IMG/VR virus record: IMGVR_UViG_3300044681_000281
Coordinates: 11,131 to 75,130 of that record
Strand: one strand, 5' to 3'
Length of the DNA stretch: 64,000 bases
Source of the DNA: a virus
In this document: piece after piece, positions 1 to 64,000 of the stretch
Layout: every line of letters begins with the position of its first letter
How positions within the stretch are numbered: position 1 is the first letter of the stretch
Notes under the pieces: generated by a model
What the model was told of the DNA's origin: nothing
The model's input: only the letters and a program-made list of their open reading frames with translations
Database searches by the model: none
Position numbers and translations under genes: made by a program

Positions 1-1827
1 TGTAGTGGAACCGAGAGTTTTGACCCTAACTTTAATATCTTTATTTGGGAATCTTACTTGGAAAATCTGATTACTCTTCATAAAAATTGTTGAGTCAGAT
101 TGTGTTATTTGTTTTGTGGTTTCATCCGAATATCCTTGAGATACTTCCGCAACGGAATATTCACCACCTGTTTTACCAAAAACACGTATGTCAACTACGT
201 TTACAATTCCAACAATATCAGATATGGTTTTTTGTAATTCACCAACGAATAGTGGATCGCCCATCTTTCTTTTACTGATGTCGAAAAATTCACCACTTTG
301 TGTGATAACATCTTTTAGAATCTCAGATTGATTGATGTTCTTATCAACCAATAAATCAATTTCTAATCCAAAATCAACAACCTCACCACTTTGAATATCG
401 ATGTAGTCGTTGATCATTCTATAATTTGTTAGGTATCTTAAAATGTTGTTTTTGAGTGTGTTAGATACTGTATCGGTTAAATTACCCTGATCATCATAAG
501 ACAATAATTTAATCTTAACCTTATTATCTTCTTCCATGACATTAACCTTAGCTGGTGCACCAAATGTCGATGGCATCGTCTCAATTAGAGACTTATAGTC
601 GTTTAGGGTTACCGCTCTATTCTGTGCCGCAAAATTGTAACCAACCATATTTCTAATCTCCTCGATAGTGGGTTGGTCTGATCCACCAACCGCAGGGGTT
701 ACGTTTGTTACATTTAGTGATTGAACGACTTGGTTGTTTACGTTTGTAAGTGGTCCACTAACGTTGAATTCAACATTATCGACACTATTGATTACGTTTA
801 CACCTAAGTTTGTGTCTTTACCACCACCAACTCTATATTTTACAAAAAGTGTTGTGTTTGTTTTGGGTGTTGCACCTAACGAAAGGTTATTTAGATATGT
901 TGCCAAATTAACCTTTAACGACCCATCATTAAATGAATCTAAGTTTTCCATTGGGTCAACCGCACCTGAACCAAATGTTACTGACATAAAACCTTCGGGA
1001 GTATACTCACTGATAAATTTGTTTGTTACTCTTTTGTAATCTCCCGCAGTAAAGTTGGCAGTATCTGATGAGGATGTTTTATTTGGAATAAAAACCTTAT
1101 CCTCCATTAAACTTTTTACTTCATACCATCTATTCGTTTCTGATGAAAACTCTGAAGATGTAGGGTTTGATGTAAAATTGGTACCTTCTTTATGAATGAT
1201 AGATGTTACACCCAAAACATTCTGTTCGGGTAAATAAATCTTAAAGAAAGGTTTCTGATCCTGTGTTGAGATTACTCTTCTGAAAATTCTTGACACTCCA
1301 TTCACCACCGCATCTCTTTTGGTGATTGTATAGGATATTAACTTATTGTTCGTGTCAAAATTTGGGATCTTTAATCTATTAGGTTCACCCTTGCTATTGA
1401 ATGGATTTGAGAAGTCAATGTCTTCTATTGTTTCAAATGTTTGTCCTCCACCCGAAACTTGCGCACCCGCTTTAAGGATACCCAAATATCTTTCATCTTC
1501 TTTGTCACCTCTTACAGGGACATTAATAGAAAAATCACATAGAGATACCGAAGGTCTATTACCCGGTATTCTAATACCATAAGTTTTTGCGATATGGAAA
1601 AGAGATCTTCTTTGTTGGGCAAAGTCCAACATAGTTTCTTGCCAAACTCTATCAATATGATAATGTAGGTTGTCACCAATTGCTGCGTTAAGATCCAATA
1701 ACACAGAATATATGGATGCGTCATTGGTATTCTTTATTAAATCAGGGTAGTAATCCTTAGTGAGATTAACTAACTCTTGTCTTAGTCCCGCAAAATCTCT
1801 TTTAGCGTATGAAATCTTTTTTGCCAT
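1..1827 (-). CDS. Baseplate wedge protein, T4 gp6/baseplate J-like (3' end runs off the window)
   Basis: Not in the ORF track because it is truncated. My translation from ATG 1827 gives MAKKISYAKRDFAGLRQELVNLTKDYYPD...FAQQRRSLFHIAKTYG, with later AAQNRAVTLNDYK typical of gp6-like wedges. Directly downstream of a gp25-like gene. Confidence 0.8.
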   Translation of the reverse strand, partial: MAKKISYAKRDFAGLRQELVNLTKDYYPDLIKNTNDASIYSVLLDLNAAIGDNLHYHIDRVWQETMLDFAQQRRSLFHIAKTYGIRIPGNRPSVSLCDFSINVPVRGDKEDERYLGILKAGAQVSGGGQTFETIEDIDFSNPFNSKGEPNRLKIPNFDTNNKLISYTITKRDAVVNGVSRIFRRVISTQDQKPFFKIYLPEQNVLGVTSIIHKEGTNFTSNPTSSEFSSETNRWYEVKSLMEDKVFIPNKTSSSDTANFTAGDYKRVTNKFISEYTPEGFMSVTFGSGAVDPMENLDSFNDGSLKVNLATYLNNLSLGATPKTNTTLFVKYRVGGGKDTNLGVNVINSVDNVEFNVSGPLTNVNNQVVQSLNVTNVTPAVGGSDQPTIEEIRNMVGYNFAAQNRAVTLNDYKSLIETMPSTFGAPAKVNVMEEDNKVKIKLLSYDDQGNLTDTVSNTLKNNILRYLTNYRMINDYIDIQSGEVVDFGLEIDLLVDKNINQSEILKDVITQSGEFFDISKRKMGDPLFVGELQKTISDIVGIVNVVDIRVFGKTGGEYSVAEVSQGYSDETTKQITQSDSTIFMKSNQIFQVRFPNKDIKVRVKTLGSTT

Positions 1828-1828
1828 C

Positions 1829-2281
1829 TTATATGTTAATTATCACAAAATCCGATGATGAAAACGCACCGTTATTTACTGTATAGTCAATTTTGACCTT
1901 TGCCGTATATGGTTTAGTTGACGGATCGGCTAATCTATATAACCTCTCATCTTCGTCTTCATCAACCTTACTCATTGTGTTGGTTTCTTCTTCTGCGGAA
2001 ATAACCTTTATTGAGTTAATATCTAAGTTTGGGAGGTACTTTCTACAACCTTCTCTGATCTCCTCTTCAATTAAATTAAAGGTGATCATATCACTCTGAT
2101 CAAAGATGTATTCATAGATTCTTGTACCAAAATCTGGTAAGAAAAATCTACTCCCTTTTTTAGTTAAGATTAAATGAATAAGATTCGCCCTAACCTCTCT
2201 TTCGGGAGTGGTCGTCATCTTCATATAATCTCCTGTTACACTTTCTCTAAATGGAAAGTCAATACCATAGGTTACTGCCAT
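1829..2281 (-). CDS. Baseplate wedge subunit, gp25/GPW-like
   Basis: GIDFPF...NLIHLILTKKGSRFFLPDFGTRIYEYIFD matches the gp25 T.kGeR...PdFG motif. Start moved to ATG 2281, just after a TATTTAT motif. Confidence 0.85.
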   Translation of the reverse strand: MAVTYGIDFPFRESVTGDYMKMTTTPEREVRANLIHLILTKKGSRFFLPDFGTRIYEYIFDQSDMITFNLIEEEIREGCRKYLPNLDINSIKVISAEEETNTMSKVDEDEDERLYRLADPSTKPYTAKVKIDYTVNNGAFSSSDFVIINI

Positions 2282-2322
2282 ACTAATAAATATATTCATT
2301 AGTAAAATGAGTATAAATAAAA

Positions 2323-2344
2323 AACCCCTCAAAAAAGAGGGGTT
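2323..2344 (-). terminator. Intrinsic terminator after nrdA
   Basis: AACCCCTC-N6-GAGGGGTT stem followed by a T-run on the minus strand. Confidence 0.75.
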
Positions 2345-2368
2345 AAAAAAATAAGTCAAAAAAAACAC

Positions 2369-4822
2369 TTATGAACCACAACCTTCACACTCAAATGGTG
2401 AGTCGTCAGGTCTTATGGTTGGTTGTGATACCATTTCCAACACACTATTATCACTTAAAAGTGAATTAGACGTTGGCATTGGGTTCTCTTTTTGTTCTGT
2501 AACCTCCTCAATAACTTGTTCGGGTTTTGGTTGAGATTTACTCGTATTAACACCTAAACCTTTCAGTGGGTCAACCGCCGAACGTGTTCTTAAGTAATAC
2601 ATACCTGTTTTCAAACCTAATTTCCATCCATGTAAATGTGCTGCCAATAATTTCGCCTTAGTAGCATTACTAATGAATAAGTTTAGAGATTGTGATTGAT
2701 CAATAAATACTGATCTTTTTGCCGCCATATTGAGTAATGTCTTCTGCGACATTTCCCAAACTGTTTTATAGATTTCTTTAATCTCTGTTGGGATTTCGGG
2801 AATGTTCTGAACCGAACCATTTTCCATGATAAGTTTGTCTTTAATCTCATCATTCCATAGTCCTGAATTCATCAATTCTTTAACAAGGTGTTTATTAACT
2901 ACAATAAACTCCCCACCCAATGTTCTTCTCGAATATAAATTAGTTGTGAATGGTTCAAATGCCTCGTTGTTACCTAAAATTTGTGCCGTAGATGCGGTCG
3001 GCATCGGAGCAAATAACAATGAATTTCTCACACCGAAATTAACAACCTCTTTTCTAAGAGACTTCCAATCCCATCTTCCTGATAAATCACCATCCTTAAG
3101 TCCCCACATTTGATATTGAAAAATACCCTTTTCAATTGGTGAACCTGAAATGCTCTCATATGGACCAACTTCTTTGGATAGGTCTTTTGAAGATGTCATT
3201 GCCGCAAAGTAGATAGTCTCAAAAATATCAGTCTGTAGTGTATCCGCCATATCACTTTCAAAAGGAATACGTAATGTACAGAATACATCCGCCAATCCTT
3301 GAACACCTAAACCAATTGGTCTATGTCTAAAGTTAGATCTCTTAGTTTCTTCTGTTGGATAGAAGTTAAGGTCAATGACATTATTAAGGTTTCTAACTAC
3401 TTGATATACATATTCATACAATAGTTGATGGTTGAATTCTCCATCAATGATATACTTAGGTAACGCAATTGATGCGAGATTACAAACCGCCTGTTCTGTT
3501 GGTGAACTGTATTCAATGATCTCAGTACATAAGTTGGACGATTTAATTGTACCCAAATTCTTTTGGTTAGATTTAGCGTTAGCTGAATCCTTATACAACA
3601 TATAAGGTGTACCAGTCTCAATCTGTGCGGTGAGAATCGCATCCATTAACTTTCTCGCCTTAACAACTCGTCTACCTCGACCCTCACTTTCATACTGTTC
3701 GTATAATTGGGTAAAGTCTTTACTCTCAGGTGAATCATATACATCTGATAATCCCGGTGCTTCGTTTGGTGAGAATAGTGTCCAATCCCCATCCTCTTCG
3801 ACTCTTTTCATGAAGAGGTCCGGTGTCCACATCGCAAGGAACAAATCTCTTGCCCTCATTTCTTCTTTACCGTGATTTTTTCTGAGTTCAATGAAGTCAA
3901 ATACGTCGGCATGCCATGGTTCCAAATAAATCGCAAAGGAACCCTTTCTTTTACCCCCTTGGTTAATCCATCGAGCAACCTCATTATAGGTTTTCATCAT
4001 AGGGATGAGACCGTCTGATTCCCCTCCCGTACCTTTAATGTACGAACCTTTCGCTCTTACATCGTGAACGTGAAGTCCAATACCTCCCGCCCATTTAGAG
4101 ATGTTCGCAACATCTTTAATGGTCTCAAACAAACCATTAATATCGTCACCCTTATTCCCAATTAAGAAACAAGATGACATCTGTGCTCTTCTTGTTCCCG
4201 CATTAAACAGTGTTGGTGTTGCGTGTGTGTAGAAGTGTTGTGAGAGATCATCATAAATACGTAATCCCATTTCAAGATCATTATTACAAATCCCTAATGC
4301 GACCCTCATATACATATACTGAGGTCTCTCAACAATATGGTCACTTATTCTAAGTAAGTAAGATCTCTCTAATGTTTTGAATCCGAAATAATCAAAATCA
4401 AAATCTCTTTCTTGTACAATTGCACCGTCAATAGCGGCACGGTTCTTCATAACAAACTCATATAGTTCGTCAGAAATTAATGAAGACTCAACACCTGTTC
4501 TCGGTTCAATAAAAGAATACAATTCCTTGATTCCTTGCGAAAACTTTTTAGGTGTTGTTTTATGTAAGTTAGTAACGGCAATACGTCCCGCTAATCTTGC
4601 ATAGTCAGGATGTGTCGTTGTCATTGATGCTGCGGTCTCCGCAGCTAATGTGTCTAACTCTGTAGTTGATATTCCGTCATAGATACCTTGAGTTACTTTC
4701 AAAGTAATATATGTTGGGTCTACATATTCTAAATTTAAGTCAGAACACAAGGCAGAAATTCTCCTTGTGATCTTATCATATCTCATTTCCTCTAAGGAAC
4801 CGTCTCTCTTTTTTACCTTCAT
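2369..4822 (-). CDS. nrdA: Ribonucleotide reductase class Ia large subunit with N-terminal ATP cone
   Basis: VKKRDG ATP cone, ATPTLFNAG, SSCFL, SNLCTEI, APMPTASTAQILG, KTGMYYLRT and a C-terminal CEGC cysteine pair. Confidence 0.97.
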   Translation of the reverse strand: MKVKKRDGSLEEMRYDKITRRISALCSDLNLEYVDPTYITLKVTQGIYDGISTTELDTLAAETAASMTTTHPDYARLAGRIAVTNLHKTTPKKFSQGIKELYSFIEPRTGVESSLISDELYEFVMKNRAAIDGAIVQERDFDFDYFGFKTLERSYLLRISDHIVERPQYMYMRVALGICNNDLEMGLRIYDDLSQHFYTHATPTLFNAGTRRAQMSSCFLIGNKGDDINGLFETIKDVANISKWAGGIGLHVHDVRAKGSYIKGTGGESDGLIPMMKTYNEVARWINQGGKRKGSFAIYLEPWHADVFDFIELRKNHGKEEMRARDLFLAMWTPDLFMKRVEEDGDWTLFSPNEAPGLSDVYDSPESKDFTQLYEQYESEGRGRRVVKARKLMDAILTAQIETGTPYMLYKDSANAKSNQKNLGTIKSSNLCTEIIEYSSPTEQAVCNLASIALPKYIIDGEFNHQLLYEYVYQVVRNLNNVIDLNFYPTEETKRSNFRHRPIGLGVQGLADVFCTLRIPFESDMADTLQTDIFETIYFAAMTSSKDLSKEVGPYESISGSPIEKGIFQYQMWGLKDGDLSGRWDWKSLRKEVVNFGVRNSLLFAPMPTASTAQILGNNEAFEPFTTNLYSRRTLGGEFIVVNKHLVKELMNSGLWNDEIKDKLIMENGSVQNIPEIPTEIKEIYKTVWEMSQKTLLNMAAKRSVFIDQSQSLNLFISNATKAKLLAAHLHGWKLGLKTGMYYLRTRSAVDPLKGLGVNTSKSQPKPEQVIEEVTEQKENPMPTSNSLLSDNSVLEMVSQPTIRPDDSPFECEGCGS

Positions 4823-4837
4823 CGTTGTTCAAATATT

Positions 4838-5812
4838 TTAAAAGTCCATATCACCGAACGCAGAATCAAGGTCCTCCTCGGTTTCTTTATTCACACCCGC
4901 CTTTTGGTATTCAGCAACTCTCTTTTCAAAGAAGTTGGTTTTACCTTGAAGTGCTATGTTTTGCATGAAATCAAATGGGTTCTCAGAATTGAAGTGTTTT
5001 GGAACACCTAAAGAATCCAACAATCTATCGGTCACAAACTCTAAGTATTGAGACATTAAATCGGAGTTCATTCCAATCAATCTAACAGGTAATGCTTCGA
5101 GAATAAACTCTTTTTCGATTTCTAATGCCGATAAGATAATTTCCTTAATTCTCTTATGTGATAATTTTTTCTCAATGTGACTATTGTAAAGATGACAAGC
5201 AAAGTCACAGTGAAGACCCTCATCACGAGAGATAAGTTCATTAGAGAAGGTTAAACCTGGCATTAATCCTCTTTTCTTTAACCAAAAGATTGAACAGAAA
5301 GAACCAGAAAAGAAAATACCTTCAACCGCAGCAAATGCAATTAATCTTTCTGCGAACGAGTCAGACTCGATCCAACGAAGTGCCCATGTTGCCTTTTTCT
5401 GAATTGCGGGAATCGTTTCAATTGCATTAAACAAATGATTTTGTTCTTCGGGATCTTTAATATAGGTATCTATCAACAAAGAATATGTCTCACTATGGAT
5501 GTTCTCCATTGCGATTTGGAAACCATAGAAAAACTTCGCCTCAGTATATTGTACTTCATTTACGAAGTTCTCTGCGAGATTCTCATTAACAATACCATCA
5601 GACGCAGCAAAGAATGCCAAAACATGTTTGACGAAGTGTCTTTCATCGTCATTTAATTTGTTGGCCCAATCACTAATGTCTTGCATTAGATCAATTTCTT
5701 CTGCGGTCCAAAAGGATGCTTCTTGTTGTTTATAGAACTTCCATATGTCATGGTGTTCGATAGGAAAGAGGACGAAACGTCCAGGATTTTCTTGTAAAAT
5801 CTTCTCAGTCAT
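4838..5812 (-). CDS. nrdB: Ribonucleotide reductase class Ia small subunit
   Basis: [29 protein letters not shown] (radical Tyr), [17 protein letters not shown] di-iron ligands. Confidence 0.97.
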
Positions 5813-5834
5813 CTTTATAAATTTATTCTATTGA

Positions 5835-7226
5835 TTATTGAATGCCGTGTGTCTTTTTGTAAATGTCGGCCGCCCTATTTACACCAATCTCTTCTTTTCG
5901 TTTTTGGTGACCCAATAGAGTTTCTTGTTCAGTAACATCAATCTCTAAGTACTCATTGTCAAACTTACAATTCACGAAGTTGACACCGTCTCTACCTATT
6001 CTTGATTTAACTAATGTTACGTTTGCGGTTTTGTTTTCTTTTTGTTCCAAACTTTTTGCGACAGAAATAATCACGTGTGCGGATTGTGCCTTCTTGATAG
6101 ACCCACCCATATCGTCAACATTTACAATATCTGCCGAGATAGAGTTTCTGTTACCTTGTGCTGCTGTCCAAATTGCGACATTAAGTTCCGCACACATAGA
6201 CTCAACAGATCTAATAACACTACCTTCTCCTTTCCATTCCTCTCCAAAGACACCTTTATCTGATGAGACACAATCAATGTAATCGATTACTATCATGTCA
6301 GGTTGAAATCCTTGGGATTCTAATTTCCTAAGTTTTCTTCTAATCTCACCAACCGTAGTTCTATCACTTTCCATTTTAATTAACTTAAGTGAACCAAAAT
6401 TTGGTGATGATGTAACTTCCTCAACCTTACTTAATACATAGTCTTTGTTTTCCTGTGATTCTGTTTGCCAATCACTTGGTTTACCTGACCAAATCGTATA
6501 GTGTTTCTTAATGATTTCAGATTGTCTATCCTCAAAGAAAATATGTACAACCTTAAAACCGCAGTTAGCCGCGGTATTGGCGAACTTTGTTAAGATTGTA
6601 GATTTACCTACACCGGTTGGTGCGATGACCATACCTAACTCTCCGTGACCTAAACCACCTTTTAAGAGGTCATCTAATCCACGAATACCTGTCGGTATCG
6701 GTGTTCTTGTATCCTTTTCTAAAGCGGATGCCATATCCTCTAAAATGTCTTTAATATCGTCATCGGTAGTACCAACTTGAAGTGCCTCAACAATCATGTC
6801 TTGGATCTTCTCGTAGTTTTGGAACTCACCATTATGGGCGATATCATTAACCTTCTTTAGAGTTTTAATAAGGTTTTGTTGTTTACAGAAATTAAGTGCG
6901 GTGTCCTTCACATATGTTGGACCTACAATCGCATCCTCTAAGTTTTCAATCTCCATCAAAGTATCCGAGTGAAGTCTGCCCGCTATTGGGTTAGAGGCAG
7001 TATCCTCCATGATCTTCTGTTTTACCGTGACGTAATTTGGTATCTTTCTATATGTGTCCGTTAACTCTTTGATATTTTGTACAATATATTTGAATGAATT
7101 ATTGTCAAAATACTTACTCTCCAATACCTCAATAATTTGTTCTCCGTACTTGGGATCTTCTATAATGGACTTTATTAATACTTGTTGAAATTGATTACCT
7201 AGTTTATTAAAATTCTGTTCTGTCAT
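5835..7226 (-). CDS. Replicative DnaB-like (T4 gp41-type) helicase
   Basis: TGIRGLDDLLKGGL, Walker A APTGVGKST, IVIDYID, WTAAQGNR, KSRIG. Confidence 0.9.
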   Translation of the reverse strand: MTEQNFNKLGNQFQQVLIKSIIEDPKYGEQIIEVLESKYFDNNSFKYIVQNIKELTDTYRKIPNYVTVKQKIMEDTASNPIAGRLHSDTLMEIENLEDAIVGPTYVKDTALNFCKQQNLIKTLKKVNDIAHNGEFQNYEKIQDMIVEALQVGTTDDDIKDILEDMASALEKDTRTPIPTGIRGLDDLLKGGLGHGELGMVIAPTGVGKSTILTKFANTAANCGFKVVHIFFEDRQSEIIKKHYTIWSGKPSDWQTESQENKDYVLSKVEEVTSSPNFGSLKLIKMESDRTTVGEIRRKLRKLESQGFQPDMIVIDYIDCVSSDKGVFGEEWKGEGSVIRSVESMCAELNVAIWTAAQGNRNSISADIVNVDDMGGSIKKAQSAHVIISVAKSLEQKENKTANVTLVKSRIGRDGVNFVNCKFDNEYLEIDVTEQETLLGHQKRKEEIGVNRAADIYKKTHGIQ

Positions 7227-7257
7227 TGTTCAATATTTTACTTTCTTTTTGTTTTTT

Positions 7258-7704
7258 TTATAATTCGTAATTGAGGTATTTTCTCTCTAATTTTGTTGAA
7301 GATAAGGTCTCACTGAGGGTACCTAAAATTCTTCTTAGTTGAGGACGGATGTCCACCGCATATCTAACTTTCGGATGAAAGATGTGTGCGGGGAATGTCC
7401 TTGAAATAAATACATCGTCATTCTGCTTAATCTCTAGTAAGAAGTACTCGTCAGGGTCCGGTCCTTCGTTGTTCGAAGGGTCGAAAACAGGAAAATAATT
7501 TTGATTGTCGTGTAGATATTCCAAAGTTTTTTCTTTCAAATTGAATGAAATTTCTTCACAAATATTTTTAACATTGTCGTGAATGTCTAAAGATCGTCTC
7601 GCGTCAGGGTTGAAGTTTCTGACATTGAAGAATCTCTGTACAATAATGTTACCCTCGAGGGTTAACAAGAATTCGCATTTGGTCGTGTCGTTATTAGTAC
7701 TCAT
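7258..7704 (-). CDS. Hypothetical protein in the replication operon
   Basis: 148-aa ORF overlapping the exonuclease stop; no recognisable motif. Confidence 0.75.
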   Translation of the reverse strand: MSTNNDTTKCEFLLTLEGNIIVQRFFNVRNFNPDARRSLDIHDNVKNICEEISFNLKEKTLEYLHDNQNYFPVFDPSNNEGPDPDEYFLLEIKQNDDVFISRTFPAHIFHPKVRYAVDIRPQLRRILGTLSETLSSTKLERKYLNYEL

Positions 7705-8713
7705 CGCTTTTAAATTTTATTATTCTTTTATTTTTTTCCTTACGGGTTAATCGTAAGAAAGGGTTTAGGAAATTAACCCACGCATCATCAGACTTCGGTA
7801 GGACAGTAAAGAGTCCATCTTCCATCATCATCTTCATGGTGTTCTTATAGGATCTACCTTCAGGATCTAAATCTTCGTGGATTAATGAGGTAATTGTTTC
7901 TGTTGCCTCTTCGGTTAAGAATGGGGAATCCAAACTCACTATACTTTCGTTTAATGAAAAAAATTCCTCACCAAATACCCCATATTTTGTAACACCTGTT
8001 AATAAATTTTTAACCGTATTGTTATGTTTATCTTCTTCGAACATCTCGTTGGACTTATCAATAACATTTTGAATTGTCATTGGTCTTTCCTTAACCTCAG
8101 GGAACATTGAAATGAATTTTTTAATTCCCATGTTTTTTATCCCTGCGATGTTGTCAGAACGATCACCACATATCATCTTGACGATTTTAACGTTCTGTAT
8201 GTGGATATCTTCGTTATCATAAGGTATGATATCGTTTTGTTCATAAAGTCGTCTATGGGAGGGGTTATAGACCTTCACATTGTCCGACACTAACTGTGTC
8301 AAATCACCATCTGAAGAATAAATTATACAATTCTCTTCTGTGTTTTGGACATAGTATGCAACACAGTCGTCTGTTTCACAAAATTCAAATTCTCCTTGTC
8401 TAACATAGAGTTCCTCCAAGTATTGTTGGACTCTTCTTCTTTGTTTAGTGTAGGATTGTTTTTCGTTATCAGACCGTACTCTTTCTCTACGATTTTCCTT
8501 GTAACGAGAATACATTTTTTTACGAGTAGCGGCACCATCCTCGCCATCCCAAAAAACCACAATCTTATCAAGTCTGTAGTTTTCAAATGATCTCCTTAGG
8601 GTATTAAGGAAGTGGTAGATTCCACCAATGTGTTCTCCCTTATAGAAGTAATTTTTTACCCCAAAAAAACCGATAGTAAGTAAGTTATCTCCGTCTACTA
8701 ATAAAACTGACAT
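7694..8713 (-). CDS. 5'-3' exonuclease / T4 RNase H-like flap nuclease
   Basis: LLVDGDNL, VFWDG, YKENR, ETDD, SSDGDLTQL, GDRSDNIAGI (H3TH motif). Confidence 0.92.
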   Translation of the reverse strand: MSVLLVDGDNLLTIGFFGVKNYFYKGEHIGGIYHFLNTLRRSFENYRLDKIVVFWDGEDGAATRKKMYSRYKENRRERVRSDNEKQSYTKQRRRVQQYLEELYVRQGEFEFCETDDCVAYYVQNTEENCIIYSSDGDLTQLVSDNVKVYNPSHRRLYEQNDIIPYDNEDIHIQNVKIVKMICGDRSDNIAGIKNMGIKKFISMFPEVKERPMTIQNVIDKSNEMFEEDKHNNTVKNLLTGVTKYGVFGEEFFSLNESIVSLDSPFLTEEATETITSLIHEDLDPEGRSYKNTMKMMMEDGLFTVLPKSDDAWVNFLNPFLRLTRKEKNKRIIKFKSDEY

Positions 8714-8742
8714 TATAAACCTTTTAAAGGTTCAACATATTT

Positions 8743-9744
8743 TCAATCTCCGTCTTCCTCACGAATATCAAAGTCACCACCTTCACCAAGTTGGTTCTTC
8801 CAATAATCGGAGTATTCACTCTTGTATTGTTCTAACGATTTCTTCTCATCAGTCGCATCTTTTCCTTTAAGGAATCCATGTGCGGTGACGATAATTCTAC
8901 CATCCTCGTAACCAAGACCATTTACGTGGTTTTTCATAATGGAAATCTTACTCTTAGTTGCGAACTTTACTTTTCTACCACCTTTAACGGCTGAGATAGG
9001 ATTAGTACCCGCATTTTTCTGATTCCCAAAACGGAAGACCAATGTAGAATTTAACCAAACCGACTCCCCACCTTTTGCTTTAATCTTAGGTTGACCAAAT
9101 GGATTGTCAGGTAATTCTACCCATGGTTGGTTTACAATAACCAATGTGTTCGTGTAAGGTGAGTCTGTACGTCTTGAACCTGAAATTCTTTGGTTTAGAC
9201 CCATTCCAATCTTATCAGATAATACTGATGCGTTGTGTTGTTTACCCCCTTTACCATCAAATGTCATTTTACATGGAACGGAACCAACCGAATCCCACAT
9301 AAACAACATATCATATTCGATTTCACCTTTCTTTTGTGCATCCAATAATTCATTGATATAATCCGTGATTTGTTCAATGTATTCGAATTGGTTGTTAAAA
9401 AGGAAGAATCCATCGTATTCAATTTCACCTGTTTCTTCATCGACCACTTCTTCAACTTCAAGACCCATCAACTTTGCGTGAGGGAAGTCCCATTTTTGTT
9501 CTGTGATAATGAATACAGGTAAAATACCTTTCTTTTGTGCGTCGACCGCAGTTTTAACCAGTGCAGTTGTTTTTCCTGTATCAGAATGTCCTAAGAACAT
9601 GTTGATGTGACCCATAGCGGGACCGGGTAAACCTGTGGCATCTAAGAACGCATCTCCTAAATCAAAAAACTTATCAGACTTAAACTTCGCCTGAACTGAG
9701 AATTTTGATTTGATACTTTTAAAATCTTTTTTCTTGATTGCCAT
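8743..9744 (-). CDS. uvsX: RecA/UvsX-like recombinase
   Basis: Walker A GHSDTGKTT, Walker B FMWDSVGS, IVNQ, KAKGG. Confidence 0.88.
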   Translation of the reverse strand: MAIKKKDFKSIKSKFSVQAKFKSDKFFDLGDAFLDATGLPGPAMGHINMFLGHSDTGKTTALVKTAVDAQKKGILPVFIITEQKWDFPHAKLMGLEVEEVVDEETGEIEYDGFFLFNNQFEYIEQITDYINELLDAQKKGEIEYDMLFMWDSVGSVPCKMTFDGKGGKQHNASVLSDKIGMGLNQRISGSRRTDSPYTNTLVIVNQPWVELPDNPFGQPKIKAKGGESVWLNSTLVFRFGNQKNAGTNPISAVKGGRKVKFATKSKISIMKNHVNGLGYEDGRIIVTAHGFLKGKDATDEKKSLEQYKSEYSDYWKNQLGEGGDFDIREEDGD

Positions 9745-9760
9745 AACTCTTATATAAAAA

Positions 9761-9840
9761 GGGTCCCCAACCTCGGGGCCGACTGAGTCGGTTTAACTCC
9801 ACCAGATGTTTCCATCAAATTTTTTGTGAGGTGGGGACCC
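9761..9840 (-). ncRNA. Candidate structured cis-regulatory RNA / attenuator between ssb and recA
   Basis: GC-rich outer stem GGGTCCCCACCTC/GAGG(T)TGGGGACCC enclosing GATG-GAAA-CATC and CCGAC-TCA-GTCGG hairpins, followed by a U-run. Confidence 0.55.
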
Positions 9841-9850
9841 ATAGGTTTAA

Positions 9851-10705
9851 TTAAAATGGTAGATCATCATCAACCTCTGAATCTGTTTGTGGGTCTTCTA
9901 CTTCAACTGTTGGGTTTAACTTAGTTGTAGAACCACCAAAATCATTTTCAGATTCTGAGTTTGACACATATTTTTTCGCTTCTGAATCCCAAACAGGTAC
10001 TTCACCCATTGCGACCATCTCCAAGTACTCTAAAGGTTTAACTGAATAAACTTCTCTCCAAGTATCCTCATCGTTGATCCATTCGTTTGCGATTTCAGGA
10101 TCGGTATGTAAAGGAGACTTATCTTCTTGAATGATAGAGTTAATTGTGGTATACTCTCTACCGTTTGGTGCTTTGTTAAGAGTCAATGAAAGAATCAAAT
10201 CACGACCTTCATTCAGATCAGTGATATCACCCTTACTTCTGATGATAGGAATGATTTTATCCAATGGTCCATCACCTTTGTAGTTGTGTTTGAATCTCCA
10301 AAACTTAGGTCCGTCCGATTCGTTATCTCTATCGATAACTTTTACAATGTAGAACTTACGTGCTCTGTAGTTTCGTGCCAATACTTTGTCACTTTCTACC
10401 CCTGTAGATTCTAAAGATTTACGAACCTCATTTAGTGGAGATCTTTCCCCATCCTGTGCAGGATCGTAAATTTTTAACCACTTACCATTCACTTGGATTT
10501 CATGGAAATCAACTTCTTTGAAACAAGAAGTCCCGTCGGTAGTTGGGAGGATTCTAATTCTCTTTTGTGCTGAGGTTGAACCTTTAGGTAAGATAGTTGT
10601 GAAGTACTTTTTTAGTCGATCTTCACTCGACATTTTGTTGCCGCTTGCGGCAGGTTGCGTGTTCTTCTGATATTGAGAAAGAATCGCATCAATTGAATTT
10701 GTCAT
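9851..10705 (-). CDS. Single-stranded DNA-binding protein, T4 gp32-like
   Basis: RIRILP, FHEI, YIVKVIDRD, DITDLNEGRDL and an acidic tail ending DDDLPF. Confidence 0.85.
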   Translation of the reverse strand: MTNSIDAILSQYQKNTQPAASGNKMSSEDRLKKYFTTILPKGSTSAQKRIRILPTTDGTSCFKEVDFHEIQVNGKWLKIYDPAQDGERSPLNEVRKSLESTGVESDKVLARNYRARKFYIVKVIDRDNESDGPKFWRFKHNYKGDGPLDKIIPIIRSKGDITDLNEGRDLILSLTLNKAPNGREYTTINSIIQEDKSPLHTDPEIANEWINDEDTWREVYSVKPLEYLEMVAMGEVPVWDSEAKKYVSNSESENDFGGSTTKLNPTVEVEDPQTDSEVDDDLPF

Positions 10706-10733
10706 GATATATAAATTATTTAATTGTGTATAT

Positions 10734-10777
10734 AAATGGTACGAAAAAAAAGTCTAAAGGTCAAGGCCCTTAGACTT
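10734..10777 (-). promoter_or_regulatory. Terminator hairpin of the Dps-like gene overlapping a candidate promoter for the ssb-recA-exo-helicase-nrd operon
   Basis: Stem AAGTCTAA..GG/CC..TTAGACTT (10750-10777) followed by T8 on the minus strand; TTGACC-N17-TACCAT on the minus strand. Confidence 0.55.
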
Positions 10778-10803
10778 CTTTAAGTAAAATATTTTGGGGG
10801 AAC

Positions 10804-11169
10804 TTACCTAAGTGTAAGTAAATAAGAGAGTTTGTTGATGGTTGCCAACATTTCATCCCTTATGTTTAGTAAGTCGCTGTCCGTTGGGCTGATCTCCATT
10901 CCCTGTAATGTTTGTCTCACAGTTTTGATCATACCTAATAAATCGACATCCGAAAGATTGTTAATCGTAAGTGTCTTATCCTCATCTTCGAGAATAAACC
11001 TACCGTGTAGACCCATACATGTTTCAACATAGGAATCTATGAGTCCATCCAATGATTCGTAAGCATCACCAATCGCCACGTGTTTTGCATGACTCTTGGT
11101 TTGCCAGTGTAATATCCTTAATTGTGATTGTAGTTCTAAAAAGAACTTTACATTACCATTCAACTTCAT
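10804..11169 (-). CDS. Ferritin/Dps-like four-helix protein (DUF5856-like)
   Basis: LHWQT...H.A....Y....D...E ferroxidase-type motif; C-terminal NIRDEML..INKLSYLLTL. Confidence 0.75.
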   Translation of the reverse strand: MKLNGNVKFFLELQSQLRILHWQTKSHAKHVAIGDAYESLDGLIDSYVETCMGLHGRFILEDEDKTLTINNLSDVDLLGMIKTVRQTLQGMEISPTDSDLLNIRDEMLATINKLSYLLTLR

Positions 11170-11842
11170 TTTCTGCCTCAGGGTCTATCGTAAACGAACC
11201 TCTCATTTCTTTATCGTTATAATCCTCAACATCCTGTTTTGTGATTACATACTCGTTTTTACCACTCGCCTTCATGTCGAGTTGTTTCTGAGAAAAGAAT
11301 TCAGATGGTTTTTGATTAAATGGATAAGAATCCAAAGACCTCATCTCTAATTTTTCTTGTGGAGTCGGTTCTTTCATCGTTTCAATCTTTTGACCTAACA
11401 TATCGATCTTACCAATGACGTTGTCCATTTGTGAGATCTTAGACTCTAAATCATCTAATTTGGAAAATAGGTCACCCATTTTACCAACTATCTCGTCGTT
11501 CTCCCCTTGTTTATCATCTAACTGATTTTTGATGTTTTGAGTCATAGTCACCAAATCAGTAATGTCAATTTCTTCAACATCACCACCTGCGTCTGCCGGT
11601 GCGTCTCCTTCAGGTGCATCTCCTTCAGGTGCCGGTGCGTCCCCTACAGGTGCATCTCCTTCAGGTGCTGGTGCATCTCCTTCAGGTGCGTCCATGGGAA
11701 CATCTTGGAATGGGTCTTCTTCTCCACCCCCACCAGGTAATGCGTCGGGTGCAACTTCTTGCTCCATAATAAATGACTTACCGTAGTTATTAATACTACG
11801 ATGTCTCATTAACTCTTCGTGTAACTTATCCTCTAATTTCAT
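11153..11842 (-). CDS. Acidic hypothetical protein with PEGDAPA repeats and a coiled coil (possible head scaffold/internal protein)
   Basis: 229-aa ORF with a low-complexity linker and a heptad region. Confidence 0.7.
   Translation of the reverse strand: MKLEDKLHEELMRHRSINNYGKSFIMEQEVAPDALPGGGGEEDPFQDVPMDAPEGDAPAPEGDAPVGDAPAPEGDAPEGDAPADAGGDVEEIDITDLVTMTQNIKNQLDDKQGENDEIVGKMGDLFSKLDDLESKISQMDNVIGKIDMLGQKIETMKEPTPQEKLEMRSLDSYPFNQKPSEFFSQKQLDMKASGKNEYVITKQDVEDYNDKEMRGSFTIDPEAENEVEW
11595..11692 (-). repeat. Coding tandem repeat (APEGDAP-like units)
   Basis: TCTCCTTCAGGTGC recurs 4 times on the + strand. Confidence 0.8.
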
Positions 11843-11844
11843 GG

Positions 11845-12048
11845 TTAATCACTTAATAATTGTCTACCGTCCTCGGTAATGTATTTTTTATTAATTCTTT
11901 CAACAAGACCGTCTTTACTACGAATTACGTAGCATTCTCCTGTATTCAAATCACAAACCTCTTGTTCAGTACCCTCCTCATTAAGGTTGGTAATTTTCTT
12001 TCCTCCTAAGAAGTTATCAATTGCGGAACCTACTTTAATATTATTCAT
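11845..12048 (-). CDS. Hypothetical protein, 67 aa
   Basis: ATG ORF preceded by TATTTAT; contains VCDLNTGECY. Confidence 0.7.
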   Translation of the reverse strand: MNNIKVGSAIDNFLGGKKITNLNEEGTEQEVCDLNTGECYVIRSKDGLVERINKKYITEDGRQLLSD

Positions 12049-12086
12049 ATTCTTCCTTTTTATAATAAATATCTCTTTTTACTTAA

Positions 12087-15000
12087 TTATTCAATTTTAA
12101 AGTATACAACGTCACCATCTTTTAATCCTAAGTCTTTCATTAGTAGTTTTGATAGTGTTAAACCGTATACCGATGTTTGTCCGTCTTTGTTGATGCTTCG
12201 TTCTCCCGAGTCCACCGGCCCATTAACATATCTTGTGCCATTGTCACTATTTAATTGCGAATCTGCGGTTACTGTTTTGGACTTATTATTTAATGGGTTT
12301 AGAAACTGTGTGTTTGATGAGAACATTAACTCGTCCACAGTATTCGTACCCCATTTATCGACAAGGAATAGACAAGAATAGAAATACTTATTGCTATTTT
12401 TTATTTCTGACCATTCTAATTTAGACGGTTTAACTGTGTGGTTTTTAACTTTAGTGGGTAGGAACATTGACATAGTATCTGTCATTCCCTCACCCATAGT
12501 AAAAACTCTAGACCTCAACCAAACATTACCCTTATACTTAACCTTTTGGATTGATTTGAAATTGTTATATCCATTAAATGGTACCCCAACTCTTGTATAT
12601 CCAACCTCATTCACCAATTCTTCACCCTCAATTTTAATTCCACCCCTATCTGTTGTGAAAGTACCTTCTGATGTGGTGATAGTTTCTTCAGTAGACACCG
12701 AAGATGCCGAACTAATCTTAGCAACTGCCGAATTAAGTATTTTATCAAATAATACTCGGTAAGACGCGGTAAATGACTCTTTAGGGTCAGGTAACGAATC
12801 TTTAGGTATCCTAACACCTTTAAATCTTGTACTTACACTATTACCTTCTACTCTGTGTGATACTTCCGTAATCCAATACGCACCTTTAAATAATGGAACG
12901 TTTTTGAGTTGGAAATACATTGTGGGTTGAATCATGACATTACCCATTGCTTCGACCTCACATGAGTAAGATCTAGTTTCATAGATGTCATATAAACTAA
13001 TATCAATTTGTCCCGTACCTGAACCCGATTCTGATCTACCTAACCTCTCAATCGCCAAATTACTCTCAAAGGTATTTCTGAATTGAGATTGGTCTAAGGA
13101 AACTGATTTGAATAGTCCTTGGTTTTGATCTCCAAATGCAACCTCGAAAGCAACAACTTTATTTGATTTAGATAATTCTGACGATTCAAAATACTTTGGG
13201 TTAGTAACAAGAAGAGGGTTAGACTGTGGGTCTTCAATATTAAATCCATCATCTAAATAGAAATACTCTTTATTAATGGAGTTTAGATCTAAATGCTTAG
13301 ATGTTCTACCAACATATTGTAAGATAATTTTTGGTGTGGAGTATTCTAAGTCAACCTCTAAGTATTTTCCAAACATCACATTAGCAATGTCTTTGGAAGG
13401 TTTCACTCTGGTCTTATTATTATTGTTCGCATAGAAATTAACATATGCAGGTAATGCCCTAATATCTACATTAGTACGAGCTAAAACCATGGATATGGCA
13501 CCATATAATTCAAGTCCTTGATTCTCGGGTGCTTCCAATCCAATCAATTTTTTAAGATCGATAAAGAAATCATTACCTATGTCTTTATTTGCCTTATCCA
13601 AGAACAGGAATTCCTCCATTAGTAATTTTTGACCTAATGAATTTCCCGCCACCCACTGATCATTAAATTGCTTAAACGTATTGTATAACTGTAACTTTAA
13701 TGGGGTGTCACCATAATTACCGATAATCGATTGGTTATTATTCTCATCTTGATCTCTCTTAAGACCACTTAAACTACTCGTTATTTCTCTGAGTAGAAAA
13801 TCATGTCTTGCTCGATGGGGGGTAATAATGTTAGTAAGCAGGTACTGTTGGAAGGAATCCCTATCGGCAGTTCCACCATTCTTTCTATACCCACCATAAA
13901 TTTTAATTATGGATCTAAAATCATAGGCATTATCTTCAGATAACTCAATATCACTTATTTGGAAAAACTCTCCGTAGTATCCATCTATATCCTCACCAAT
14001 AAAAAGTTCAATATATTTTGAATTTCCCACAACTTGATTCGGATTAAAACTTCCAAAATCTACCAACCGATCTAATTCACGAGCATATGCACTTAAAATA
14101 TGTGAGTCTAACTCTTTAGGGTTTGATATTGTTAGTTTCAAAAGATTATTTGTACCATATATCTCTTCAGTAATTTGTTCGTGACTTAGATTTTGTCTAT
14201 TCGATATGTTTTTAATAACCGTATCTATATTAGTTAGGTCGTCCGAAGTTTCTTTCTTTACTGACGATAACGCCCTAAGTAGATCTTGGAATTTATCGTA
14301 GGTCACTCCCTCGAATTGTTTATACTCACTGTAGGTCTCAACCTTTTCACTAGCGAAGTTTAAGAATGCAGTCTCAAAGGAGTCTAATATATCAGGACTA
14401 AATGTTCCGATTAAATCGATAACTTTTTTATTGTTGGTCCCCATATCAACGAAGTGTTCTCCGTATTGGGGTATGGTTTGTCCTGTTAGTGTGTATTCAT
14501 TAATCTTGAAATTTTTAGAATTTCTAGACCAATTAGTTTTAAAATTAAAAAGAGAGGTATCCGTAAAATCTGATAGGTAATTAAACCTTAACATTCTATC
14601 ATGTGACGGGAGGATAGTATACCTCTGGTCATTACTATCCCATCGACTATTATCGACAAATGAGTTATAGTATGTTCTATCATTACCTCCCGATGGTTTG
14701 AAACCATTTACATAAAGGTATTTGTTTGTAATTGCGGATTCAAATGTCCCACCTGTAGTATCGTTGGGGTCAAAGAATGTATAATCATTTAGTACCTGAT
14801 GGTAAATGGAACTATAGTATGGGTATAAACCCACATGTTCATTTGACGCATATGTTATACCACTGTAAGAAACATTATTACTATTATCGAAAAATGTTTG
14901 AACATTTATATTTTGATCCGCACCGTCAATGATATCAACACCATCAATTAAAAACGTTTTGTATCTGTGGTATATGGATCCCCATTTTAGAATTAAATGA

Positions 15001-17714
15001 TATGGAATATAATGAGACGCACCAACCTCGGTAAAGAGACTACTCATTCTGACCTCTTTACCATCTAACTTAATGTAGTGGGTTAGGTCTTTAAAATCCA
15101 TAGAGTTCAATAGTAGGTAAGAAGAACCTTTGTATTTACCCTCTGCATTTGTATTATGAAAATCTTCGAAAATTTGTTTGTGGAAGTAAGGTGAATTTAG
15201 AATGTGTACATCTTCATCACCCACACCGATATTTCTTTCAAATAAATTTAAAAGGTTACCCCACGCCTTTGGTTCCACAGGTGAAGATATAAACCCTTCA
15301 TTGGTGTTAATTTTAAATAAACCTCTTATATCGATTTCGTCCTTTGTAAACGACTCTTTAGCGATGTAACCCAAATAGGTATCAGAAGTGTACGGGTAAA
15401 TTTTAGTTCTGTACTCTTCATTTGTATAATTAAGAAGTTCCTCCTGTAATTTAGGGTACTCTTCATTTCTATCGGGATTAACCGTAGATCCACCCTTATA
15501 TGATTCTAATTTAAATGATGTACCTCTAAGGTCTTTTAAATAAGATGTGGTTGGTAGTTTATCCTGATAATAAGGATACCTTTCGTAGGGTGAGAATGAT
15601 CTCATTAAATCTCGTAAGGTATCATTACTATTAACCTGTGCCTTTAGAATATCAACAATGTAATAATCTTCTTTAACTAACTCTTGTAAAGTATCAAACT
15701 CTAACTTACCTAATTCACCTAACGTTCCCTCTGTGAATGTGTCGTATAGAGACACGACCTGTGTTCTCTCGTATATCTCGTACATAATAGACGCAAGGTT
15801 CTTATCCATGTACGGTATTGTACCATGAATCACTTTAGTCGTCGAAATAGGTTTTAGACTTTTCTGATCAACATCGTTAGAATCGAACACAAAGACCGTT
15901 GAATTAAATGTCTTCTCTTTGTTCACGAGATTATCAACCTTCAACGTACTAACGGCATAATAATTCTCGACAAAATCAACTTCGGGCCATAAAACCTTAT
16001 TGTCTGAGTTTAACTTTCCAATTAAATCTTTCTCCCCCGGATACGCCAAAACCTTTGAGTTACCCTCACTCACCTTTTTAACTTCGGGCCATGGATAGAT
16101 TGCATTCTTATTTGGTGTCTCACTCTCGAACCCAACTAATATATCCGCCCTTTCCTTACCTACATTGTGTGCTTGTAAGTGGGTACTCTTCATTAGTTTA
16201 ATGTACGTATCCGCATTTGCGAGAATGATACCGAACACATTTCTAATTGTTGGTTCAAAACCAATACCCTTACTCTTATCTACGTAAAACTCATTCATTT
16301 TCTTTTCGACAGCATCTTGTAATTTCAACTTCTGTTCTAAGAATGCTTTGTTTACGTCTAATATTTGTGTAAGTAGTTTATTGATAGCAACTACGTACTT
16401 CCCACTTGATTTTGTATAATAAGGTTCAACTTTCTTTATTGGATTGGTAATACTAATACGTAAATCATTCTTAGTTTTACGATCCTGACCAGAATTGTTA
16501 ACCTTATCAGATGCGGTTTTTAACGCTTTGGTTAACTTTTCATCATACGCCTTTATAATAGATTGTAAAGAACTTCCCGTATCACCAATGAGGAACTTAT
16601 CAGTTGATCCATCACCTTTAGTCATATGAAAGTATTGTTCTCCGTTGTTCTCAGGAATTGTGGTATACTCCGCGGTTAGGTAACGTGTTTTCCATGCTTG
16701 GACCGCACCCCTATATTCTGTAAGAACATCTTCAATCGCCTTAACCTGTGCAAAAATTGACATGTCGGCAACTTCGGAAAATATCATTCTTTCTAATTCA
16801 ACATCTAAGGATTTTGCTTTGGTAATCAACTCCCTAAGAGTCGGATTTACGTCGTCAGGGATATCGATTAAACCCTTTCTTCTATATTCTTGATAAACAG
16901 ATTTAAGTGTTTGATATCCTCGTGATGATTTAGATAGTTTAACTTTAACCTCTCCCGTGGATTCATTAACCTCTCTTTTTTCGGGTTTCTCAATACCGAA
17001 CATATAGGGAGCATTTAACACGGCGGTTAAGGGTATATGATTTAAAAATGCATATGTTGAACCAACGAATTTTGTGGTAATCTCAAAATTACCGTTAGAG
17101 GCATTGAAGGTTGAATTGAAACTGACTAAATGTAGTCTGTACTTAATCGCCTTACCATAGTAACCCTTAATTGTTAAATAGAATATTGGCCATGGTTGAT
17201 GGAAGAAGGCATTGTATGGTGAACTTTTATGAGATTCAAATAACACCTTCCCTCTTACATCAACAAAATTTATTGTAACTGAAGGAATGAAGTTTGTACC
17301 TCTGACCTCAACCGCAACACTTGTTATCCCAAATGACTGACCACTAGAATCCTGATTAGGTACATATGTGTCTTTTATGGGTTTACCTTCTTTATTTAAT
17401 GCATTACTTGGTTGGTTAGTATAGACATCTGTCCAACTTGTATCTAAGTAATCACTATTTTTATTTTGAAGGAGGTTAAGGACACCACTGGCTACGGAAG
17501 TAAGAGTACCTCCACCATCATTTGAACTATTTAGTACTGATCTCGGCACCAAATCTGCCTCTAAATTCAAATAAGTAACAAAGTTCTCTGCGTTAGTCCC
17601 TCTCGGTTCGACGATACCGTTATTTACAACACTATTGGGGTCGATATAAATAAGATTATTTTGATCGACCTTAATAAGAATATTTTCGTTGTTATTTAAA
17701 TCATTCGTCGCCAT
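12087..17714 (-). CDS. Very large baseplate hub-like protein (gp27/gpD-type motifs)
   Basis: 1875 aa; CEVEAMGNVMIQPTMYFQL...GAYWITEVSHR matches the hub G.Y.I..V.H signature; lies downstream of a LysM/gp53-like gene. Confidence 0.6.
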   Translation of the reverse strand: MATNDLNNNENILIKVDQNNLIYIDPNSVVNNGIVEPRGTNAENFVTYLNLEADLVPRSVLNSSNDGGGTLTSVASGVLNLLQNKNSDYLDTSWTDVYTNQPSNALNKEGKPIKDTYVPNQDSSGQSFGITSVAVEVRGTNFIPSVTINFVDVRGKVLFESHKSSPYNAFFHQPWPIFYLTIKGYYGKAIKYRLHLVSFNSTFNASNGNFEITTKFVGSTYAFLNHIPLTAVLNAPYMFGIEKPEKREVNESTGEVKVKLSKSSRGYQTLKSVYQEYRRKGLIDIPDDVNPTLRELITKAKSLDVELERMIFSEVADMSIFAQVKAIEDVLTEYRGAVQAWKTRYLTAEYTTIPENNGEQYFHMTKGDGSTDKFLIGDTGSSLQSIIKAYDEKLTKALKTASDKVNNSGQDRKTKNDLRISITNPIKKVEPYYTKSSGKYVVAINKLLTQILDVNKAFLEQKLKLQDAVEKKMNEFYVDKSKGIGFEPTIRNVFGIILANADTYIKLMKSTHLQAHNVGKERADILVGFESETPNKNAIYPWPEVKKVSEGNSKVLAYPGEKDLIGKLNSDNKVLWPEVDFVENYYAVSTLKVDNLVNKEKTFNSTVFVFDSNDVDQKSLKPISTTKVIHGTIPYMDKNLASIMYEIYERTQVVSLYDTFTEGTLGELGKLEFDTLQELVKEDYYIVDILKAQVNSNDTLRDLMRSFSPYERYPYYQDKLPTTSYLKDLRGTSFKLESYKGGSTVNPDRNEEYPKLQEELLNYTNEEYRTKIYPYTSDTYLGYIAKESFTKDEIDIRGLFKINTNEGFISSPVEPKAWGNLLNLFERNIGVGDEDVHILNSPYFHKQIFEDFHNTNAEGKYKGSSYLLLNSMDFKDLTHYIKLDGKEVRMSSLFTEVGASHYIPYHLILKWGSIYHRYKTFLIDGVDIIDGADQNINVQTFFDNSNNVSYSGITYASNEHVGLYPYYSSIYHQVLNDYTFFDPNDTTGGTFESAITNKYLYVNGFKPSGGNDRTYYNSFVDNSRWDSNDQRYTILPSHDRMLRFNYLSDFTDTSLFNFKTNWSRNSKNFKINEYTLTGQTIPQYGEHFVDMGTNNKKVIDLIGTFSPDILDSFETAFLNFASEKVETYSEYKQFEGVTYDKFQDLLRALSSVKKETSDDLTNIDTVIKNISNRQNLSHEQITEEIYGTNNLLKLTISNPKELDSHILSAYARELDRLVDFGSFNPNQVVGNSKYIELFIGEDIDGYYGEFFQISDIELSEDNAYDFRSIIKIYGGYRKNGGTADRDSFQQYLLTNIITPHRARHDFLLREITSSLSGLKRDQDENNNQSIIGNYGDTPLKLQLYNTFKQFNDQWVAGNSLGQKLLMEEFLFLDKANKDIGNDFFIDLKKLIGLEAPENQGLELYGAISMVLARTNVDIRALPAYVNFYANNNNKTRVKPSKDIANVMFGKYLEVDLEYSTPKIILQYVGRTSKHLDLNSINKEYFYLDDGFNIEDPQSNPLLVTNPKYFESSELSKSNKVVAFEVAFGDQNQGLFKSVSLDQSQFRNTFESNLAIERLGRSESGSGTGQIDISLYDIYETRSYSCEVEAMGNVMIQPTMYFQLKNVPLFKGAYWITEVSHRVEGNSVSTRFKGVRIPKDSLPDPKESFTASYRVLFDKILNSAVAKISSASSVSTEETITTSEGTFTTDRGGIKIEGEELVNEVGYTRVGVPFNGYNNFKSIQKVKYKGNVWLRSRVFTMGEGMTDTMSMFLPTKVKNHTVKPSKLEWSEIKNSNKYFYSCLFLVDKWGTNTVDELMFSSNTQFLNPLNNKSKTVTADSQLNSDNGTRYVNGPVDSGERSINKDGQTSVYGLTLSKLLMKDLGLKDGDVVYFKIE

Positions 17715-18027
17715 AATACAAGTTGTACAAATCTACCCCTCTCTTATAGTCTTGTAGGGCACTTATCAAAGGAAATGGTATTCTTAAAATAAAATTATCA
17801 GGTATATCAAATTCGAGACTTCCCGCACTTGGATTCGCTTGTAAAATCAACCAACCAAAAACAGGTGTGTTATAATATTCCTGTGAAATTTTATCTAACC
17901 TATCTCTACCTCTTTTGAACTGTACATACTTGTCTGTCGACTTTATTGGAATCTCAATTCCTGGCACTATTTTAAAATCTCCATCCTGTTCAAAGAAGTC
18001 ATACCTATTGAAATATTCTCTACTCAT
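17701..18027 (-). CDS. Baseplate wedge LysM-like protein (gp53/tail X-like)
   Basis: RDRLDKISQEYYNTPVFGWLILQANP...LRIP. Confidence 0.8.
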   Translation of the reverse strand: MSREYFNRYDFFEQDGDFKIVPGIEIPIKSTDKYVQFKRGRDRLDKISQEYYNTPVFGWLILQANPSAGSLEFDIPDNFILRIPFPLISALQDYKRGVDLYNLYYGDE

Positions 18028-21000
18028 GGTTTATAGAAATTTAATGTGGTGCCCAATTCAACTTTAGATGATTGAACTTTGCTTAATTCATCCAATTGTG
18101 ATTGATCTGTTATATCGGCCGTTGATAAAATTGTAAATGGATCCATCTTATCTGTTTTTCTAACGGGGTCCTTAGATATTCTAATTTCCTTTTCCTTAGT
18201 TTCTTCAAAGAAGGAATCTACTTTATCATCAATTTTCTTTTTAATTGTTTCATTAAACAATGTCTTATCCTCCAAGTAGATGTCTTTAATTGCCTGTTTA
18301 TTTTCATATAATAATACAGATAAAATATCACTAAGTACAGTTAGATCTACAGATAAAGAATTAAAGTTGAGGGACGTATCTAATTTCTTTGTGAAATTAT
18401 CAGAGTTTTTATTTATGTATTTAATACACTCGTCATAATGATCGTATAGAGTTTCAGATGTAAATCCTTCTAAAGTTGCATCTGTACCCGAACCATCCTT
18501 CACTTTACCGTCCGCAAAGTATTTTGTTAAGTAGTTTAACTTATCTAACTCTAAAGTTAAAAGGTTTCTTTTTGATGAAACTTCTTTTATAGAAGAATCA
18601 CTTATTAATTCGTCTAATTTGTTTTCCACCAATTCTTGTAACTTAGGTCTGAGTATTTTGTTAGATCTATCTATGATGTCTGTGGACATAAATCTATCAA
18701 ACCTCATCATTGTGGAAACATCCTCACTTAAGATAGATGCCACCAATTTTGCTTTAAGGTCGAAGACAAACTTATCGAAACTATTCACCTTACTGAATTC
18801 ACCAAAGAACAATAAATCCGAGGACCCACCACTTGGTCCTTCCACAGTATATGTCGTTACAGTTCTATACTGAGGATCAAAAATCAAAGAATGTACTTGT
18901 GGTCCATACTTTTTTAGTGTAGTACCATATGTTGATTGTAATGTTCTAAAATAATTTTTGGTGTTTTCGAAAACAGAATCAATTATCTTATCATAAGTAA
19001 GTTGGGTCTTCTCATCATCCGCAAAATCACCGATGTAAGATTCCGATATGGTGTTACCCGCAACTTCACCTTCAGGTTCTGACGGTTCTGTTGTTCCTGT
19101 TTTTTGTAATTGTTCTAAAAACTCCTTAGTAAACTCTTCTGCGGTTTTACCGTCAATGGTAGACGTGTTTATAGATCGTGGATCATACATTTCAGTGTTT
19201 GCGAAGAAGTTAGATGATAACGCATTCTGTAATCTCTCCACAGGTTTTGAAAGTCCTTGACCACCAATAAAGTTTACCTGAAGGGTAACATTAGCAATCA
19301 TGGGTTGTACCCCGATTCCCTCAGGATTTAAATCCCACACCCCTTCATCGTATGTTATGTTAACGTCCCTAATAACCACCTTAGAGTGATAAAAATCACC
19401 CACCCTAATTACACAAATTGGTGGTGGTCCAAATGAGGTGTTCCTTGCTCTAATATCCAAGTCTGAAGACACCCCTTTAATTGGTATGGTATCACCAGGT
19501 CTAACACACTGAAGAAGAAACGTCAACCTTGAATTGAGTCCTTCGGGTGTTGTTGAGTGGAACGCAGGTTGGAAATATCTTAATTTTTCCTTTAAACTAC
19601 TGAACTGTACAGGAGACTCCTCCTCCAACACCTTAAAGTAATAACACTCAGAAAGGGTCTTCATGATGATACGTTTCATCTCATCAATAGGTGGTTTCTT
19701 TACTGTTGGGGGTTGATATGTTCCGTCAGGATCTAAGAAGTATTTGGTATCCGGTTTTGGTTTTTCTGGTTGTTTATCTACGGGGGTGTGTTTAAACATC
19801 ACCGTACTTTGTCTACAGTAAAATGTTGCGGGGGCGGTTCTTTTTATTGCCTTACTTGAGAGGAGTTCTCCTCCATGACAGTCGACATTTACTTCTCCAC
19901 CACCTAAGGTGTTTGCATCGATTTTATTATTCTCACCAATACTATCTGTTTTTATAATTAATTCACCCTCAATACCCTCGTACCCCAATTCTTTGAACGT
20001 AATTTTATTATCACGAGCAACACTTGTCGTTCCATCAGAAGGTACAGTGGTCGACCAACCTATATCATTCCTACCACTTTTTGAAATTTTAGTTACTACG
20101 TCTAATAATATACTATGGGTTCTTCTTAGAGATAACTTAACGTTATAGTCATCATCGGCAACTGAAGAGGTACTAGATACTACATTAACTTCTAATTGTT
20201 TAATTTCCCCCGCCTCAATTTTAGTTTTCAATTCTTCAATATGATTTTTATAACCCTCAAAGTTTTGTTTTAATTTTTCAAAACCTTTTTTGGCTCTTTC
20301 CATAACCATATCTTTATCTTCTTGGGTACCGGTAACATCTGTCCTGCCGTAGATAACCTGTTTGTCGTTTTTCTTTGCTGCGGTTTCCGTACCACTAAAC
20401 AAAATATTCAACCCATCACTCAAATCTTTCATATAGGTCCCATCACTAGGATTAGTGGTAGAACCCGATGTATCAATATACGTATTGTACAGATCCTCAT
20501 ATAAGTGTTCGGACTGTACCTTTGGATTTACCTTTGGGTAATCGTTTCTAAAATATAATGTTACCGTTTCAGTAATAGGTTCTTGATTTATTGGGGATGG
20601 GTCGGGTTTATCAATTATCTCAGTCTCGGTTCTTATTTTATATTTTTTAATAACCTCAGGATCTGTACCACCCTCTAAATAATCTTTAATTCTATCAATA
20701 TCCTCTCTTGTCAGTGTTGTATATGTTCTAATTAATGAATAGAAGTCGATTTCTTCACAACCCGCGAAAAACGCATTAATGTAATTGTCCGCCTCTTCAT
20801 CTGACATATTTTTGAATGCCTTTTGTACTAAAAGATTTAATACACTTGGGTGGTCAACAACAACCTTAAATGATATTTGACCTGATCTAGATGTATTTTG
20901 ATATGTGTAGATTGGTTCAGGTCTTCCAATGAAGTTGTTTTCATCCCACCTAGCGTTGTTCTGTTCAGATACTTTCAAATCATACGGTGGGAACCACATA

Positions 21001-22733
21001 ACACGTCCACCGTTATTTCCTCTTTCACAATATGGTAAGTCACTATATGTAAAACCAGGTGTGTTAGATGTTTTCCACGCCAAATTTTCAATAGAGAACA
21101 TATATTTTTTTGCGTAGTACCCGTCACCACCTTTAAAGATGTTGGTCGAACCTTCGAATGAACCTTCCCCATTAGACATGGGAGCAATATTCAGGTTCCA
21201 CGGAGTACTCATAACACTGTCGTCGTACTTTCTAATATTACCCGTTCTCTTCATGGTATCGGACATGTTCATATAACCTCTGTCCTTAGTCCATACACGA
21301 CAATATTCCACACCTGTCTCACCACCATACTGATCAACATACTTTATCGCAGAACCTCTCGATAACATAACGTCACCCTCTTTAAAGATTCTACTTGTTT
21401 GATCAATGGCGTTAGCAACGTGTGTTCTTGATGCACCACCATCGGATGGCATAGATTCTAACAATTCTTGGGTTTTACCCATTATAGAATCGGATCTAAA
21501 ATTATATCTATTGGAAAGTGATTCCTCTAACTGTGATCTTTCTGAGTTGTATTCTTGGTTATTTGCACCTAATTTGTTTTTAGATTGAGTACTATACCAC
21601 GTAAGTTTACCTCCAATTTGACCACCCTCACTAATATTTCGTTGTTTCTGAAATAGTTCTGTTTGTGCGGAATCAAACATCAACGACATGTAATATGAAC
21701 TTCTAACGAGATTATCGTTAAAGTCACCCATCGCATACTTCACATCCTCACCCCTATCGTCACCTATATATGCACCTTGAGTCGGTGCCCCTATTCCAAG
21801 TACATCATTGATTGCATCTCCAATTACATTAGGGAAATTAAAGAGTTTTGATGATTGTTGTGACCTTGCCGATTTAGAGTAATCAGGAGCATACTTTGAG
21901 TATCTTAGATTATCAAATAACACATCTTTCTGTCCTGACCCCATATAATCGATCATTAGGTCAGATGGTTTAGCACTCAACTTAGGTCTTCTTTGGATAC
22001 CTATTAAGGACCCCAATACTCCCGTAACGTCTTGTAATATTTGACCCGCGGTTGTTTGTGCCTCAGGTCTATAGTTGATTGGATTCGCAGGATTACTTAA
22101 ATAATCCCCAGGTATCTCGCTCCATGGAAATTCAACACCCGCAACTGTTTGTATAAAATCAATCGCCTTACCTGGAAGGGTTTTGGCGACCGTTATTTTA
22201 TAATTCTTTTCGATAAGACTTTCCCTACCCGTAACGAGATTAACCGCAGTTGCCAAATTACCCTCTAACGCATCTATGAGTCTTACTCTACCATAGGTCG
22301 CAGCAACTAAATTTTGTGTGATTCTCGATAAAACAGGACCTTGTGGGTTATTCTTAATATGAGATGCAGCAAACCTCATAAGTCTAGACTCAGAATCGTA
22401 TTGATCCGTAGTCATAATACTTACAAAATTATTGTAACTGCCTTGTGTAAAATATGGGTATAAACCTAAATCCTCTAAACGAGTTAACTGTCTTAAACTT
22501 TCTACTGTTTGTAAAATATCAGGGGTGAAAGTGTTTTGTGTGTCAGGTATCGCTAAGTAGGTTGAGAGATTTGTTTCAACGTCACCCGGATCCACATTCG
22601 ATTGATCATTTAGATTCTGTACAGAATAAGATGCATCCGTAAAGGTCTGAGGACCATCAGGATGTTGTAGGGTTCTCGATATGAGATAATCCCTAAAATG
22701 TTGAGTACTATTAAAATCTAAATAACTTGGCAT
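18024..22733 (-). CDS. Large baseplate/tail-tube initiator-like protein with an embedded OmpA-like domain
   Basis: Tube-initiator-like FIGRPEPIYTYQNTSRSGQISF and PPPICVIRVGDFY segments flank YFRNDYP...YNVKLSLRRTHSI; follows the tape measure gene. Confidence 0.6.
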   Translation of the reverse strand: MPSYLDFNSTQHFRDYLISRTLQHPDGPQTFTDASYSVQNLNDQSNVDPGDVETNLSTYLAIPDTQNTFTPDILQTVESLRQLTRLEDLGLYPYFTQGSYNNFVSIMTTDQYDSESRLMRFAASHIKNNPQGPVLSRITQNLVAATYGRVRLIDALEGNLATAVNLVTGRESLIEKNYKITVAKTLPGKAIDFIQTVAGVEFPWSEIPGDYLSNPANPINYRPEAQTTAGQILQDVTGVLGSLIGIQRRPKLSAKPSDLMIDYMGSGQKDVLFDNLRYSKYAPDYSKSARSQQSSKLFNFPNVIGDAINDVLGIGAPTQGAYIGDDRGEDVKYAMGDFNDNLVRSSYYMSLMFDSAQTELFQKQRNISEGGQIGGKLTWYSTQSKNKLGANNQEYNSERSQLEESLSNRYNFRSDSIMGKTQELLESMPSDGGASRTHVANAIDQTSRIFKEGDVMLSRGSAIKYVDQYGGETGVEYCRVWTKDRGYMNMSDTMKRTGNIRKYDDSVMSTPWNLNIAPMSNGEGSFEGSTNIFKGGDGYYAKKYMFSIENLAWKTSNTPGFTYSDLPYCERGNNGGRVMWFPPYDLKVSEQNNARWDENNFIGRPEPIYTYQNTSRSGQISFKVVVDHPSVLNLLVQKAFKNMSDEEADNYINAFFAGCEEIDFYSLIRTYTTLTREDIDRIKDYLEGGTDPEVIKKYKIRTETEIIDKPDPSPINQEPITETVTLYFRNDYPKVNPKVQSEHLYEDLYNTYIDTSGSTTNPSDGTYMKDLSDGLNILFSGTETAAKKNDKQVIYGRTDVTGTQEDKDMVMERAKKGFEKLKQNFEGYKNHIEELKTKIEAGEIKQLEVNVVSSTSSVADDDYNVKLSLRRTHSILLDVVTKISKSGRNDIGWSTTVPSDGTTSVARDNKITFKELGYEGIEGELIIKTDSIGENNKIDANTLGGGEVNVDCHGGELLSSKAIKRTAPATFYCRQSTVMFKHTPVDKQPEKPKPDTKYFLDPDGTYQPPTVKKPPIDEMKRIIMKTLSECYYFKVLEEESPVQFSSLKEKLRYFQPAFHSTTPEGLNSRLTFLLQCVRPGDTIPIKGVSSDLDIRARNTSFGPPPICVIRVGDFYHSKVVIRDVNITYDEGVWDLNPEGIGVQPMIANVTLQVNFIGGQGLSKPVERLQNALSSNFFANTEMYDPRSINTSTIDGKTAEEFTKEFLEQLQKTGTTEPSEPEGEVAGNTISESYIGDFADDEKTQLTYDKIIDSVFENTKNYFRTLQSTYGTTLKKYGPQVHSLIFDPQYRTVTTYTVEGPSGGSSDLLFFGEFSKVNSFDKFVFDLKAKLVASILSEDVSTMMRFDRFMSTDIIDRSNKILRPKLQELVENKLDELISDSSIKEVSSKRNLLTLELDKLNYLTKYFADGKVKDGSGTDATLEGFTSETLYDHYDECIKYINKNSDNFTKKLDTSLNFNSLSVDLTVLSDILSVLLYENKQAIKDIYLEDKTLFNETIKKKIDDKVDSFFEETKEKEIRISKDPVRKTDKMDPFTILSTADITDQSQLDELSKVQSSKVELGTTLNFYKP

Positions 22734-22772
22734 CTTTTATTTATAGATAAATAGATAGTTTATCATTTCTTA

Positions 22773-24563
22773 TTACAATGTAAATGATGTATTGAGTAAA
22801 TCTCTTTTACCCAAGTTTAACCCTTCGGACCACGTTTCAGGACTCTTCATCATCGCCTTTTCAACCGCCCCTAAAACAGAACTATTCGCAGTTAAATTCA
22901 CATTTACATTACCACTTACATTTTGATTGGTTGTTTGTGTGTTGCTCGTGTTATCATTCTTTTTATTTGCATCTGTAAGGGTTTTAATCTGTTCTCTCAC
23001 CTGACTACCCATATCTTTTGCATAGGCGGCCACTTTTTCTGTCATTTCATCCGCCGATTTACTTAATGATTGACCAATACTCTTACTATCCTCCCCAATC
23101 GCAGCTTGAACCGCCGCATCGGTAGCCTTACCTGCCTCTAATCTTGCTAGTGTAACAAGATATTGTAAATCCCTTTGGATGTTTTCTGTGAGAGTTACCT
23201 GTTTTCTAACTAAATCACTCTCTGACATTTCTTTAAAATCGTCTTGGTATTTGAGTAGGGTTTCTGCCGTGGCGGAATCAATATTCTCAAGTGCGATTGC
23301 TGTTGCACCTCCGAACTTCTCTTGTAATTCAGGTGTCATTAATTCGATGGACATCTTACCATCTTTCATTCTAGCGATGTTGGTTAAAAATTCTTCCTGT
23401 TTTTCTGACAAACCAAGACCCTCCATTGCGGTTGCTGCTGCCATTCTTTCTTGAGACGCGACCGCCGCGTTGGTTAATTCTTTAAGGTCAATACCCATTT
23501 GTTTTGCCAACTCCCTTGCCTGTCTAAGATTCGCACCCGTCACTTCAAAACCACCCGTTTCAACGTTGTAAGTTGCTAAATTTTGTGCCACACCCTCAAT
23601 TGCTCCTTGGAGTCCTTCAACCTCGTTGGTTGCCATATACATGAGTCGTAATGGGTCGTTAAATTCACCGAACGCACCACCCAATACTTGTAGGTTAGCC
23701 GATAATTCTAATGCCCCTTCAGGATCAAAAACTTTGTCCGCAACTGAGAAAACACTATTAAGACTCATCCTAACCTCAGTTGCCCTTCTAACCATTTTTT
23801 CAAGACCTTCTACCCCATTTTGGAAACCATAGGCATTTAGTTTATCAATGTTTTCGGTGATACCCTTAATGGTTGTTTTTGATTGGAGACCGACTTCTAA
23901 TGATCTTTTACCGGCATCAGCGATCGCCTCTTGTGCTTGTGACGCACCTATACCAACTTTTTCAAATTCCGCGTATGACCCAACAACTTCTGACATGTCC
24001 ATTCCGTACGCCTGTGCAATTTCACCCGCACGTACCAACATATCAGATCCAACCAACGCAAATCTACCTGTGGTGTCAACTAATTTTTTTGCGGAATCAG
24101 TTAGTTCATCGAAACTAATACCTAACTTTAAAAGTGCGGGCTGTGCTTCACTAATCTGTTCTCTAAAATCTTCGGATAGTTCACCTGTTAATCCTAAATC
24201 TTCATTGATCGCCTTTAAGAGAAAGGATTGTTCTTTGTAATATGATTCTAAACTATTTTCTGCTATTTGCCCAACAGTTTTTAATAATGCCATGATTGGA
24301 CTCGTGTCCTCTTTAGCCCTCTCTGTTCGATAGGTGGCCATGGCATCCTCTAAACTCAACTGTTCTCTCGGAGCATACTCTTGTCTCGTAGACGCGGCAA
24401 CTATTTTAGCGATTATACCCGCCTCTGTAGATGGGGGTTTAGGCGCATTCTTATTACTTTCATTCTTCGCTTGACGCAACTCGTCTTCGTACTTTCTACG
24501 CTCCTCAGGACTCGTGGCATTATCGATTTTTTCCTGTAATAACTTTATATAGTTTTCGTTCAT
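22773..24563 (-). CDS. Tail tape measure protein
   Basis: Ala/Glu/Gln-rich helical 596-aa ORF in canonical position after sheath, tube and chaperone. Confidence 0.75.
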   Translation of the reverse strand: MNENYIKLLQEKIDNATSPEERRKYEDELRQAKNESNKNAPKPPSTEAGIIAKIVAASTRQEYAPREQLSLEDAMATYRTERAKEDTSPIMALLKTVGQIAENSLESYYKEQSFLLKAINEDLGLTGELSEDFREQISEAQPALLKLGISFDELTDSAKKLVDTTGRFALVGSDMLVRAGEIAQAYGMDMSEVVGSYAEFEKVGIGASQAQEAIADAGKRSLEVGLQSKTTIKGITENIDKLNAYGFQNGVEGLEKMVRRATEVRMSLNSVFSVADKVFDPEGALELSANLQVLGGAFGEFNDPLRLMYMATNEVEGLQGAIEGVAQNLATYNVETGGFEVTGANLRQARELAKQMGIDLKELTNAAVASQERMAAATAMEGLGLSEKQEEFLTNIARMKDGKMSIELMTPELQEKFGGATAIALENIDSATAETLLKYQDDFKEMSESDLVRKQVTLTENIQRDLQYLVTLARLEAGKATDAAVQAAIGEDSKSIGQSLSKSADEMTEKVAAYAKDMGSQVREQIKTLTDANKKNDNTSNTQTTNQNVSGNVNVNLTANSSVLGAVEKAMMKSPETWSEGLNLGKRDLLNTSFTL

Positions 24564-24575
24564 ACTATATAAATA

Positions 24576-24731
24576 TTATTTCGAGGGGTTTTCTAACTCA
24601 ATAATTTTCTCGATATAATATCTTCTTAAATAGATGGGCATCTCCAACACATCCCTGTGGGAGAACCCTCTTTTTACGAGGTAAATCGTTTCTAAGTATT
24701 GTGAGGTCTTAGACTCCGTAGAAAGGCCGAA
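24576..24731 (-). CDS. Unlisted +1-frame ORF, tail chaperone T / T4 gp51-like segment; candidate frameshift extension
   Basis: FGLSTESKTSQYLETIYLVKRGFSHRDVLEMPIYLRRYYIEKIIELENPSK*; no 5' ATG; overlaps the end of the chaperone gene. Confidence 0.7.
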   Translation of the reverse strand, partial: FGLSTESKTSQYLETIYLVKRGFSHRDVLEMPIYLRRYYIEKIIELENPSK

Positions 24732-25446
24732 AAAACTCCACCCCAAAGTCGATATTGAATGTGACTTTTTCTCCTGATGGGGCGATTGTGGTTTGTGTCA
24801 GATCGACACCGGGTTTAACTTTATTGACATATTTTCTGAAATTTTGAGAGTCTACAATTGGTAAAGTCTCTATAAAATTTCTAATGTTCATTGGATCGGG
24901 ATTACCTTCCACTGATTTAATTAATTTCTCTAATCTTTTTGTAACGATTGGTGCGGTTCCTATACCATTCCAACTTTTATTGATTTGGTCGATTTCAATT
25001 TCATCTTTCTGTGTTAAAAAGTTGAATGTGATATGTTTCTTAGACTTCTCCATAAAATACGGATAGTTACCATTCTCATCTTCTTTTAAATCAAATTCTT
25101 TATATGACAATTCTGACAAATCAACCGTATAATCAAAAAATTCATCTGTTTTTGGGTCCACGATCCTCATGTTAAGGTCAGAACCAAACGCAGTGTTTCT
25201 TAAGAAAATAAGGATTGCTTGTCTATCCTCCAATGTTAAGTCCTCAACGGCTATCTCTTTTGTTAGAATTTTCCTTTTAAGGAGTTCATCAATTACATTA
25301 CCACTCGCAACTAAGTTGGGTGAAGTTAGAATATTCTCATCTGATGCCGTTAAGTATGCAACTTTAACCGCCTTAGTTTTATTTGGGTAAAGAATACCCC
25401 TACTTGGTAGTTCTACTACATCATATTGTATTGTTGGATCTATCAT
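24709..25446 (-). CDS. Tail assembly chaperone / T4 gp26-like baseplate hub assembly protein
   Basis: VELPSRGILY, LTASDENIL, DRQAILIFLR..AFG and a C-terminal FGVEFFRP; located between tube and tape measure. Confidence 0.75.
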   Translation of the reverse strand: MIDPTIQYDVVELPSRGILYPNKTKAVKVAYLTASDENILTSPNLVASGNVIDELLKRKILTKEIAVEDLTLEDRQAILIFLRNTAFGSDLNMRIVDPKTDEFFDYTVDLSELSYKEFDLKEDENGNYPYFMEKSKKHITFNFLTQKDEIEIDQINKSWNGIGTAPIVTKRLEKLIKSVEGNPDPMNIRNFIETLPIVDSQNFRKYVNKVKPGVDLTQTTIAPSGEKVTFNIDFGVEFFRPFYGV

Positions 25447-25513
25447 ACTTTTTACTATAACATTTAAATTTAAAGAAATACCATTGGAAAGTAAAGGTTA
25501 TTTCATAAAAAAA

Positions 25514-25530
25514 GGGACCACAAGGGTCCC
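25514..25530 (-). terminator. Hairpin/terminator after the tail tube gene
   Basis: GGGACC-N5-GGTCCC followed by T7 on the minus strand. Confidence 0.65.
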
Positions 25531-25556
25531 CTATAAATACTAGACAGATTTTTTTA

Positions 25557-26045
25557 TTAGTAAACTTGGATACATCTATCCATTCTCAATGAACAGTCAA
25601 TAGTTGCCAAGGCATCGTTGTTGTAATCTAATTCGTTGAAGTTCAAATCAGTGATAAATGTTCCTTGTAGGATCCATTTTTCAACTACAACACCTGTTGG
25701 GTCTAACATCTCTAATTCGATATCTTTTTTATATCCCGCGGCGTAACCCATTCTACCTGTTACGGATTCTGCGTGTAATCTGAACCACTCCATCAACGCT
25801 TGTGATGCAGAAGGTCCAATTGGATCTTTGAATTTAACTCTTAGTTCATTCCATGTGAATCTACCAGCAACATAAGTTGAAGTGTTCAAGAAAGGAATTT
25901 CAACACTGTTAATCTTCGCGCTAGGTCTAGCGGCCGATGTAACATACCACTCATTGATTCCCAATGAAGAAGGGAATCTAACAATGAATCGGTTAACTCT
26001 TTTCGGTTCGTAAGGAACCGGCATTTTCATTAATAAATCTGCCAT
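25557..26045 (-). CDS. Tail tube protein (T4 gp19-like)
   Basis: EPKRVNRF, SAARPS, YVAGRFTW, YKKDIELEMLDPTGVVVEKWILQG; downstream of the sheath gene. Confidence 0.9.
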   Translation of the reverse strand: MADLLMKMPVPYEPKRVNRFIVRFPSSLGINEWYVTSAARPSAKINSVEIPFLNTSTYVAGRFTWNELRVKFKDPIGPSASQALMEWFRLHAESVTGRMGYAAGYKKDIELEMLDPTGVVVEKWILQGTFITDLNFNELDYNNDALATIDCSLRMDRCIQVY

Positions 26046-26128
26046 GTCTGTATATTTGTTATCTCAGTTATTCTTTATTATAAATATATCTCTTTGAGAA
26101 ATATTTTTTTATTTGTTTGGAAACTCGC

Positions 26129-26159
26129 TTGACATTGTCAAAAAATTTCCGTAAGTTTT
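26129..26159 (+). promoter_or_regulatory. Candidate host-RNAP promoter, antisense to the tail operon
   Basis: TTGACA-N17-TAAGTTTT (equivalent to TTG-N20-TAnnTTT); the -35 box is half of the palindrome TTGACA-T-TGTCAA. Confidence 0.55.
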
Positions 26160-26263
26160 ATTTACCCAGTAAATACTAGAATAAATAATATTAGAAATTA
26201 ATAATCTAGTATAAAATAACCAGTATAATACTGGGTGTCATCTCAATTTTTACTTTTGGATTG

Positions 26264-26294
26264 GGGGAGTCGTGAGACTCCCCTTTTCCTTTTT
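26264..26294 (+). terminator. Plus-strand intrinsic terminator
   Basis: GGGGAGTC-GTGA-GACTCCCC (GNRA loop) followed by TTTTCCTTTTT on the + strand only. Confidence 0.75.
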
Positions 26295-26302
26295 ATCATC
26301 TA

Positions 26303-29113
26303 TTAGATATTCTCAAATGATGCTCCTGTTGGAGTAATTAAGAATTCAACATCAATGAATTCCAATGCTCTTGTTGGTTTGATGTAAATCTTACCTCTTA
26401 AAGTATTTGCATCGATATCCTCTGGATCATTAGATACCGTTACACGGAACTCATATAAACCTCTTTCTTTCTTGATTGATTCCAAAATAGGATTAACCAA
26501 TCTTAAGAATTCATTTCTTACTTGCTCGTCATTTTGTTCAAATAACAATCTCACGGCAACTGCCGAAATAAGTTTTCTTGCTCTTAACAACAATCTTCTT
26601 ACGTTAATTCTATCAAGTGCGGATTCTCTAACCTGTAAGGTCTTGTTACCCCAAATGATTGTACCCGTATCAGAGAATGTTGCGATTGGGTTAATTCTTG
26701 CTTTGTATAAATCATCTCTGTTATCCAAAGTAAGTTTTTTCTTCGCTTTAATTGCGTTTACTAAACCTCTTTGGTATCCTGCTACTGCGAACCAAGGATA
26801 TGATACATTATCGGTCAACGCAATATTCTTAACAACCTCACCTGTTGGTGGAATGTATAATTGAGTTGCGTTATCCCCATCTCTTACTTGGATCCATGGC
26901 CAATATGTTGCGGTATAGTTGGTGTCCAAATCTACAGTATCCAATTGGTCAATGATTTCATCAACATTGTCAGTGTTAGGTGCGTTTACAATATAAAGTG
27001 AATCCGCTCTATCACCCTCAATCATATCGATTGTTTGATTTACCAAAGAACTGTGATTGTAGAAATCAAGACCTGGAGTTGCGAAAATGTTAATATCAAC
27101 CGACTCAGGATTAGAGAATGTCTCAATTGCCTGTAAGAACGCGTAGTAGTCAGAATTTCCAACTGAAGTACTGAATACCCCACCATTAGTGGTTGTACCA
27201 CTCACATATGTATTCTTACCGAAGATATAACCATCTCCATTCGTTCTGGTTCCTCTATAAATGTCCCATCCGTCAAAACCACCACATACTGCGAATGTGA
27301 ATTTTCTGAATGATTTACTATCTAATTTTCCTTTATCATTTCCTTCCAAATCATAAGGTGTTGTTTTAAACCCTAATGAAGATGCATTTGATGATAAGTG
27401 GAATCCGTGTGATGCAACATTTGCACTCACCCCTTTAAATTGGAATAAGTCAGAATCGAAACCAATTTGAGATGAAAGACCTAAAGAAACCTTTCTAACT
27501 TTATCTCCATTGGTTAATTCAGGATTTCCTAATGAGTCAAAGGCAATAGTATCACCCGCATCAAAATATTGGGTTTTATATAGAACATTACCAATTTTAG
27601 AACCGACACCTAAACTATCGGCAGTAAAACCTTTGAATCCCGCAGGAAATGCATCGATTGGGTGTTCTTCAGCCATGTTCAACATAACATATTTAGAACG
27701 TAACTCATATTCACCGTCTGAAGTACCGATTTTTCTTGCGATATAACCAGGTAGGTCAGGGTTCATAGAACATCTGGAAAATTTCTCTAAAACAACAACA
27801 TTATCGTCTGAATCATTAAAGTCTCTAACGATCACATCAAATTCACCCGTTTCAATGTCAATGTTTTGAATCATTAACTTAACCTGTGTGTTTGCGGCAT
27901 TACCATCAGAGATACTAATAACACTAAATAAGTCTGAAACTGCACCACCTCTCACTTCAGATACAACCGTTGGAGATGCTGGGGTTTCCCACTGACTTAA
28001 GAAGTCGTTTGAAACATTATGATATACAAGATCAGTACTTAAACCTCTAACTAAACCTAAAGAATATAAAGATTTTAATAAGTTAGGGTACTCCTCAAAT
28101 ACGTAGACAGGGAAATCGGATCTTTTCTTATCGAAAACATCCCCACCCAATACCTTGGTGATGTACTTTGTGGATGTCATATCCATTGTACATGTAAATG
28201 ATTTAACACCACTAGTTGATCCATTTGCACTTATTACAAATTCACCCATTGGGTTAGAAGCGATAGTAGAAGAAGAAAGGGTTAAATCACCATTATTAGT
28301 TATTTCTAAATCTAAGGTCTCACCACTATACGCACCTCTAGATCTTAGGGCCGCGATAACAATACCATCGTAATCCTCATTCACTTCGGCAACGTACTCA
28401 AATTGAGTGATTGTCCAACCTGTGGAGGTTCCGTCGTAAACGAACAGATATGAATAGACACCGTCGATTACACCCAACCCATTTTCTTTAAAGTAGAAAT
28501 TGTACCAATTATTCTCCACATTGGAACCAATAGGACCTGTTTCTTCTAAAGAATCATTTAAAGGTGCTGTAGTGTTAGGGTCAACGTAACCAATTGTAAA
28601 CCACGTTCCATCTTGTACCGTGATTGAATTGATATAGTCAGGAACTGAATTACCGTCAGTTGCGGTTTTATTATTTAAATCACCAATGAATGATGATGTT
28701 GAGATGTTAGTAGTCGCACCGGTTAACGTTTCAGTGATACCTGTAACCAAATTAGTGGTATCTACAGTGATACCCCCCAAAGTCTTTATTGCGAAAGTCT
28801 TTAAAGGCTTGTATCCTGTTAAACCTAAAACTCTCGTCACAAAAAGTTGATTTGATTCTTGTAAGTATGATTTTGCCACGTAACCTAACTCATACTTAGG
28901 ATTACCATCCGAGTATTTCGCAGGTGAAGTAGGACCAAAATATGTTTTGAACTCATCAAAATTTCTTATTAAAATAGGTTCGAATGCGGGACCTTGAATA
29001 GTCTCACCCGCCAAACCTAGTGTAGTTACACCCACACTTTGCGCTACGAACGTTAAATCCTTCTCTGATGTGTAGACACCTGGAGAAACGAATACTCTGT
29101 TTGAATTTGCCAT
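26303..29113 (-). CDS. Tail sheath protein (T4 gp18-like)
   Basis: VSPGVYTSEKD, PWFAVAGYQRG, INPIATF, IWGNKTLQ..SALDRINVRRLL, IKPTRALEFI. Confidence 0.96.
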   Translation of the reverse strand: MANSNRVFVSPGVYTSEKDLTFVAQSVGVTTLGLAGETIQGPAFEPILIRNFDEFKTYFGPTSPAKYSDGNPKYELGYVAKSYLQESNQLFVTRVLGLTGYKPLKTFAIKTLGGITVDTTNLVTGITETLTGATTNISTSSFIGDLNNKTATDGNSVPDYINSITVQDGTWFTIGYVDPNTTAPLNDSLEETGPIGSNVENNWYNFYFKENGLGVIDGVYSYLFVYDGTSTGWTITQFEYVAEVNEDYDGIVIAALRSRGAYSGETLDLEITNNGDLTLSSSTIASNPMGEFVISANGSTSGVKSFTCTMDMTSTKYITKVLGGDVFDKKRSDFPVYVFEEYPNLLKSLYSLGLVRGLSTDLVYHNVSNDFLSQWETPASPTVVSEVRGGAVSDLFSVISISDGNAANTQVKLMIQNIDIETGEFDVIVRDFNDSDDNVVVLEKFSRCSMNPDLPGYIARKIGTSDGEYELRSKYVMLNMAEEHPIDAFPAGFKGFTADSLGVGSKIGNVLYKTQYFDAGDTIAFDSLGNPELTNGDKVRKVSLGLSSQIGFDSDLFQFKGVSANVASHGFHLSSNASSLGFKTTPYDLEGNDKGKLDSKSFRKFTFAVCGGFDGWDIYRGTRTNGDGYIFGKNTYVSGTTTNGGVFSTSVGNSDYYAFLQAIETFSNPESVDINIFATPGLDFYNHSSLVNQTIDMIEGDRADSLYIVNAPNTDNVDEIIDQLDTVDLDTNYTATYWPWIQVRDGDNATQLYIPPTGEVVKNIALTDNVSYPWFAVAGYQRGLVNAIKAKKKLTLDNRDDLYKARINPIATFSDTGTIIWGNKTLQVRESALDRINVRRLLLRARKLISAVAVRLLFEQNDEQVRNEFLRLVNPILESIKKERGLYEFRVTVSNDPEDIDANTLRGKIYIKPTRALEFIDVEFLITPTGASFENI

Positions 29114-29234
29114 CGATTACTTTAGTTATTATTTTTTTATTGTTTTACTATAAATATCTTTGTTTTTATGAAAGATTTCGGGACTTTTTTATTTCGGAAT
29201 ATTTAAAGATCTTTTTTTATCCATATTTATCTTT

Positions 29235-29393
29235 ATGGATAATACGAAAACCAAAAACGTTAAAATCAGTGTTAAACACCATGAAAAGTTGAAATCCTAT
29301 TGTGATGACAATGGATTTAAATTATATAAGGTGATAGAAAAGTGGATTGATCAGAATTGTACTGACAGAAAACGTAACCTCTATAATGAATAG
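29235..29393 (+). CDS. Small ribbon-helix-helix-like DNA-binding protein (52 aa, below the ORF track cutoff)
   Basis: MDNTKTKNVKISVKHHEKLKSYCDDNGFKLYKVIEKWIDQNCTDRKRNLYNE*; preceded by TATTTAT. Confidence 0.65.
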   Translation: MDNTKTKNVKISVKHHEKLKSYCDDNGFKLYKVIEKWIDQNCTDRKRNLYNE

Positions 29394-29399
29394 GAAACC

Positions 29400-30632
29400 T
29401 TAGAAAAGGTATGTAACACCAATTCTCGCACCGACTCTTGGTGTACCCTCTAGTTTGATTTGTGTACCACCTGGAATTGTAAAATCTTGTCCCTCTTGTT
29501 GTATAAGACCATTCACATCTAAACTAACAACACTATCGATATTGTTCAAAGTAGTGAAGATTAGACTCGAACCATCATATGTGAAGTATTCAGTACCAAC
29601 CTGTCTAACATTACCTTCAGAATCAATGAAAACGCTTGATCTACCTTTGTAGTAAGTAATAGTTACGGTGGATCCCTCTCTCGGGGGTTCAACGAACGTA
29701 ATCTTAGATGTTAGTGATACATGATAGAAATCAACATCTCTTTCTTGTACTAGACCGTTAATCGACACATTAAATAAAATACCGATAGTTTCACCAACAC
29801 TAAATACCGTTTGTAATCCGTCTGCGGTAAATGTTGCGACAGATATCTCTAAATTTTTAGTTAGATACTTCTTCTCAAAGTTATTACTTTGAATAAATTC
29901 ATTCATTAAAAAGAACCTACTGACTGCGGGTTTTACTTCAAACTCCTCCTCATCAATTATAAAACCTAGCAAGGTGAAGTTATAGGTTTGGATATAAAAC
30001 CTACGATTATCCAAATCCACAGGGGAATTATCAGTTATCGCATCTAAAACAATAGGGACGTAATGTCCTTTTACAGTTGTATATGCCTGTCTCGAAGAGA
30101 ATTTCTGCATAACAATCTGATTAAACTTATTTAAATCTCTAAATTTTGTACAGACGATCGTTACCTCATACCCAATATCAATTGCCACGGGTTGAGGTAT
30201 CTTATAGATATCCGCACCCATTTGTGTGCCATCCCATGTTGGAACTGATGCATAGTGAAATTGCTGTCTGTCAGGTATTGTTCTCTGTAAACTTGGATTT
30301 GTTCCTGGTTGAACATCAGGTTTCCTAATGACTCCAATGAAGGGAAGTTTAATATTACCATCTAAATCTGAGAAGTTCCATGTGTTAGTGAATTCCCCCC
30401 AACGTTGCATGGTTAAAATTTTAGGGATCATGGGTACCTGTTCCCCATCTGAAACAATCTTAAAATTATTTCTAACGAAATCTAACATCCCTAAATCTAA
30501 ATCGTCATGCAATACAGAGTCAGGAAGATAAGAATCTGACTTAGTAATTCTATCTAAGAGTTCTTGTCTCCTTTCCACCAATTGATTTCCTTGGTAGACA
30601 CTAATGTTATTTTTCTTTTTTGGGTAACCCAT
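29400..30632 (-). CDS. Neck/tail-completion (tail terminator-like) protein with a duplicated C-terminal beta domain
   Basis: YKIPQPVAIDIGYEV motif; two NGL.Q...DF......I....P..G....Y repeats; lies between head closure and sheath. Confidence 0.55.
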   Translation of the reverse strand: MGYPKKKNNISVYQGNQLVERRQELLDRITKSDSYLPDSVLHDDLDLGMLDFVRNNFKIVSDGEQVPMIPKILTMQRWGEFTNTWNFSDLDGNIKLPFIGVIRKPDVQPGTNPSLQRTIPDRQQFHYASVPTWDGTQMGADIYKIPQPVAIDIGYEVTIVCTKFRDLNKFNQIVMQKFSSRQAYTTVKGHYVPIVLDAITDNSPVDLDNRRFYIQTYNFTLLGFIIDEEEFEVKPAVSRFFLMNEFIQSNNFEKKYLTKNLEISVATFTADGLQTVFSVGETIGILFNVSINGLVQERDVDFYHVSLTSKITFVEPPREGSTVTITYYKGRSSVFIDSEGNVRQVGTEYFTYDGSSLIFTTLNNIDSVVSLDVNGLIQQEGQDFTIPGGTQIKLEGTPRVGARIGVTYLF

Positions 30633-31144
30633 TATATTCCTCTAAATTCGGTTTCCTGTGCGGGAACACAAGTTATTGTTCTGTAATATGGTTTATACCC
30701 AAACATATTGTGGGTATTATCTGATGTTACTCTACCATCATTACTTACAGTATAGTATCTTATTCTATCCTCAGTTTCAGGATAACCAATAAAATCACCA
30801 TACCTAATATCAATGTTTAAATCTTTTAGGTGTTTTAAATAAACAGATAGAATTAAGTTACCTGGTTCGAGATATCTTACATTTCCTTTTGTATATGAAC
30901 TATTCTTGGGTTGTTCCACCTTTACTAATGCATTAAACTCTACAGGGGGGAAAAATTTGATCTGATCTTTACCAACCTCGGCATAAACTGAATCAGTATC
31001 TGTAGATTCCCTATCCACACGATAAAGTACTAATTTCATGTTCAAATCACCATGAAGATATTCCTGACCTAATTGAACATTAAAATCAAAATCCTCATTA
31101 GCGAAGAACTTACTAAGTCTTGTGATAGGTACTTTCTTATTCAT
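30632..31144 (-). CDS. Head closure / neck protein (gp14-like)
   Basis: LYRVD...DSVYAE...FFPPVE, GDFIGY; start set at MNKK after TATTTAT. Confidence 0.55.
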   Translation of the reverse strand: MNKKVPITRLSKFFANEDFDFNVQLGQEYLHGDLNMKLVLYRVDRESTDTDSVYAEVGKDQIKFFPPVEFNALVKVEQPKNSSYTKGNVRYLEPGNLILSVYLKHLKDLNIDIRYGDFIGYPETEDRIRYYTVSNDGRVTSDNTHNMFGYKPYYRTITCVPAQETEFRGI

Positions 31145-31199
31145 ATACAATAAATAGTTTAAATATTGATTTGATTTCTTTATATTTAAAGTATTGAAT

Positions 31200-32951
31200 A
31201 TGGGAAATAACATACCTGAAATAGAGGCAAGAGAAATAGTGACAGGTTATACGGGTTTTAATAACCAAATCCTTGAATGGAAGAGGAAATTTGAAACTGT
31301 CAAAAATTTTGGTCTTACTCGACCACAATCCGATTATGTACTAAAATATTGGCAAACCGAACCTAAAGTTGCGAGGAAATACCTTTCTATCGCAAAACAT
31401 TTTGGTGCCAAGTTACAGGAAGAGAGACTCTTAATGAAACCCGTAGAAGAGGTTTGGGTTGAAAAGTTACTTTGTGAAAGTGATAAGGCATATCATATAT
31501 GGGGAAACCTAACTAAAGAGATGAAACCCATCCCTATGTGGTTACCAAAGGCATCCATAATTCAAGAGGAGAAAACATTAGATAGGGTAATAGATTACAC
31601 TCCATATTCTAAAAGACCTCCTATGGAGCACCAAAAGATTGCGATCGAAAAATTATTGGCTAACGATAGGTTTATCCTCGCAGACGACATGGGACTTGGT
31701 AAAACAACTAGTACAGTCATTGCATCTATGGAAAGTGGTGCAAAGAAAGTGTTGATTGTTTGTCCTGCGTCACTTAAAATCAATTGGAAAAGAGAGATTG
31801 AGAATTACTCTGATGACTACATTCTCGTAGTTGAAGGTAAGAAATGGGGATCCACCTTCAAATACTACATAATTAACTACGATATCCTTAAAAATTTCCA
31901 TACTACAGAGAATAGTGAGGAAAGTGAAGCGTATCAGATTATAGTCAACGAAGGGTTCGATCTTGCGATTGTGGATGAGGCACATTATATTTCTAATAGT
32001 CAGGCACAAAGAACCAAACTATTAAATGATATACTTGCCAAAATTCCTAAAGTTTGGTTACTCACAGGGACACCAATGACTTCGAGACCTATAAACTACT
32101 ACAACCTTCTTAAAATCGTAAACTCCCCATTAACCCTAAATTGGAAAAGTTATGTAATGAGGTATTGTAAGGGATACCAATTCAGGGTTGGAGGTAGAAA
32201 GATATGGAACACGAGTGGTGCAAGTAATTTGGATGAACTAAGGGAACAAACTAAAGGTATTGTTCTAAGGAGATTAAAAACCGATATTTTAGATCTTCCT
32301 GAAAAAATAATCTCCCCAATATGGTTAGAACTTAAAAACTCATTCTACGATGACGAATTGACCGAATTCTTAAGGTTAAGTGAAGAAAATAAAGATAAGG
32401 AGAGTATAACGGTTACCCTTAATAGATTAATGAAGTTACGTCAATTAATCGCGATCGAAAAGGTTGAACACACCTGTGAACTAATTGATAAAGTATTGGA
32501 ACAAGACAGAAAGGTAATCGTCTTTACTAATTTCACCATGTCTTTAGACATGTTACACGAACGTTACAAGAAGAAATCCGTTGTCTTAGATGGAAGAATG
32601 TCTAAGGACAGAAGACAAGAGTCGGTAGATAGATTTCAAAACGAGGATAAGGTTAAAATATTTATCGGAAACATTAAAGCTGCGGGTGTGGGAATCACCT
32701 TAACCGCAGCAGATACCGTTATAATGAATGACTTATCATTTGTACCCGCAGATCATTCCCAAGCGGAAGATAGGGCATATAGATATGGTCAAAAAAATAG
32801 TGTTCTTGTTTACTACCCTGTGTTTGAAAACACAATAGAAATGACAATATATAACATCCTACAAAAGAAGAAGGATGTGATCGATCAAGTTATGGGTGAT
32901 GGTGAGTACTCAGAAAGTTTCGCGAGTGAGTTAGTCAAAAGTATTAAGTAA
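31200..32951 (+). CDS. SNF2-family (SMARCAL1/HARP-like) helicase
   Basis: LADDMGLGKT, VCPASLKINW, DEAH, LTGTP, GVGITLT, QAEDRAYRYGQ. Confidence 0.93.
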   Translation: MGNNIPEIEAREIVTGYTGFNNQILEWKRKFETVKNFGLTRPQSDYVLKYWQTEPKVARKYLSIAKHFGAKLQEERLLMKPVEEVWVEKLLCESDKAYHIWGNLTKEMKPIPMWLPKASIIQEEKTLDRVIDYTPYSKRPPMEHQKIAIEKLLANDRFILADDMGLGKTTSTVIASMESGAKKVLIVCPASLKINWKREIENYSDDYILVVEGKKWGSTFKYYIINYDILKNFHTTENSEESEAYQIIVNEGFDLAIVDEAHYISNSQAQRTKLLNDILAKIPKVWLLTGTPMTSRPINYYNLLKIVNSPLTLNWKSYVMRYCKGYQFRVGGRKIWNTSGASNLDELREQTKGIVLRRLKTDILDLPEKIISPIWLELKNSFYDDELTEFLRLSEENKDKESITVTLNRLMKLRQLIAIEKVEHTCELIDKVLEQDRKVIVFTNFTMSLDMLHERYKKKSVVLDGRMSKDRRQESVDRFQNEDKVKIFIGNIKAAGVGITLTAADTVIMNDLSFVPADHSQAEDRAYRYGQKNSVLVYYPVFENTIEMTIYNILQKKKDVIDQVMGDGEYSESFASELVKSIK

Positions 32952-34028
32952 CTCTTCCAAACAAGTTCTCAGTTCCTTTTCAATGGACTCCAAGTCGACA
33001 TTATTAAAACCAATGAGAACTTCCTTCTTTTCCTTATTAAATTGTACGTAAGGTTCATAAGAATCAAAAATCTCAAACGAATACTCCAATTTTATACACC
33101 GATAGAATATGGACATTAAAATTTCAGTATTCTCGTCTATAACCTTATCATAAACGTTTTCTAATCTTTCATTAGGGATGATTGTCTGAGACCCCTCAAC
33201 AATTATAGTTTCGTCCTCATTAATACCATCGATATTAAACTCGTAAATCGTCCCGTTATTCTCCACAATTAAGTAGTTAATAGTCGAGTGTTTACGTTTG
33301 TTTATTTCAATAGGTATAATAACCGTATCATTTTCATCATCTAAAACGACTCTTTGGACATAGTCTTTATTATCGTTACATCGTTTGTGTTGATACGTGT
33401 ATTCGATACCGTCCTTTTTTATAATGAAGTCAACACCCTTATTATAGTCGTCACCATCACCCCTATCCTTACCATAAAGGGTTTCATAAGGTTTATCCTT
33501 AATAACATATCTAACATAGGATAATTCTGAAAAGATTGAACCGTACCATGTCTGTGCCGTTGCGACAGAAAGTTTACGTGATAATTCTGTCGACTCATAA
33601 AGACCAAAAACCCTATCGAAATACTTGTCGATAAAGTCCATAAGTCTATCACAACTTTCATTAAAAAAATTACTTAGACTGTGATAGGTCAATAATTCAC
33701 CCGTTATTCTCCCCTTTTTAATTAAGTCGTTATAGAAATTCAATAAAACTAAAATGGCGCTTTGGTTGGTTTCAATGGTGTTTATGTAGGACCATTTCCA
33801 TTCACCATTTATATTTTGCCATACCCCCCATTTAGGTCTCCTATTGTAAAAATCCCAAACACCCTCGTTTTCATCAAATTTAAAATTCACCCCATCATAT
33901 TGGTACTTTGAGATGATTTTGTTTAACGATGTGATGAAATAACCCTTATTCGTTTTATCATTAAGGAAAATCAATTTAACCTGACCGAGATCTAATTTAA
34001 TATTTCTTTTTAATTTCTGTATATCCAT
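32931..34028 (-). CDS. Hypothetical protein, possible PD-(D/E)xK-fold nuclease
   Basis: SE...DYNKGVDFII...TYQHK arrangement; has its own promoter. Confidence 0.5.
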   Translation of the reverse strand: MDIQKLKRNIKLDLGQVKLIFLNDKTNKGYFITSLNKIISKYQYDGVNFKFDENEGVWDFYNRRPKWGVWQNINGEWKWSYINTIETNQSAILVLLNFYNDLIKKGRITGELLTYHSLSNFFNESCDRLMDFIDKYFDRVFGLYESTELSRKLSVATAQTWYGSIFSELSYVRYVIKDKPYETLYGKDRGDGDDYNKGVDFIIKKDGIEYTYQHKRCNDNKDYVQRVVLDDENDTVIIPIEINKRKHSTINYLIVENNGTIYEFNIDGINEDETIIVEGSQTIIPNERLENVYDKVIDENTEILMSIFYRCIKLEYSFEIFDSYEPYVQFNKEKKEVLIGFNNVDLESIEKELRTCLEELLNTFD

Positions 34029-34050
34029 GTAAATACATCTTCGGTTTTCC

Positions 34051-34081
34051 CAAATATAAACTATTTATAGTAATAAATCAA
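34051..34081 (-). promoter_or_regulatory. Bacteroidota-type promoter for the gene starting at 34028
   Basis: TTG-N20-TATATTTG on the minus strand, overlapping the + strand TATTTAT motif of the neck gene. Confidence 0.65.
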
Positions 34082-34083
34082 GT

Positions 34084-35202
34084 ATGGCAAGTACAATCAT
34101 CACACCAACGAATAAGGATAAGTTATATTCTCAGGTTTATCATCTGTTAGGGATGCCTATTAGGTCAGTTGAACTGACTGAGGAACAGATGGATACATTC
34201 CTCGAGTTAGCCCTCGATGAATATGAACAATATGTAAGTGATTGGTTAATTGAGTCACAATGGTCGTCTTTAGCTGGGTTAGACGTTGACACCCAATCCC
34301 TAACAAGGGCATTCACGACAAGGTCGTTAGACTATGAGACACAATATTCTCACGCTTATTCGAAAATAGTTGGTTTACAGGCAGGTGGAGATTCAATACT
34401 TAAAAAGGATAAGATAGAACTTATACCTAATCAACAAGTTTATGAAATCCCCGCGGGTCGTGAAATCAATGAACTACTTTGGTTTACGAGAGCCGAACTT
34501 ACTGATTCTATTGTTGATCCATTTTTAGGTGGATTTGGTGGTCTTGGTGGTGTAGGTTTTGGTGGTGTGGGAGGTTTTGCACAGATGGGGACATCTGGTT
34601 CATACTTTATGTTACCCGCGTATGATCTTTTAGCACGTATGCAGGATAGAAACATTAAGAACCGATTAATCGGTGGTGAGTTGACTTACCGTGTAACGGC
34701 AGGTCCTGAAGGTAAAAAATACGTTCACCTTTACAACGTACCCGGAGGTAGATTTGATTTCGGTTCCATCCAACAACACAACCATTATGTATGGTATTGG
34801 TATTATGACACATTGGATAGGGACGATTGTTTAGAAAAAAATAAAGATGTTGTAAAGTTACCTTCAGACATTGCTACCGAAGAATTGACATGGGAAACAC
34901 TTAACAAACCCGCACAGAATTGGGTGAGAAAGTATCTTATTGCTTATTCTAAGGAGGGGTTAGGTAGAATCTATTCTAAATTCTCGGGTGACCTACAAGT
35001 ACCTGATAGTCAGGTTAAATTAGATTATAGTTCCCTTTTAACAGAAGGTAAAGATGAGAAATTAAAACTTATTGAGGAGTTAACTCAAAGGTTAGAAAGA
35101 TTACGTCCTGATAAGATGTTAGAGAGAAAAGGAAACGAGGCCGAAAATTTAAACAAATCTTTAAAGTATCGACCTATACAGTCACCTTTTAATATGATCT
35201 AA
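34084..35202 (+). CDS. Neck protein / head-tail adaptor (T4 gp13-like)
   Basis: LGMPIRSVELTEEQMD, WVRKY...KEGLGRIYSKF, LLTEGKDEK. Confidence 0.75.
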   Translation: MASTIITPTNKDKLYSQVYHLLGMPIRSVELTEEQMDTFLELALDEYEQYVSDWLIESQWSSLAGLDVDTQSLTRAFTTRSLDYETQYSHAYSKIVGLQAGGDSILKKDKIELIPNQQVYEIPAGREINELLWFTRAELTDSIVDPFLGGFGGLGGVGFGGVGGFAQMGTSGSYFMLPAYDLLARMQDRNIKNRLIGGELTYRVTAGPEGKKYVHLYNVPGGRFDFGSIQQHNHYVWYWYYDTLDRDDCLEKNKDVVKLPSDIATEELTWETLNKPAQNWVRKYLIAYSKEGLGRIYSKFSGDLQVPDSQVKLDYSSLLTEGKDEKLKLIEELTQRLERLRPDKMLERKGNEAENLNKSLKYRPIQSPFNMI

Positions 35203-38093
35203 TAATCTCTATCATCTGTGTGATAGGCAAAATCCCTACCGTTAGTTTCAATTATTTCATCACTATTGGATATTGTTGATGGTTTTTTAAATTCCACAAC
35301 TTCTCTATTGGTTTGGACCCAATAAGGGTCAACATAATTGATACTATCCTCTAAATACATGAAGTAAGGGTCCCTCTTTACCTTATTCCAAAAAAGAACT
35401 TCACTGTCCGATAAGGTCATAACCTCATCATACTTATCTTGTCCATCTTCCTTCATTGGGAAACCCGATACCAAATCACACTGACTTTTAGTAAAGAATG
35501 GTCTGTTTGCGGGATCCTCAATTAAAATCTCATTACGTATTTCGGGGTGGAACACCACCAACAACGGTTCAATCCTTTTATTAAAGGTGTTGATGTAACG
35601 AGCAACATTATAATCCCCCTTCATATCGGGGTTCTCTTCTAATTCTTTCTCGGTCACCATAAAACAATTGATTTTTACATAATCAGGAGGAATGGGTACT
35701 CCGTGTTCCTGAAAATACTCTTCTTGTTGTTTTTTGGTTGGTTTGGTGATCTTTTGCACATCACCATCACTTTTCTTTTCACCATTATTGACATAGTAGA
35801 TCGTTTCCCCTAAACCCGCAGGATAATCATTCAACATGATTAATTCCATGTGTGCTTGTCGAGACATAAGAGAACCACTTTTAGTTCTCTTTTTCATGTG
35901 TTTCTTATAGTCCTCAACACTTTGTTTAACCCTCGATTTATTAGCGATCTTAGATAATGGGATTTGTTTGTTAAAGATGAGGTCGATATATCTATAATAT
36001 ACCTCTAAAAATTCCTGTCCCTTACCATCGAGTAATAATTCTAACCCCTCATCAAAAAAGTCAACAATATAACCATGTAAGTTCTTTGATTTAATGGTGT
36101 TACCTGTCAACTTTAATCCACCACTTGGTTTTTTAAGGACGTAGTTTTTACGTGCGAAGTTAACCGTCGCGGGTGCGACGTAATCAATATCTAACCCCAT
36201 CTCATTTCTCATGAATATGTCGTTAAATTCGGCAGTATCCGCCTCGGCACCCGTGTAAACTTTACCCTCTTCGACCAACTCATTTAAACCCTTACCGATA
36301 TATTGACGCTCATCGACATTTTCGGGACACGAGAAATTCACACCATCCGTATCCATAACCAATGGTTTGTATCCGCGTTCTTTAAAGAACATGATCATCA
36401 TACGTAAACATTGTCTACCCACACATGTGATTGTTTCACCCATATCCATATCACCCCATGGAAAGACTTGTGGTGCGGATAAGGAACCGAAATATGCGTT
36501 AATAAAGATTTTAATGGGTAATTGTTTACGATCGTATTTCTCCGATAACTCAGGATCACTTTTCTTGTATTGACCCGCCAACTTCTTATACTTAATACGA
36601 ACATCACGGAAATACTTCAACATCGACTTTTGTACCCCCATAACATCACAATCAGGGAATACATCATAAACCAACTGAATGGATGGGTAAAGAGAAGAAT
36701 AGTCAAACTTAACTACATTAGTCGAATACCCAACAGTAAGAAGTCGTGATAATCCACCTGTAATTGCTCGTCTATCCTGTTTCTCAGGTACCGCTAAACC
36801 GTGTTTATATGACCACGCCAACATAATAAGTTTCCAAAGAGTAGCTGTACCCATGGTGGATATACGTTCGTAAGTGGTTGGTACCAACTTAGAAAGTAAG
36901 AAAGTTGATTGTGAGAATGAATCATCGACAACCATAGTTTCATACAAGTCATCGTCAAGATACTGTTCCACAATCTTACGACCTGTCCAAACTTCGAACT
37001 TACCCGGATACCTCTCTAATAATCCTTCGGTCCCTTTCTCACCTATTTTTTTATAGTTACCTGTCTTTGGATTGACATAATAACTTTCATTCTCGAGATA
37101 TATTTTAGAAATCCATGCACCATCCACATAAACTCGATTCTCTTTCTCCGCACCTAAGTACTTGGTAATGTACTTCAACCCCCAAGACTTAATCTCTGAA
37201 TTGATGGCTTGTGCCCTACGGACGGCATGTGCAATATCGAGAATGTTCATACCCCATATCATGTGTTGAGTGTAGTCCTCAATTTCATTGGCGAGTTTAA
37301 GAATACCCTCTCGTTGTTTCATACCTTGATCTACAAAGACCTTAGTGTGTTCTTCAACATTAATACCTAATATTTCGGCACGCTTTAAAATAAATGGGAA
37401 GTCAAAGAACGCGGAGTTGTATCCCGCAAAAATCGTTGGTTTTAATTCTTTAACATATTCAAAGAATTCTATAATACAATTCTTCTCACCATCCTCCCCA
37501 AATGCACTGATAATCTTTATAAAATCACGATTATCCTTCATTCCAATAAGAATAATCTTGTCGGTTTCAGGATCCAAACCAGTGGTCTCGATATCGAATA
37601 CTAAACGATGTACATCCTCATATTCTTCAATACCCTTAAAAAGACGTTTTTCTTTTTGGATTAGGTATTGTTCTTTAGGGTTCAGTAAGATAAAATGATG
37701 TTTTACTTTATCATCCCACGGATTTATTCCTCCTTGTCTAAAAAAACCTAAAAGTTCTTTATAACCTTTAGTACTCTTTACTAGGTAGTTAAAACCATTA
37801 GATAAACGTTCATTACCCTGATCTTCTAATTTTTCGATTATAATACCGTACTCCAACATTTTCTTCTTTTGGAGTGCTTTACTACCGTTATAAAAATTTA
37901 ATTCTGTAATATCATCAACCCACAGGAATGGGGTTAACTTATCTGACCGAATGATTTTACCCTTCTCGGGGTGTTGAATAATTTTGTAGATGGTATTAGA
38001 ACTATATTCGTATTCAATACCTGTTATGTACTCTTCGGGATCCGCACCATTAAGGAACTCCTCAATGACCTCTTGGGAAATTATTTCTCTCAT
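35199..38093 (-). CDS. DNA polymerase, family B
   Basis: Exonuclease motifs FDIETTG and GYNSAFFDFP; polymerase motifs DYSSLYPS, KIFINAYFG, MDTDG, KNY. Confidence 0.95.
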   Translation of the reverse strand: MREIISQEVIEEFLNGADPEEYITGIEYEYSSNTIYKIIQHPEKGKIIRSDKLTPFLWVDDITELNFYNGSKALQKKKMLEYGIIIEKLEDQGNERLSNGFNYLVKSTKGYKELLGFFRQGGINPWDDKVKHHFILLNPKEQYLIQKEKRLFKGIEEYEDVHRLVFDIETTGLDPETDKIILIGMKDNRDFIKIISAFGEDGEKNCIIEFFEYVKELKPTIFAGYNSAFFDFPFILKRAEILGINVEEHTKVFVDQGMKQREGILKLANEIEDYTQHMIWGMNILDIAHAVRRAQAINSEIKSWGLKYITKYLGAEKENRVYVDGAWISKIYLENESYYVNPKTGNYKKIGEKGTEGLLERYPGKFEVWTGRKIVEQYLDDDLYETMVVDDSFSQSTFLLSKLVPTTYERISTMGTATLWKLIMLAWSYKHGLAVPEKQDRRAITGGLSRLLTVGYSTNVVKFDYSSLYPSIQLVYDVFPDCDVMGVQKSMLKYFRDVRIKYKKLAGQYKKSDPELSEKYDRKQLPIKIFINAYFGSLSAPQVFPWGDMDMGETITCVGRQCLRMMIMFFKERGYKPLVMDTDGVNFSCPENVDERQYIGKGLNELVEEGKVYTGAEADTAEFNDIFMRNEMGLDIDYVAPATVNFARKNYVLKKPSGGLKLTGNTIKSKNLHGYIVDFFDEGLELLLDGKGQEFLEVYYRYIDLIFNKQIPLSKIANKSRVKQSVEDYKKHMKKRTKSGSLMSRQAHMELIMLNDYPAGLGETIYYVNNGEKKSDGDVQKITKPTKKQQEEYFQEHGVPIPPDYVKINCFMVTEKELEENPDMKGDYNVARYINTFNKRIEPLLVVFHPEIRNEILIEDPANRPFFTKSQCDLVSGFPMKEDGQDKYDEVMTLSDSEVLFWNKVKRDPYFMYLEDSINYVDPYWVQTNREVVEFKKPSTISNSDEIIETNGRDFAYHTDDRDY

Positions 38094-38157
38094 TATTCAT
38101 AAAATATAGGTGACACATTAGCTTACCTATTGGATAGGTAGTTAGTCTTAATCTATA

Positions 38158-38189
38158 CAAATATAAGAAAAAATAATGAAAATATCAAA
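38158..38189 (-). promoter_or_regulatory. Consensus Bacteroidota sigma-A promoter for the DNA polymerase gene
   Basis: TTTG-N20-TATATTTG is an exact match to the -33 TTTG / -7 TAnnTTTG consensus. Confidence 0.75.
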
Positions 38190-38196
38190 TGACGAG

Positions 38197-38565
38197 TTAG
38201 ATTATGTTGATGAATAACTTCTCTTTGATAGGTACGATCAATTTGTTCGTGGGTTGTAAGTTAGTGTCTCTAAACTGAACATTTATAATACCCTCATACT
38301 TACCTGATTCCGATGTTTGACTCTCGGTGAACCTATAGGTGATATAATACTCGTCAGTGGTCTGATCGTATTTTTTTGTTCTTGTGGTTAGATAACATTG
38401 TCCACCTAATATGTGAGGTATTTCGGTTTCTACTTCATACATATCAATCGTGATATCGGCATTTTCTAATAAATCATTCAAAGACGATTTATCATTTCTA
38501 CCATCATCAACCAATCTCATTTTTAACATGGGGTCTGTCGCCCCTTTTCGTATAAAGAATTCCAT
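38197..38565 (-). CDS. BppU N-terminal-like (fibre/baseplate adaptor) protein
   Basis: FFIRKGATDP.LKMRL...ITYRF...T...GKYEG...F...LIVP pattern. Confidence 0.55.
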   Translation of the reverse strand: MEFFIRKGATDPMLKMRLVDDGRNDKSSLNDLLENADITIDMYEVETEIPHILGGQCYLTTRTKKYDQTTDEYYITYRFTESQTSESGKYEGIINVQFRDTNLQPTNKLIVPIKEKLFINII

Positions 38566-38590
38566 ATTAATAAATATCTAACCCATATTT

Positions 38591-40780
38591 TTATAATCCA
38601 CCTATCGCAATAAAGTGACCCGTAATTGTATGGTTACTATCGGGTAGTAAATAACCTTGGTTATTTGTTCCTGTAAGTGCTTCCGATGTTGTTCTAGTAA
38701 CACCATCCACTACCGATCTTACTCTTGTGTCCTCATTCACACATCCTGCACCACCACCACCTTGTGAAAATGATTTAACGTAAACAGTGTCTGATTGTGT
38801 GAATGTCACGCTTGATGTGTTCCATGATGCTGATGTCTGAGTCTGAGTTTTTGTCATTCTCGCAACTTCAGTACCATTCTTTTCTATATAGATATAACCT
38901 TTAGCACATTCTCCCCCCGTTGCATTTTGTAATGTGAGTGTGTAGGTTGGTGCGGGTGTTGCCGTTGGAACCAGACTATTTTCCATTACGATAACAAAAT
39001 TCGGATTAACACCTTGCTGTACTGTGTACGAATATGTTGCGTAGTTTTGTGTATCAAAATTTGTTGAACCCACACTCACCCCATTCAACTCTAACCTTGT
39101 ACTTGGTGCGGTATATGTTTGTGTACATGGGAACGTCAGGTTAAACGGTCTATACTTAATTAAAATTTGATCTCCGGGGTAAACCACCGCAACTCTAAGG
39201 TTACCATTACCTGTACTTCCTTGAGTTAGGTTCATCGTTGTACCGTCTTGTACACCATTATAATAAATTTCACTAACCGATGTTGTACAACTATTGGTGT
39301 GCTCATAACCGTAAATTAATGTAAATGGTTGTGGTGTTGACGTTGACGTTGGATTTGGAGTGGCGGCCGGTGTTGACGTTGGGTTAGGTGTCGGATCATT
39401 GGTTGGATTAGGGGTTGATGTGGGAACCGGAGTCGCCTGATTGGTGGGAACTGGTGTAGATGTCGGGTATTCCGAATCAACCACAAGACCCATCTGCCAA
39501 TATTTCTCCCCATCAATAATTAAAAATTTATCAGATGAACTTGCCTGAGTAACATAGGTTTTGGCACGACTATTATTTGAAAAGGCAATGCCGTTAAGTG
39601 TACCATCCCACGCCCTTATGTTTAAAGCATCTGATACATTATCAATCCTATTACAAAGTGTCGCTGTTGGTATAAATGAATCAGAAACAGGATCATAAGT
39701 TGATCTACCACCATATAATAAACCGACAATAACCCACTCGCTTCCTCTATCGGTCTCTAACTCACACAAAATTGCCGATCCCGAATCACCCGCATTCGAT
39801 GGGTAGTAACACCAATCCCCTTGTTGGGTTGTAGAACCACTCGCCTGTAATTCGAACGTATCATCCATATAAACACCAACCTGACTACCCTGTTTTTCAT
39901 ATTCAAGGTATGCTGAGGTGGAATATGCGGTACAAAAAAGTTTAGTATCTCCTTCTCCTTTAGCCCCCGTTGTTCTACCGGCACTATAATAAATCTGTTC
40001 AGGATTTTCAAATATGGCATCTAATTCCTCCGTTGTCGCAAATCTTGGAGCACTAGTCATTCCTGTAATACCGAACTGATTCCACGAGACTGATATGTCT
40101 ATAGTTTGTTGTTCTTCGGGATCAATAAATTCAAGGGAGATCGCAGCACAATCTACCTTATTAGATGCCGGTACATCTAACAAGGGTTGGTACTTTTTAA
40201 CGATACCAATAGTATTAGATAAACCATAATCACCCACTTCATTAGGCTGTGTAACACTATGACCACTTGGAGTGAAGACGTTTGTCTTAACACCACTTAA
40301 ATTTCTTTCTGTGGTAAAAAATGCGTCATCACATAACACGTGATTATTACTAATCGCAACCAAGGAATTCGTATCATTATCAACAGCAATAAAACCTAAT
40401 GTACCAACGTAATTACCTAATGCAGTAAAATTCGTCACAGAGATCCCACCTATTAGGGGTCTATGTTTGGCTCTGTTTTCTGGTGGGGTACTCTGCCAAT
40501 CATAGAAACTCGGATCACAGTACCCGAAGGCGAAAGGGGAGTTGGTCCCCTCTATAACGTCAGTACTAAATGTCTCACCGTCAATTGTTATTTGAGATGG
40601 TATTCTCTCATTTTCAGGTATTTCAGACAATGGTTTCTTTCTAATGACAGTAAAAACAATTGTTCTCTCATTAGTTGATTTTCCATTAATGGTCTTAAAT
40701 CCATACCCAACCCCAACAATTTCATCGGAGGTTGACCTATTTAATTCCGCGGTTATTTCTTTTAATCTATCGTTCGTCAT
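38591..40780 (-). CDS. Trypsin-like (S1, Nal1-type) serine protease with a Pro/Thr linker and C-terminal domains
   Basis: Catalytic triad SNNHV / VDCA / AGDSGS; also GTLG, GRTTG and VGLLYGG. Confidence 0.85.
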   Translation of the reverse strand: MTNDRLKEITAELNRSTSDEIVGVGYGFKTINGKSTNERTIVFTVIRKKPLSEIPENERIPSQITIDGETFSTDVIEGTNSPFAFGYCDPSFYDWQSTPPENRAKHRPLIGGISVTNFTALGNYVGTLGFIAVDNDTNSLVAISNNHVLCDDAFFTTERNLSGVKTNVFTPSGHSVTQPNEVGDYGLSNTIGIVKKYQPLLDVPASNKVDCAAISLEFIDPEEQQTIDISVSWNQFGITGMTSAPRFATTEELDAIFENPEQIYYSAGRTTGAKGEGDTKLFCTAYSTSAYLEYEKQGSQVGVYMDDTFELQASGSTTQQGDWCYYPSNAGDSGSAILCELETDRGSEWVIVGLLYGGRSTYDPVSDSFIPTATLCNRIDNVSDALNIRAWDGTLNGIAFSNNSRAKTYVTQASSSDKFLIIDGEKYWQMGLVVDSEYPTSTPVPTNQATPVPTSTPNPTNDPTPNPTSTPAATPNPTSTSTPQPFTLIYGYEHTNSCTTSVSEIYYNGVQDGTTMNLTQGSTGNGNLRVAVVYPGDQILIKYRPFNLTFPCTQTYTAPSTRLELNGVSVGSTNFDTQNYATYSYTVQQGVNPNFVIVMENSLVPTATPAPTYTLTLQNATGGECAKGYIYIEKNGTEVARMTKTQTQTSASWNTSSVTFTQSDTVYVKSFSQGGGGAGCVNEDTRVRSVVDGVTRTTSEALTGTNNQGYLLPDSNHTITGHFIAIGGL

Positions 40781-40788
40781 TGTCTTTA

Positions 40789-43482
40789 TTAATTTGGTAT
40801 ATGAACAAATAATGTGTTAGCTGATCCACTTTGAGTTGATGTTGGTGTTGGTTGTGGTGTTGCCGTTGGGTTTGGTGTCGGGTTAGGCGTTGGATTTGGT
40901 GTGGATGATGGCGTTGGTTGTGGTGTTGCCGTTGGGTTTGGAGTTGCCGTAGGATTCTCCGTTGCTGTTGGATTAGGGGTCGGATCCGGAGTTGCCGTTG
41001 GGTTTGGAGTTGCCGTAGGATTCTCCGTTACTGTTGGTTCAGGTGTAGGATTTGGAGTTGCCGTTGGATTTGGTGTCGCAGTTGGATTCTCCGTTGCCGT
41101 TGGGTTTGGCGTTGGATTTGGTGTTGCGGTAGGATTAGGTGTAGCCGTCGGTAATTCTGTGGCAGTTGGTTGTGGTGTTGGATTTGGTGTGGCGGTAGGA
41201 TTAGGTGTAGCGGTTGGTAACTCGGTTGCTGTTGGGTTAGGGGTTGGATTAGGGGTAGATGTTGGCACCGGTGTCGCTGTTGGATTCTCCGTCGCCGTTG
41301 GGTTAGGTGTTGCCTGAGGTGTAGATGTTGGATTAGGTGTCGCATCAGGTGTCGGTCCGGGAGTTGCCGTTGGGTCCGGTGTTGGGTTGGGGGTTGCCGA
41401 TGGGTTAGGTGTTGCCGTCGGTAATTCAGTTGCCGTTGGGTTTGGGGTTGGCTCTACAGTTGCGGTAGGATTAGGAGTACTTGTTGGGTTCTCCGTTGCC
41501 GTTGGGTTTGGTGTAGAATCCGGTGTTGCCGATGGATTAGGGGTTGGTGTTGGATTTTCAGTAGCGGTCGGTTGTGGGGTTGGTTCTGAAGTTGCCGTTG
41601 GGTTAGGTGTCGCAGTTGGTAACTCAGTGGCGGTTGGGTTAGGTGTTGCCTGCGGAGTTGCCGATGGGTTCGGGGTTGACGTTGGGTTTTCCGTGGCGGT
41701 TGGTACTGGTGTAGGTTGTTCAGTCGCCGTCGGATTAGGAGTTGCGGTAGGATTTTCTGTCGCAGTTGGATTAGGTGTTTCTGTCGGTAATGGTGTTGAA
41801 CCATCAGTCGGTACAGGTGTTGCCGTTGGATTTGCCGTTGGATTTGGTGTGTTTGTCGGTTCGGGTGAAGGTGGTGGTGTTGCTGGCAATGTTGAGGTTG
41901 CCGTAGGTTCGGGGGTTGGGTTTTGAGTGGCTCCAGGTGTTGATGTCGGATTAGGTGAAGGTGGTGGTGTCGGAGTCGCAGTTGACTCAGGGGTAGATGG
42001 AGGTGTGGCAGGTGGTGTTTGTGTCGGCAATTCAGTTGCGGTCGGTTCAGGTGTACTAGTTCCTGTTGGTTCGGGTGAAGGTGGTGGTGTTTGTGTTGGT
42101 AATTCAGTGGCGGTTGGGTTTGGAGTTGATGGTGGTGTTGCCGATGGATTAGGAGTTGGTTCCGCGGTTGGTTCTGGTGTAGATGATGGTGTTGGATTTG
42201 GTGTGGCCGATGGAGTTGCCGTTGGTAATTCAGTGGCAGTTGGTTCGGGTGAAGGTGGTGGTGTTGCTGTTGGGAATTGTGTTGCTGTTGGATCAGGTGT
42301 TGGATTTGGTGTCGCAGTAGGATTCGGAGTTGCCGTCGGTGGGTAACAACACTCAATTAAACCTGATAAAATATTCTCGATCCTTTCATTAAATGATGCG
42401 GAGATAATTAAAAACGACGCAGTGAAGTCGTTAAAATCAGATCTTATTGATCCACTCTCAATCTCTAAAGAATCTAAACGACCTTCAATAGTTGTTAAAA
42501 CCACTGGTGTCGCGGTTGGTTGTGGTGTTGGGTACGGAGGAATATCACCTAACGTTATCCATGAACCACTTTTATTATCTAATACTTCCCACCTACCATC
42601 ATTAGATGATGTGTATGTATTAAAGTCAGTTCTAACACTAACACTCTCAGTTTCTAAAGAACTAACCCTTCCATTTAATGAAGATGTGGTTAACTCAATT
42701 GATTCAAATTTAGAATCTGCTGACGACGTGTGTTGGTTGAAATCGGAACGAATTGATCCTGTCTCCGATTCAATTGCACCAAATCTATTATTTGATTCCA
42801 ACACGTATGTCGCAAATGCATTATCATTTTCGGTATCAACACTATTAATTAAATCTACAATTTCTTTAAACGAATCTTTATCAGCATCTGATGAGAACAA
42901 AATGGCATCTATTCTACCCCTCTCAATCTCAATTTCAGAACTAAGAGAACCTGTAGTTATTTCTATAGAATTAAGTCTACCATCAATCGTTTGTATGTCG
43001 GTCTCAATACTTGAGGTGGTAATTTCAATAGAATTTAATCTACCATTTACAACATCTAAATCCGTCTCAATACTCGCGGTTGCGTTTTCTAATGCGTCTA
43101 ATCTTCCATTCTGTTCTGTGTTAACATAATTGTTTGAGGAAGTATATGTGTTGAAATACTCTCTTAATTCTTGAACTTCGTAATCGGTAGCAAATCCATC
43201 GTCTAAAGATCCTGTAAATGATTCGATAGAATCAAGTCTTTCCTTAGCGGATGATGAGAAGACATTTAACTCACTAATTGAAGATGTAGATGAGTTTAAT
43301 GAAGACGTAAATGAGTTAAATGAGGAACTCAAAACAAATGCAGATGATAGATCATCCGAAATTTGACCCTTAATTGTGTCTAATGAAGTTCCATAGGTTT
43401 TCCCGTCCTGTGAGATAGGGATAATACCACTCCCACTTGGGGTTAAACTTGAACTTAGATCCGAAATTCTTCTAAATGCCAT
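40789..43482 (-). CDS. Fibre-like protein with an N-terminal coiled coil and a ~500-aa mucin-like Pro/Thr tract
   Basis: RL.SIE..T.S 14-aa coiled-coil repeats followed by PTATPNP/PTATELP/PTATENP repeats. Confidence 0.75.
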   Translation of the reverse strand: MAFRRISDLSSSLTPSGSGIIPISQDGKTYGTSLDTIKGQISDDLSSAFVLSSSFNSFTSSLNSSTSSISELNVFSSSAKERLDSIESFTGSLDDGFATDYEVQELREYFNTYTSSNNYVNTEQNGRLDALENATASIETDLDVVNGRLNSIEITTSSIETDIQTIDGRLNSIEITTGSLSSEIEIERGRIDAILFSSDADKDSFKEIVDLINSVDTENDNAFATYVLESNNRFGAIESETGSIRSDFNQHTSSADSKFESIELTTSSLNGRVSSLETESVSVRTDFNTYTSSNDGRWEVLDNKSGSWITLGDIPPYPTPQPTATPVVLTTIEGRLDSLEIESGSIRSDFNDFTASFLIISASFNERIENILSGLIECCYPPTATPNPTATPNPTPDPTATQFPTATPPPSPEPTATELPTATPSATPNPTPSSTPEPTAEPTPNPSATPPSTPNPTATELPTQTPPPSPEPTGTSTPEPTATELPTQTPPATPPSTPESTATPTPPPSPNPTSTPGATQNPTPEPTATSTLPATPPPSPEPTNTPNPTANPTATPVPTDGSTPLPTETPNPTATENPTATPNPTATEQPTPVPTATENPTSTPNPSATPQATPNPTATELPTATPNPTATSEPTPQPTATENPTPTPNPSATPDSTPNPTATENPTSTPNPTATVEPTPNPTATELPTATPNPSATPNPTPDPTATPGPTPDATPNPTSTPQATPNPTATENPTATPVPTSTPNPTPNPTATELPTATPNPTATPNPTPQPTATELPTATPNPTATPNPTPNPTATENPTATPNPTATPNPTPEPTVTENPTATPNPTATPDPTPNPTATENPTATPNPTATPQPTPSSTPNPTPNPTPNPTATPQPTPTSTQSGSANTLFVHIPN
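40830..42343 (-). repeat. Coding low-complexity tandem repeat (Pro/Thr, mostly 18-bp units)
   Basis: GTTGCCGTTGG-like units repeated dozens of times with synonymous variation. Confidence 0.9.
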
Positions 43483-43495
43483 TCTTATAAATATT

Positions 43496-44518
43496 TTAAT
43501 AAATTAGTACGTCACCTGTCTCGGTGTAAATAACATCTTTTTGTCCATCCGAATCTATATCACCCTCAAAAGTGATCGTATTGTCGTTATATGGGACAAT
43601 ATCTTTTTCTTCACACGGACTTGTACACTCGTTTATTAGGAAAAAAGGTTTGGTTGAAACCAAATAATGATGTCTTACCTCCAATGCGTTAAGTGGAGAT
43701 TCAATATATTTTATTCTTTTAAGGTTGAATTGTGTAATTCCTTCATGAATTCCACCCGAACCCGAAGCACCACCACCCCACGATTGCACGAAGGGTTGGA
43801 AACCTCTTATCGAGGGAATAATTTCCTCCCAATTATCTTTTTTATAAATGGGCCATCCATTAAGATATATTTTTAAAATACCTAAACGAGCATACCTCTC
43901 ATCGTTCCAATCCTTATTAAGTTCTTCCGTATAACTCGTTTGTTCGGTCGCGCCTGATAGAACCACATCCATAGGGTTTGTAATAGTATCACCTGTAATT
44001 AGATCATTCCAACCCCCCGCATTTTCTATCTCACATTCTGTATGTCTAAGGTGTCTATCAAACACTACCGTAATGTTAAAATCCTTTGTGGTTCCGTTAA
44101 AACATAAAACAGGTGTTCTTCCCGAATCAACATAAAAGGATTCTTGGTAAACCTCGTTTATACATTCACCTGAATATCTATAGGATTTCCATTCAATACG
44201 ACCGTCAGGAGTGAAACCAAATGACAAGTTATTGTCTGCGTATAAGTTTGGGTCGTGTTCATCTCGAACACCAAAAAAATAAAAGACACTACCTAATGTC
44301 CATGGGAGATTTTCCCTATTAAAAACAAAATCTAACGTCCACCCTTTTTCAGGTCTTCGTTTAATTAGGAAGTCGCAGTTATCTATACCACCGTGAGTAT
44401 TAAATTGATAGGCCCATGGTCTCACATCTAAAGTGGGATCAATAGGACAACAATCACCCGATAAACTTGACTGACATTCAATTAAATTGGTGGTAAAACC
44501 TGATATCTCCAATGACAT
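43496..44518 (-). CDS. Hypothetical virion protein, possibly LamG/ConA-like
   Basis: WTLDFVF, NITVVF and LKIYLNG beta-sandwich pattern. Confidence 0.5.
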   Translation of the reverse strand: MSLEISGFTTNLIECQSSLSGDCCPIDPTLDVRPWAYQFNTHGGIDNCDFLIKRRPEKGWTLDFVFNRENLPWTLGSVFYFFGVRDEHDPNLYADNNLSFGFTPDGRIEWKSYRYSGECINEVYQESFYVDSGRTPVLCFNGTTKDFNITVVFDRHLRHTECEIENAGGWNDLITGDTITNPMDVVLSGATEQTSYTEELNKDWNDERYARLGILKIYLNGWPIYKKDNWEEIIPSIRGFQPFVQSWGGGASGSGGIHEGITQFNLKRIKYIESPLNALEVRHHYLVSTKPFFLINECTSPCEEKDIVPYNDNTITFEGDIDSDGQKDVIYTETGDVLIY

Positions 44519-44577
44519 TTTTACTTTTCTATATAAATAGTAAAAACATCAGTTATTTTTGGTCTGGCAGGTAATTT

Positions 44578-46353
44578 TTAGAACGTACCACTAAATTTAT
44601 AAACTCTCCCCATTTCTAATCCGTACCCACTGGATTCTACTATAGTAAAATTCCTTATTGTACAAATTGAACCATTATATGATGGTGCAGATGTTAATTG
44701 TATTTTAACACTGTTTCCTGTAGAGTCATATCCCGCACTTGGGTTGTAAGGGTTAGATGGCATCCCCACTAATTCGATTGTTGATGACGTTGTCAATGAT
44801 TGCCATAAACCTTCCCCATCTATTACACCCGCATTATATGGTATTATCCCATAAACGTTTTCACTATTTGGTCCTAACACCATTTGACGATTAAATTGTA
44901 ATTCGTAGATATCCTCCCATGCAGTTGACGTTCCAAAAGTGTTCGCGGGACCTTCAACACGGATGACCGAAAGATCGTAAGCATTATTGTTTACTTGATA
45001 GAATGGTATAATTGGTAATGTTACGGTTGGTGTTGGAGTAGGGGTTGGGGTCTCGGTACTTGTAGGTATTGGTGTGTTTGTTGGTGTAGGTGTACATTGA
45101 ACGATAAAAGGTTCATATCTTACAACAACACCATTCACATCGGTTTCAATTATATATTCTGTGGAACCAACTACCCATAAAAGTCCTTGGGGTGTCCCAT
45201 AGTACTGATTTGTAACCCAAAATTGATTACTATCTTGACCATTTGGATTTGTAAACTGAGTACCCAAACCTAATGTGTTACCATAATAAGTTTGAGTTTG
45301 GTAATTGGCGGCAAGAGCACTACAAGTTGCATCACCTAATTCACTTGTTGTCATTCCACTAAAAGACAACGATCCCATACCAAGACTATAGACATACGCC
45401 AATGTAATTGAATTTATAACTTCAGTGGCCGTAGGTGAAGGTGTCTCAGTAGGTGTGGGTAAAGAACTACAATCAACGATTTCGGTCACCACACCATCAA
45501 CGACTTTATATGCCGCGTTTAAGGATGGGTCTGAAATGTTGTAGTTAACAAAGTACGTACCTCCCCACCATGTATTTGAATTTGCCTGTATAGTTAATCC
45601 GGAATTTAAATAAACTATGTCACCTACTTGAGGTGTTGGGTTATTAAAATAGACGGTGGTAGTGTTGGATGCGAAACATGACACACCTAAACAATCCAAC
45701 GCCTGACACGTTAAATAACTACTATTATAAATGGTTCCAATACCTCCCACACCCCAAACAAACATTGACGAGTAGGATGATGATGTTGCTGTCGGAGCGG
45801 GTGTTGATGTGGGTTCAGGTGTACCTGTAGGTGTTGGAGTTTCTGTTGGGGTAGGTGTCGGATCATTGGTTGGATTAGGGGTTGATGTTGGTTCTGAAGT
45901 TGACGTAGGTTCGGGGGTTGATGTTGGAGGTATAAGAGGGTATTCACATATTCTAAAATAATGAATTTCATTTGTATAACCCGTATATGTAAAAACATCA
46001 TTATTTAAAATGAAATCTTCATAATCATGTAAAATATTACCCTCCTCATCTCTTATATTGAAATGATTGGTAAACTCATCATAGTCAAAAATTTGTTCTA
46101 AACCATAGTATAAGTAATTAGGATCATTTGGTCGGTTATCGATTTCACATAATTTAATTAATGGTCGATCTGTTCTATCATTACGTAAATCATTTAATAC
46201 ACCCACAGGTAAAACCAATGGGTTACTAAAATCTAAAACTTTGGGGTCAAAATCATTATCAAACCCCGCAATTTCATAGTCGTAAGTTTCGGAATTATCC
46301 AATTCCAAATCAAACCCTATCCTTAAATTCCTTAAAATGTCCTGACTATTCAT
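44578..46353 (-). CDS. Multi-domain protein with three Pro/Thr linkers (putative virion decoration/adhesin)
   Basis: Cys-containing beta-rich modules separated by PTxT tracts. Confidence 0.65.
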   Translation of the reverse strand: MNSQDILRNLRIGFDLELDNSETYDYEIAGFDNDFDPKVLDFSNPLVLPVGVLNDLRNDRTDRPLIKLCEIDNRPNDPNYLYYGLEQIFDYDEFTNHFNIRDEEGNILHDYEDFILNNDVFTYTGYTNEIHYFRICEYPLIPPTSTPEPTSTSEPTSTPNPTNDPTPTPTETPTPTGTPEPTSTPAPTATSSSYSSMFVWGVGGIGTIYNSSYLTCQALDCLGVSCFASNTTTVYFNNPTPQVGDIVYLNSGLTIQANSNTWWGGTYFVNYNISDPSLNAAYKVVDGVVTEIVDCSSLPTPTETPSPTATEVINSITLAYVYSLGMGSLSFSGMTTSELGDATCSALAANYQTQTYYGNTLGLGTQFTNPNGQDSNQFWVTNQYYGTPQGLLWVVGSTEYIIETDVNGVVVRYEPFIVQCTPTPTNTPIPTSTETPTPTPTPTVTLPIIPFYQVNNNAYDLSVIRVEGPANTFGTSTAWEDIYELQFNRQMVLGPNSENVYGIIPYNAGVIDGEGLWQSLTTSSTIELVGMPSNPYNPSAGYDSTGNSVKIQLTSAPSYNGSICTIRNFTIVESSGYGLEMGRVYKFSGTF

Positions 46354-46406
46354 ACTATTATAAATATCTTTCTTAACATTTGATATTTATAATAAAACTA
46401 GTTTCT

Positions 46407-47141
46407 ATGAATAATTTCGTAAAACAGGTCATTGAGGAGAAATTTGCGTCAAAAGCACAACAAAGATTCTTCTATGCGAAGGCCAATGAAAAGGGTTCAA
46501 GTAAGAAGGAAAAGAAGAAATGGTCTAAATGGGCTAAGGAGTTTTCTTCTGACACAGATTTCGATGAGATTCCCGATAAAGTTGCGTCCGAAGAGAAAGA
46601 GGTAGATGAAATTGTCGATTCAAAGGGTAATATTAAAAGAGGTGAAAAACCAACAGACTTACCTAAGAAAGGAATAACATCAAAAAGTACCTCAGACAAG
46701 GCGGCAAAGACATTTGGTGGTTCAATGGGAACACATGGTGTTCACGGTACCCACACTTCTTTAAGATATTGGGCAGAATCTGACATGAGTAAATCATTAG
46801 GGTACGACGACACTTTAGGTGATGACGATTCATTTAAGGAGGCGTATCGTCACTTTACTAAAACTTTAGGATTGACACATGATGATGCGATGGAAAGACT
46901 CGAATCTATGGGATATGACGAAAAGTTACCCGATGATAAAGTTAGATTGGTTGAAAATCCTAAGAAATTTATGAGAGATTACGTTGAGACTGTACTTTCT
47001 AAGAAAACCACAGATTCAGAGTTAGTTAAATCGGGGGAAACTAAAGAAATTCCACCAATAATCATGAGACAAATTAATTCTCTTAAAAATTCATTGGAGA
47101 ATAATGGATTATCTCTAAATGATGTGAAAGACTTATTCTAA
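46407..47141 (+). CDS. Hypothetical protein (possible head-internal protein)
   Basis: MNNFVKQVIEEKFASKAQQRFFYA; first of four TAATG-coupled genes. Confidence 0.75.
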   Translation: MNNFVKQVIEEKFASKAQQRFFYAKANEKGSSKKEKKKWSKWAKEFSSDTDFDEIPDKVASEEKEVDEIVDSKGNIKRGEKPTDLPKKGITSKSTSDKAAKTFGGSMGTHGVHGTHTSLRYWAESDMSKSLGYDDTLGDDDSFKEAYRHFTKTLGLTHDDAMERLESMGYDEKLPDDKVRLVENPKKFMRDYVETVLSKKTTDSELVKSGETKEIPPIIMRQINSLKNSLENNGLSLNDVKDLF

Positions 47142-47623
47142 TGAATGGTAGATTAAAAAATAGAGTTTTTCAGATTCCCCAAAACGTATGTGACTATGTA
47201 CAAAAAGTCTTTTCGTCTTTGGAGGATAAATCTATTGATGGAACTCAAAGAGCAAAGAATTTACTAAAAAATAAGAACGTCACATATGGTCAATTGAAGA
47301 GGATTCTTCACGATTTAGAATCAGGTACCCTCCCTCTTATTCAATACAACTTAGCGGGTGGGGATCTCATGAAAGAATGGGGTAGGACCTTCTTAGATGG
47401 TGAAAGAGACTTAATTGAGAAAAATAAGAAATCACAACAAAGATCAAATAATATTGGTCAAATAGATAGAAAAAATGCATTCCTTAAAACTCACACAAAA
47501 AAATCAAACGATCATAGAATCGGTGGTAATATGTTAAAGTCTAATTCAGATAAAACATCAGTAACCCCAATATCGTCTTTAGGTGTTTTTGAGGAAATAA
47601 AGAGAATCAAAGAATTATTATAA
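47141..47623 (+). CDS. Hypothetical protein
   Basis: GTQRAKNL...TYGQLKRI...GG...W; ends EEIKRIKELL. Confidence 0.75.
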   Translation: MNGRLKNRVFQIPQNVCDYVQKVFSSLEDKSIDGTQRAKNLLKNKNVTYGQLKRILHDLESGTLPLIQYNLAGGDLMKEWGRTFLDGERDLIEKNKKSQQRSNNIGQIDRKNAFLKTHTKKSNDHRIGGNMLKSNSDKTSVTPISSLGVFEEIKRIKELL

Positions 47624-48567
47624 TGGCAAGTCAAATAGATTTAATATCCGATAAGTTTAGAGATGAGGCGTTGGCAAGAAACTCATACAAAACAGATAAT
47701 AGGTACGATTCAAACCATGTAAACGCAATCTCTAACGGAGATGAAAAAGGTAAAGGTGAGAATGGTTCCTATGTTGGTTCTTCTGTGGATATCAATAATC
47801 GAATTGACTCCATGGGTAGAAATAAATACGGACCTGATTTTGGTTATGGTGTTGAGAACCCCAATGCGGTTTCTGATGGTGACGAATACGGAAGAGGTGA
47901 AAATATGGGTCAGATTGGGACATTTACCGATCTCAACCAAAGAAGAGAACACCTACTAAGAAATGAGTATAACGAAAATAATGGGTATGGTGTAAATCAT
48001 CCAAACGCATTGTCAGATGGTGATGAAGAAGGAAAGGGCGAAAACAATGGAAAAGTCGGAGGTTTAACCGACATCAACACTCGAATTGACAACGTGGGTA
48101 GAAACTTTTACAATCCTCAAAATGGTTATGGAGTAACCCATCCAAATGCATTATCTGATGGTGATGAAAAAGGTAAAGGCGAAAACAGTCAAAGTATTGG
48201 TTCACTAACAGATATTAATACAAGAATAGATAGTCTTAATAGAAATATCTATAAAGAGAATAGTGGATATGGGGTGAACCACCCTAATGCACTCTCAAGT
48301 GGAGACGAACCTGGTAAGGGAGAACTTAGTGGTCAGGTTGGTGGATTAACCGACATTAATTCAAGGACTGACAACCAAAGTAGAAACATATATACACCGA
48401 CAAATGGCTATGGTGTTGTTCACCCAAATGCAATCTCCGATGGAGATGAAAAAGGAAGAGGTGAGGGTACCGCCAAAAAAGTGGGTACACGAACCGATAT
48501 AAATGAACGCAATCAACACATTGGTAGGAACCAATATAGTTCTAATCAAGGATATCCCGACTTTTAA
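47623..48567 (+). CDS. Protein made of six 47-aa tandem repeats
   Basis: Unit RNxY-x5-YGVxHPNALSDGDExGxGE-x5-G-x2-TDINxR, 141-bp period. Confidence 0.85.
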   Translation: MASQIDLISDKFRDEALARNSYKTDNRYDSNHVNAISNGDEKGKGENGSYVGSSVDINNRIDSMGRNKYGPDFGYGVENPNAVSDGDEYGRGENMGQIGTFTDLNQRREHLLRNEYNENNGYGVNHPNALSDGDEEGKGENNGKVGGLTDINTRIDNVGRNFYNPQNGYGVTHPNALSDGDEKGKGENSQSIGSLTDINTRIDSLNRNIYKENSGYGVNHPNALSSGDEPGKGELSGQVGGLTDINSRTDNQSRNIYTPTNGYGVVHPNAISDGDEKGRGEGTAKKVGTRTDINERNQHIGRNQYSSNQGYPDF

Positions 48568-49247
48568 TGAAACTTTTAAAGGACATATATAACTTTTTAT
48601 TAGGTGAACAATCTGAACCTAAATTGGCGAGTAGACCAAGATCTCTTGCGGATGCGATAAAAAAGAGACACCCTGTTAGTTTTTTTTATAACGGACCAAG
48701 AGGAAAGGTACAAGCGGGAAGAAGAGTAAAAGCGGAAATGGTTGCTTTAGGTCTTTCTAAAAAAGGTAATATGATCGTAAGAGCGTGGGTTGAACCACCA
48801 TCCAGATCTAAGACCGGTTTTGAAAAGGGTCATTGGAGAACTTTTATGGTGGGTAGAATGAATCAAATCGAAATATTTGATCAGGAGACCTTTGACCAAA
48901 AACGTCCAGGATACAAAGAAGGTGATGATAACTCAATGACTGTTACTTACGTTACACCTGATTGGTCATCGACTCCATCACCACAACAACCTGAAACACA
49001 ACCACAAGAACCAACCCCACAAGAACCTACCCAACCTGAACCTCAGGACACAACACCCACTGAACCTGAACAGTCAATCGAACCTCAGAGTGTGGATTTA
49101 CCACAACCTGAACCTGAAAATACTCCAAGTATTGAACCACCACAAGTGGATGATAATGAGGATGATGACGAAACAGAGGATGAACCAAATAATAGTGAGG
49201 AGTTAAATGAAACCCTCAAAAGAATAAAGGAATTACTTTATTATTAA
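48567..49247 (+). CDS. Stand-alone WYL-like domain protein with a Pro/Gln/Glu-rich tail
   Basis: AIKKRHPVSFFY...R..E...LG......VRAW...WRTFMVGRM matches the WYL fold pattern. Confidence 0.7.
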   Translation: MKLLKDIYNFLLGEQSEPKLASRPRSLADAIKKRHPVSFFYNGPRGKVQAGRRVKAEMVALGLSKKGNMIVRAWVEPPSRSKTGFEKGHWRTFMVGRMNQIEIFDQETFDQKRPGYKEGDDNSMTVTYVTPDWSSTPSPQQPETQPQEPTPQEPTQPEPQDTTPTEPEQSIEPQSVDLPQPEPENTPSIEPPQVDDNEDDDETEDEPNNSEELNETLKRIKELLYY

Positions 49248-49283
49248 GAAATAATTTTTTATATTTTATAAAGTTTAAACAAT

Positions 49284-49889
49284 ATGTCACAGCAAGGTAC
49301 AGGAACTATTAACGAGAACGATTTAATGAAAAAACTCGTCAACGCAAAGAAAGTAATGAATGCGGTTGACGGAGGTAATTATACTACGGGTAATATTAAC
49401 CCCGCATCCATTATGGAATCACCAGATGAATTAATGTCGTCGAATTCGCCCATTAAACCAAGATCAGTATCCACACCTGTTGTGAACGAAGATAGAATTA
49501 AAAACTCTAAATTACCCGACTCAATTAAACAGGCAATGATTAACAACCCAATCCCTACAATGGAACAAATTTCTTTAAGTGATGGGTTGGATATGAATTT
49601 TATTGAAGGTGCTAAGAAGTTAATGGAAAGGGAGGGTTTATCAAAACCCCAACCCGCAACAGTGTCATTACCAAAACAGGTTTCTATTCCAACATCGTCA
49701 TATTCAAATGATGATCTTAAGTCCTTAATTAAAGAAACAATAAAGGATACCTTAGAGGAGATTGTGGAAAGGAAATTAAATTTAATCCTCACCGCACAAC
49801 AAACCGCATCAATCAACGAAAATCTCGTACTAAAAGTGGGTGATTCCGTATTCAAAGGAAAGATTACTGGCGTAAATAAAGCCAAGTAA
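49284..49889 (+). CDS. Hypothetical protein
   Basis: 201-aa ORF containing IKNSKLPDSIKQAMINNPI. Confidence 0.75.
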   Translation: MSQQGTGTINENDLMKKLVNAKKVMNAVDGGNYTTGNINPASIMESPDELMSSNSPIKPRSVSTPVVNEDRIKNSKLPDSIKQAMINNPIPTMEQISLSDGLDMNFIEGAKKLMEREGLSKPQPATVSLPKQVSIPTSSYSNDDLKSLIKETIKDTLEEIVERKLNLILTAQQTASINENLVLKVGDSVFKGKITGVNKAK

Positions 49890-49892
49890 GGA

Positions 49893-49923
49893 TTGATTTC
49901 ATCACTTTTTTTTCTTATATTTT
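49893..49923 (+). promoter_or_regulatory. Candidate promoter of the glycosyltransferase/nucleotide operon
   Basis: TTG-N20-TATATTTT, same geometry as the polymerase promoter. Confidence 0.55.
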
Positions 49924-49941
49924 GATATATAACAAAAATAT

Positions 49942-51171
49942 ATGTCAAAAGTTAGAGTACTTGCCGTTCCGTCCGATTCGCACGGTGTCGGTAAATTCAG
50001 AATGATAGATCCATTTACCTACATTGGAGATAATTTCTCAGACGAGGTACATGTTGATATCGTTTTTGATGTACCTAATGAAGATTCCTATTTCCACAAC
50101 TACGATATTGTGGTCTTCCATTCTTTCATACATAAATTAAGTCACGAAGAAAATATCGAAAGAATTAAGTGGTTAAAAACGAATGGAATTAAGGTTGTAG
50201 TAGATACCGACGACTTTTGGAAAATTGATCATCGTCACCCCAATTACGAGACATTTAAAAAAATCGAGTTACCAAGAAGAAGGGCGGAACTAATTAAGTT
50301 GGCCGATTATGTGACAACTACAACCGAAGTTTATTCGAACACAATTAAAACTCTTCTAAATAGAAGTAATGTTTTTGTCTTCCCCAATGCAGTTAACGAA
50401 AAAGAATCTCAGTTTCAACCCAAACCAATTAAATCGGATAAAATTAGGTTCGGTTGGTTAGGGGGATCCTCTCATTATCATGATTTGGATCTTATTAGAG
50501 GGGGGATAAATTTGATTCAAAATCAGTATCCTGATAAGTCTCAATTTGTTCTATGTGGTTTTGATCTTAGAGGTAATATGAGAGAGATTAATAAAATTAC
50601 CGGTGAGATAAAAGAAAGACCAATTAGACCCGAAGAAACCGTATGGGTTAAATACGAGGAGATTTTTACACAAAATTACAGATCTTTAGACACTGATTAT
50701 ATTAATCACCTAAAGTCATTCACCCCAAACCCACATCCCGACGAACTTAATAAACCATATGTTCGTAGATGGACTATGGATATTAACAAATATGCAACTA
50801 ACTACAACTATTTTGATGTTTCATTGGCACCATTAGTGAATAGTGATTTCAATAAAAATAAATCACAGTTAAAGGTTATTGAGGCGGGGTTCCATAAAAA
50901 GGCAATAATCGCCACGGCGGAAAATCCTTACCTATTAGATTTGGTTAGTGGGTATGAAAATGGTAAATTCACAGATAATGGAAATGGTCTTTTAGTGCAA
51001 TCATCTAAAAACCATAAACAGTGGCATCAACACATGAAAAGATTAATTGATAATCCTTCATTAATTGAAGATTTGGGTAATCGATTATATGAAACGGTAA
51101 AAGACAAGTATTCCCTCTCTACCGTTTCCAAAAATAGAGTGGAATTCTTAAAATCAATCATTAATAATTAA
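49942..51171 (+). CDS. Glycosyltransferase, GT-B (GT4-like)
   Basis: VDTDD, ADYVTTTT, FPNAV, GWLGGSSH, DVSLAPL...FNKNKSQLKVIEAG. Confidence 0.85.
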   Translation: MSKVRVLAVPSDSHGVGKFRMIDPFTYIGDNFSDEVHVDIVFDVPNEDSYFHNYDIVVFHSFIHKLSHEENIERIKWLKTNGIKVVVDTDDFWKIDHRHPNYETFKKIELPRRRAELIKLADYVTTTTEVYSNTIKTLLNRSNVFVFPNAVNEKESQFQPKPIKSDKIRFGWLGGSSHYHDLDLIRGGINLIQNQYPDKSQFVLCGFDLRGNMREINKITGEIKERPIRPEETVWVKYEEIFTQNYRSLDTDYINHLKSFTPNPHPDELNKPYVRRWTMDINKYATNYNYFDVSLAPLVNSDFNKNKSQLKVIEAGFHKKAIIATAENPYLLDLVSGYENGKFTDNGNGLLVQSSKNHKQWHQHMKRLIDNPSLIEDLGNRLYETVKDKYSLSTVSKNRVEFLKSIINN

Positions 51172-51182
51172 AACAAAAAGTT

Positions 51183-51416
51183 ATGTATTATTTAGCAACC
51201 GTAGGTTATGAATTGGAACAATTGGATAGAGCAGGTAATCCAAGGGTTCAGAAAGTTAAGTATGTTGTCGAAGCAGAATCTGTTGAAGAGGCAACGATCG
51301 TCCTATCTAGATATCGTGCGGAGGACATGAGGTCAAGCGAAAGTATTTCAATTGCGAAAATGCCAATTGAGTGTGTACTTGATTCTAAGATCACTCCCGA
51401 ATATTATAAAGGTTAA
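51183..51416 (+). CDS. DUF4494-like small protein
   Basis: Y...V.Y......G......YVVEAESVEEA pattern, as in the Bacteroidota DUF4494 family. Confidence 0.55.
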   Translation: MYYLATVGYELEQLDRAGNPRVQKVKYVVEAESVEEATIVLSRYRAEDMRSSESISIAKMPIECVLDSKITPEYYKG

Positions 51417-51421
51417 TTATC

Positions 51422-51982
51422 ATGTTAAATAAAGAACAAATAGAAAAAAATAAATCGAAGTTACTTGAGACCTCAGAAAAGTATGGGGTCTTAAGTGATT
51501 CTCTTTTAGAATTTTTAGGTGACGATCTGTTTGTTGCTCCCGCATCTACTTCGTTAGATATGTACGGTGCATATCCAGGTGGTTTGGTTGAACACATCTT
51601 TGTTGCATCTAAATACGCGGTGAAGGTCAACAGTCTATTACCTGAGAAACTCCAACAGGACGTTTCATCAATCCTAAAATGTACCATTCTCTCTCAGATT
51701 GGTAAGGTGTTCTTATTTGTACCTAACGAAAGTGAGTGGCATAGGAATAAATTAGGTAAGATGTACGAATTTAATGATCAGTTAGTTTCAATGAAGGTGG
51801 GTGAAAGGTCCACATACTACTGTTCAAAATATGGAGTACAATTAAACGAGGAGGAGTATCAAACAATACTTAACTCTGATAAAGGAGATGATGACTTACA
51901 AGCTAAGTATCATTCGACACCATTAGCCCAAGTTGTAAAACAAGGGTTTGAGTTAGCGATTTTTGAACAGAAACATGGATGA
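51422..51982 (+). CDS. HD-domain-like (YhaM-type) protein with a degenerate HD motif
   Basis: APAS...GAYPGGLVEH conserved, but LHDIGK appears as LSQIGK. Confidence 0.7.
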   Translation: MLNKEQIEKNKSKLLETSEKYGVLSDSLLEFLGDDLFVAPASTSLDMYGAYPGGLVEHIFVASKYAVKVNSLLPEKLQQDVSSILKCTILSQIGKVFLFVPNESEWHRNKLGKMYEFNDQLVSMKVGERSTYYCSKYGVQLNEEEYQTILNSDKGDDDLQAKYHSTPLAQVVKQGFELAIFEQKHG

Positions 51983-52583
51983 GAGAACAATAAAAGAATA
52001 TATTGAAAAATTAGAATCTTTTGAGAAAACATTGTCTGAAAATGAGGACTCTGTTGACGAATCTTACATTGGTGAAATTGAGTCAGTTTTAAGACAACTA
52101 TCTTTAGATGCGTCAAATGAGGTTGGTGAGTATCAACCTCAAACTTTTTCTCAGGAGTTTATTTGTAGACTGAAACGAACCCACCCTGATGCGGTAGTAC
52201 CAACTTATTCTAAAGATGGTGATGCGGGAATGGACATCACCGCGGTAAGTATCGTTACAAATACACCAACCCAAGTAACCTACGGAACAGGAATATCCGT
52301 TGAGATACCAAAAAATTACGTGGGTTTGGTTTTTCCAAGATCATCGATTAGAAAATACGAATTAGAACTAAGTAATTCCGTTGGAGTAATCGACAGTGGG
52401 TATCGTGGGGAAATACAGGCAACATTTAATAAAACAAATGGTTTAGATTCAATCATTTACAATGTGGGTGATAGAATTTGCCAAATAATGATTATACCAT
52501 ATCCAAAAATCACTTTTCATGAGGTTGATGAATTATCTGACACAGAAAGAGGTGAAGGTGGTTTTGGGTCTACAGGTGAATAA
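51975..52583 (+). CDS. dut: Trimeric dUTPase with an N-terminal extension
   Basis: DAGMDI, PRSS, GVIDSGYRGEI, GDRICQ, RGEGGFGSTG. Confidence 0.95.
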   Translation: MDERTIKEYIEKLESFEKTLSENEDSVDESYIGEIESVLRQLSLDASNEVGEYQPQTFSQEFICRLKRTHPDAVVPTYSKDGDAGMDITAVSIVTNTPTQVTYGTGISVEIPKNYVGLVFPRSSIRKYELELSNSVGVIDSGYRGEIQATFNKTNGLDSIIYNVGDRICQIMIIPYPKITFHEVDELSDTERGEGGFGSTGE

Positions 52584-52606
52584 ATTTATAATACACAAAA
52601 ATATTA

Positions 52607-53305
52607 ATGGCCCAAAGAAGGACTACAGAACGAAGACAAACTCATAAGGAAAGAATTAGAGAGATCTTTAAAAAACCGAGAGAAAAGTTTTTAACCGAAT
52701 CCCAAAAAGAATATTGGGATGTCTTAGATAAGAACGAAATAACACTATGTTTTGGACCCGCAGGTGTGGGTAAATCATATATCGCAATGAAAAAGGCGGT
52801 TGATTTACTTCATGATGACGACAACAAATATGAAAAAATTATAATTGTTCGTCCGGCGGTGGAAGCCGAAGAGAAGTTAGGATCATTACCGGGTGGTTTA
52901 GAAGAAAAGTTAGACCCATATATTTTTCCATCATATTACCTATTGAATAAAATTATAGGTAAAGAGTGTAGAGAAAAATTAAAAGATGAGGGTTACATAG
53001 AGGTTGCCGCGCTAGCATATATGAGAGGTTGGAATGTGGATAATACAATCTTAATTTTTGAGGAAGCACAAAACGCCACTCCCGCACAAATGAAGTTACT
53101 TTTAACGAGAATTGGTTTTAACACTAAATTCTTTATTTCGGGTGACTTAGAACAGTCTGATAAGTTCAAAGACAAAACTAAGAGCGGTCTTTATGATGCT
53201 AAAGTCAGATTAGATGGAGTTAAAAATATCGGAGTTTTTGAGTTTGGCGATAAGGATATTGTAAGAAATCCAATCATTGGTCAAATATTAAAAAGATACG
53301 ATTAA
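52607..53305 (+). CDS. phoH: PhoH-like ATPase
   Basis: GPAGVGKS, RPAVEAEEKLGSLPG, AYMRG, EEAQN, GDLEQSD, DIVRNP. Confidence 0.93.
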   Translation: MAQRRTTERRQTHKERIREIFKKPREKFLTESQKEYWDVLDKNEITLCFGPAGVGKSYIAMKKAVDLLHDDDNKYEKIIIVRPAVEAEEKLGSLPGGLEEKLDPYIFPSYYLLNKIIGKECREKLKDEGYIEVAALAYMRGWNVDNTILIFEEAQNATPAQMKLLLTRIGFNTKFFISGDLEQSDKFKDKTKSGLYDAKVRLDGVKNIGVFEFGDKDIVRNPIIGQILKRYD

Positions 53306-53341
53306 CTTTACTTATAATAAGTTTTTTGTTATATTATTAAA

Positions 53342-53992
53342 ATGGAGATTTTTATAAGCATAGATGGGGTACTTAGAAATACAATAGCTAAGTTTGATTA
53401 CCATTATAAAGATTATTATTTAGATACTGATCCTGAGGAAAAAACAGATGAGGAGAACTCATTTGAGTATGGGGTTATTGAACCCGTTAGAAATAACTTC
53501 CTTTTAGAAAGTTATAAATTCCAATCTAAGGATGAGTTTAATAATTTTACATTCATCGACTATGCGGTAGAGATCTTTGGTCACGCAAATCAAAGTTATC
53601 CAACAGCATTCTTTGATCTCAACAATTTAATTTACGAGAACAAGGAACATAGATTTACCTTGGTCGGTATTGATGAGTTAGGGAAGGCAAAACCTTCCAC
53701 CCTTTTCCTTCTTTCTAGAAACGGTTTTATGGGCAATAATATCAGATTCACAATGGGTTCTGAAATACCTAATTTGTGGAAGGAGTGTGATTTATGGATT
53801 ACTGATAGTAAAACAATTATCGACTCGTGTCCAAAGTCAAAAAGGGTGGTAAAATTCAATACGGAATACAACCAATACTTTACAAATCCCTTAGAAATAC
53901 ATAAATTAACAGAAATAGATAAAACATGGTTGAAATCTTCGGAGAACTTTATTACATCGACATTGAAAAAATTGTTGAGAGCTGCGAATTAA
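53342..53992 (+). CDS. HAD-fold 5'-nucleotidase-like protein lacking the nucleophile Asp
   Basis: ISIDGVLRN in place of IDxDGV; DLWITD; KFNTEYN. Confidence 0.6.
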   Translation: MEIFISIDGVLRNTIAKFDYHYKDYYLDTDPEEKTDEENSFEYGVIEPVRNNFLLESYKFQSKDEFNNFTFIDYAVEIFGHANQSYPTAFFDLNNLIYENKEHRFTLVGIDELGKAKPSTLFLLSRNGFMGNNIRFTMGSEIPNLWKECDLWITDSKTIIDSCPKSKRVVKFNTEYNQYFTNPLEIHKLTEIDKTWLKSSENFITSTLKKLLRAAN

Positions 53993-54216
53993 ATGTCGAG
54001 CCGATAGAAAATGAGGACGGCACCACACAACAAGTGGAACAAACAATAAACGTGTTTAAATACGACACAATAAAACAGTGTTTAGACACTGTATTAACAG
54101 AAGGTACTCATGATGATAATGGACTTGGTCTATTGAATAGTGAACTGAGTTTACCTTTTAAGTTCGCATTTAACACATTAATAAAATATGGAATTATAGT
54201 TAAAGATTATGAGTGA
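53926..54216 (+). CDS. Hypothetical protein
   Basis: 96-aa ORF ending FKFAFNTLIKYGII; overlaps both neighbours. Confidence 0.7.
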   Translation: MVEIFGELYYIDIEKIVESCELNVEPIENEDGTTQQVEQTINVFKYDTIKQCLDTVLTEGTHDDNGLGLLNSELSLPFKFAFNTLIKYGIIVKDYE

Positions 54217-55279
54217 TCAAATACAAGATAATATTACAAAACTTGAAAGTGCGTTATCTAGGTTAGAAGAGAATAATTATAAGGTTTATTTTCTAACCTA
54301 TGATACGAAGGGTAACGCACGTGCTGCGATTAAATACATTTACGATACCGCCCTTACACTAAGGTCGGAGGGGATAGATGCCAACATTTTAGTTGAGGAT
54401 AAGAATTATACAGGAGTAAAGGCATGGTTAGGTGACACCTACAATGAAATACCTATTGTAACAATTAAAGAGGATAAAATTCAAATGAGTATTGACGATG
54501 TATTGGTCGTCCCCGAATACTACTCAAATGTTTTAGAACAACTCTCTAACGTCAGATGTACTAAAATTATGTTGGTACAACAGACGGAATACATTTTTGA
54601 GACTTTACCTGTTGGTAGTCGATGGAGTGATTACGGTTTTGATAAGGTAATTACAACTACTGAGAAATCAAAGGAATATATTAAATCTATTTTCCCCGAA
54701 TCTTTAATTTTTGTGAATCCACCAAAAATCAGTGAAATTTTCACTCCAAGTGAAACACCCACAAAACCATTTATTGCGATTAGTGCGAGAGACAGGGGTC
54801 AACATAGGAGAATCATCTCTGAATTCTATTTAAAGTACCCCCAATTACGTTGGGTGACCTTCAAGGACATGGTACAAATGACACATGTAGAATTTGCCGA
54901 CCAATTAAAAGAATGTATTTGTTCTGTTTGGATGGATGACGAATCTACATTCGGCACCTTCCCATTAGAATCAATGAAATGTGGTGTTCCCGTGATTGGT
55001 AAAATTCCAAATACAGAACCAGAGTGGTTATCTGAAAATGGGATTTGGACCTACGATCTTAATAAGATTGTTGAACTTATTGGGACCTATGTTTTGGCGT
55101 GGTTAGAGGGTGTGACAATCAATGAAGAAGTAAAAGATAAAATGTCACAAACATTAATACCATACACTAGTGACATTATTGATAATAACGTCATTTCAAT
55201 TTTTAATTCGTTCAGAAATACAAGAATTAAGACAATTGAAAATGCATTAAATAATTTGAAAGAAGAAGTAAACGTATGA
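54209..55279 (+). CDS. Glycosyltransferase-like, GT-B
   Basis: DVLVVPE, STFGTFPLESMKCGVPVIG (E.FG.P.LEAM.CG.PV signature). Confidence 0.8.
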   Translation: MSDQIQDNITKLESALSRLEENNYKVYFLTYDTKGNARAAIKYIYDTALTLRSEGIDANILVEDKNYTGVKAWLGDTYNEIPIVTIKEDKIQMSIDDVLVVPEYYSNVLEQLSNVRCTKIMLVQQTEYIFETLPVGSRWSDYGFDKVITTTEKSKEYIKSIFPESLIFVNPPKISEIFTPSETPTKPFIAISARDRGQHRRIISEFYLKYPQLRWVTFKDMVQMTHVEFADQLKECICSVWMDDESTFGTFPLESMKCGVPVIGKIPNTEPEWLSENGIWTYDLNKIVELIGTYVLAWLEGVTINEEVKDKMSQTLIPYTSDIIDNNVISIFNSFRNTRIKTIENALNNLKEEVNV

Positions 55280-56061
55280 AAAATATAACAGTGATTTTAC
55301 CGGTACACACCTTAGAAGGTGATTACTTAGAGATGTTATCCAAGGCAATTACTTCTGTTGAACAATTTCATGATGATCTTATTTTGAATATTGTGGGTCC
55401 ATCATCAGTTGTTGGTGGTTTAAAAAAGGAAGGTTTAAGTGACAAATTAGATATTACATTCACACAAAACGACGGAAATACTGATTTCTGTTCCCAAGTA
55501 AACTTAGGTATTGAAAATTGTGAAACTGAATGGTTTTCAATCCTTGAGATTGATGATGAACTGACATCAAATTGGTTACCTTCATTTGTTGAATACAGAA
55601 GACTTTTTGAAGACGCTGAGGTACTACTACCAATTGTCAAAGATGTTAACCCTGAAGGTAAATTAACAAGTTTTACCAATGAGTCTGTTTGGGCATATGG
55701 GTTTAGCGAAACTCAAGGTGTTATTGACAATGAAGTATTGTTAGATTATCAAAATTACCAAACAAGCGGTGGTTTTTATAAAACAGAAGTTATTAAAGAG
55801 AATGGATCTTTTAAAGAAAATATAAAACTTACTTTTAGTTATGAGTTCCTATTACGTTTGACACATAATGGTGTGAAAATTGCCGTTATCCCACAGATTG
55901 GATATCGACATGTAAACTTTAGAGAAGGTTCATTATTCTGGTCATATAAAAACGATGATGATAGTAAACTATCACAAAATGAACCTAAGTTTTGGTTAGA
56001 AACCGCAAAGAAAGAGTTCTTCTTCAAAAATAAACGAGATATTGAATATGTAGAAAGTTAA
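55276..56061 (+). CDS. Glycosyltransferase family 2-like, GT-A
   Basis: ITVILPVH, AITSV, NLGI, ILEIDDEL (DxD region), YEFLLRL. Confidence 0.8.
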   Translation: MKNITVILPVHTLEGDYLEMLSKAITSVEQFHDDLILNIVGPSSVVGGLKKEGLSDKLDITFTQNDGNTDFCSQVNLGIENCETEWFSILEIDDELTSNWLPSFVEYRRLFEDAEVLLPIVKDVNPEGKLTSFTNESVWAYGFSETQGVIDNEVLLDYQNYQTSGGFYKTEVIKENGSFKENIKLTFSYEFLLRLTHNGVKIAVIPQIGYRHVNFREGSLFWSYKNDDDSKLSQNEPKFWLETAKKEFFFKNKRDIEYVES

Positions 56062-56762
56062 TGCCACGTAAGCGAACCCAAAAAATGTACTTTGGGGAGG
56101 AGCAAGAACAAGCGGTAGTACGATATCTAGAATCAGAAAACGAAGACGAAAAGAATAAGATATTCAATGAATATTTAAGAGAACCTCTCACAATAATGGT
56201 GGAAAGTATAATCCGCCGTTACAAACTTTATAGAAAAGATTACGAGTTTGAAGAAATTCATACTGATACTATGTCATTTTTAATGACCAAGATCAGTAAG
56301 TTTGATACTACAAAAAATTACAAAGCGTATTCTTATTTTGGAACCATCTGTAAGAACTATTTGATGGGGACCATACAAAAGGACGTAAAAGAAACCAACC
56401 GATCCGTTTCATATGAAGACATATCCACGAGATTAGAAGATCGTGCAGATCTCTCATATGTTATTGACGAAGAAGACTTAGATTATAGAAACATTGTAAC
56501 TAAGTTAACGACCGAACTTGAGTTGTTTATCGAGAACGAAGATTTAAACGACAACGAAAAAAAGTTAGGTTATGCACTTATAGAAGTATTCTCAAATTTC
56601 GATAAGATTTTTCAGGTTGGGGACGGTAATAAATTTAACAAGAATTTGATTTTATTATCTCTAAGAGAGATGACTTCTCTAAGTACTAAGGAAATCCGAG
56701 TTGCTATGAAAAAGTACAAAAAACTTTACGAGGCACTTAAGTTGGATTTCATAAATAATTAG
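56061..56762 (+). CDS. Phage RNA polymerase sigma factor (gp55-like, probably late)
   Basis: KFDTTKNYKAYSYFGTICKNYL resembles sigma region 2 of phage late sigmas. Confidence 0.7.
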   Translation: MPRKRTQKMYFGEEQEQAVVRYLESENEDEKNKIFNEYLREPLTIMVESIIRRYKLYRKDYEFEEIHTDTMSFLMTKISKFDTTKNYKAYSYFGTICKNYLMGTIQKDVKETNRSVSYEDISTRLEDRADLSYVIDEEDLDYRNIVTKLTTELELFIENEDLNDNEKKLGYALIEVFSNFDKIFQVGDGNKFNKNLILLSLREMTSLSTKEIRVAMKKYKKLYEALKLDFINN

Positions 56763-56781
56763 AAACAATCTATTTATAGAT

Positions 56782-57162
56782 ATGAGAAGAAAGACAAATT
56801 TATTATCGTTAGATACTGATTCTGCCTTAGCACTTATGCAGGAAATCTACAATGACATTGTGGAACAAAAACAAACTGCGAGTATGATCACTAAAAAGAT
56901 GTTAAGTTTTATGAAGGAGTCTGAAGATATGACCATCATTGGACCTGTTATTAAAGAACAACAGAAGATCTTAAATGATTGTACAGAGAAGAAGATTTCT
57001 CTTGTAAAATTACAGAGTGCATTATTAAAACAAACTGGTGGTGGACAGACTGTAAGTGGAGGTAAATTAGATTTAACTGAAGAAGATAGAGTCTTATTGG
57101 AAAAACTCATGAAAGAGGATGACGAGTCCTCATCAGGGGGTAGGGAAAACTACAAAATGTAA
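56782..57162 (+). CDS. Hypothetical coiled-coil protein
   Basis: 126-aa ORF following TATTTAT. Confidence 0.7.
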   Translation: MRRKTNLLSLDTDSALALMQEIYNDIVEQKQTASMITKKMLSFMKESEDMTIIGPVIKEQQKILNDCTEKKISLVKLQSALLKQTGGGQTVSGGKLDLTEEDRVLLEKLMKEDDESSSGGRENYKM

Positions 57163-59057
57163 TGAGTAAAGTAAGAAGATTAAGGAATGATATTAACTCT
57201 AAATTAGAGGTAATTAAAAAGATTCAGGACGACCCTAAAAAGACGACCGACGATCTTTATGACCTTTATCTTAAACAAGCCGACATTGATAAAAGAGTCT
57301 CAAGTACTTTGGATGGACTAAAGTCCAAACTAAAGAAAAAGAATGACAATAAAGAAGACATTTTTGGGTCTATCATTGACATTGCATCCAAATTTTTATC
57401 GTCACAATCAAATAAGATACAAATAGGTGAGAACGATAAATTATTATCGGCGAAAAAATTAAAAAAATACGCACTTGAATCTGCGAATGAAACTGTTAAA
57501 GACAGTAAAAATATTGTCTTGGAGAGTGTTAAGGAGGTCTTATTTGTAAATAGTGAAACAAGTATATGTGGTATGGAAACAGAAATGCCACAAGACTCTA
57601 TCACTATATCACCAAAAGAATTTGATTTTTTAAATGTTTTACAGACAGATCCATCCTCAAATGTGGGATTGATTATGTACGAAGAAGAAAGTCCATCTTA
57701 TGGTGATATAAAGATGAATAGAGAATTCTATTCTACGTTTTCAAATAACTACACATTTACAAGTAAATCAGGTAACAACCTATTCTCGTTAGCGTGGGAT
57801 AGCGGTAATCAAGAATATAATGTTAGTGGTTTAAAACAAGGTAACGTCGTAAAAGTGAGTGACTTCCTAAGTGATTACTATGAGAGTATTGAGAACCCTA
57901 AAATTGAATATATTATAAAATCCGCAATGTTGATGACATTACAAGGTGATGGTGATAATCCCCCTGTTTTCGATAAGGCGATGAACCAAATGAATCGACT
58001 CTGTAATAAACTCTTCAAAGTATGCGGTTCCCCGTTAGAGGATAGCGGATTGATCCAAACAACAAGTCAACAGTTTAATGAAAATGATGAGGATATTGCA
58101 TCTTATTTTGATTTTGATGACGTTGAGGGTATTGATTTGGATGATGAAGATGCGAGATACCGAAAAGTACTTAGATTTACTGATTGTGGTAATTTTGAAG
58201 TACCATCTCCCACATCCTTATTTGAGGACTTTGTTCATCTTTCGTCCACACCAAATCTAAACAATTTAGTGGATTCTACCTTAGAAAGTGCCGCTTGGAA
58301 TTCGTCATTAAATTCGGACAATCCAAACATGTTAGGTAACATTAATTTAGAGTTATTTAATATGTTTATTTTAAATGTACCTAAGGCATTAGTATCCTCA
58401 ATTATATCACCTAAAATTACCTATCCTTTTATTGTTCTTTATAAACAAATTAAGGGCACATTAAGTGATGTTGGTGAGTACATTAAAAAACTTTATAAAT
58501 TAATTTATAAAATTATAAAAGAAGTCTTTTGGAAATTCCTAACCGAGTTTTGGAAAAGAATCAAGAAAGACCTTTTAAATTTTGTACTTAAGATTGGTGA
58601 AAAGATTTTAAAAAATAAATATAAACACTACGTTAGGATCATAACGGCAATAATTGCCCTACTTCAAAAACTTCTCGCACAAGGTTTTAATAGTTGTTTG
58701 GAGATTTTCCAAGCGATTTTAGATGCCATAAAGGGTGCACTAAACTTGCCGGGAGGAAAGATAAATGTACCCGGTTTCTTATTGTCATATTCAGATTTGC
58801 TACCAGGTTACAGTGCCGACAGAGCGTATATGAATTCGGCCGAAAGAATGGGTGGTCAGGGACTTAACGTAGGTACAATCTACGGTGAAGCAAATGAGTA
58901 CTTACTGATGGCAAAATCAATCGTAGATGGTATTAGTGAGGAACACGATACTAACTCATTCATTAAGGTGGGTAGTAAACAAGTAACCATACCAACACCC
59001 GCGGGTCCGATAGTAATACCACCAGGTATAATAAACAGTTCAGGAAAATTGTTCTAA
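57162..59057 (+). CDS. Hypothetical protein (probably virion-associated)
   Basis: 631 aa, TAATG-coupled, amphipathic helices; upstream of the gp5-like gene. Confidence 0.7.
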   Translation: MSKVRRLRNDINSKLEVIKKIQDDPKKTTDDLYDLYLKQADIDKRVSSTLDGLKSKLKKKNDNKEDIFGSIIDIASKFLSSQSNKIQIGENDKLLSAKKLKKYALESANETVKDSKNIVLESVKEVLFVNSETSICGMETEMPQDSITISPKEFDFLNVLQTDPSSNVGLIMYEEESPSYGDIKMNREFYSTFSNNYTFTSKSGNNLFSLAWDSGNQEYNVSGLKQGNVVKVSDFLSDYYESIENPKIEYIIKSAMLMTLQGDGDNPPVFDKAMNQMNRLCNKLFKVCGSPLEDSGLIQTTSQQFNENDEDIASYFDFDDVEGIDLDDEDARYRKVLRFTDCGNFEVPSPTSLFEDFVHLSSTPNLNNLVDSTLESAAWNSSLNSDNPNMLGNINLELFNMFILNVPKALVSSIISPKITYPFIVLYKQIKGTLSDVGEYIKKLYKLIYKIIKEVFWKFLTEFWKRIKKDLLNFVLKIGEKILKNKYKHYVRIITAIIALLQKLLAQGFNSCLEIFQAILDAIKGALNLPGGKINVPGFLLSYSDLLPGYSADRAYMNSAERMGGQGLNVGTIYGEANEYLLMAKSIVDGISEEHDTNSFIKVGSKQVTIPTPAGPIVIPPGIINSSGKLF

Positions 59058-59260
59058 TGGAAGGTAAAAAAGTTGCTGAAATAATCGACAACCCACAGGT
59101 TAAATCCAATAAAGATTTGGAATCATGTCTTTCATTTCTTACTACTGAATTTGATAAGACAAAAGGTACGATTATAGAATTAACCAAATATTTGGATATT
59201 GTCGAGAATTCATACAATAAAATAAACGAAGAATTATCTAATAGATACGGTAAAAGATGA
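59057..59260 (+). CDS. Small coiled-coil hypothetical protein
   Basis: 67 aa, coupled to both neighbours. Confidence 0.7.
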   Translation: MEGKKVAEIIDNPQVKSNKDLESCLSFLTTEFDKTKGTIIELTKYLDIVENSYNKINEELSNRYGKR

Positions 59261-60732
59261 GTTATATTAAACTTGCGATAGTCGATGACAATATGGACCC
59301 CAAAGGACTTGGAAGAATTAGATTCAAAGTCATGGGAGAATCTAGTAGTGCTCGAGAAAACGCGGTTAAGTATGATACGTGGGAATCTAACGACCCATTT
59401 GTGGCGAACCCATTTTTACCCACGAATATTAATTTTATCCCTGAAATAGGTCAGACAGTTAAAATACTAACCTACGATCCTGATAATGACTATAACAATA
59501 GAGAATATGTTGCGGGACCCTTCACAACAATACACGATTGGAACTCACAGACAAACTCTCGACAATTAGAAAATACGTCTTATGGTGTCGTTGTACAACG
59601 ATCAAAAGATATATTCAATAAAGAGAAGGGTACGTATGTAAAAAAGGAAAGTGCGGGTTCACTTCCTACATTTAAAGATTATGCGATACACGGAAAATAC
59701 GGTTCTGACATTCTCTTCACGGAAAATGGTATTAATCTTAGAGGTGGTAAATATGTTGTAAAAGATACCCCAAAAAATATTGATGTTGAGAGTTACCCCA
59801 TTATGTCCGAAAAAAGGTCATTATTGAGTTTGAAGAAATTCTCAACTAAAAAAGAAAATAAGGAAGTTGAAACTGAGGTAAACGTTATACCCAATAAAAA
59901 ATTGAGTTATATCGTTGAATATAATGTGGATGATATCGTAAATCCAACACTTATTAGTTGGTTTATATACGAAGTTAAAAATGTTTATGGTGAGACGTTC
60001 AATACTGCGGTATTCACCCCAAATTCAGTTCAAGATTTAAGTACAATTAGTTCAGTTAAGCTAATAAACTTGGAAGGGAATTCAACATCCCCGACTTTCA
60101 CACAATCAGTTTCTTCTTACAAAGATGCTTACATAAAAATTAGACATGGTATCGACACTTTAAACACTAAAGGTTTAAGGGAATTCGATAAGAGGTTTGA
60201 TGATTTGTTTCTTTACCCATTCTATTTTAGACCTTCAAAAACTTTAACAAATACTGAGTTTTTAAAGAACGTAAAACCAACGACCAATATAGAAACAACA
60301 AATGGTTGTGGTCTGTACTTTAGTCCGAGTGAGAATTCTCCGAAAACAAAAAAAGAAAAAAGAAAAGAGAATAAACTAGTTACCTCGGCCAAAAATATTG
60401 AACAGACTTTCGGATCACTAACATCTGACAAAATTTATTTCATATCAACGGACACAAACAATGTCGCGGGTAAAAAGATCCCTTTTGATAAGTTGGGTAA
60501 ATACGAATACAGTCAAGAAGAACTTCTCACTATGATCGAACCTAACACCTATAGTACTGTTAGGGGGGAATTACTCATTAAGGCAATGAGACTTATTTAT
60601 AACGTCCTACTAGTTCACGCACACAATCCAGGTAAACCAATGCCTGAAGGTACTCCACACAGACGTGAATTAGAAGAGATTTTCAAGACTTTAGAGAACG
60701 ATATCTTAAATAAATCGATTAGAATAAACTAA
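59257..60732 (+). CDS. Baseplate central spike, gp5/gpV-like
   Basis: N-terminal OB fold VDDNMDPKGLGRIR...IPEIGQTV; C-terminal VRGELL...HAH (HxH). Confidence 0.75.
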   Translation: MSYIKLAIVDDNMDPKGLGRIRFKVMGESSSARENAVKYDTWESNDPFVANPFLPTNINFIPEIGQTVKILTYDPDNDYNNREYVAGPFTTIHDWNSQTNSRQLENTSYGVVVQRSKDIFNKEKGTYVKKESAGSLPTFKDYAIHGKYGSDILFTENGINLRGGKYVVKDTPKNIDVESYPIMSEKRSLLSLKKFSTKKENKEVETEVNVIPNKKLSYIVEYNVDDIVNPTLISWFIYEVKNVYGETFNTAVFTPNSVQDLSTISSVKLINLEGNSTSPTFTQSVSSYKDAYIKIRHGIDTLNTKGLREFDKRFDDLFLYPFYFRPSKTLTNTEFLKNVKPTTNIETTNGCGLYFSPSENSPKTKKEKRKENKLVTSAKNIEQTFGSLTSDKIYFISTDTNNVAGKKIPFDKLGKYEYSQEELLTMIEPNTYSTVRGELLIKAMRLIYNVLLVHAHNPGKPMPEGTPHRRELEEIFKTLENDILNKSIRIN

Positions 60733-60762
60733 TCAGATATTTATTAAAGAAAGAGTTCTAAG

Positions 60763-62133
60763 ATGTCATATTATCGTTCATATTTCGAGAAGAACAATAC
60801 CATCATAAAAGGTATGAAGGTGAATACTTCAAAAAACCCTTCTACCGAAATTTTCTATGGTTCAGGTTTTTCTAAATTCATATTTAAAATCGATTTAGAT
60901 GGATTAAAATCCAAGATCGACAATGGTGATTATGTCCTTGACAATAACACCAAACACGTACTTCATATGACTAACACCATTTTTGGGGATGAGACATTCT
61001 TAGGTGCAAAGAGAGGTACGGGTAGAGAAAGAACTACGTCATTTAAATTGGTGGTTTTTAAAATTCCTGAGTATTGGGATGAAGGTGTTGGTTTCGATTA
61101 CGAAGATTCGGGTTATGACTACACAACAGGTAATAATACATTTGATATAAGGCCATCTAACTGGTACATGAGAACTACCTTAAATCCGTGGACTGCGGAG
61201 GGTATCTACTCAAATAATCCAGAAGTCATTGCCGAACAAACTTTTGATAATGGTAATGAAGATTTAGAAGTCGATATTACAGACTATATTAATACAATTC
61301 TCTCAGGGGAAACCGACAACGGAATCGGGGTTGCATTTGACCCTCTTTACGAAGATTTAAGTTCGGAAGTTGACCAATCCGTTGCATTTTTCTCAAAATA
61401 CACGCAGACATTCTTTGAACCCTTCTTAGAGACAATTTTTGACGATAGAATTCTTGACGATAGAGAAAACTTCATTGAGAAGACTAATCAGAATCTATTC
61501 CTTTATGTTAATAAGGAAACTAACTTTTTTGATTTGGACGAATTACCAACTGTGGACATTTTAGATTCCACTCAAACTCCAATACAAGGTTTAACAGACC
61601 TTACTGTTGTTAAAGTTAGAAAGGGTGTCTATAGAGTAACCTTCGGTATTAGTGGTTTAGTTTGTGACGGTAAGAAATTTTTCTATGACGTGTGGAAAGG
61701 GATTAGTGTTGAGAATAATGCGTTCCCCAATATCACACAGAAGTTCGTCCCAAAACCATACTCAACAAAATTCTCAATCGGTGAAAACCAAAAAGAGAAT
61801 AATAGTTATGTGGTTCAGTTCTCAGGTATCAAACAAAACGAAAAAATTAAATCGGGAGAGACAAGAAAAATCTCGGCAATATTTAGAACGATGAGTCAAT
61901 CCACGAACGTATTGTTTGATGAGGTTTTTTATAGATTATACATTAAAGAGGGTCACACCAACGTAAACGTATTTGATTGGACGTATATGGACGTGACCAA
62001 TGAAAATAGTCTCATGTTAGACACTGGTATCCTTATTCCAAGAGAATACTACTTAGAAATAAAAGGAATAAGACACAACGAGGAGTATTCATACCCTAAT
62101 GTGATAAAATTCGAGATTGTCTCAGAAAAATAA
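60763..62133 (+). CDS. Putative virion structural protein
   Basis: WDEGVG, SNW, FDNGNEDLEVDIT, FFSKYTQTFFEPFLE; preceded by TATTTAT. Confidence 0.6.
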   Translation: MSYYRSYFEKNNTIIKGMKVNTSKNPSTEIFYGSGFSKFIFKIDLDGLKSKIDNGDYVLDNNTKHVLHMTNTIFGDETFLGAKRGTGRERTTSFKLVVFKIPEYWDEGVGFDYEDSGYDYTTGNNTFDIRPSNWYMRTTLNPWTAEGIYSNNPEVIAEQTFDNGNEDLEVDITDYINTILSGETDNGIGVAFDPLYEDLSSEVDQSVAFFSKYTQTFFEPFLETIFDDRILDDRENFIEKTNQNLFLYVNKETNFFDLDELPTVDILDSTQTPIQGLTDLTVVKVRKGVYRVTFGISGLVCDGKKFFYDVWKGISVENNAFPNITQKFVPKPYSTKFSIGENQKENNSYVVQFSGIKQNEKIKSGETRKISAIFRTMSQSTNVLFDEVFYRLYIKEGHTNVNVFDWTYMDVTNENSLMLDTGILIPREYYLEIKGIRHNEEYSYPNVIKFEIVSEK

Positions 62134-62146
62134 AATATTTATAAAA

Positions 62147-62434
62147 ATGGATCTTAAGGATATCATTAAAAAACACCTCACACAGTTGAGAGAAGAAAGG
62201 ACTGAAAACTATATGTTTTTCAGTAATATAGAACAGATCAAAAGACAATGTGAAATCCTTTTAGAAATGGATCCTCAGTTTATTGAATCTATTTTACAGA
62301 ATGGTCACGATTGGGCGGATGATCATATGACAACCGCAAAGGAAAACGTTGACCAAGTTTTTGATTTCCTCATGAATGAAGAGAAGGGTGGACAACCCTT
62401 AAATGAAACAGCAAAAAGGAAAAGAAATCTATGA
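62147..62434 (+). CDS. Hypothetical protein
   Basis: NYMFFSNIEQIKRQ...GHDWADDH; start moved to ATG 62147. Confidence 0.7.
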   Translation: MDLKDIIKKHLTQLREERTENYMFFSNIEQIKRQCEILLEMDPQFIESILQNGHDWADDHMTTAKENVDQVFDFLMNEEKGGQPLNETAKRKRNL

Positions 62435-63147
62435 CAAATCAAAAAAGAAGGGCGGAAAAGAAAGAACCTAAACATGGTAAGGGCAATACTCCCACATTTA
62501 CTCGTTTTGATGAGAATAGATTAATCTCATTAGTCCTCAACAACATTGAAACAAAATCAATAGAATTAACATATCCAACACTTAAAAATTTAAATGAGAA
62601 CAAATCAATTTTAAGTGAGGGGTTACAATATCATATTACAAATAAATTACCTATCGTAGAGAACGTGTATAGGATCTATTCTGAGGAGTTTTTTAATCTT
62701 TATAATGAAGTACGTCAACTACATGAAGAAAACGTCTTAGAAGTCACCGGAATTGATTTAGAACTAATTGGGACTGATTTAGGTAAGACAGGTATATATG
62801 AAGGAGAAGAAGTTTATTTAGACATCCCGTTTGTAGAAGGTGAAGAAGAATATTTAGTTGAGGCTAAACATAGAGGTCGTAACGTGAAACTAAATAAACC
62901 ATTTAGGACACCGGGTGGACCCAAAAAGTTTGCTGTTTATGTTAAGACACCAAAAGGAACAATTAAAAAAGTGACTTTCGGTGATCCTAATCTAAGAGTT
63001 AGAAATAATAATAAATCGGCCGCTAAATCATTCAGGGCGAGACACAACTGTAAAGACAAGAAAGATCGAACAACACCAGGTTATTGGAGTTGTAACATCT
63101 CTCGTTACAGAAAGGCGTTAGGTATTAAATCATCAAATCCGTGGTAA
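62431..63147 (+). CDS. Hypothetical protein with a basic C-terminal domain common in large phages
   Basis: KKFAVYV...VTFGDP...SFRARHNC...GYWSC. Confidence 0.75.
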   Translation: MTNQKRRAEKKEPKHGKGNTPTFTRFDENRLISLVLNNIETKSIELTYPTLKNLNENKSILSEGLQYHITNKLPIVENVYRIYSEEFFNLYNEVRQLHEENVLEVTGIDLELIGTDLGKTGIYEGEEVYLDIPFVEGEEEYLVEAKHRGRNVKLNKPFRTPGGPKKFAVYVKTPKGTIKKVTFGDPNLRVRNNNKSAAKSFRARHNCKDKKDRTTPGYWSCNISRYRKALGIKSSNPW

Positions 63148-63148
63148 T

Positions 63149-63643
63149 ATGAAACTGTTAGATATTGTTGAAGGTTGGTACGATCCCCCCGAATATCCCG
63201 ACCCTGATAGATCAGGTTTTATGGATGGTTCTTTAGACGATATAAAACCACATTTCACATTCTTGGGTTACGATCCATGGAAGGGTGGTAATAAGGGCGG
63301 AACAGATATCGTCGTTTTGATGGATAAGAACACCAATAAGGGTTACATCTTACATCCCGACAATATTAGTGATGACTTCTACGAATCTGATTTTTATGGA
63401 TATCAGGATTGGGACGGTGATACATCATATGAAAACAGTGACCCCGAATTAACAACCAATAGTTATCTTACATGGGCAACAGTTTGTCTACAAGAAGATA
63501 ATGTTGCTAAATCTTTAGAGGAATACGAAGACGGTAAAGGGATGTTGGTGTTAAATAGAGAAACCATGGGACAGATCAAACAGTTTGAACCCGAATGGTA
63601 TAAAGTTATCATTGATATCATATCATCAGGTAAAAAGAGATGA
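63149..63643 (+). CDS. Acidic hypothetical protein
   Basis: 164 aa; begins MKLLDIVE. Confidence 0.7.
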   Translation: MKLLDIVEGWYDPPEYPDPDRSGFMDGSLDDIKPHFTFLGYDPWKGGNKGGTDIVVLMDKNTNKGYILHPDNISDDFYESDFYGYQDWDGDTSYENSDPELTTNSYLTWATVCLQEDNVAKSLEEYEDGKGMLVLNRETMGQIKQFEPEWYKVIIDIISSGKKR

Positions 63644-63951
63644 CAGAAAAACTTCCCTTTAGAGAAATTATAGATACGGGTCATAGTCTTAGGACCTTTC
63701 CATCTGATACCAAGGAAACAGACCTTAAATGGCATTTTGATAATGAGGATAGAGAAGTAACCTTCTTACATGATAGTGATTGGAAATTCCAAATGGATAA
63801 CCAATTACCCATTAACATACATGAAGGTTTAACCTTATTTATACCTGAAGGTGAATACCATAGAATTATTAAAGGAACGGGTGATTTAAAAGTAAGAGTT
63901 AAAAAACTCAATAAAACTCGACTTCTACCCCACACTCAGAAAATAGGGTAA
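63640..63951 (+). CDS. Cupin-fold protein
   Basis: WHFDNEDR...IPEGEYHRIIKG. Confidence 0.7.
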   Translation: MTEKLPFREIIDTGHSLRTFPSDTKETDLKWHFDNEDREVTFLHDSDWKFQMDNQLPINIHEGLTLFIPEGEYHRIIKGTGDLKVRVKKLNKTRLLPHTQKIG

Positions 63952-64000
63952 GTGTTCTTTCCTGATGTTCTTTCCACTTATCATGATTCTTAGTGGTACA
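63908..64000 (-). CDS. 3' end of a gene entering from the right, possibly dCMP deaminase-like
   Basis: ...CTTKNHDKWKEHQERTLTLFSECGVEVEFY* resembles deaminase C-termini; only 30 aa visible. Confidence 0.4.
   Translation of the reverse strand, partial: CTTKNHDKWKEHQERTLTLFSECGVEVEFY

Follow-up and report, generated by a model that had tools for sequence, protein, structure and literature searches.

A conserved five-gene core module of large T4-like phages, with an expandable repeat protein and a stand-alone WYL protein, that may encode head-internal cargo

The locus described here lies in a stretch of 64,000 nucleotides of viral DNA (positions 11,131 to 75,130 of the IMG/VR record IMGVR_UViG_3300044681_000281), hereafter called the window. 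Five genes follow one another on its plus strand: g1 (46407-47141; 244 aa), g2 (47141-47623; 160 aa), g3 (47623-48567; 314 aa), g4 (48567-49247; 226 aa) and g5 (49284-49889; 201 aa). The first four are joined by TAATG overlaps, located at 47139-47143 (g1/g2), 47621-47625 (g2/g3) and 48565-48569 (g3/g4). An initial annotation had described them as a translationally coupled four-gene operon, with all three junctions of this type, behind one TATTTATA-type motif. The junctions and the motif are indeed seen in the sequence, and both the genes and their coupling, which is kept in relatives, are real. However, the conserved unit comprises five genes rather than four, since g5 is always present.

The TATTTATA promoter-like motif (46384-46391, plus strand) lies 16 nucleotides 5' of the g1 ATG and is part of an extended motif, TTGATATTTATA (46380-46391, plus strand), which is unchanged in all 32 distinct regions examined upstream of the modules of relatives. 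A mirrored copy of TATTTATA (46359-46366) faces the divergent gene at 44578-46353; the divergent neighbours of the module encode Thr/Pro-rich, structural-looking proteins. In the sense orientation, TATTTATA is found 5' of 12 of the 49 genes of the window, including the sheath, tube and adaptor-like genes, and in relatives it also precedes scaffold, protease and core-like genes, while the polymerase, helicase and RNR genes have no such motif upstream. A reading of this element as the T4 late promoter, TATAAATA, was rejected, because one-directional contexts show that the complement, TATTTATA, is the sense form. The motif might mark late genes in general, and not virion genes exclusively.

The g1-g2-g3-g4-g5 order and the tight junctions are retained in 49 of 51 loci, in keeping with the linkage that the initial annotation had assumed, and over 100 viral contigs show the same arrangement. 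Across another set, of 82 loci, each member of the module was found in 66 to 82. The module is also present in 45 of the 46 loci collected independently via g6, the downstream glycosyltransferase gene, which in the main clades lies invariably 3' of the module. Essentially every relative with enough flanking DNA carries the module at a fixed place alongside core genes; it is as conserved as these adjoining genes, and lies outside the variable islands as well as outside the portal-to-capsid gene cluster. The genes g1 to g5 form a core module, and their reading as an accessory island is excluded. DNA and protein searches of a phage collection with the region, g2, g3 and g4 gave no match, and the polymerase of the window shares no more than about 25% identity with its counterparts in Salinibacter and Nostoc phages. 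The module proteins showed no paralogy to proteins of the head core or scaffold, nor to the rest of the proteins encoded in the window.

The product of g3 is made almost entirely of repeats. Its GDE anchors are exactly 47 residues apart, five times in succession, defining six 47-residue units (residues 26-307; DNA 47698-48543, plus strand), as the initial annotation had recognised; half a unit precedes them at the N-terminus, and the start of a further one follows them at the C-terminus and terminates in GYPDF. Identity among the units is 51% for amino acids and 57% for nucleotides, and since only 47% of the conserved residues are specified by the same codon in different units, the array is old and selected at the protein level. 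Each unit combines a short helix, with heptad-like hydrophobic residues I, I, V and F at positions i, i+4, i+7 and i+11, and a long loop. A survey of the g3 family, of the kind proposed at the outset, gave unit counts of 1 to 14; the arrays are independent expansions in separate lineages, and single-unit forms of about 80 residues are the most frequent in the wider family. The view that the repeat lies outside known families was borne out: g3 gave no match in Pfam or PHROGs, and its best match among PDB profiles, to the rod protein FlgC (E 0.47), is a chance one. Likewise, when 51 single-unit homologues were compared with Pfam, no repeat or metal-binding family (EF-hand, RTX, thrombospondin type 3, BNR or others) was detected. 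The metal binding that the initial annotation suggested for the acidic Gly loop is speculative. Their sole Pfam match, to Cation_ATPase_N (E 0.0022), is attributed to chance, and a weak match to DUF5772 in two g3 homologues is spurious, being absent from these 51 proteins and from the window. Searches of the ESM Atlas with g3 and with g2 found nothing.

The AlphaFold2 monomer of g3 is not a confident fold (pLDDT 44, pTM 0.16). Poor monomer models are common for intertwined fibres, which raises the possibility, an unlikely one in our judgement, that the module specifies an external appendage or decoration of the virion, in which g3 would be a fibrous obligate oligomer and g4 would provide a polyproline rod as spacer, both perhaps modified by the glycosyltransferase. 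The heptad-like short helix followed by a long loop, the variation in unit number, the Thr/Pro-rich divergent neighbours and the constant presence of g6 after the module in the main clades would all suit such a structure. Yet the commonest form of g3, with its single unit, would make an unusually small fibre; searches of Pfam, PHROGs and PDB profiles yielded no family of tail fibres, fibritins or decoration proteins; and a WYL domain in g4 and a Nudix fusion of g2 (see below) would be left unexplained.

The g4 protein consists of an N-terminal helix extending to L12-x-E14, a WYL domain assigned by profile match (residues 26-109; DNA 48642-48893, plus strand), a Pro/Glu/Gln-rich linker (residues ~121-198), an acidic patch and a C-terminal motif. 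By itself, the sequence scores 17.2 bits (E 0.005) against Pfam WYL (PF13280), which is under the cut-off of 21.8 bits, but 22 of 30 homologues match this family at E<=0.01, the best with an E of 1.6e-7, and g4 matches the PADLOC model of CRISPR-associated WYL proteins with an E of 3.6e-4. Judged from these profiles, the N-domain is a member of the WYL family, an assignment that is good at the family level, this one sequence remaining below the cut-off. No HTH family is matched by g4 or its 30 homologues, and the protein has no more than about 25 residues ahead of its WYL domain. The description of g4 as a WYL-like protein lacking an HTH is thus upheld, the support for the fold coming from sequence alone. 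The disordered acidic tail ascribed to it is not merely disordered, since the linker ends in a conserved helix motif, LNETLKRIKELLYY (49203-49244, plus strand), in which L213-x-E215 is followed by a helix of the form I-x-R-I-K-x-L-(L/M). Within the window this C-terminal helix motif is found in g2 and g4 only, and the g4 proteins of the single-unit clade (e.g. L100) lack it. We know of no T4 counterpart of it.

Among known WYL proteins, g4 can be compared with PafBC, BrxR, CapW and the Cas13d accessory protein WYL1, as its N-domain fits the WYL profile family-wide; like WYL1, it is a small protein. It differs from them in having neither HTH nor WCX, in carrying a polyproline linker and a docking-like terminal helix, and in being encoded by a core, presumably late gene of a lytic-type jumbo phage rather than beside a defence system.

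In the g2 protein, residues 1-105 make up a small helical N-domain, which a linker, basic and disordered, connects to the C-terminal motif, GVFEEIKRIKELL (47582-47620, plus strand), where (L/V)-F-E precedes I-x-R-I-K-x-L-(L/M). AlphaFold2 predicts residues 10-100 with a pLDDT above 90, and comparison of the model with the PDB (Foldseek, VIA-align) returned generic helical matches only, with a best Z of 5.4; on the evidence of this model, the N-domain is a new small helical domain. The family is large, with at least 588 matches at E<=0.001 when only 8,000 candidates were scored. In BFVD, the structural relatives of the N-domain include viral proteins named prohead protease/XkdF, HAD, ParB and Dps, names that would fit a cargo-adaptor domain; the TM-scores are modest, and the part of each target that aligns to the N-domain is not visible in these matches. 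In the distant orthologues L051, L052, L053 and L057, the shared N-domain is followed by a Nudix domain (PF00293; E 1.6e-20) that matches MutT-type and RNA pyrophosphohydrolase models. A Nudix domain was looked for in g2 of the window and is absent; conversely, in the Nudix clade, both g2 and g4 lack the shared C-terminal helix. Longer g2 fusions, of 507-2000 aa, did not turn up in a search, a weak indication that they are absent. The combination of one N-domain with alternative C-terminal modules, helix or Nudix, recalls MuF-type polymorphic head proteins, just as a repeat protein of variable unit number beside partners sharing a short terminal peptide recalls cohesin-dockerin scaffoldins. 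These likenesses are architectural only, the module showing no sequence or fold similarity to either system.

The g1 protein is hydrophilic. It begins with the peptide MNNFVKQVIEE, in which I9-x-E11 is invariant; a single TPR-like hairpin and a His/Gly patch (HGVHGTH) were also recognised. A reading of g1 as a TPR protein was rejected, because its matches to designed TPRs reflect this single helical hairpin and are inflated by the repeats of the targets. Its identification with the T4 clamp-loader protein gp62 (PF16790) was also rejected: no match was obtained at E<=1 in the genomes of four relatives, only 5 of 25 g1 homologues matched the gp62 family, all weakly (E>=0.0012), and g1 did not match the T4 clamp loader in the PDB. 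The C-terminus of g5, LVLKVGDSVFKGKITGVNK, is highly conserved. Apart from isolated chance-level matches, nothing was found for g1, g2, g3 and g5 in Pfam, PHROGs and NCBIfam, and the same three collections revealed no catalytic or ATPase domain in g1 to g5 of the window.

The module of distant clades comes immediately after the gene for a family-B DNA polymerase (L051, L053 and L057), or is separated from it by two further ORFs (L077), and in L051 it adjoins a CCA-adding-like gene. Downstream of the module, the window contains genes for PhoH, an HD phosphohydrolase and a dUTPase. The adjacency to the polymerase gene indicates a role in replication or nucleic-acid handling. It is conceivable, if rather doubtful, that the products form a cytoplasmic nucleic-acid or nucleotide complex of the late phase, at work for instance in replication, recombination, transcription or RNA turnover, none of them being packaged: g4 would bind single-stranded DNA or RNA, g2 would recruit a Nudix enzyme in some clades and g3 would act as scaffold. 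The WYL domains of PIF1, PafBC and WYL1 bind single-stranded nucleic acids, and such a complex would also be in line with the resemblance of the Nudix fusions to MutT-type and RNA pyrophosphohydrolase models, with the CCA-adding-like gene and with the three downstream genes just mentioned. It is at odds with the promoter motif, which the module has in common with structural and head-assembly genes and not with polymerase, helicase and RNR genes, with the apparent lack of any catalytic or ATPase domain in the g1 to g5 proteins of the window, and with the failure to reproduce the weak match of g1 to the gp62 clamp-loader family.

The initial annotation had instead envisaged a counter-defence module, in which the WYL protein would sense a nucleic acid or a signal and g3 would soak up a ligand, for instance a cyclic nucleotide or Ca2+. 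WYL domains are frequent in defence regulation, and the PADLOC match of g4 could be read in this light, as could those of the Nudix domain in the distant g2 fusions to the candidate defence Nudix PDC-S07 (9e-17) and, weakly, of the L051 g2 N-domain to PDC-M09B (0.0015); an arms race could also account for the variation in repeat number. Known counter-defence genes, however, are usually patchy and located in variable regions, while this module occupies a fixed place and is conserved like the core genes that adjoin it, and neither defence nor anti-defence models are matched by the g1, g2, g3 and g5 proteins of the window. With the module a fixed core block, and a generic WYL model as the only defence match among its five proteins in the window, the sensor or sponge proposal is not supported, and we regard it as improbable. 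A counter-defence role could nevertheless go together with packaging, since the packaged IPI* of T4 is an anti-restriction protein.

The module-bearing phages are T4-like, have not been cultured and reach 365 kb. Four long relatives encode a capsid protein of the gp23 type (PF07068) and a prohead protease of the gp21 type (PF03420), and of the three closest relatives tested, two also have PF03420; the contig of the window, a 24% fragment, contains neither. The distance between the module and these head genes is 11-25 kb in five of six relatives and about 100 kb in the sixth, the complete genome of 365 kb. At the position matching the gp23 cut, the capsid protein of the relatives has I-N-E followed by A, which we take to be the equivalent of the T4 gp23 cleavage site.

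In T4, gp21 cleaves after L/I-x-E, propeptides of 10-20 residues direct proteins into the head, and Alt is trimmed at its C-terminus too (PMC9026906). Comparable tripeptides occur at the ends of the module proteins. Near the N-terminus, (L/I)-x-E is present at residues 9-11 of g1 and 12-14 of g4 in 100% of homologues and at residues 8-10 of g3 in 76%; L-x-E lies 10-12 residues from the C-terminus in 83% of the g2 and 97% of the g4 homologues. None of six control families has a conserved (L/I)-x-E in its first 15 residues, and in one it is partly conserved near the C-terminus. The g3 of the window has Asp instead of Glu at position 10, a change that stops cleavage at a T4 site (PMC9026906). The motif is only three residues long and was searched for after the packaging idea arose; a match does not amount to proof of cleavage.

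Our preferred, still tentative, reading is that g1 to g5 are expressed late, as a translationally coupled core module of a clade of large T4-like myoviruses, and encode head-internal cargo, comparable to the internal proteins and Alt of T4. This idea is based on short motifs; expression timing, packaging, cleavage and activity are all inferred. Against it stand the Asp in g3 of the window, the polymerase gene beside the module in distant clades, the lack of the C-terminal helix from g4 of the single-unit clade and from g2 and g4 of the Nudix clade, and the position of the module outside the portal-to-capsid cluster. The proteins would be made alongside those of the head and tail from the TATTTATA-type promoter, drawn into the prohead by their short terminal peptides and trimmed there after (L/I)-x-E by a protease of the gp21 family; they would then leave with the DNA and act at the onset of the next infection. 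In such a cargo, g4 would bring a WYL domain, probably for binding nucleic acids or a small ligand, and the N-domain of g2 would be an adaptor to which the shared C-terminal helix is attached, its place being taken by a Nudix hydrolase in distant clades. The g3 protein, as an expandable helix-plus-loop array, may be a multivalent partner or a filler, its number of units setting stoichiometry. The earlier suggestion of a stoichiometric, possibly packaged module fits the late-type promoter motif, the conserved terminal (L/I)-x-E and the T4-like head machinery. A more elaborate version, which we consider a long shot, holds that the module is a cargo-loading system: the C-terminal tag (L-x-E, I-x-R-I-K-x-L-M) would dock g2 and g4 on g3 units or on the scaffold, the number of units (1-14) would set how many WYL and enzyme copies (Nudix in some clades) enter the head and are injected, and the protease would free the cargo at L-x-E.

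The likeness of this putative cargo to IPI, IPII, IPIII and Alt lies in several features. The relatives have T4-type capsid, scaffold and gp21-family protease genes; the module proteins are small, hydrophilic and otherwise mutually unrelated; (L/I)-x-E is placed 10-14 residues from the N-terminus and, in two proteins, near the C-terminus, as in Alt; and the genes lie outside the head-gene cluster. In contrast, the module proteins have no sequence similarity to any T4 internal protein, their terminal peptides are unlike each other whereas the T4 IPs share nearly one CTS, and their five genes stay together in one coupled operon of constant make-up, packaging and cleavage being here predicted.

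A fixed block of four unnamed families and a stand-alone WYL protein, in a clade of large T4-like phages that is widespread in aquatic metagenomes and has no cultured member, represents a substantial part of core phage biology that still lacks an explanation. Should the products act in the cytoplasm, the module would stand for a new complex that handles nucleic acids and is linked to the phage polymerase. If they are injected head cargo, the principle of the T4 internal proteins would extend to a WYL domain and a Nudix enzyme, a C-terminal targeting tag would be revealed, and g3 would provide a natural case of a repeat number setting the dosage of cargo.

The five consecutive genes g1 to g5 lie on a 75-kb IMG/VR viral contig with a completeness rating of 24%. 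The window encodes structural proteins (tail sheath, tail tube, baseplate hub and an adaptor-like protein), a replication and recombination set (family-B DNA polymerase, DnaB-type helicase, UvsX-like recombinase and an SSB-like protein), ribonucleotide reductase, dUTPase and PhoH. Genes g1 (46407-47141, +), g2 (47141-47623, +), g3 (47623-48567, +) and g4 (48567-49247, +) had been described in the initial annotation as an overlapping four-gene operon with a six-unit repeat gene, and this description stands: the g1/g2, g2/g3 and g3/g4 junctions all read TAATG, and GDE anchors at an exact spacing of 47 residues divide g3 into six units. No Shine-Dalgarno-like sequence was found upstream of g2, g3 or g4, and such a 4-mer precedes just 4 of the 49 window genes; therefore, the downstream genes of the operon are likely translated through coupling at the stop-start overlaps. 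The scarcity of Shine-Dalgarno sequences, the GC content of ~35% and a weak similarity of the polymerase and Nudix proteins to those of Salinibacter and Flavobacterium phages are hints of a Bacteroidota host. GC rises locally to 0.47, with a GC skew of +0.32, at 40001-42000, inside an ORF (40789-43482, -), where it overlaps a long low-complexity tract of the 897-aa protein; the linkers of a neighbouring gene product, u1 (44578-46353), are likewise Thr/Pro/Ser-rich.

What is conserved is a five-gene core module, g1 to g5 (g5, 49284-49889). Searching IMG/VR with g3 yielded 51 loci, 49 of which show the order u2, u1 (opposite strand), g1, g2, g3, g4, g5, g6 (a glycosyltransferase), g7, in some cases g8, and then g9 (dUTPase), and the module junctions in relatives stay tight (8-, 4- or 1-base overlaps, or gaps of 1-4 bases). 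When single-unit homologues were used as queries, 80 further loci were obtained. Among the 82 loci examined, profiles matched the g2 N-domain in 82, the repeat unit in 81, the g4 N-domain in 77, g1 in 67 and g5 in 66, with an identical member order throughout. A search with g6 served as an independent test: where enough upstream DNA was available, the whole module lay immediately upstream of g6 in 45 of 46 loci, the sole exception carrying the most distant g6 (32% identity). The g2 family numbers 588 matches (E ≤ 0.001) among 8,000 candidates scored, on contigs that reach 308 kb; no homologue was detectable in the collection of cultured phages searched. The initial annotation had proposed a counter-defence sensor or sponge, a claim weakened by this universal presence at a fixed place. 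We consider it quite improbable, although counter-defence could still be the role, after injection, of proteins carried in the head. In distant clades the module adjoins the polymerase gene, which speaks for a cytoplasmic nucleic-acid-handling complex, a reading that we regard as possible, if doubtful.

In one distant clade, mobile elements occur around or inside the module, gene order being retained in every case: a TnpB-like ORF of 433 aa lies downstream (L052:5240-6541) and an endonuclease-like, repeat-rich ORF of 550 aa upstream (L052:115-1767), while elsewhere g2 and g3 are separated by a small inserted GIY-YIG-like ORF (L053:4700-4951). In a complete 365-kb relative, just behind the module lies the gene of a 747-aa protein, part of which resembles a CCA-adding enzyme or poly(A) polymerase (L051:8102-10345).

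In g3, half a unit precedes the six full ones at the N-terminus, and the protein ends in GYPDF, the start of another unit. The six units share 51% amino-acid identity, with the same codon at just 47% of conserved residues. The invariant core of the unit reads Y, NA-S-GDE-GKG, G, D-I, R and N-Y. From a set of 1.84 billion representative proteins, a profile built from 54 units retrieved 212 (E ≤ 0.001), mostly single-unit (75-95 aa), along with a few long arrays. The 104 distinct g3 proteins from the fetched viral loci contain 1 (36 proteins), 2 (2), 3 (3), 4 (40), 6 (20), 7 (2) or 14 (1) units, the largest being a 731-aa protein with 14 full units (L118:4686-6881). In a unit tree, close relatives show positional orthology and distant ones within-genome clustering; thus, the arrays expanded independently in different lineages. 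No family match to g3 was found in Pfam, PHROG or PDB. In the AlphaFold2 model (pLDDT 44), the (V/T)DINxRIDxxxR part of every unit is predicted as a helix of 13 residues and the rest as coil.

By sequence comparison, the N-domain of g4 is a WYL domain (match in 22 of 30 homologues, best E 1.6e-7), with at most one such gene per genome searched. No HTH was found in g4, and in some clades the protein is a WYL domain alone (122-153 aa). The window's g4 continues after this domain with a polyproline-like linker, then an acidic patch and, at its end, a conserved helix. In many orthologues, an additional conserved segment of ~70 aa with a GEGTR motif separates the Pro-rich linker from the terminal helix (columns about 370-460 of the orthologue alignment A1, e.g. 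L005:6945-7781), and others contain a coiled-coil-like insert of ~100 aa (columns about 200-300, e.g. L017:6662-7648); the window's g4 has neither. For g2, AlphaFold2 predicts a small helical domain with two short strands (pLDDT >90 for residues 10-100), a basic disordered linker and a terminal helix; comparison with solved structures returned nothing beyond generic helices. Its viral relatives in BFVD include several named prohead protease/XkdF, HAD, ParB or Dps. In a distant clade (L051, L052, L053, L057) the g2 N-domain is fused to a Nudix hydrolase. That of the L051 fusion (L051:5196-5966, residues 7-111) has a weak match (E 0.0015) to positions 145-246 (of 486) of PDC-M09B, a candidate defence protein in PADLOC, a hint that the domain may have a bacterial relative. 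Neither g1 nor g5 matched a known family; a weak lead linking g1 to gp62 failed on follow-up.

The sequence TATTTATA is located 16 nt upstream of g1. Its extended form, TTGATATTTATA, is invariant across all 32 distinct upstream regions of relatives, and a mirrored TATTTATA copy faces the divergent u1. The sense-strand core TATTTAT occurs within 60 nt upstream of 12 of the 49 window genes, these 60-nt upstream stretches holding 12 of its 32 occurrences in ~2% of sequence space. The genes so marked include those of the sheath, the tube and an adaptor-like protein; the motif is absent upstream of the polymerase, helicase and RNR genes of the window. Relatives have this motif ahead of the scaffold gene, the prohead protease gene and a core-like gene. 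Whereas the T4 late promoter is TATAAATA, the motif of this clade is its complement, with TATTTATA as the sense form in one-directional contexts. For this clade, TATTTATA is a candidate late promoter, and we infer that the module would be co-expressed with morphogenesis genes. Between 22738 and 60800, TATTTATA, often as GATATTTATA, lies on the sense strand 4-43 nt upstream of 12 of the 49 genes (e.g. 29149-29156, 26079-26086, 34062-34069, 43486-43493 and 44532-44539), and further sites are present in relatives (L185-L188). Several copies are as close as 4-6 nt to the ATG, so that their mRNAs would have no leader.

T4-type head genes were sought in four long relatives (203-365 kb), one of which has terminal repeats and a rating of complete. 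Each of the four encodes a capsid protein of gp23 type and a prohead protease of gp21 type; the protease was also found in two of the three closest relatives tested, the third being a 10% fragment. The gene order of their head cluster is portal, two small proteins, protease, acidic scaffold and capsid protein. The capsid protein reads ...YLINE/AAVSD...FPIIRRVF..., a sequence that aligns with what we take to be the maturation site of T4 gp23 and fits the L/I-x-E rule. Between this cluster and the module there are 11-25 kb in most genomes, and ~100 kb in the complete 365-kb genome; therefore, the module is not the scaffold/core cluster itself.

The (L/I)-x-E motif recurs near the termini of the module proteins: at residues 9-11 of g1 (100% of homologues), 8-10 of g3 (76%; Asp at 10 in the window), 12-14 and 213-215 of g4 (100% and 97%) and 149-151 of g2 (83%). 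None of six control families from the same loci has it within 15 residues of the N-terminus; one of them, g8, has a partly conserved copy near its C-terminus. The g2 and g4 C-termini share (L/V)-x-E followed by I-x-R-I-K-x-L-(L/M), which both families conserve in the main clade, and no other such pair exists in the window. In T4, gp21 cleaves after L/I-x-E, IPIII needs no more than its first 10 residues to be targeted to the head, an Asp at position 10 prevents cleavage while leaving targeting intact, and Alt is also trimmed C-terminally (PMC9026906); propeptides are 10-20 residues long (PMC5694885).

The best-supported reading, by analogy with T4, is that the g1-g5 proteins would be made late and stoichiometrically and packed into the prohead, with trimming by the gp21-type protease. 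We hold it tentatively, because its basis is short motifs, a promoter-like motif and analogy. That the proteins would form an external fibrous appendage seems unlikely to us. Four of the five families are unnamed, and neither the g2 N-domain nor the g3 unit has known fold relatives. As T4-like head cargo, the module would be of a known overall kind: an internal-protein-like cargo set that would include a WYL domain, plus a Nudix enzyme in one clade.
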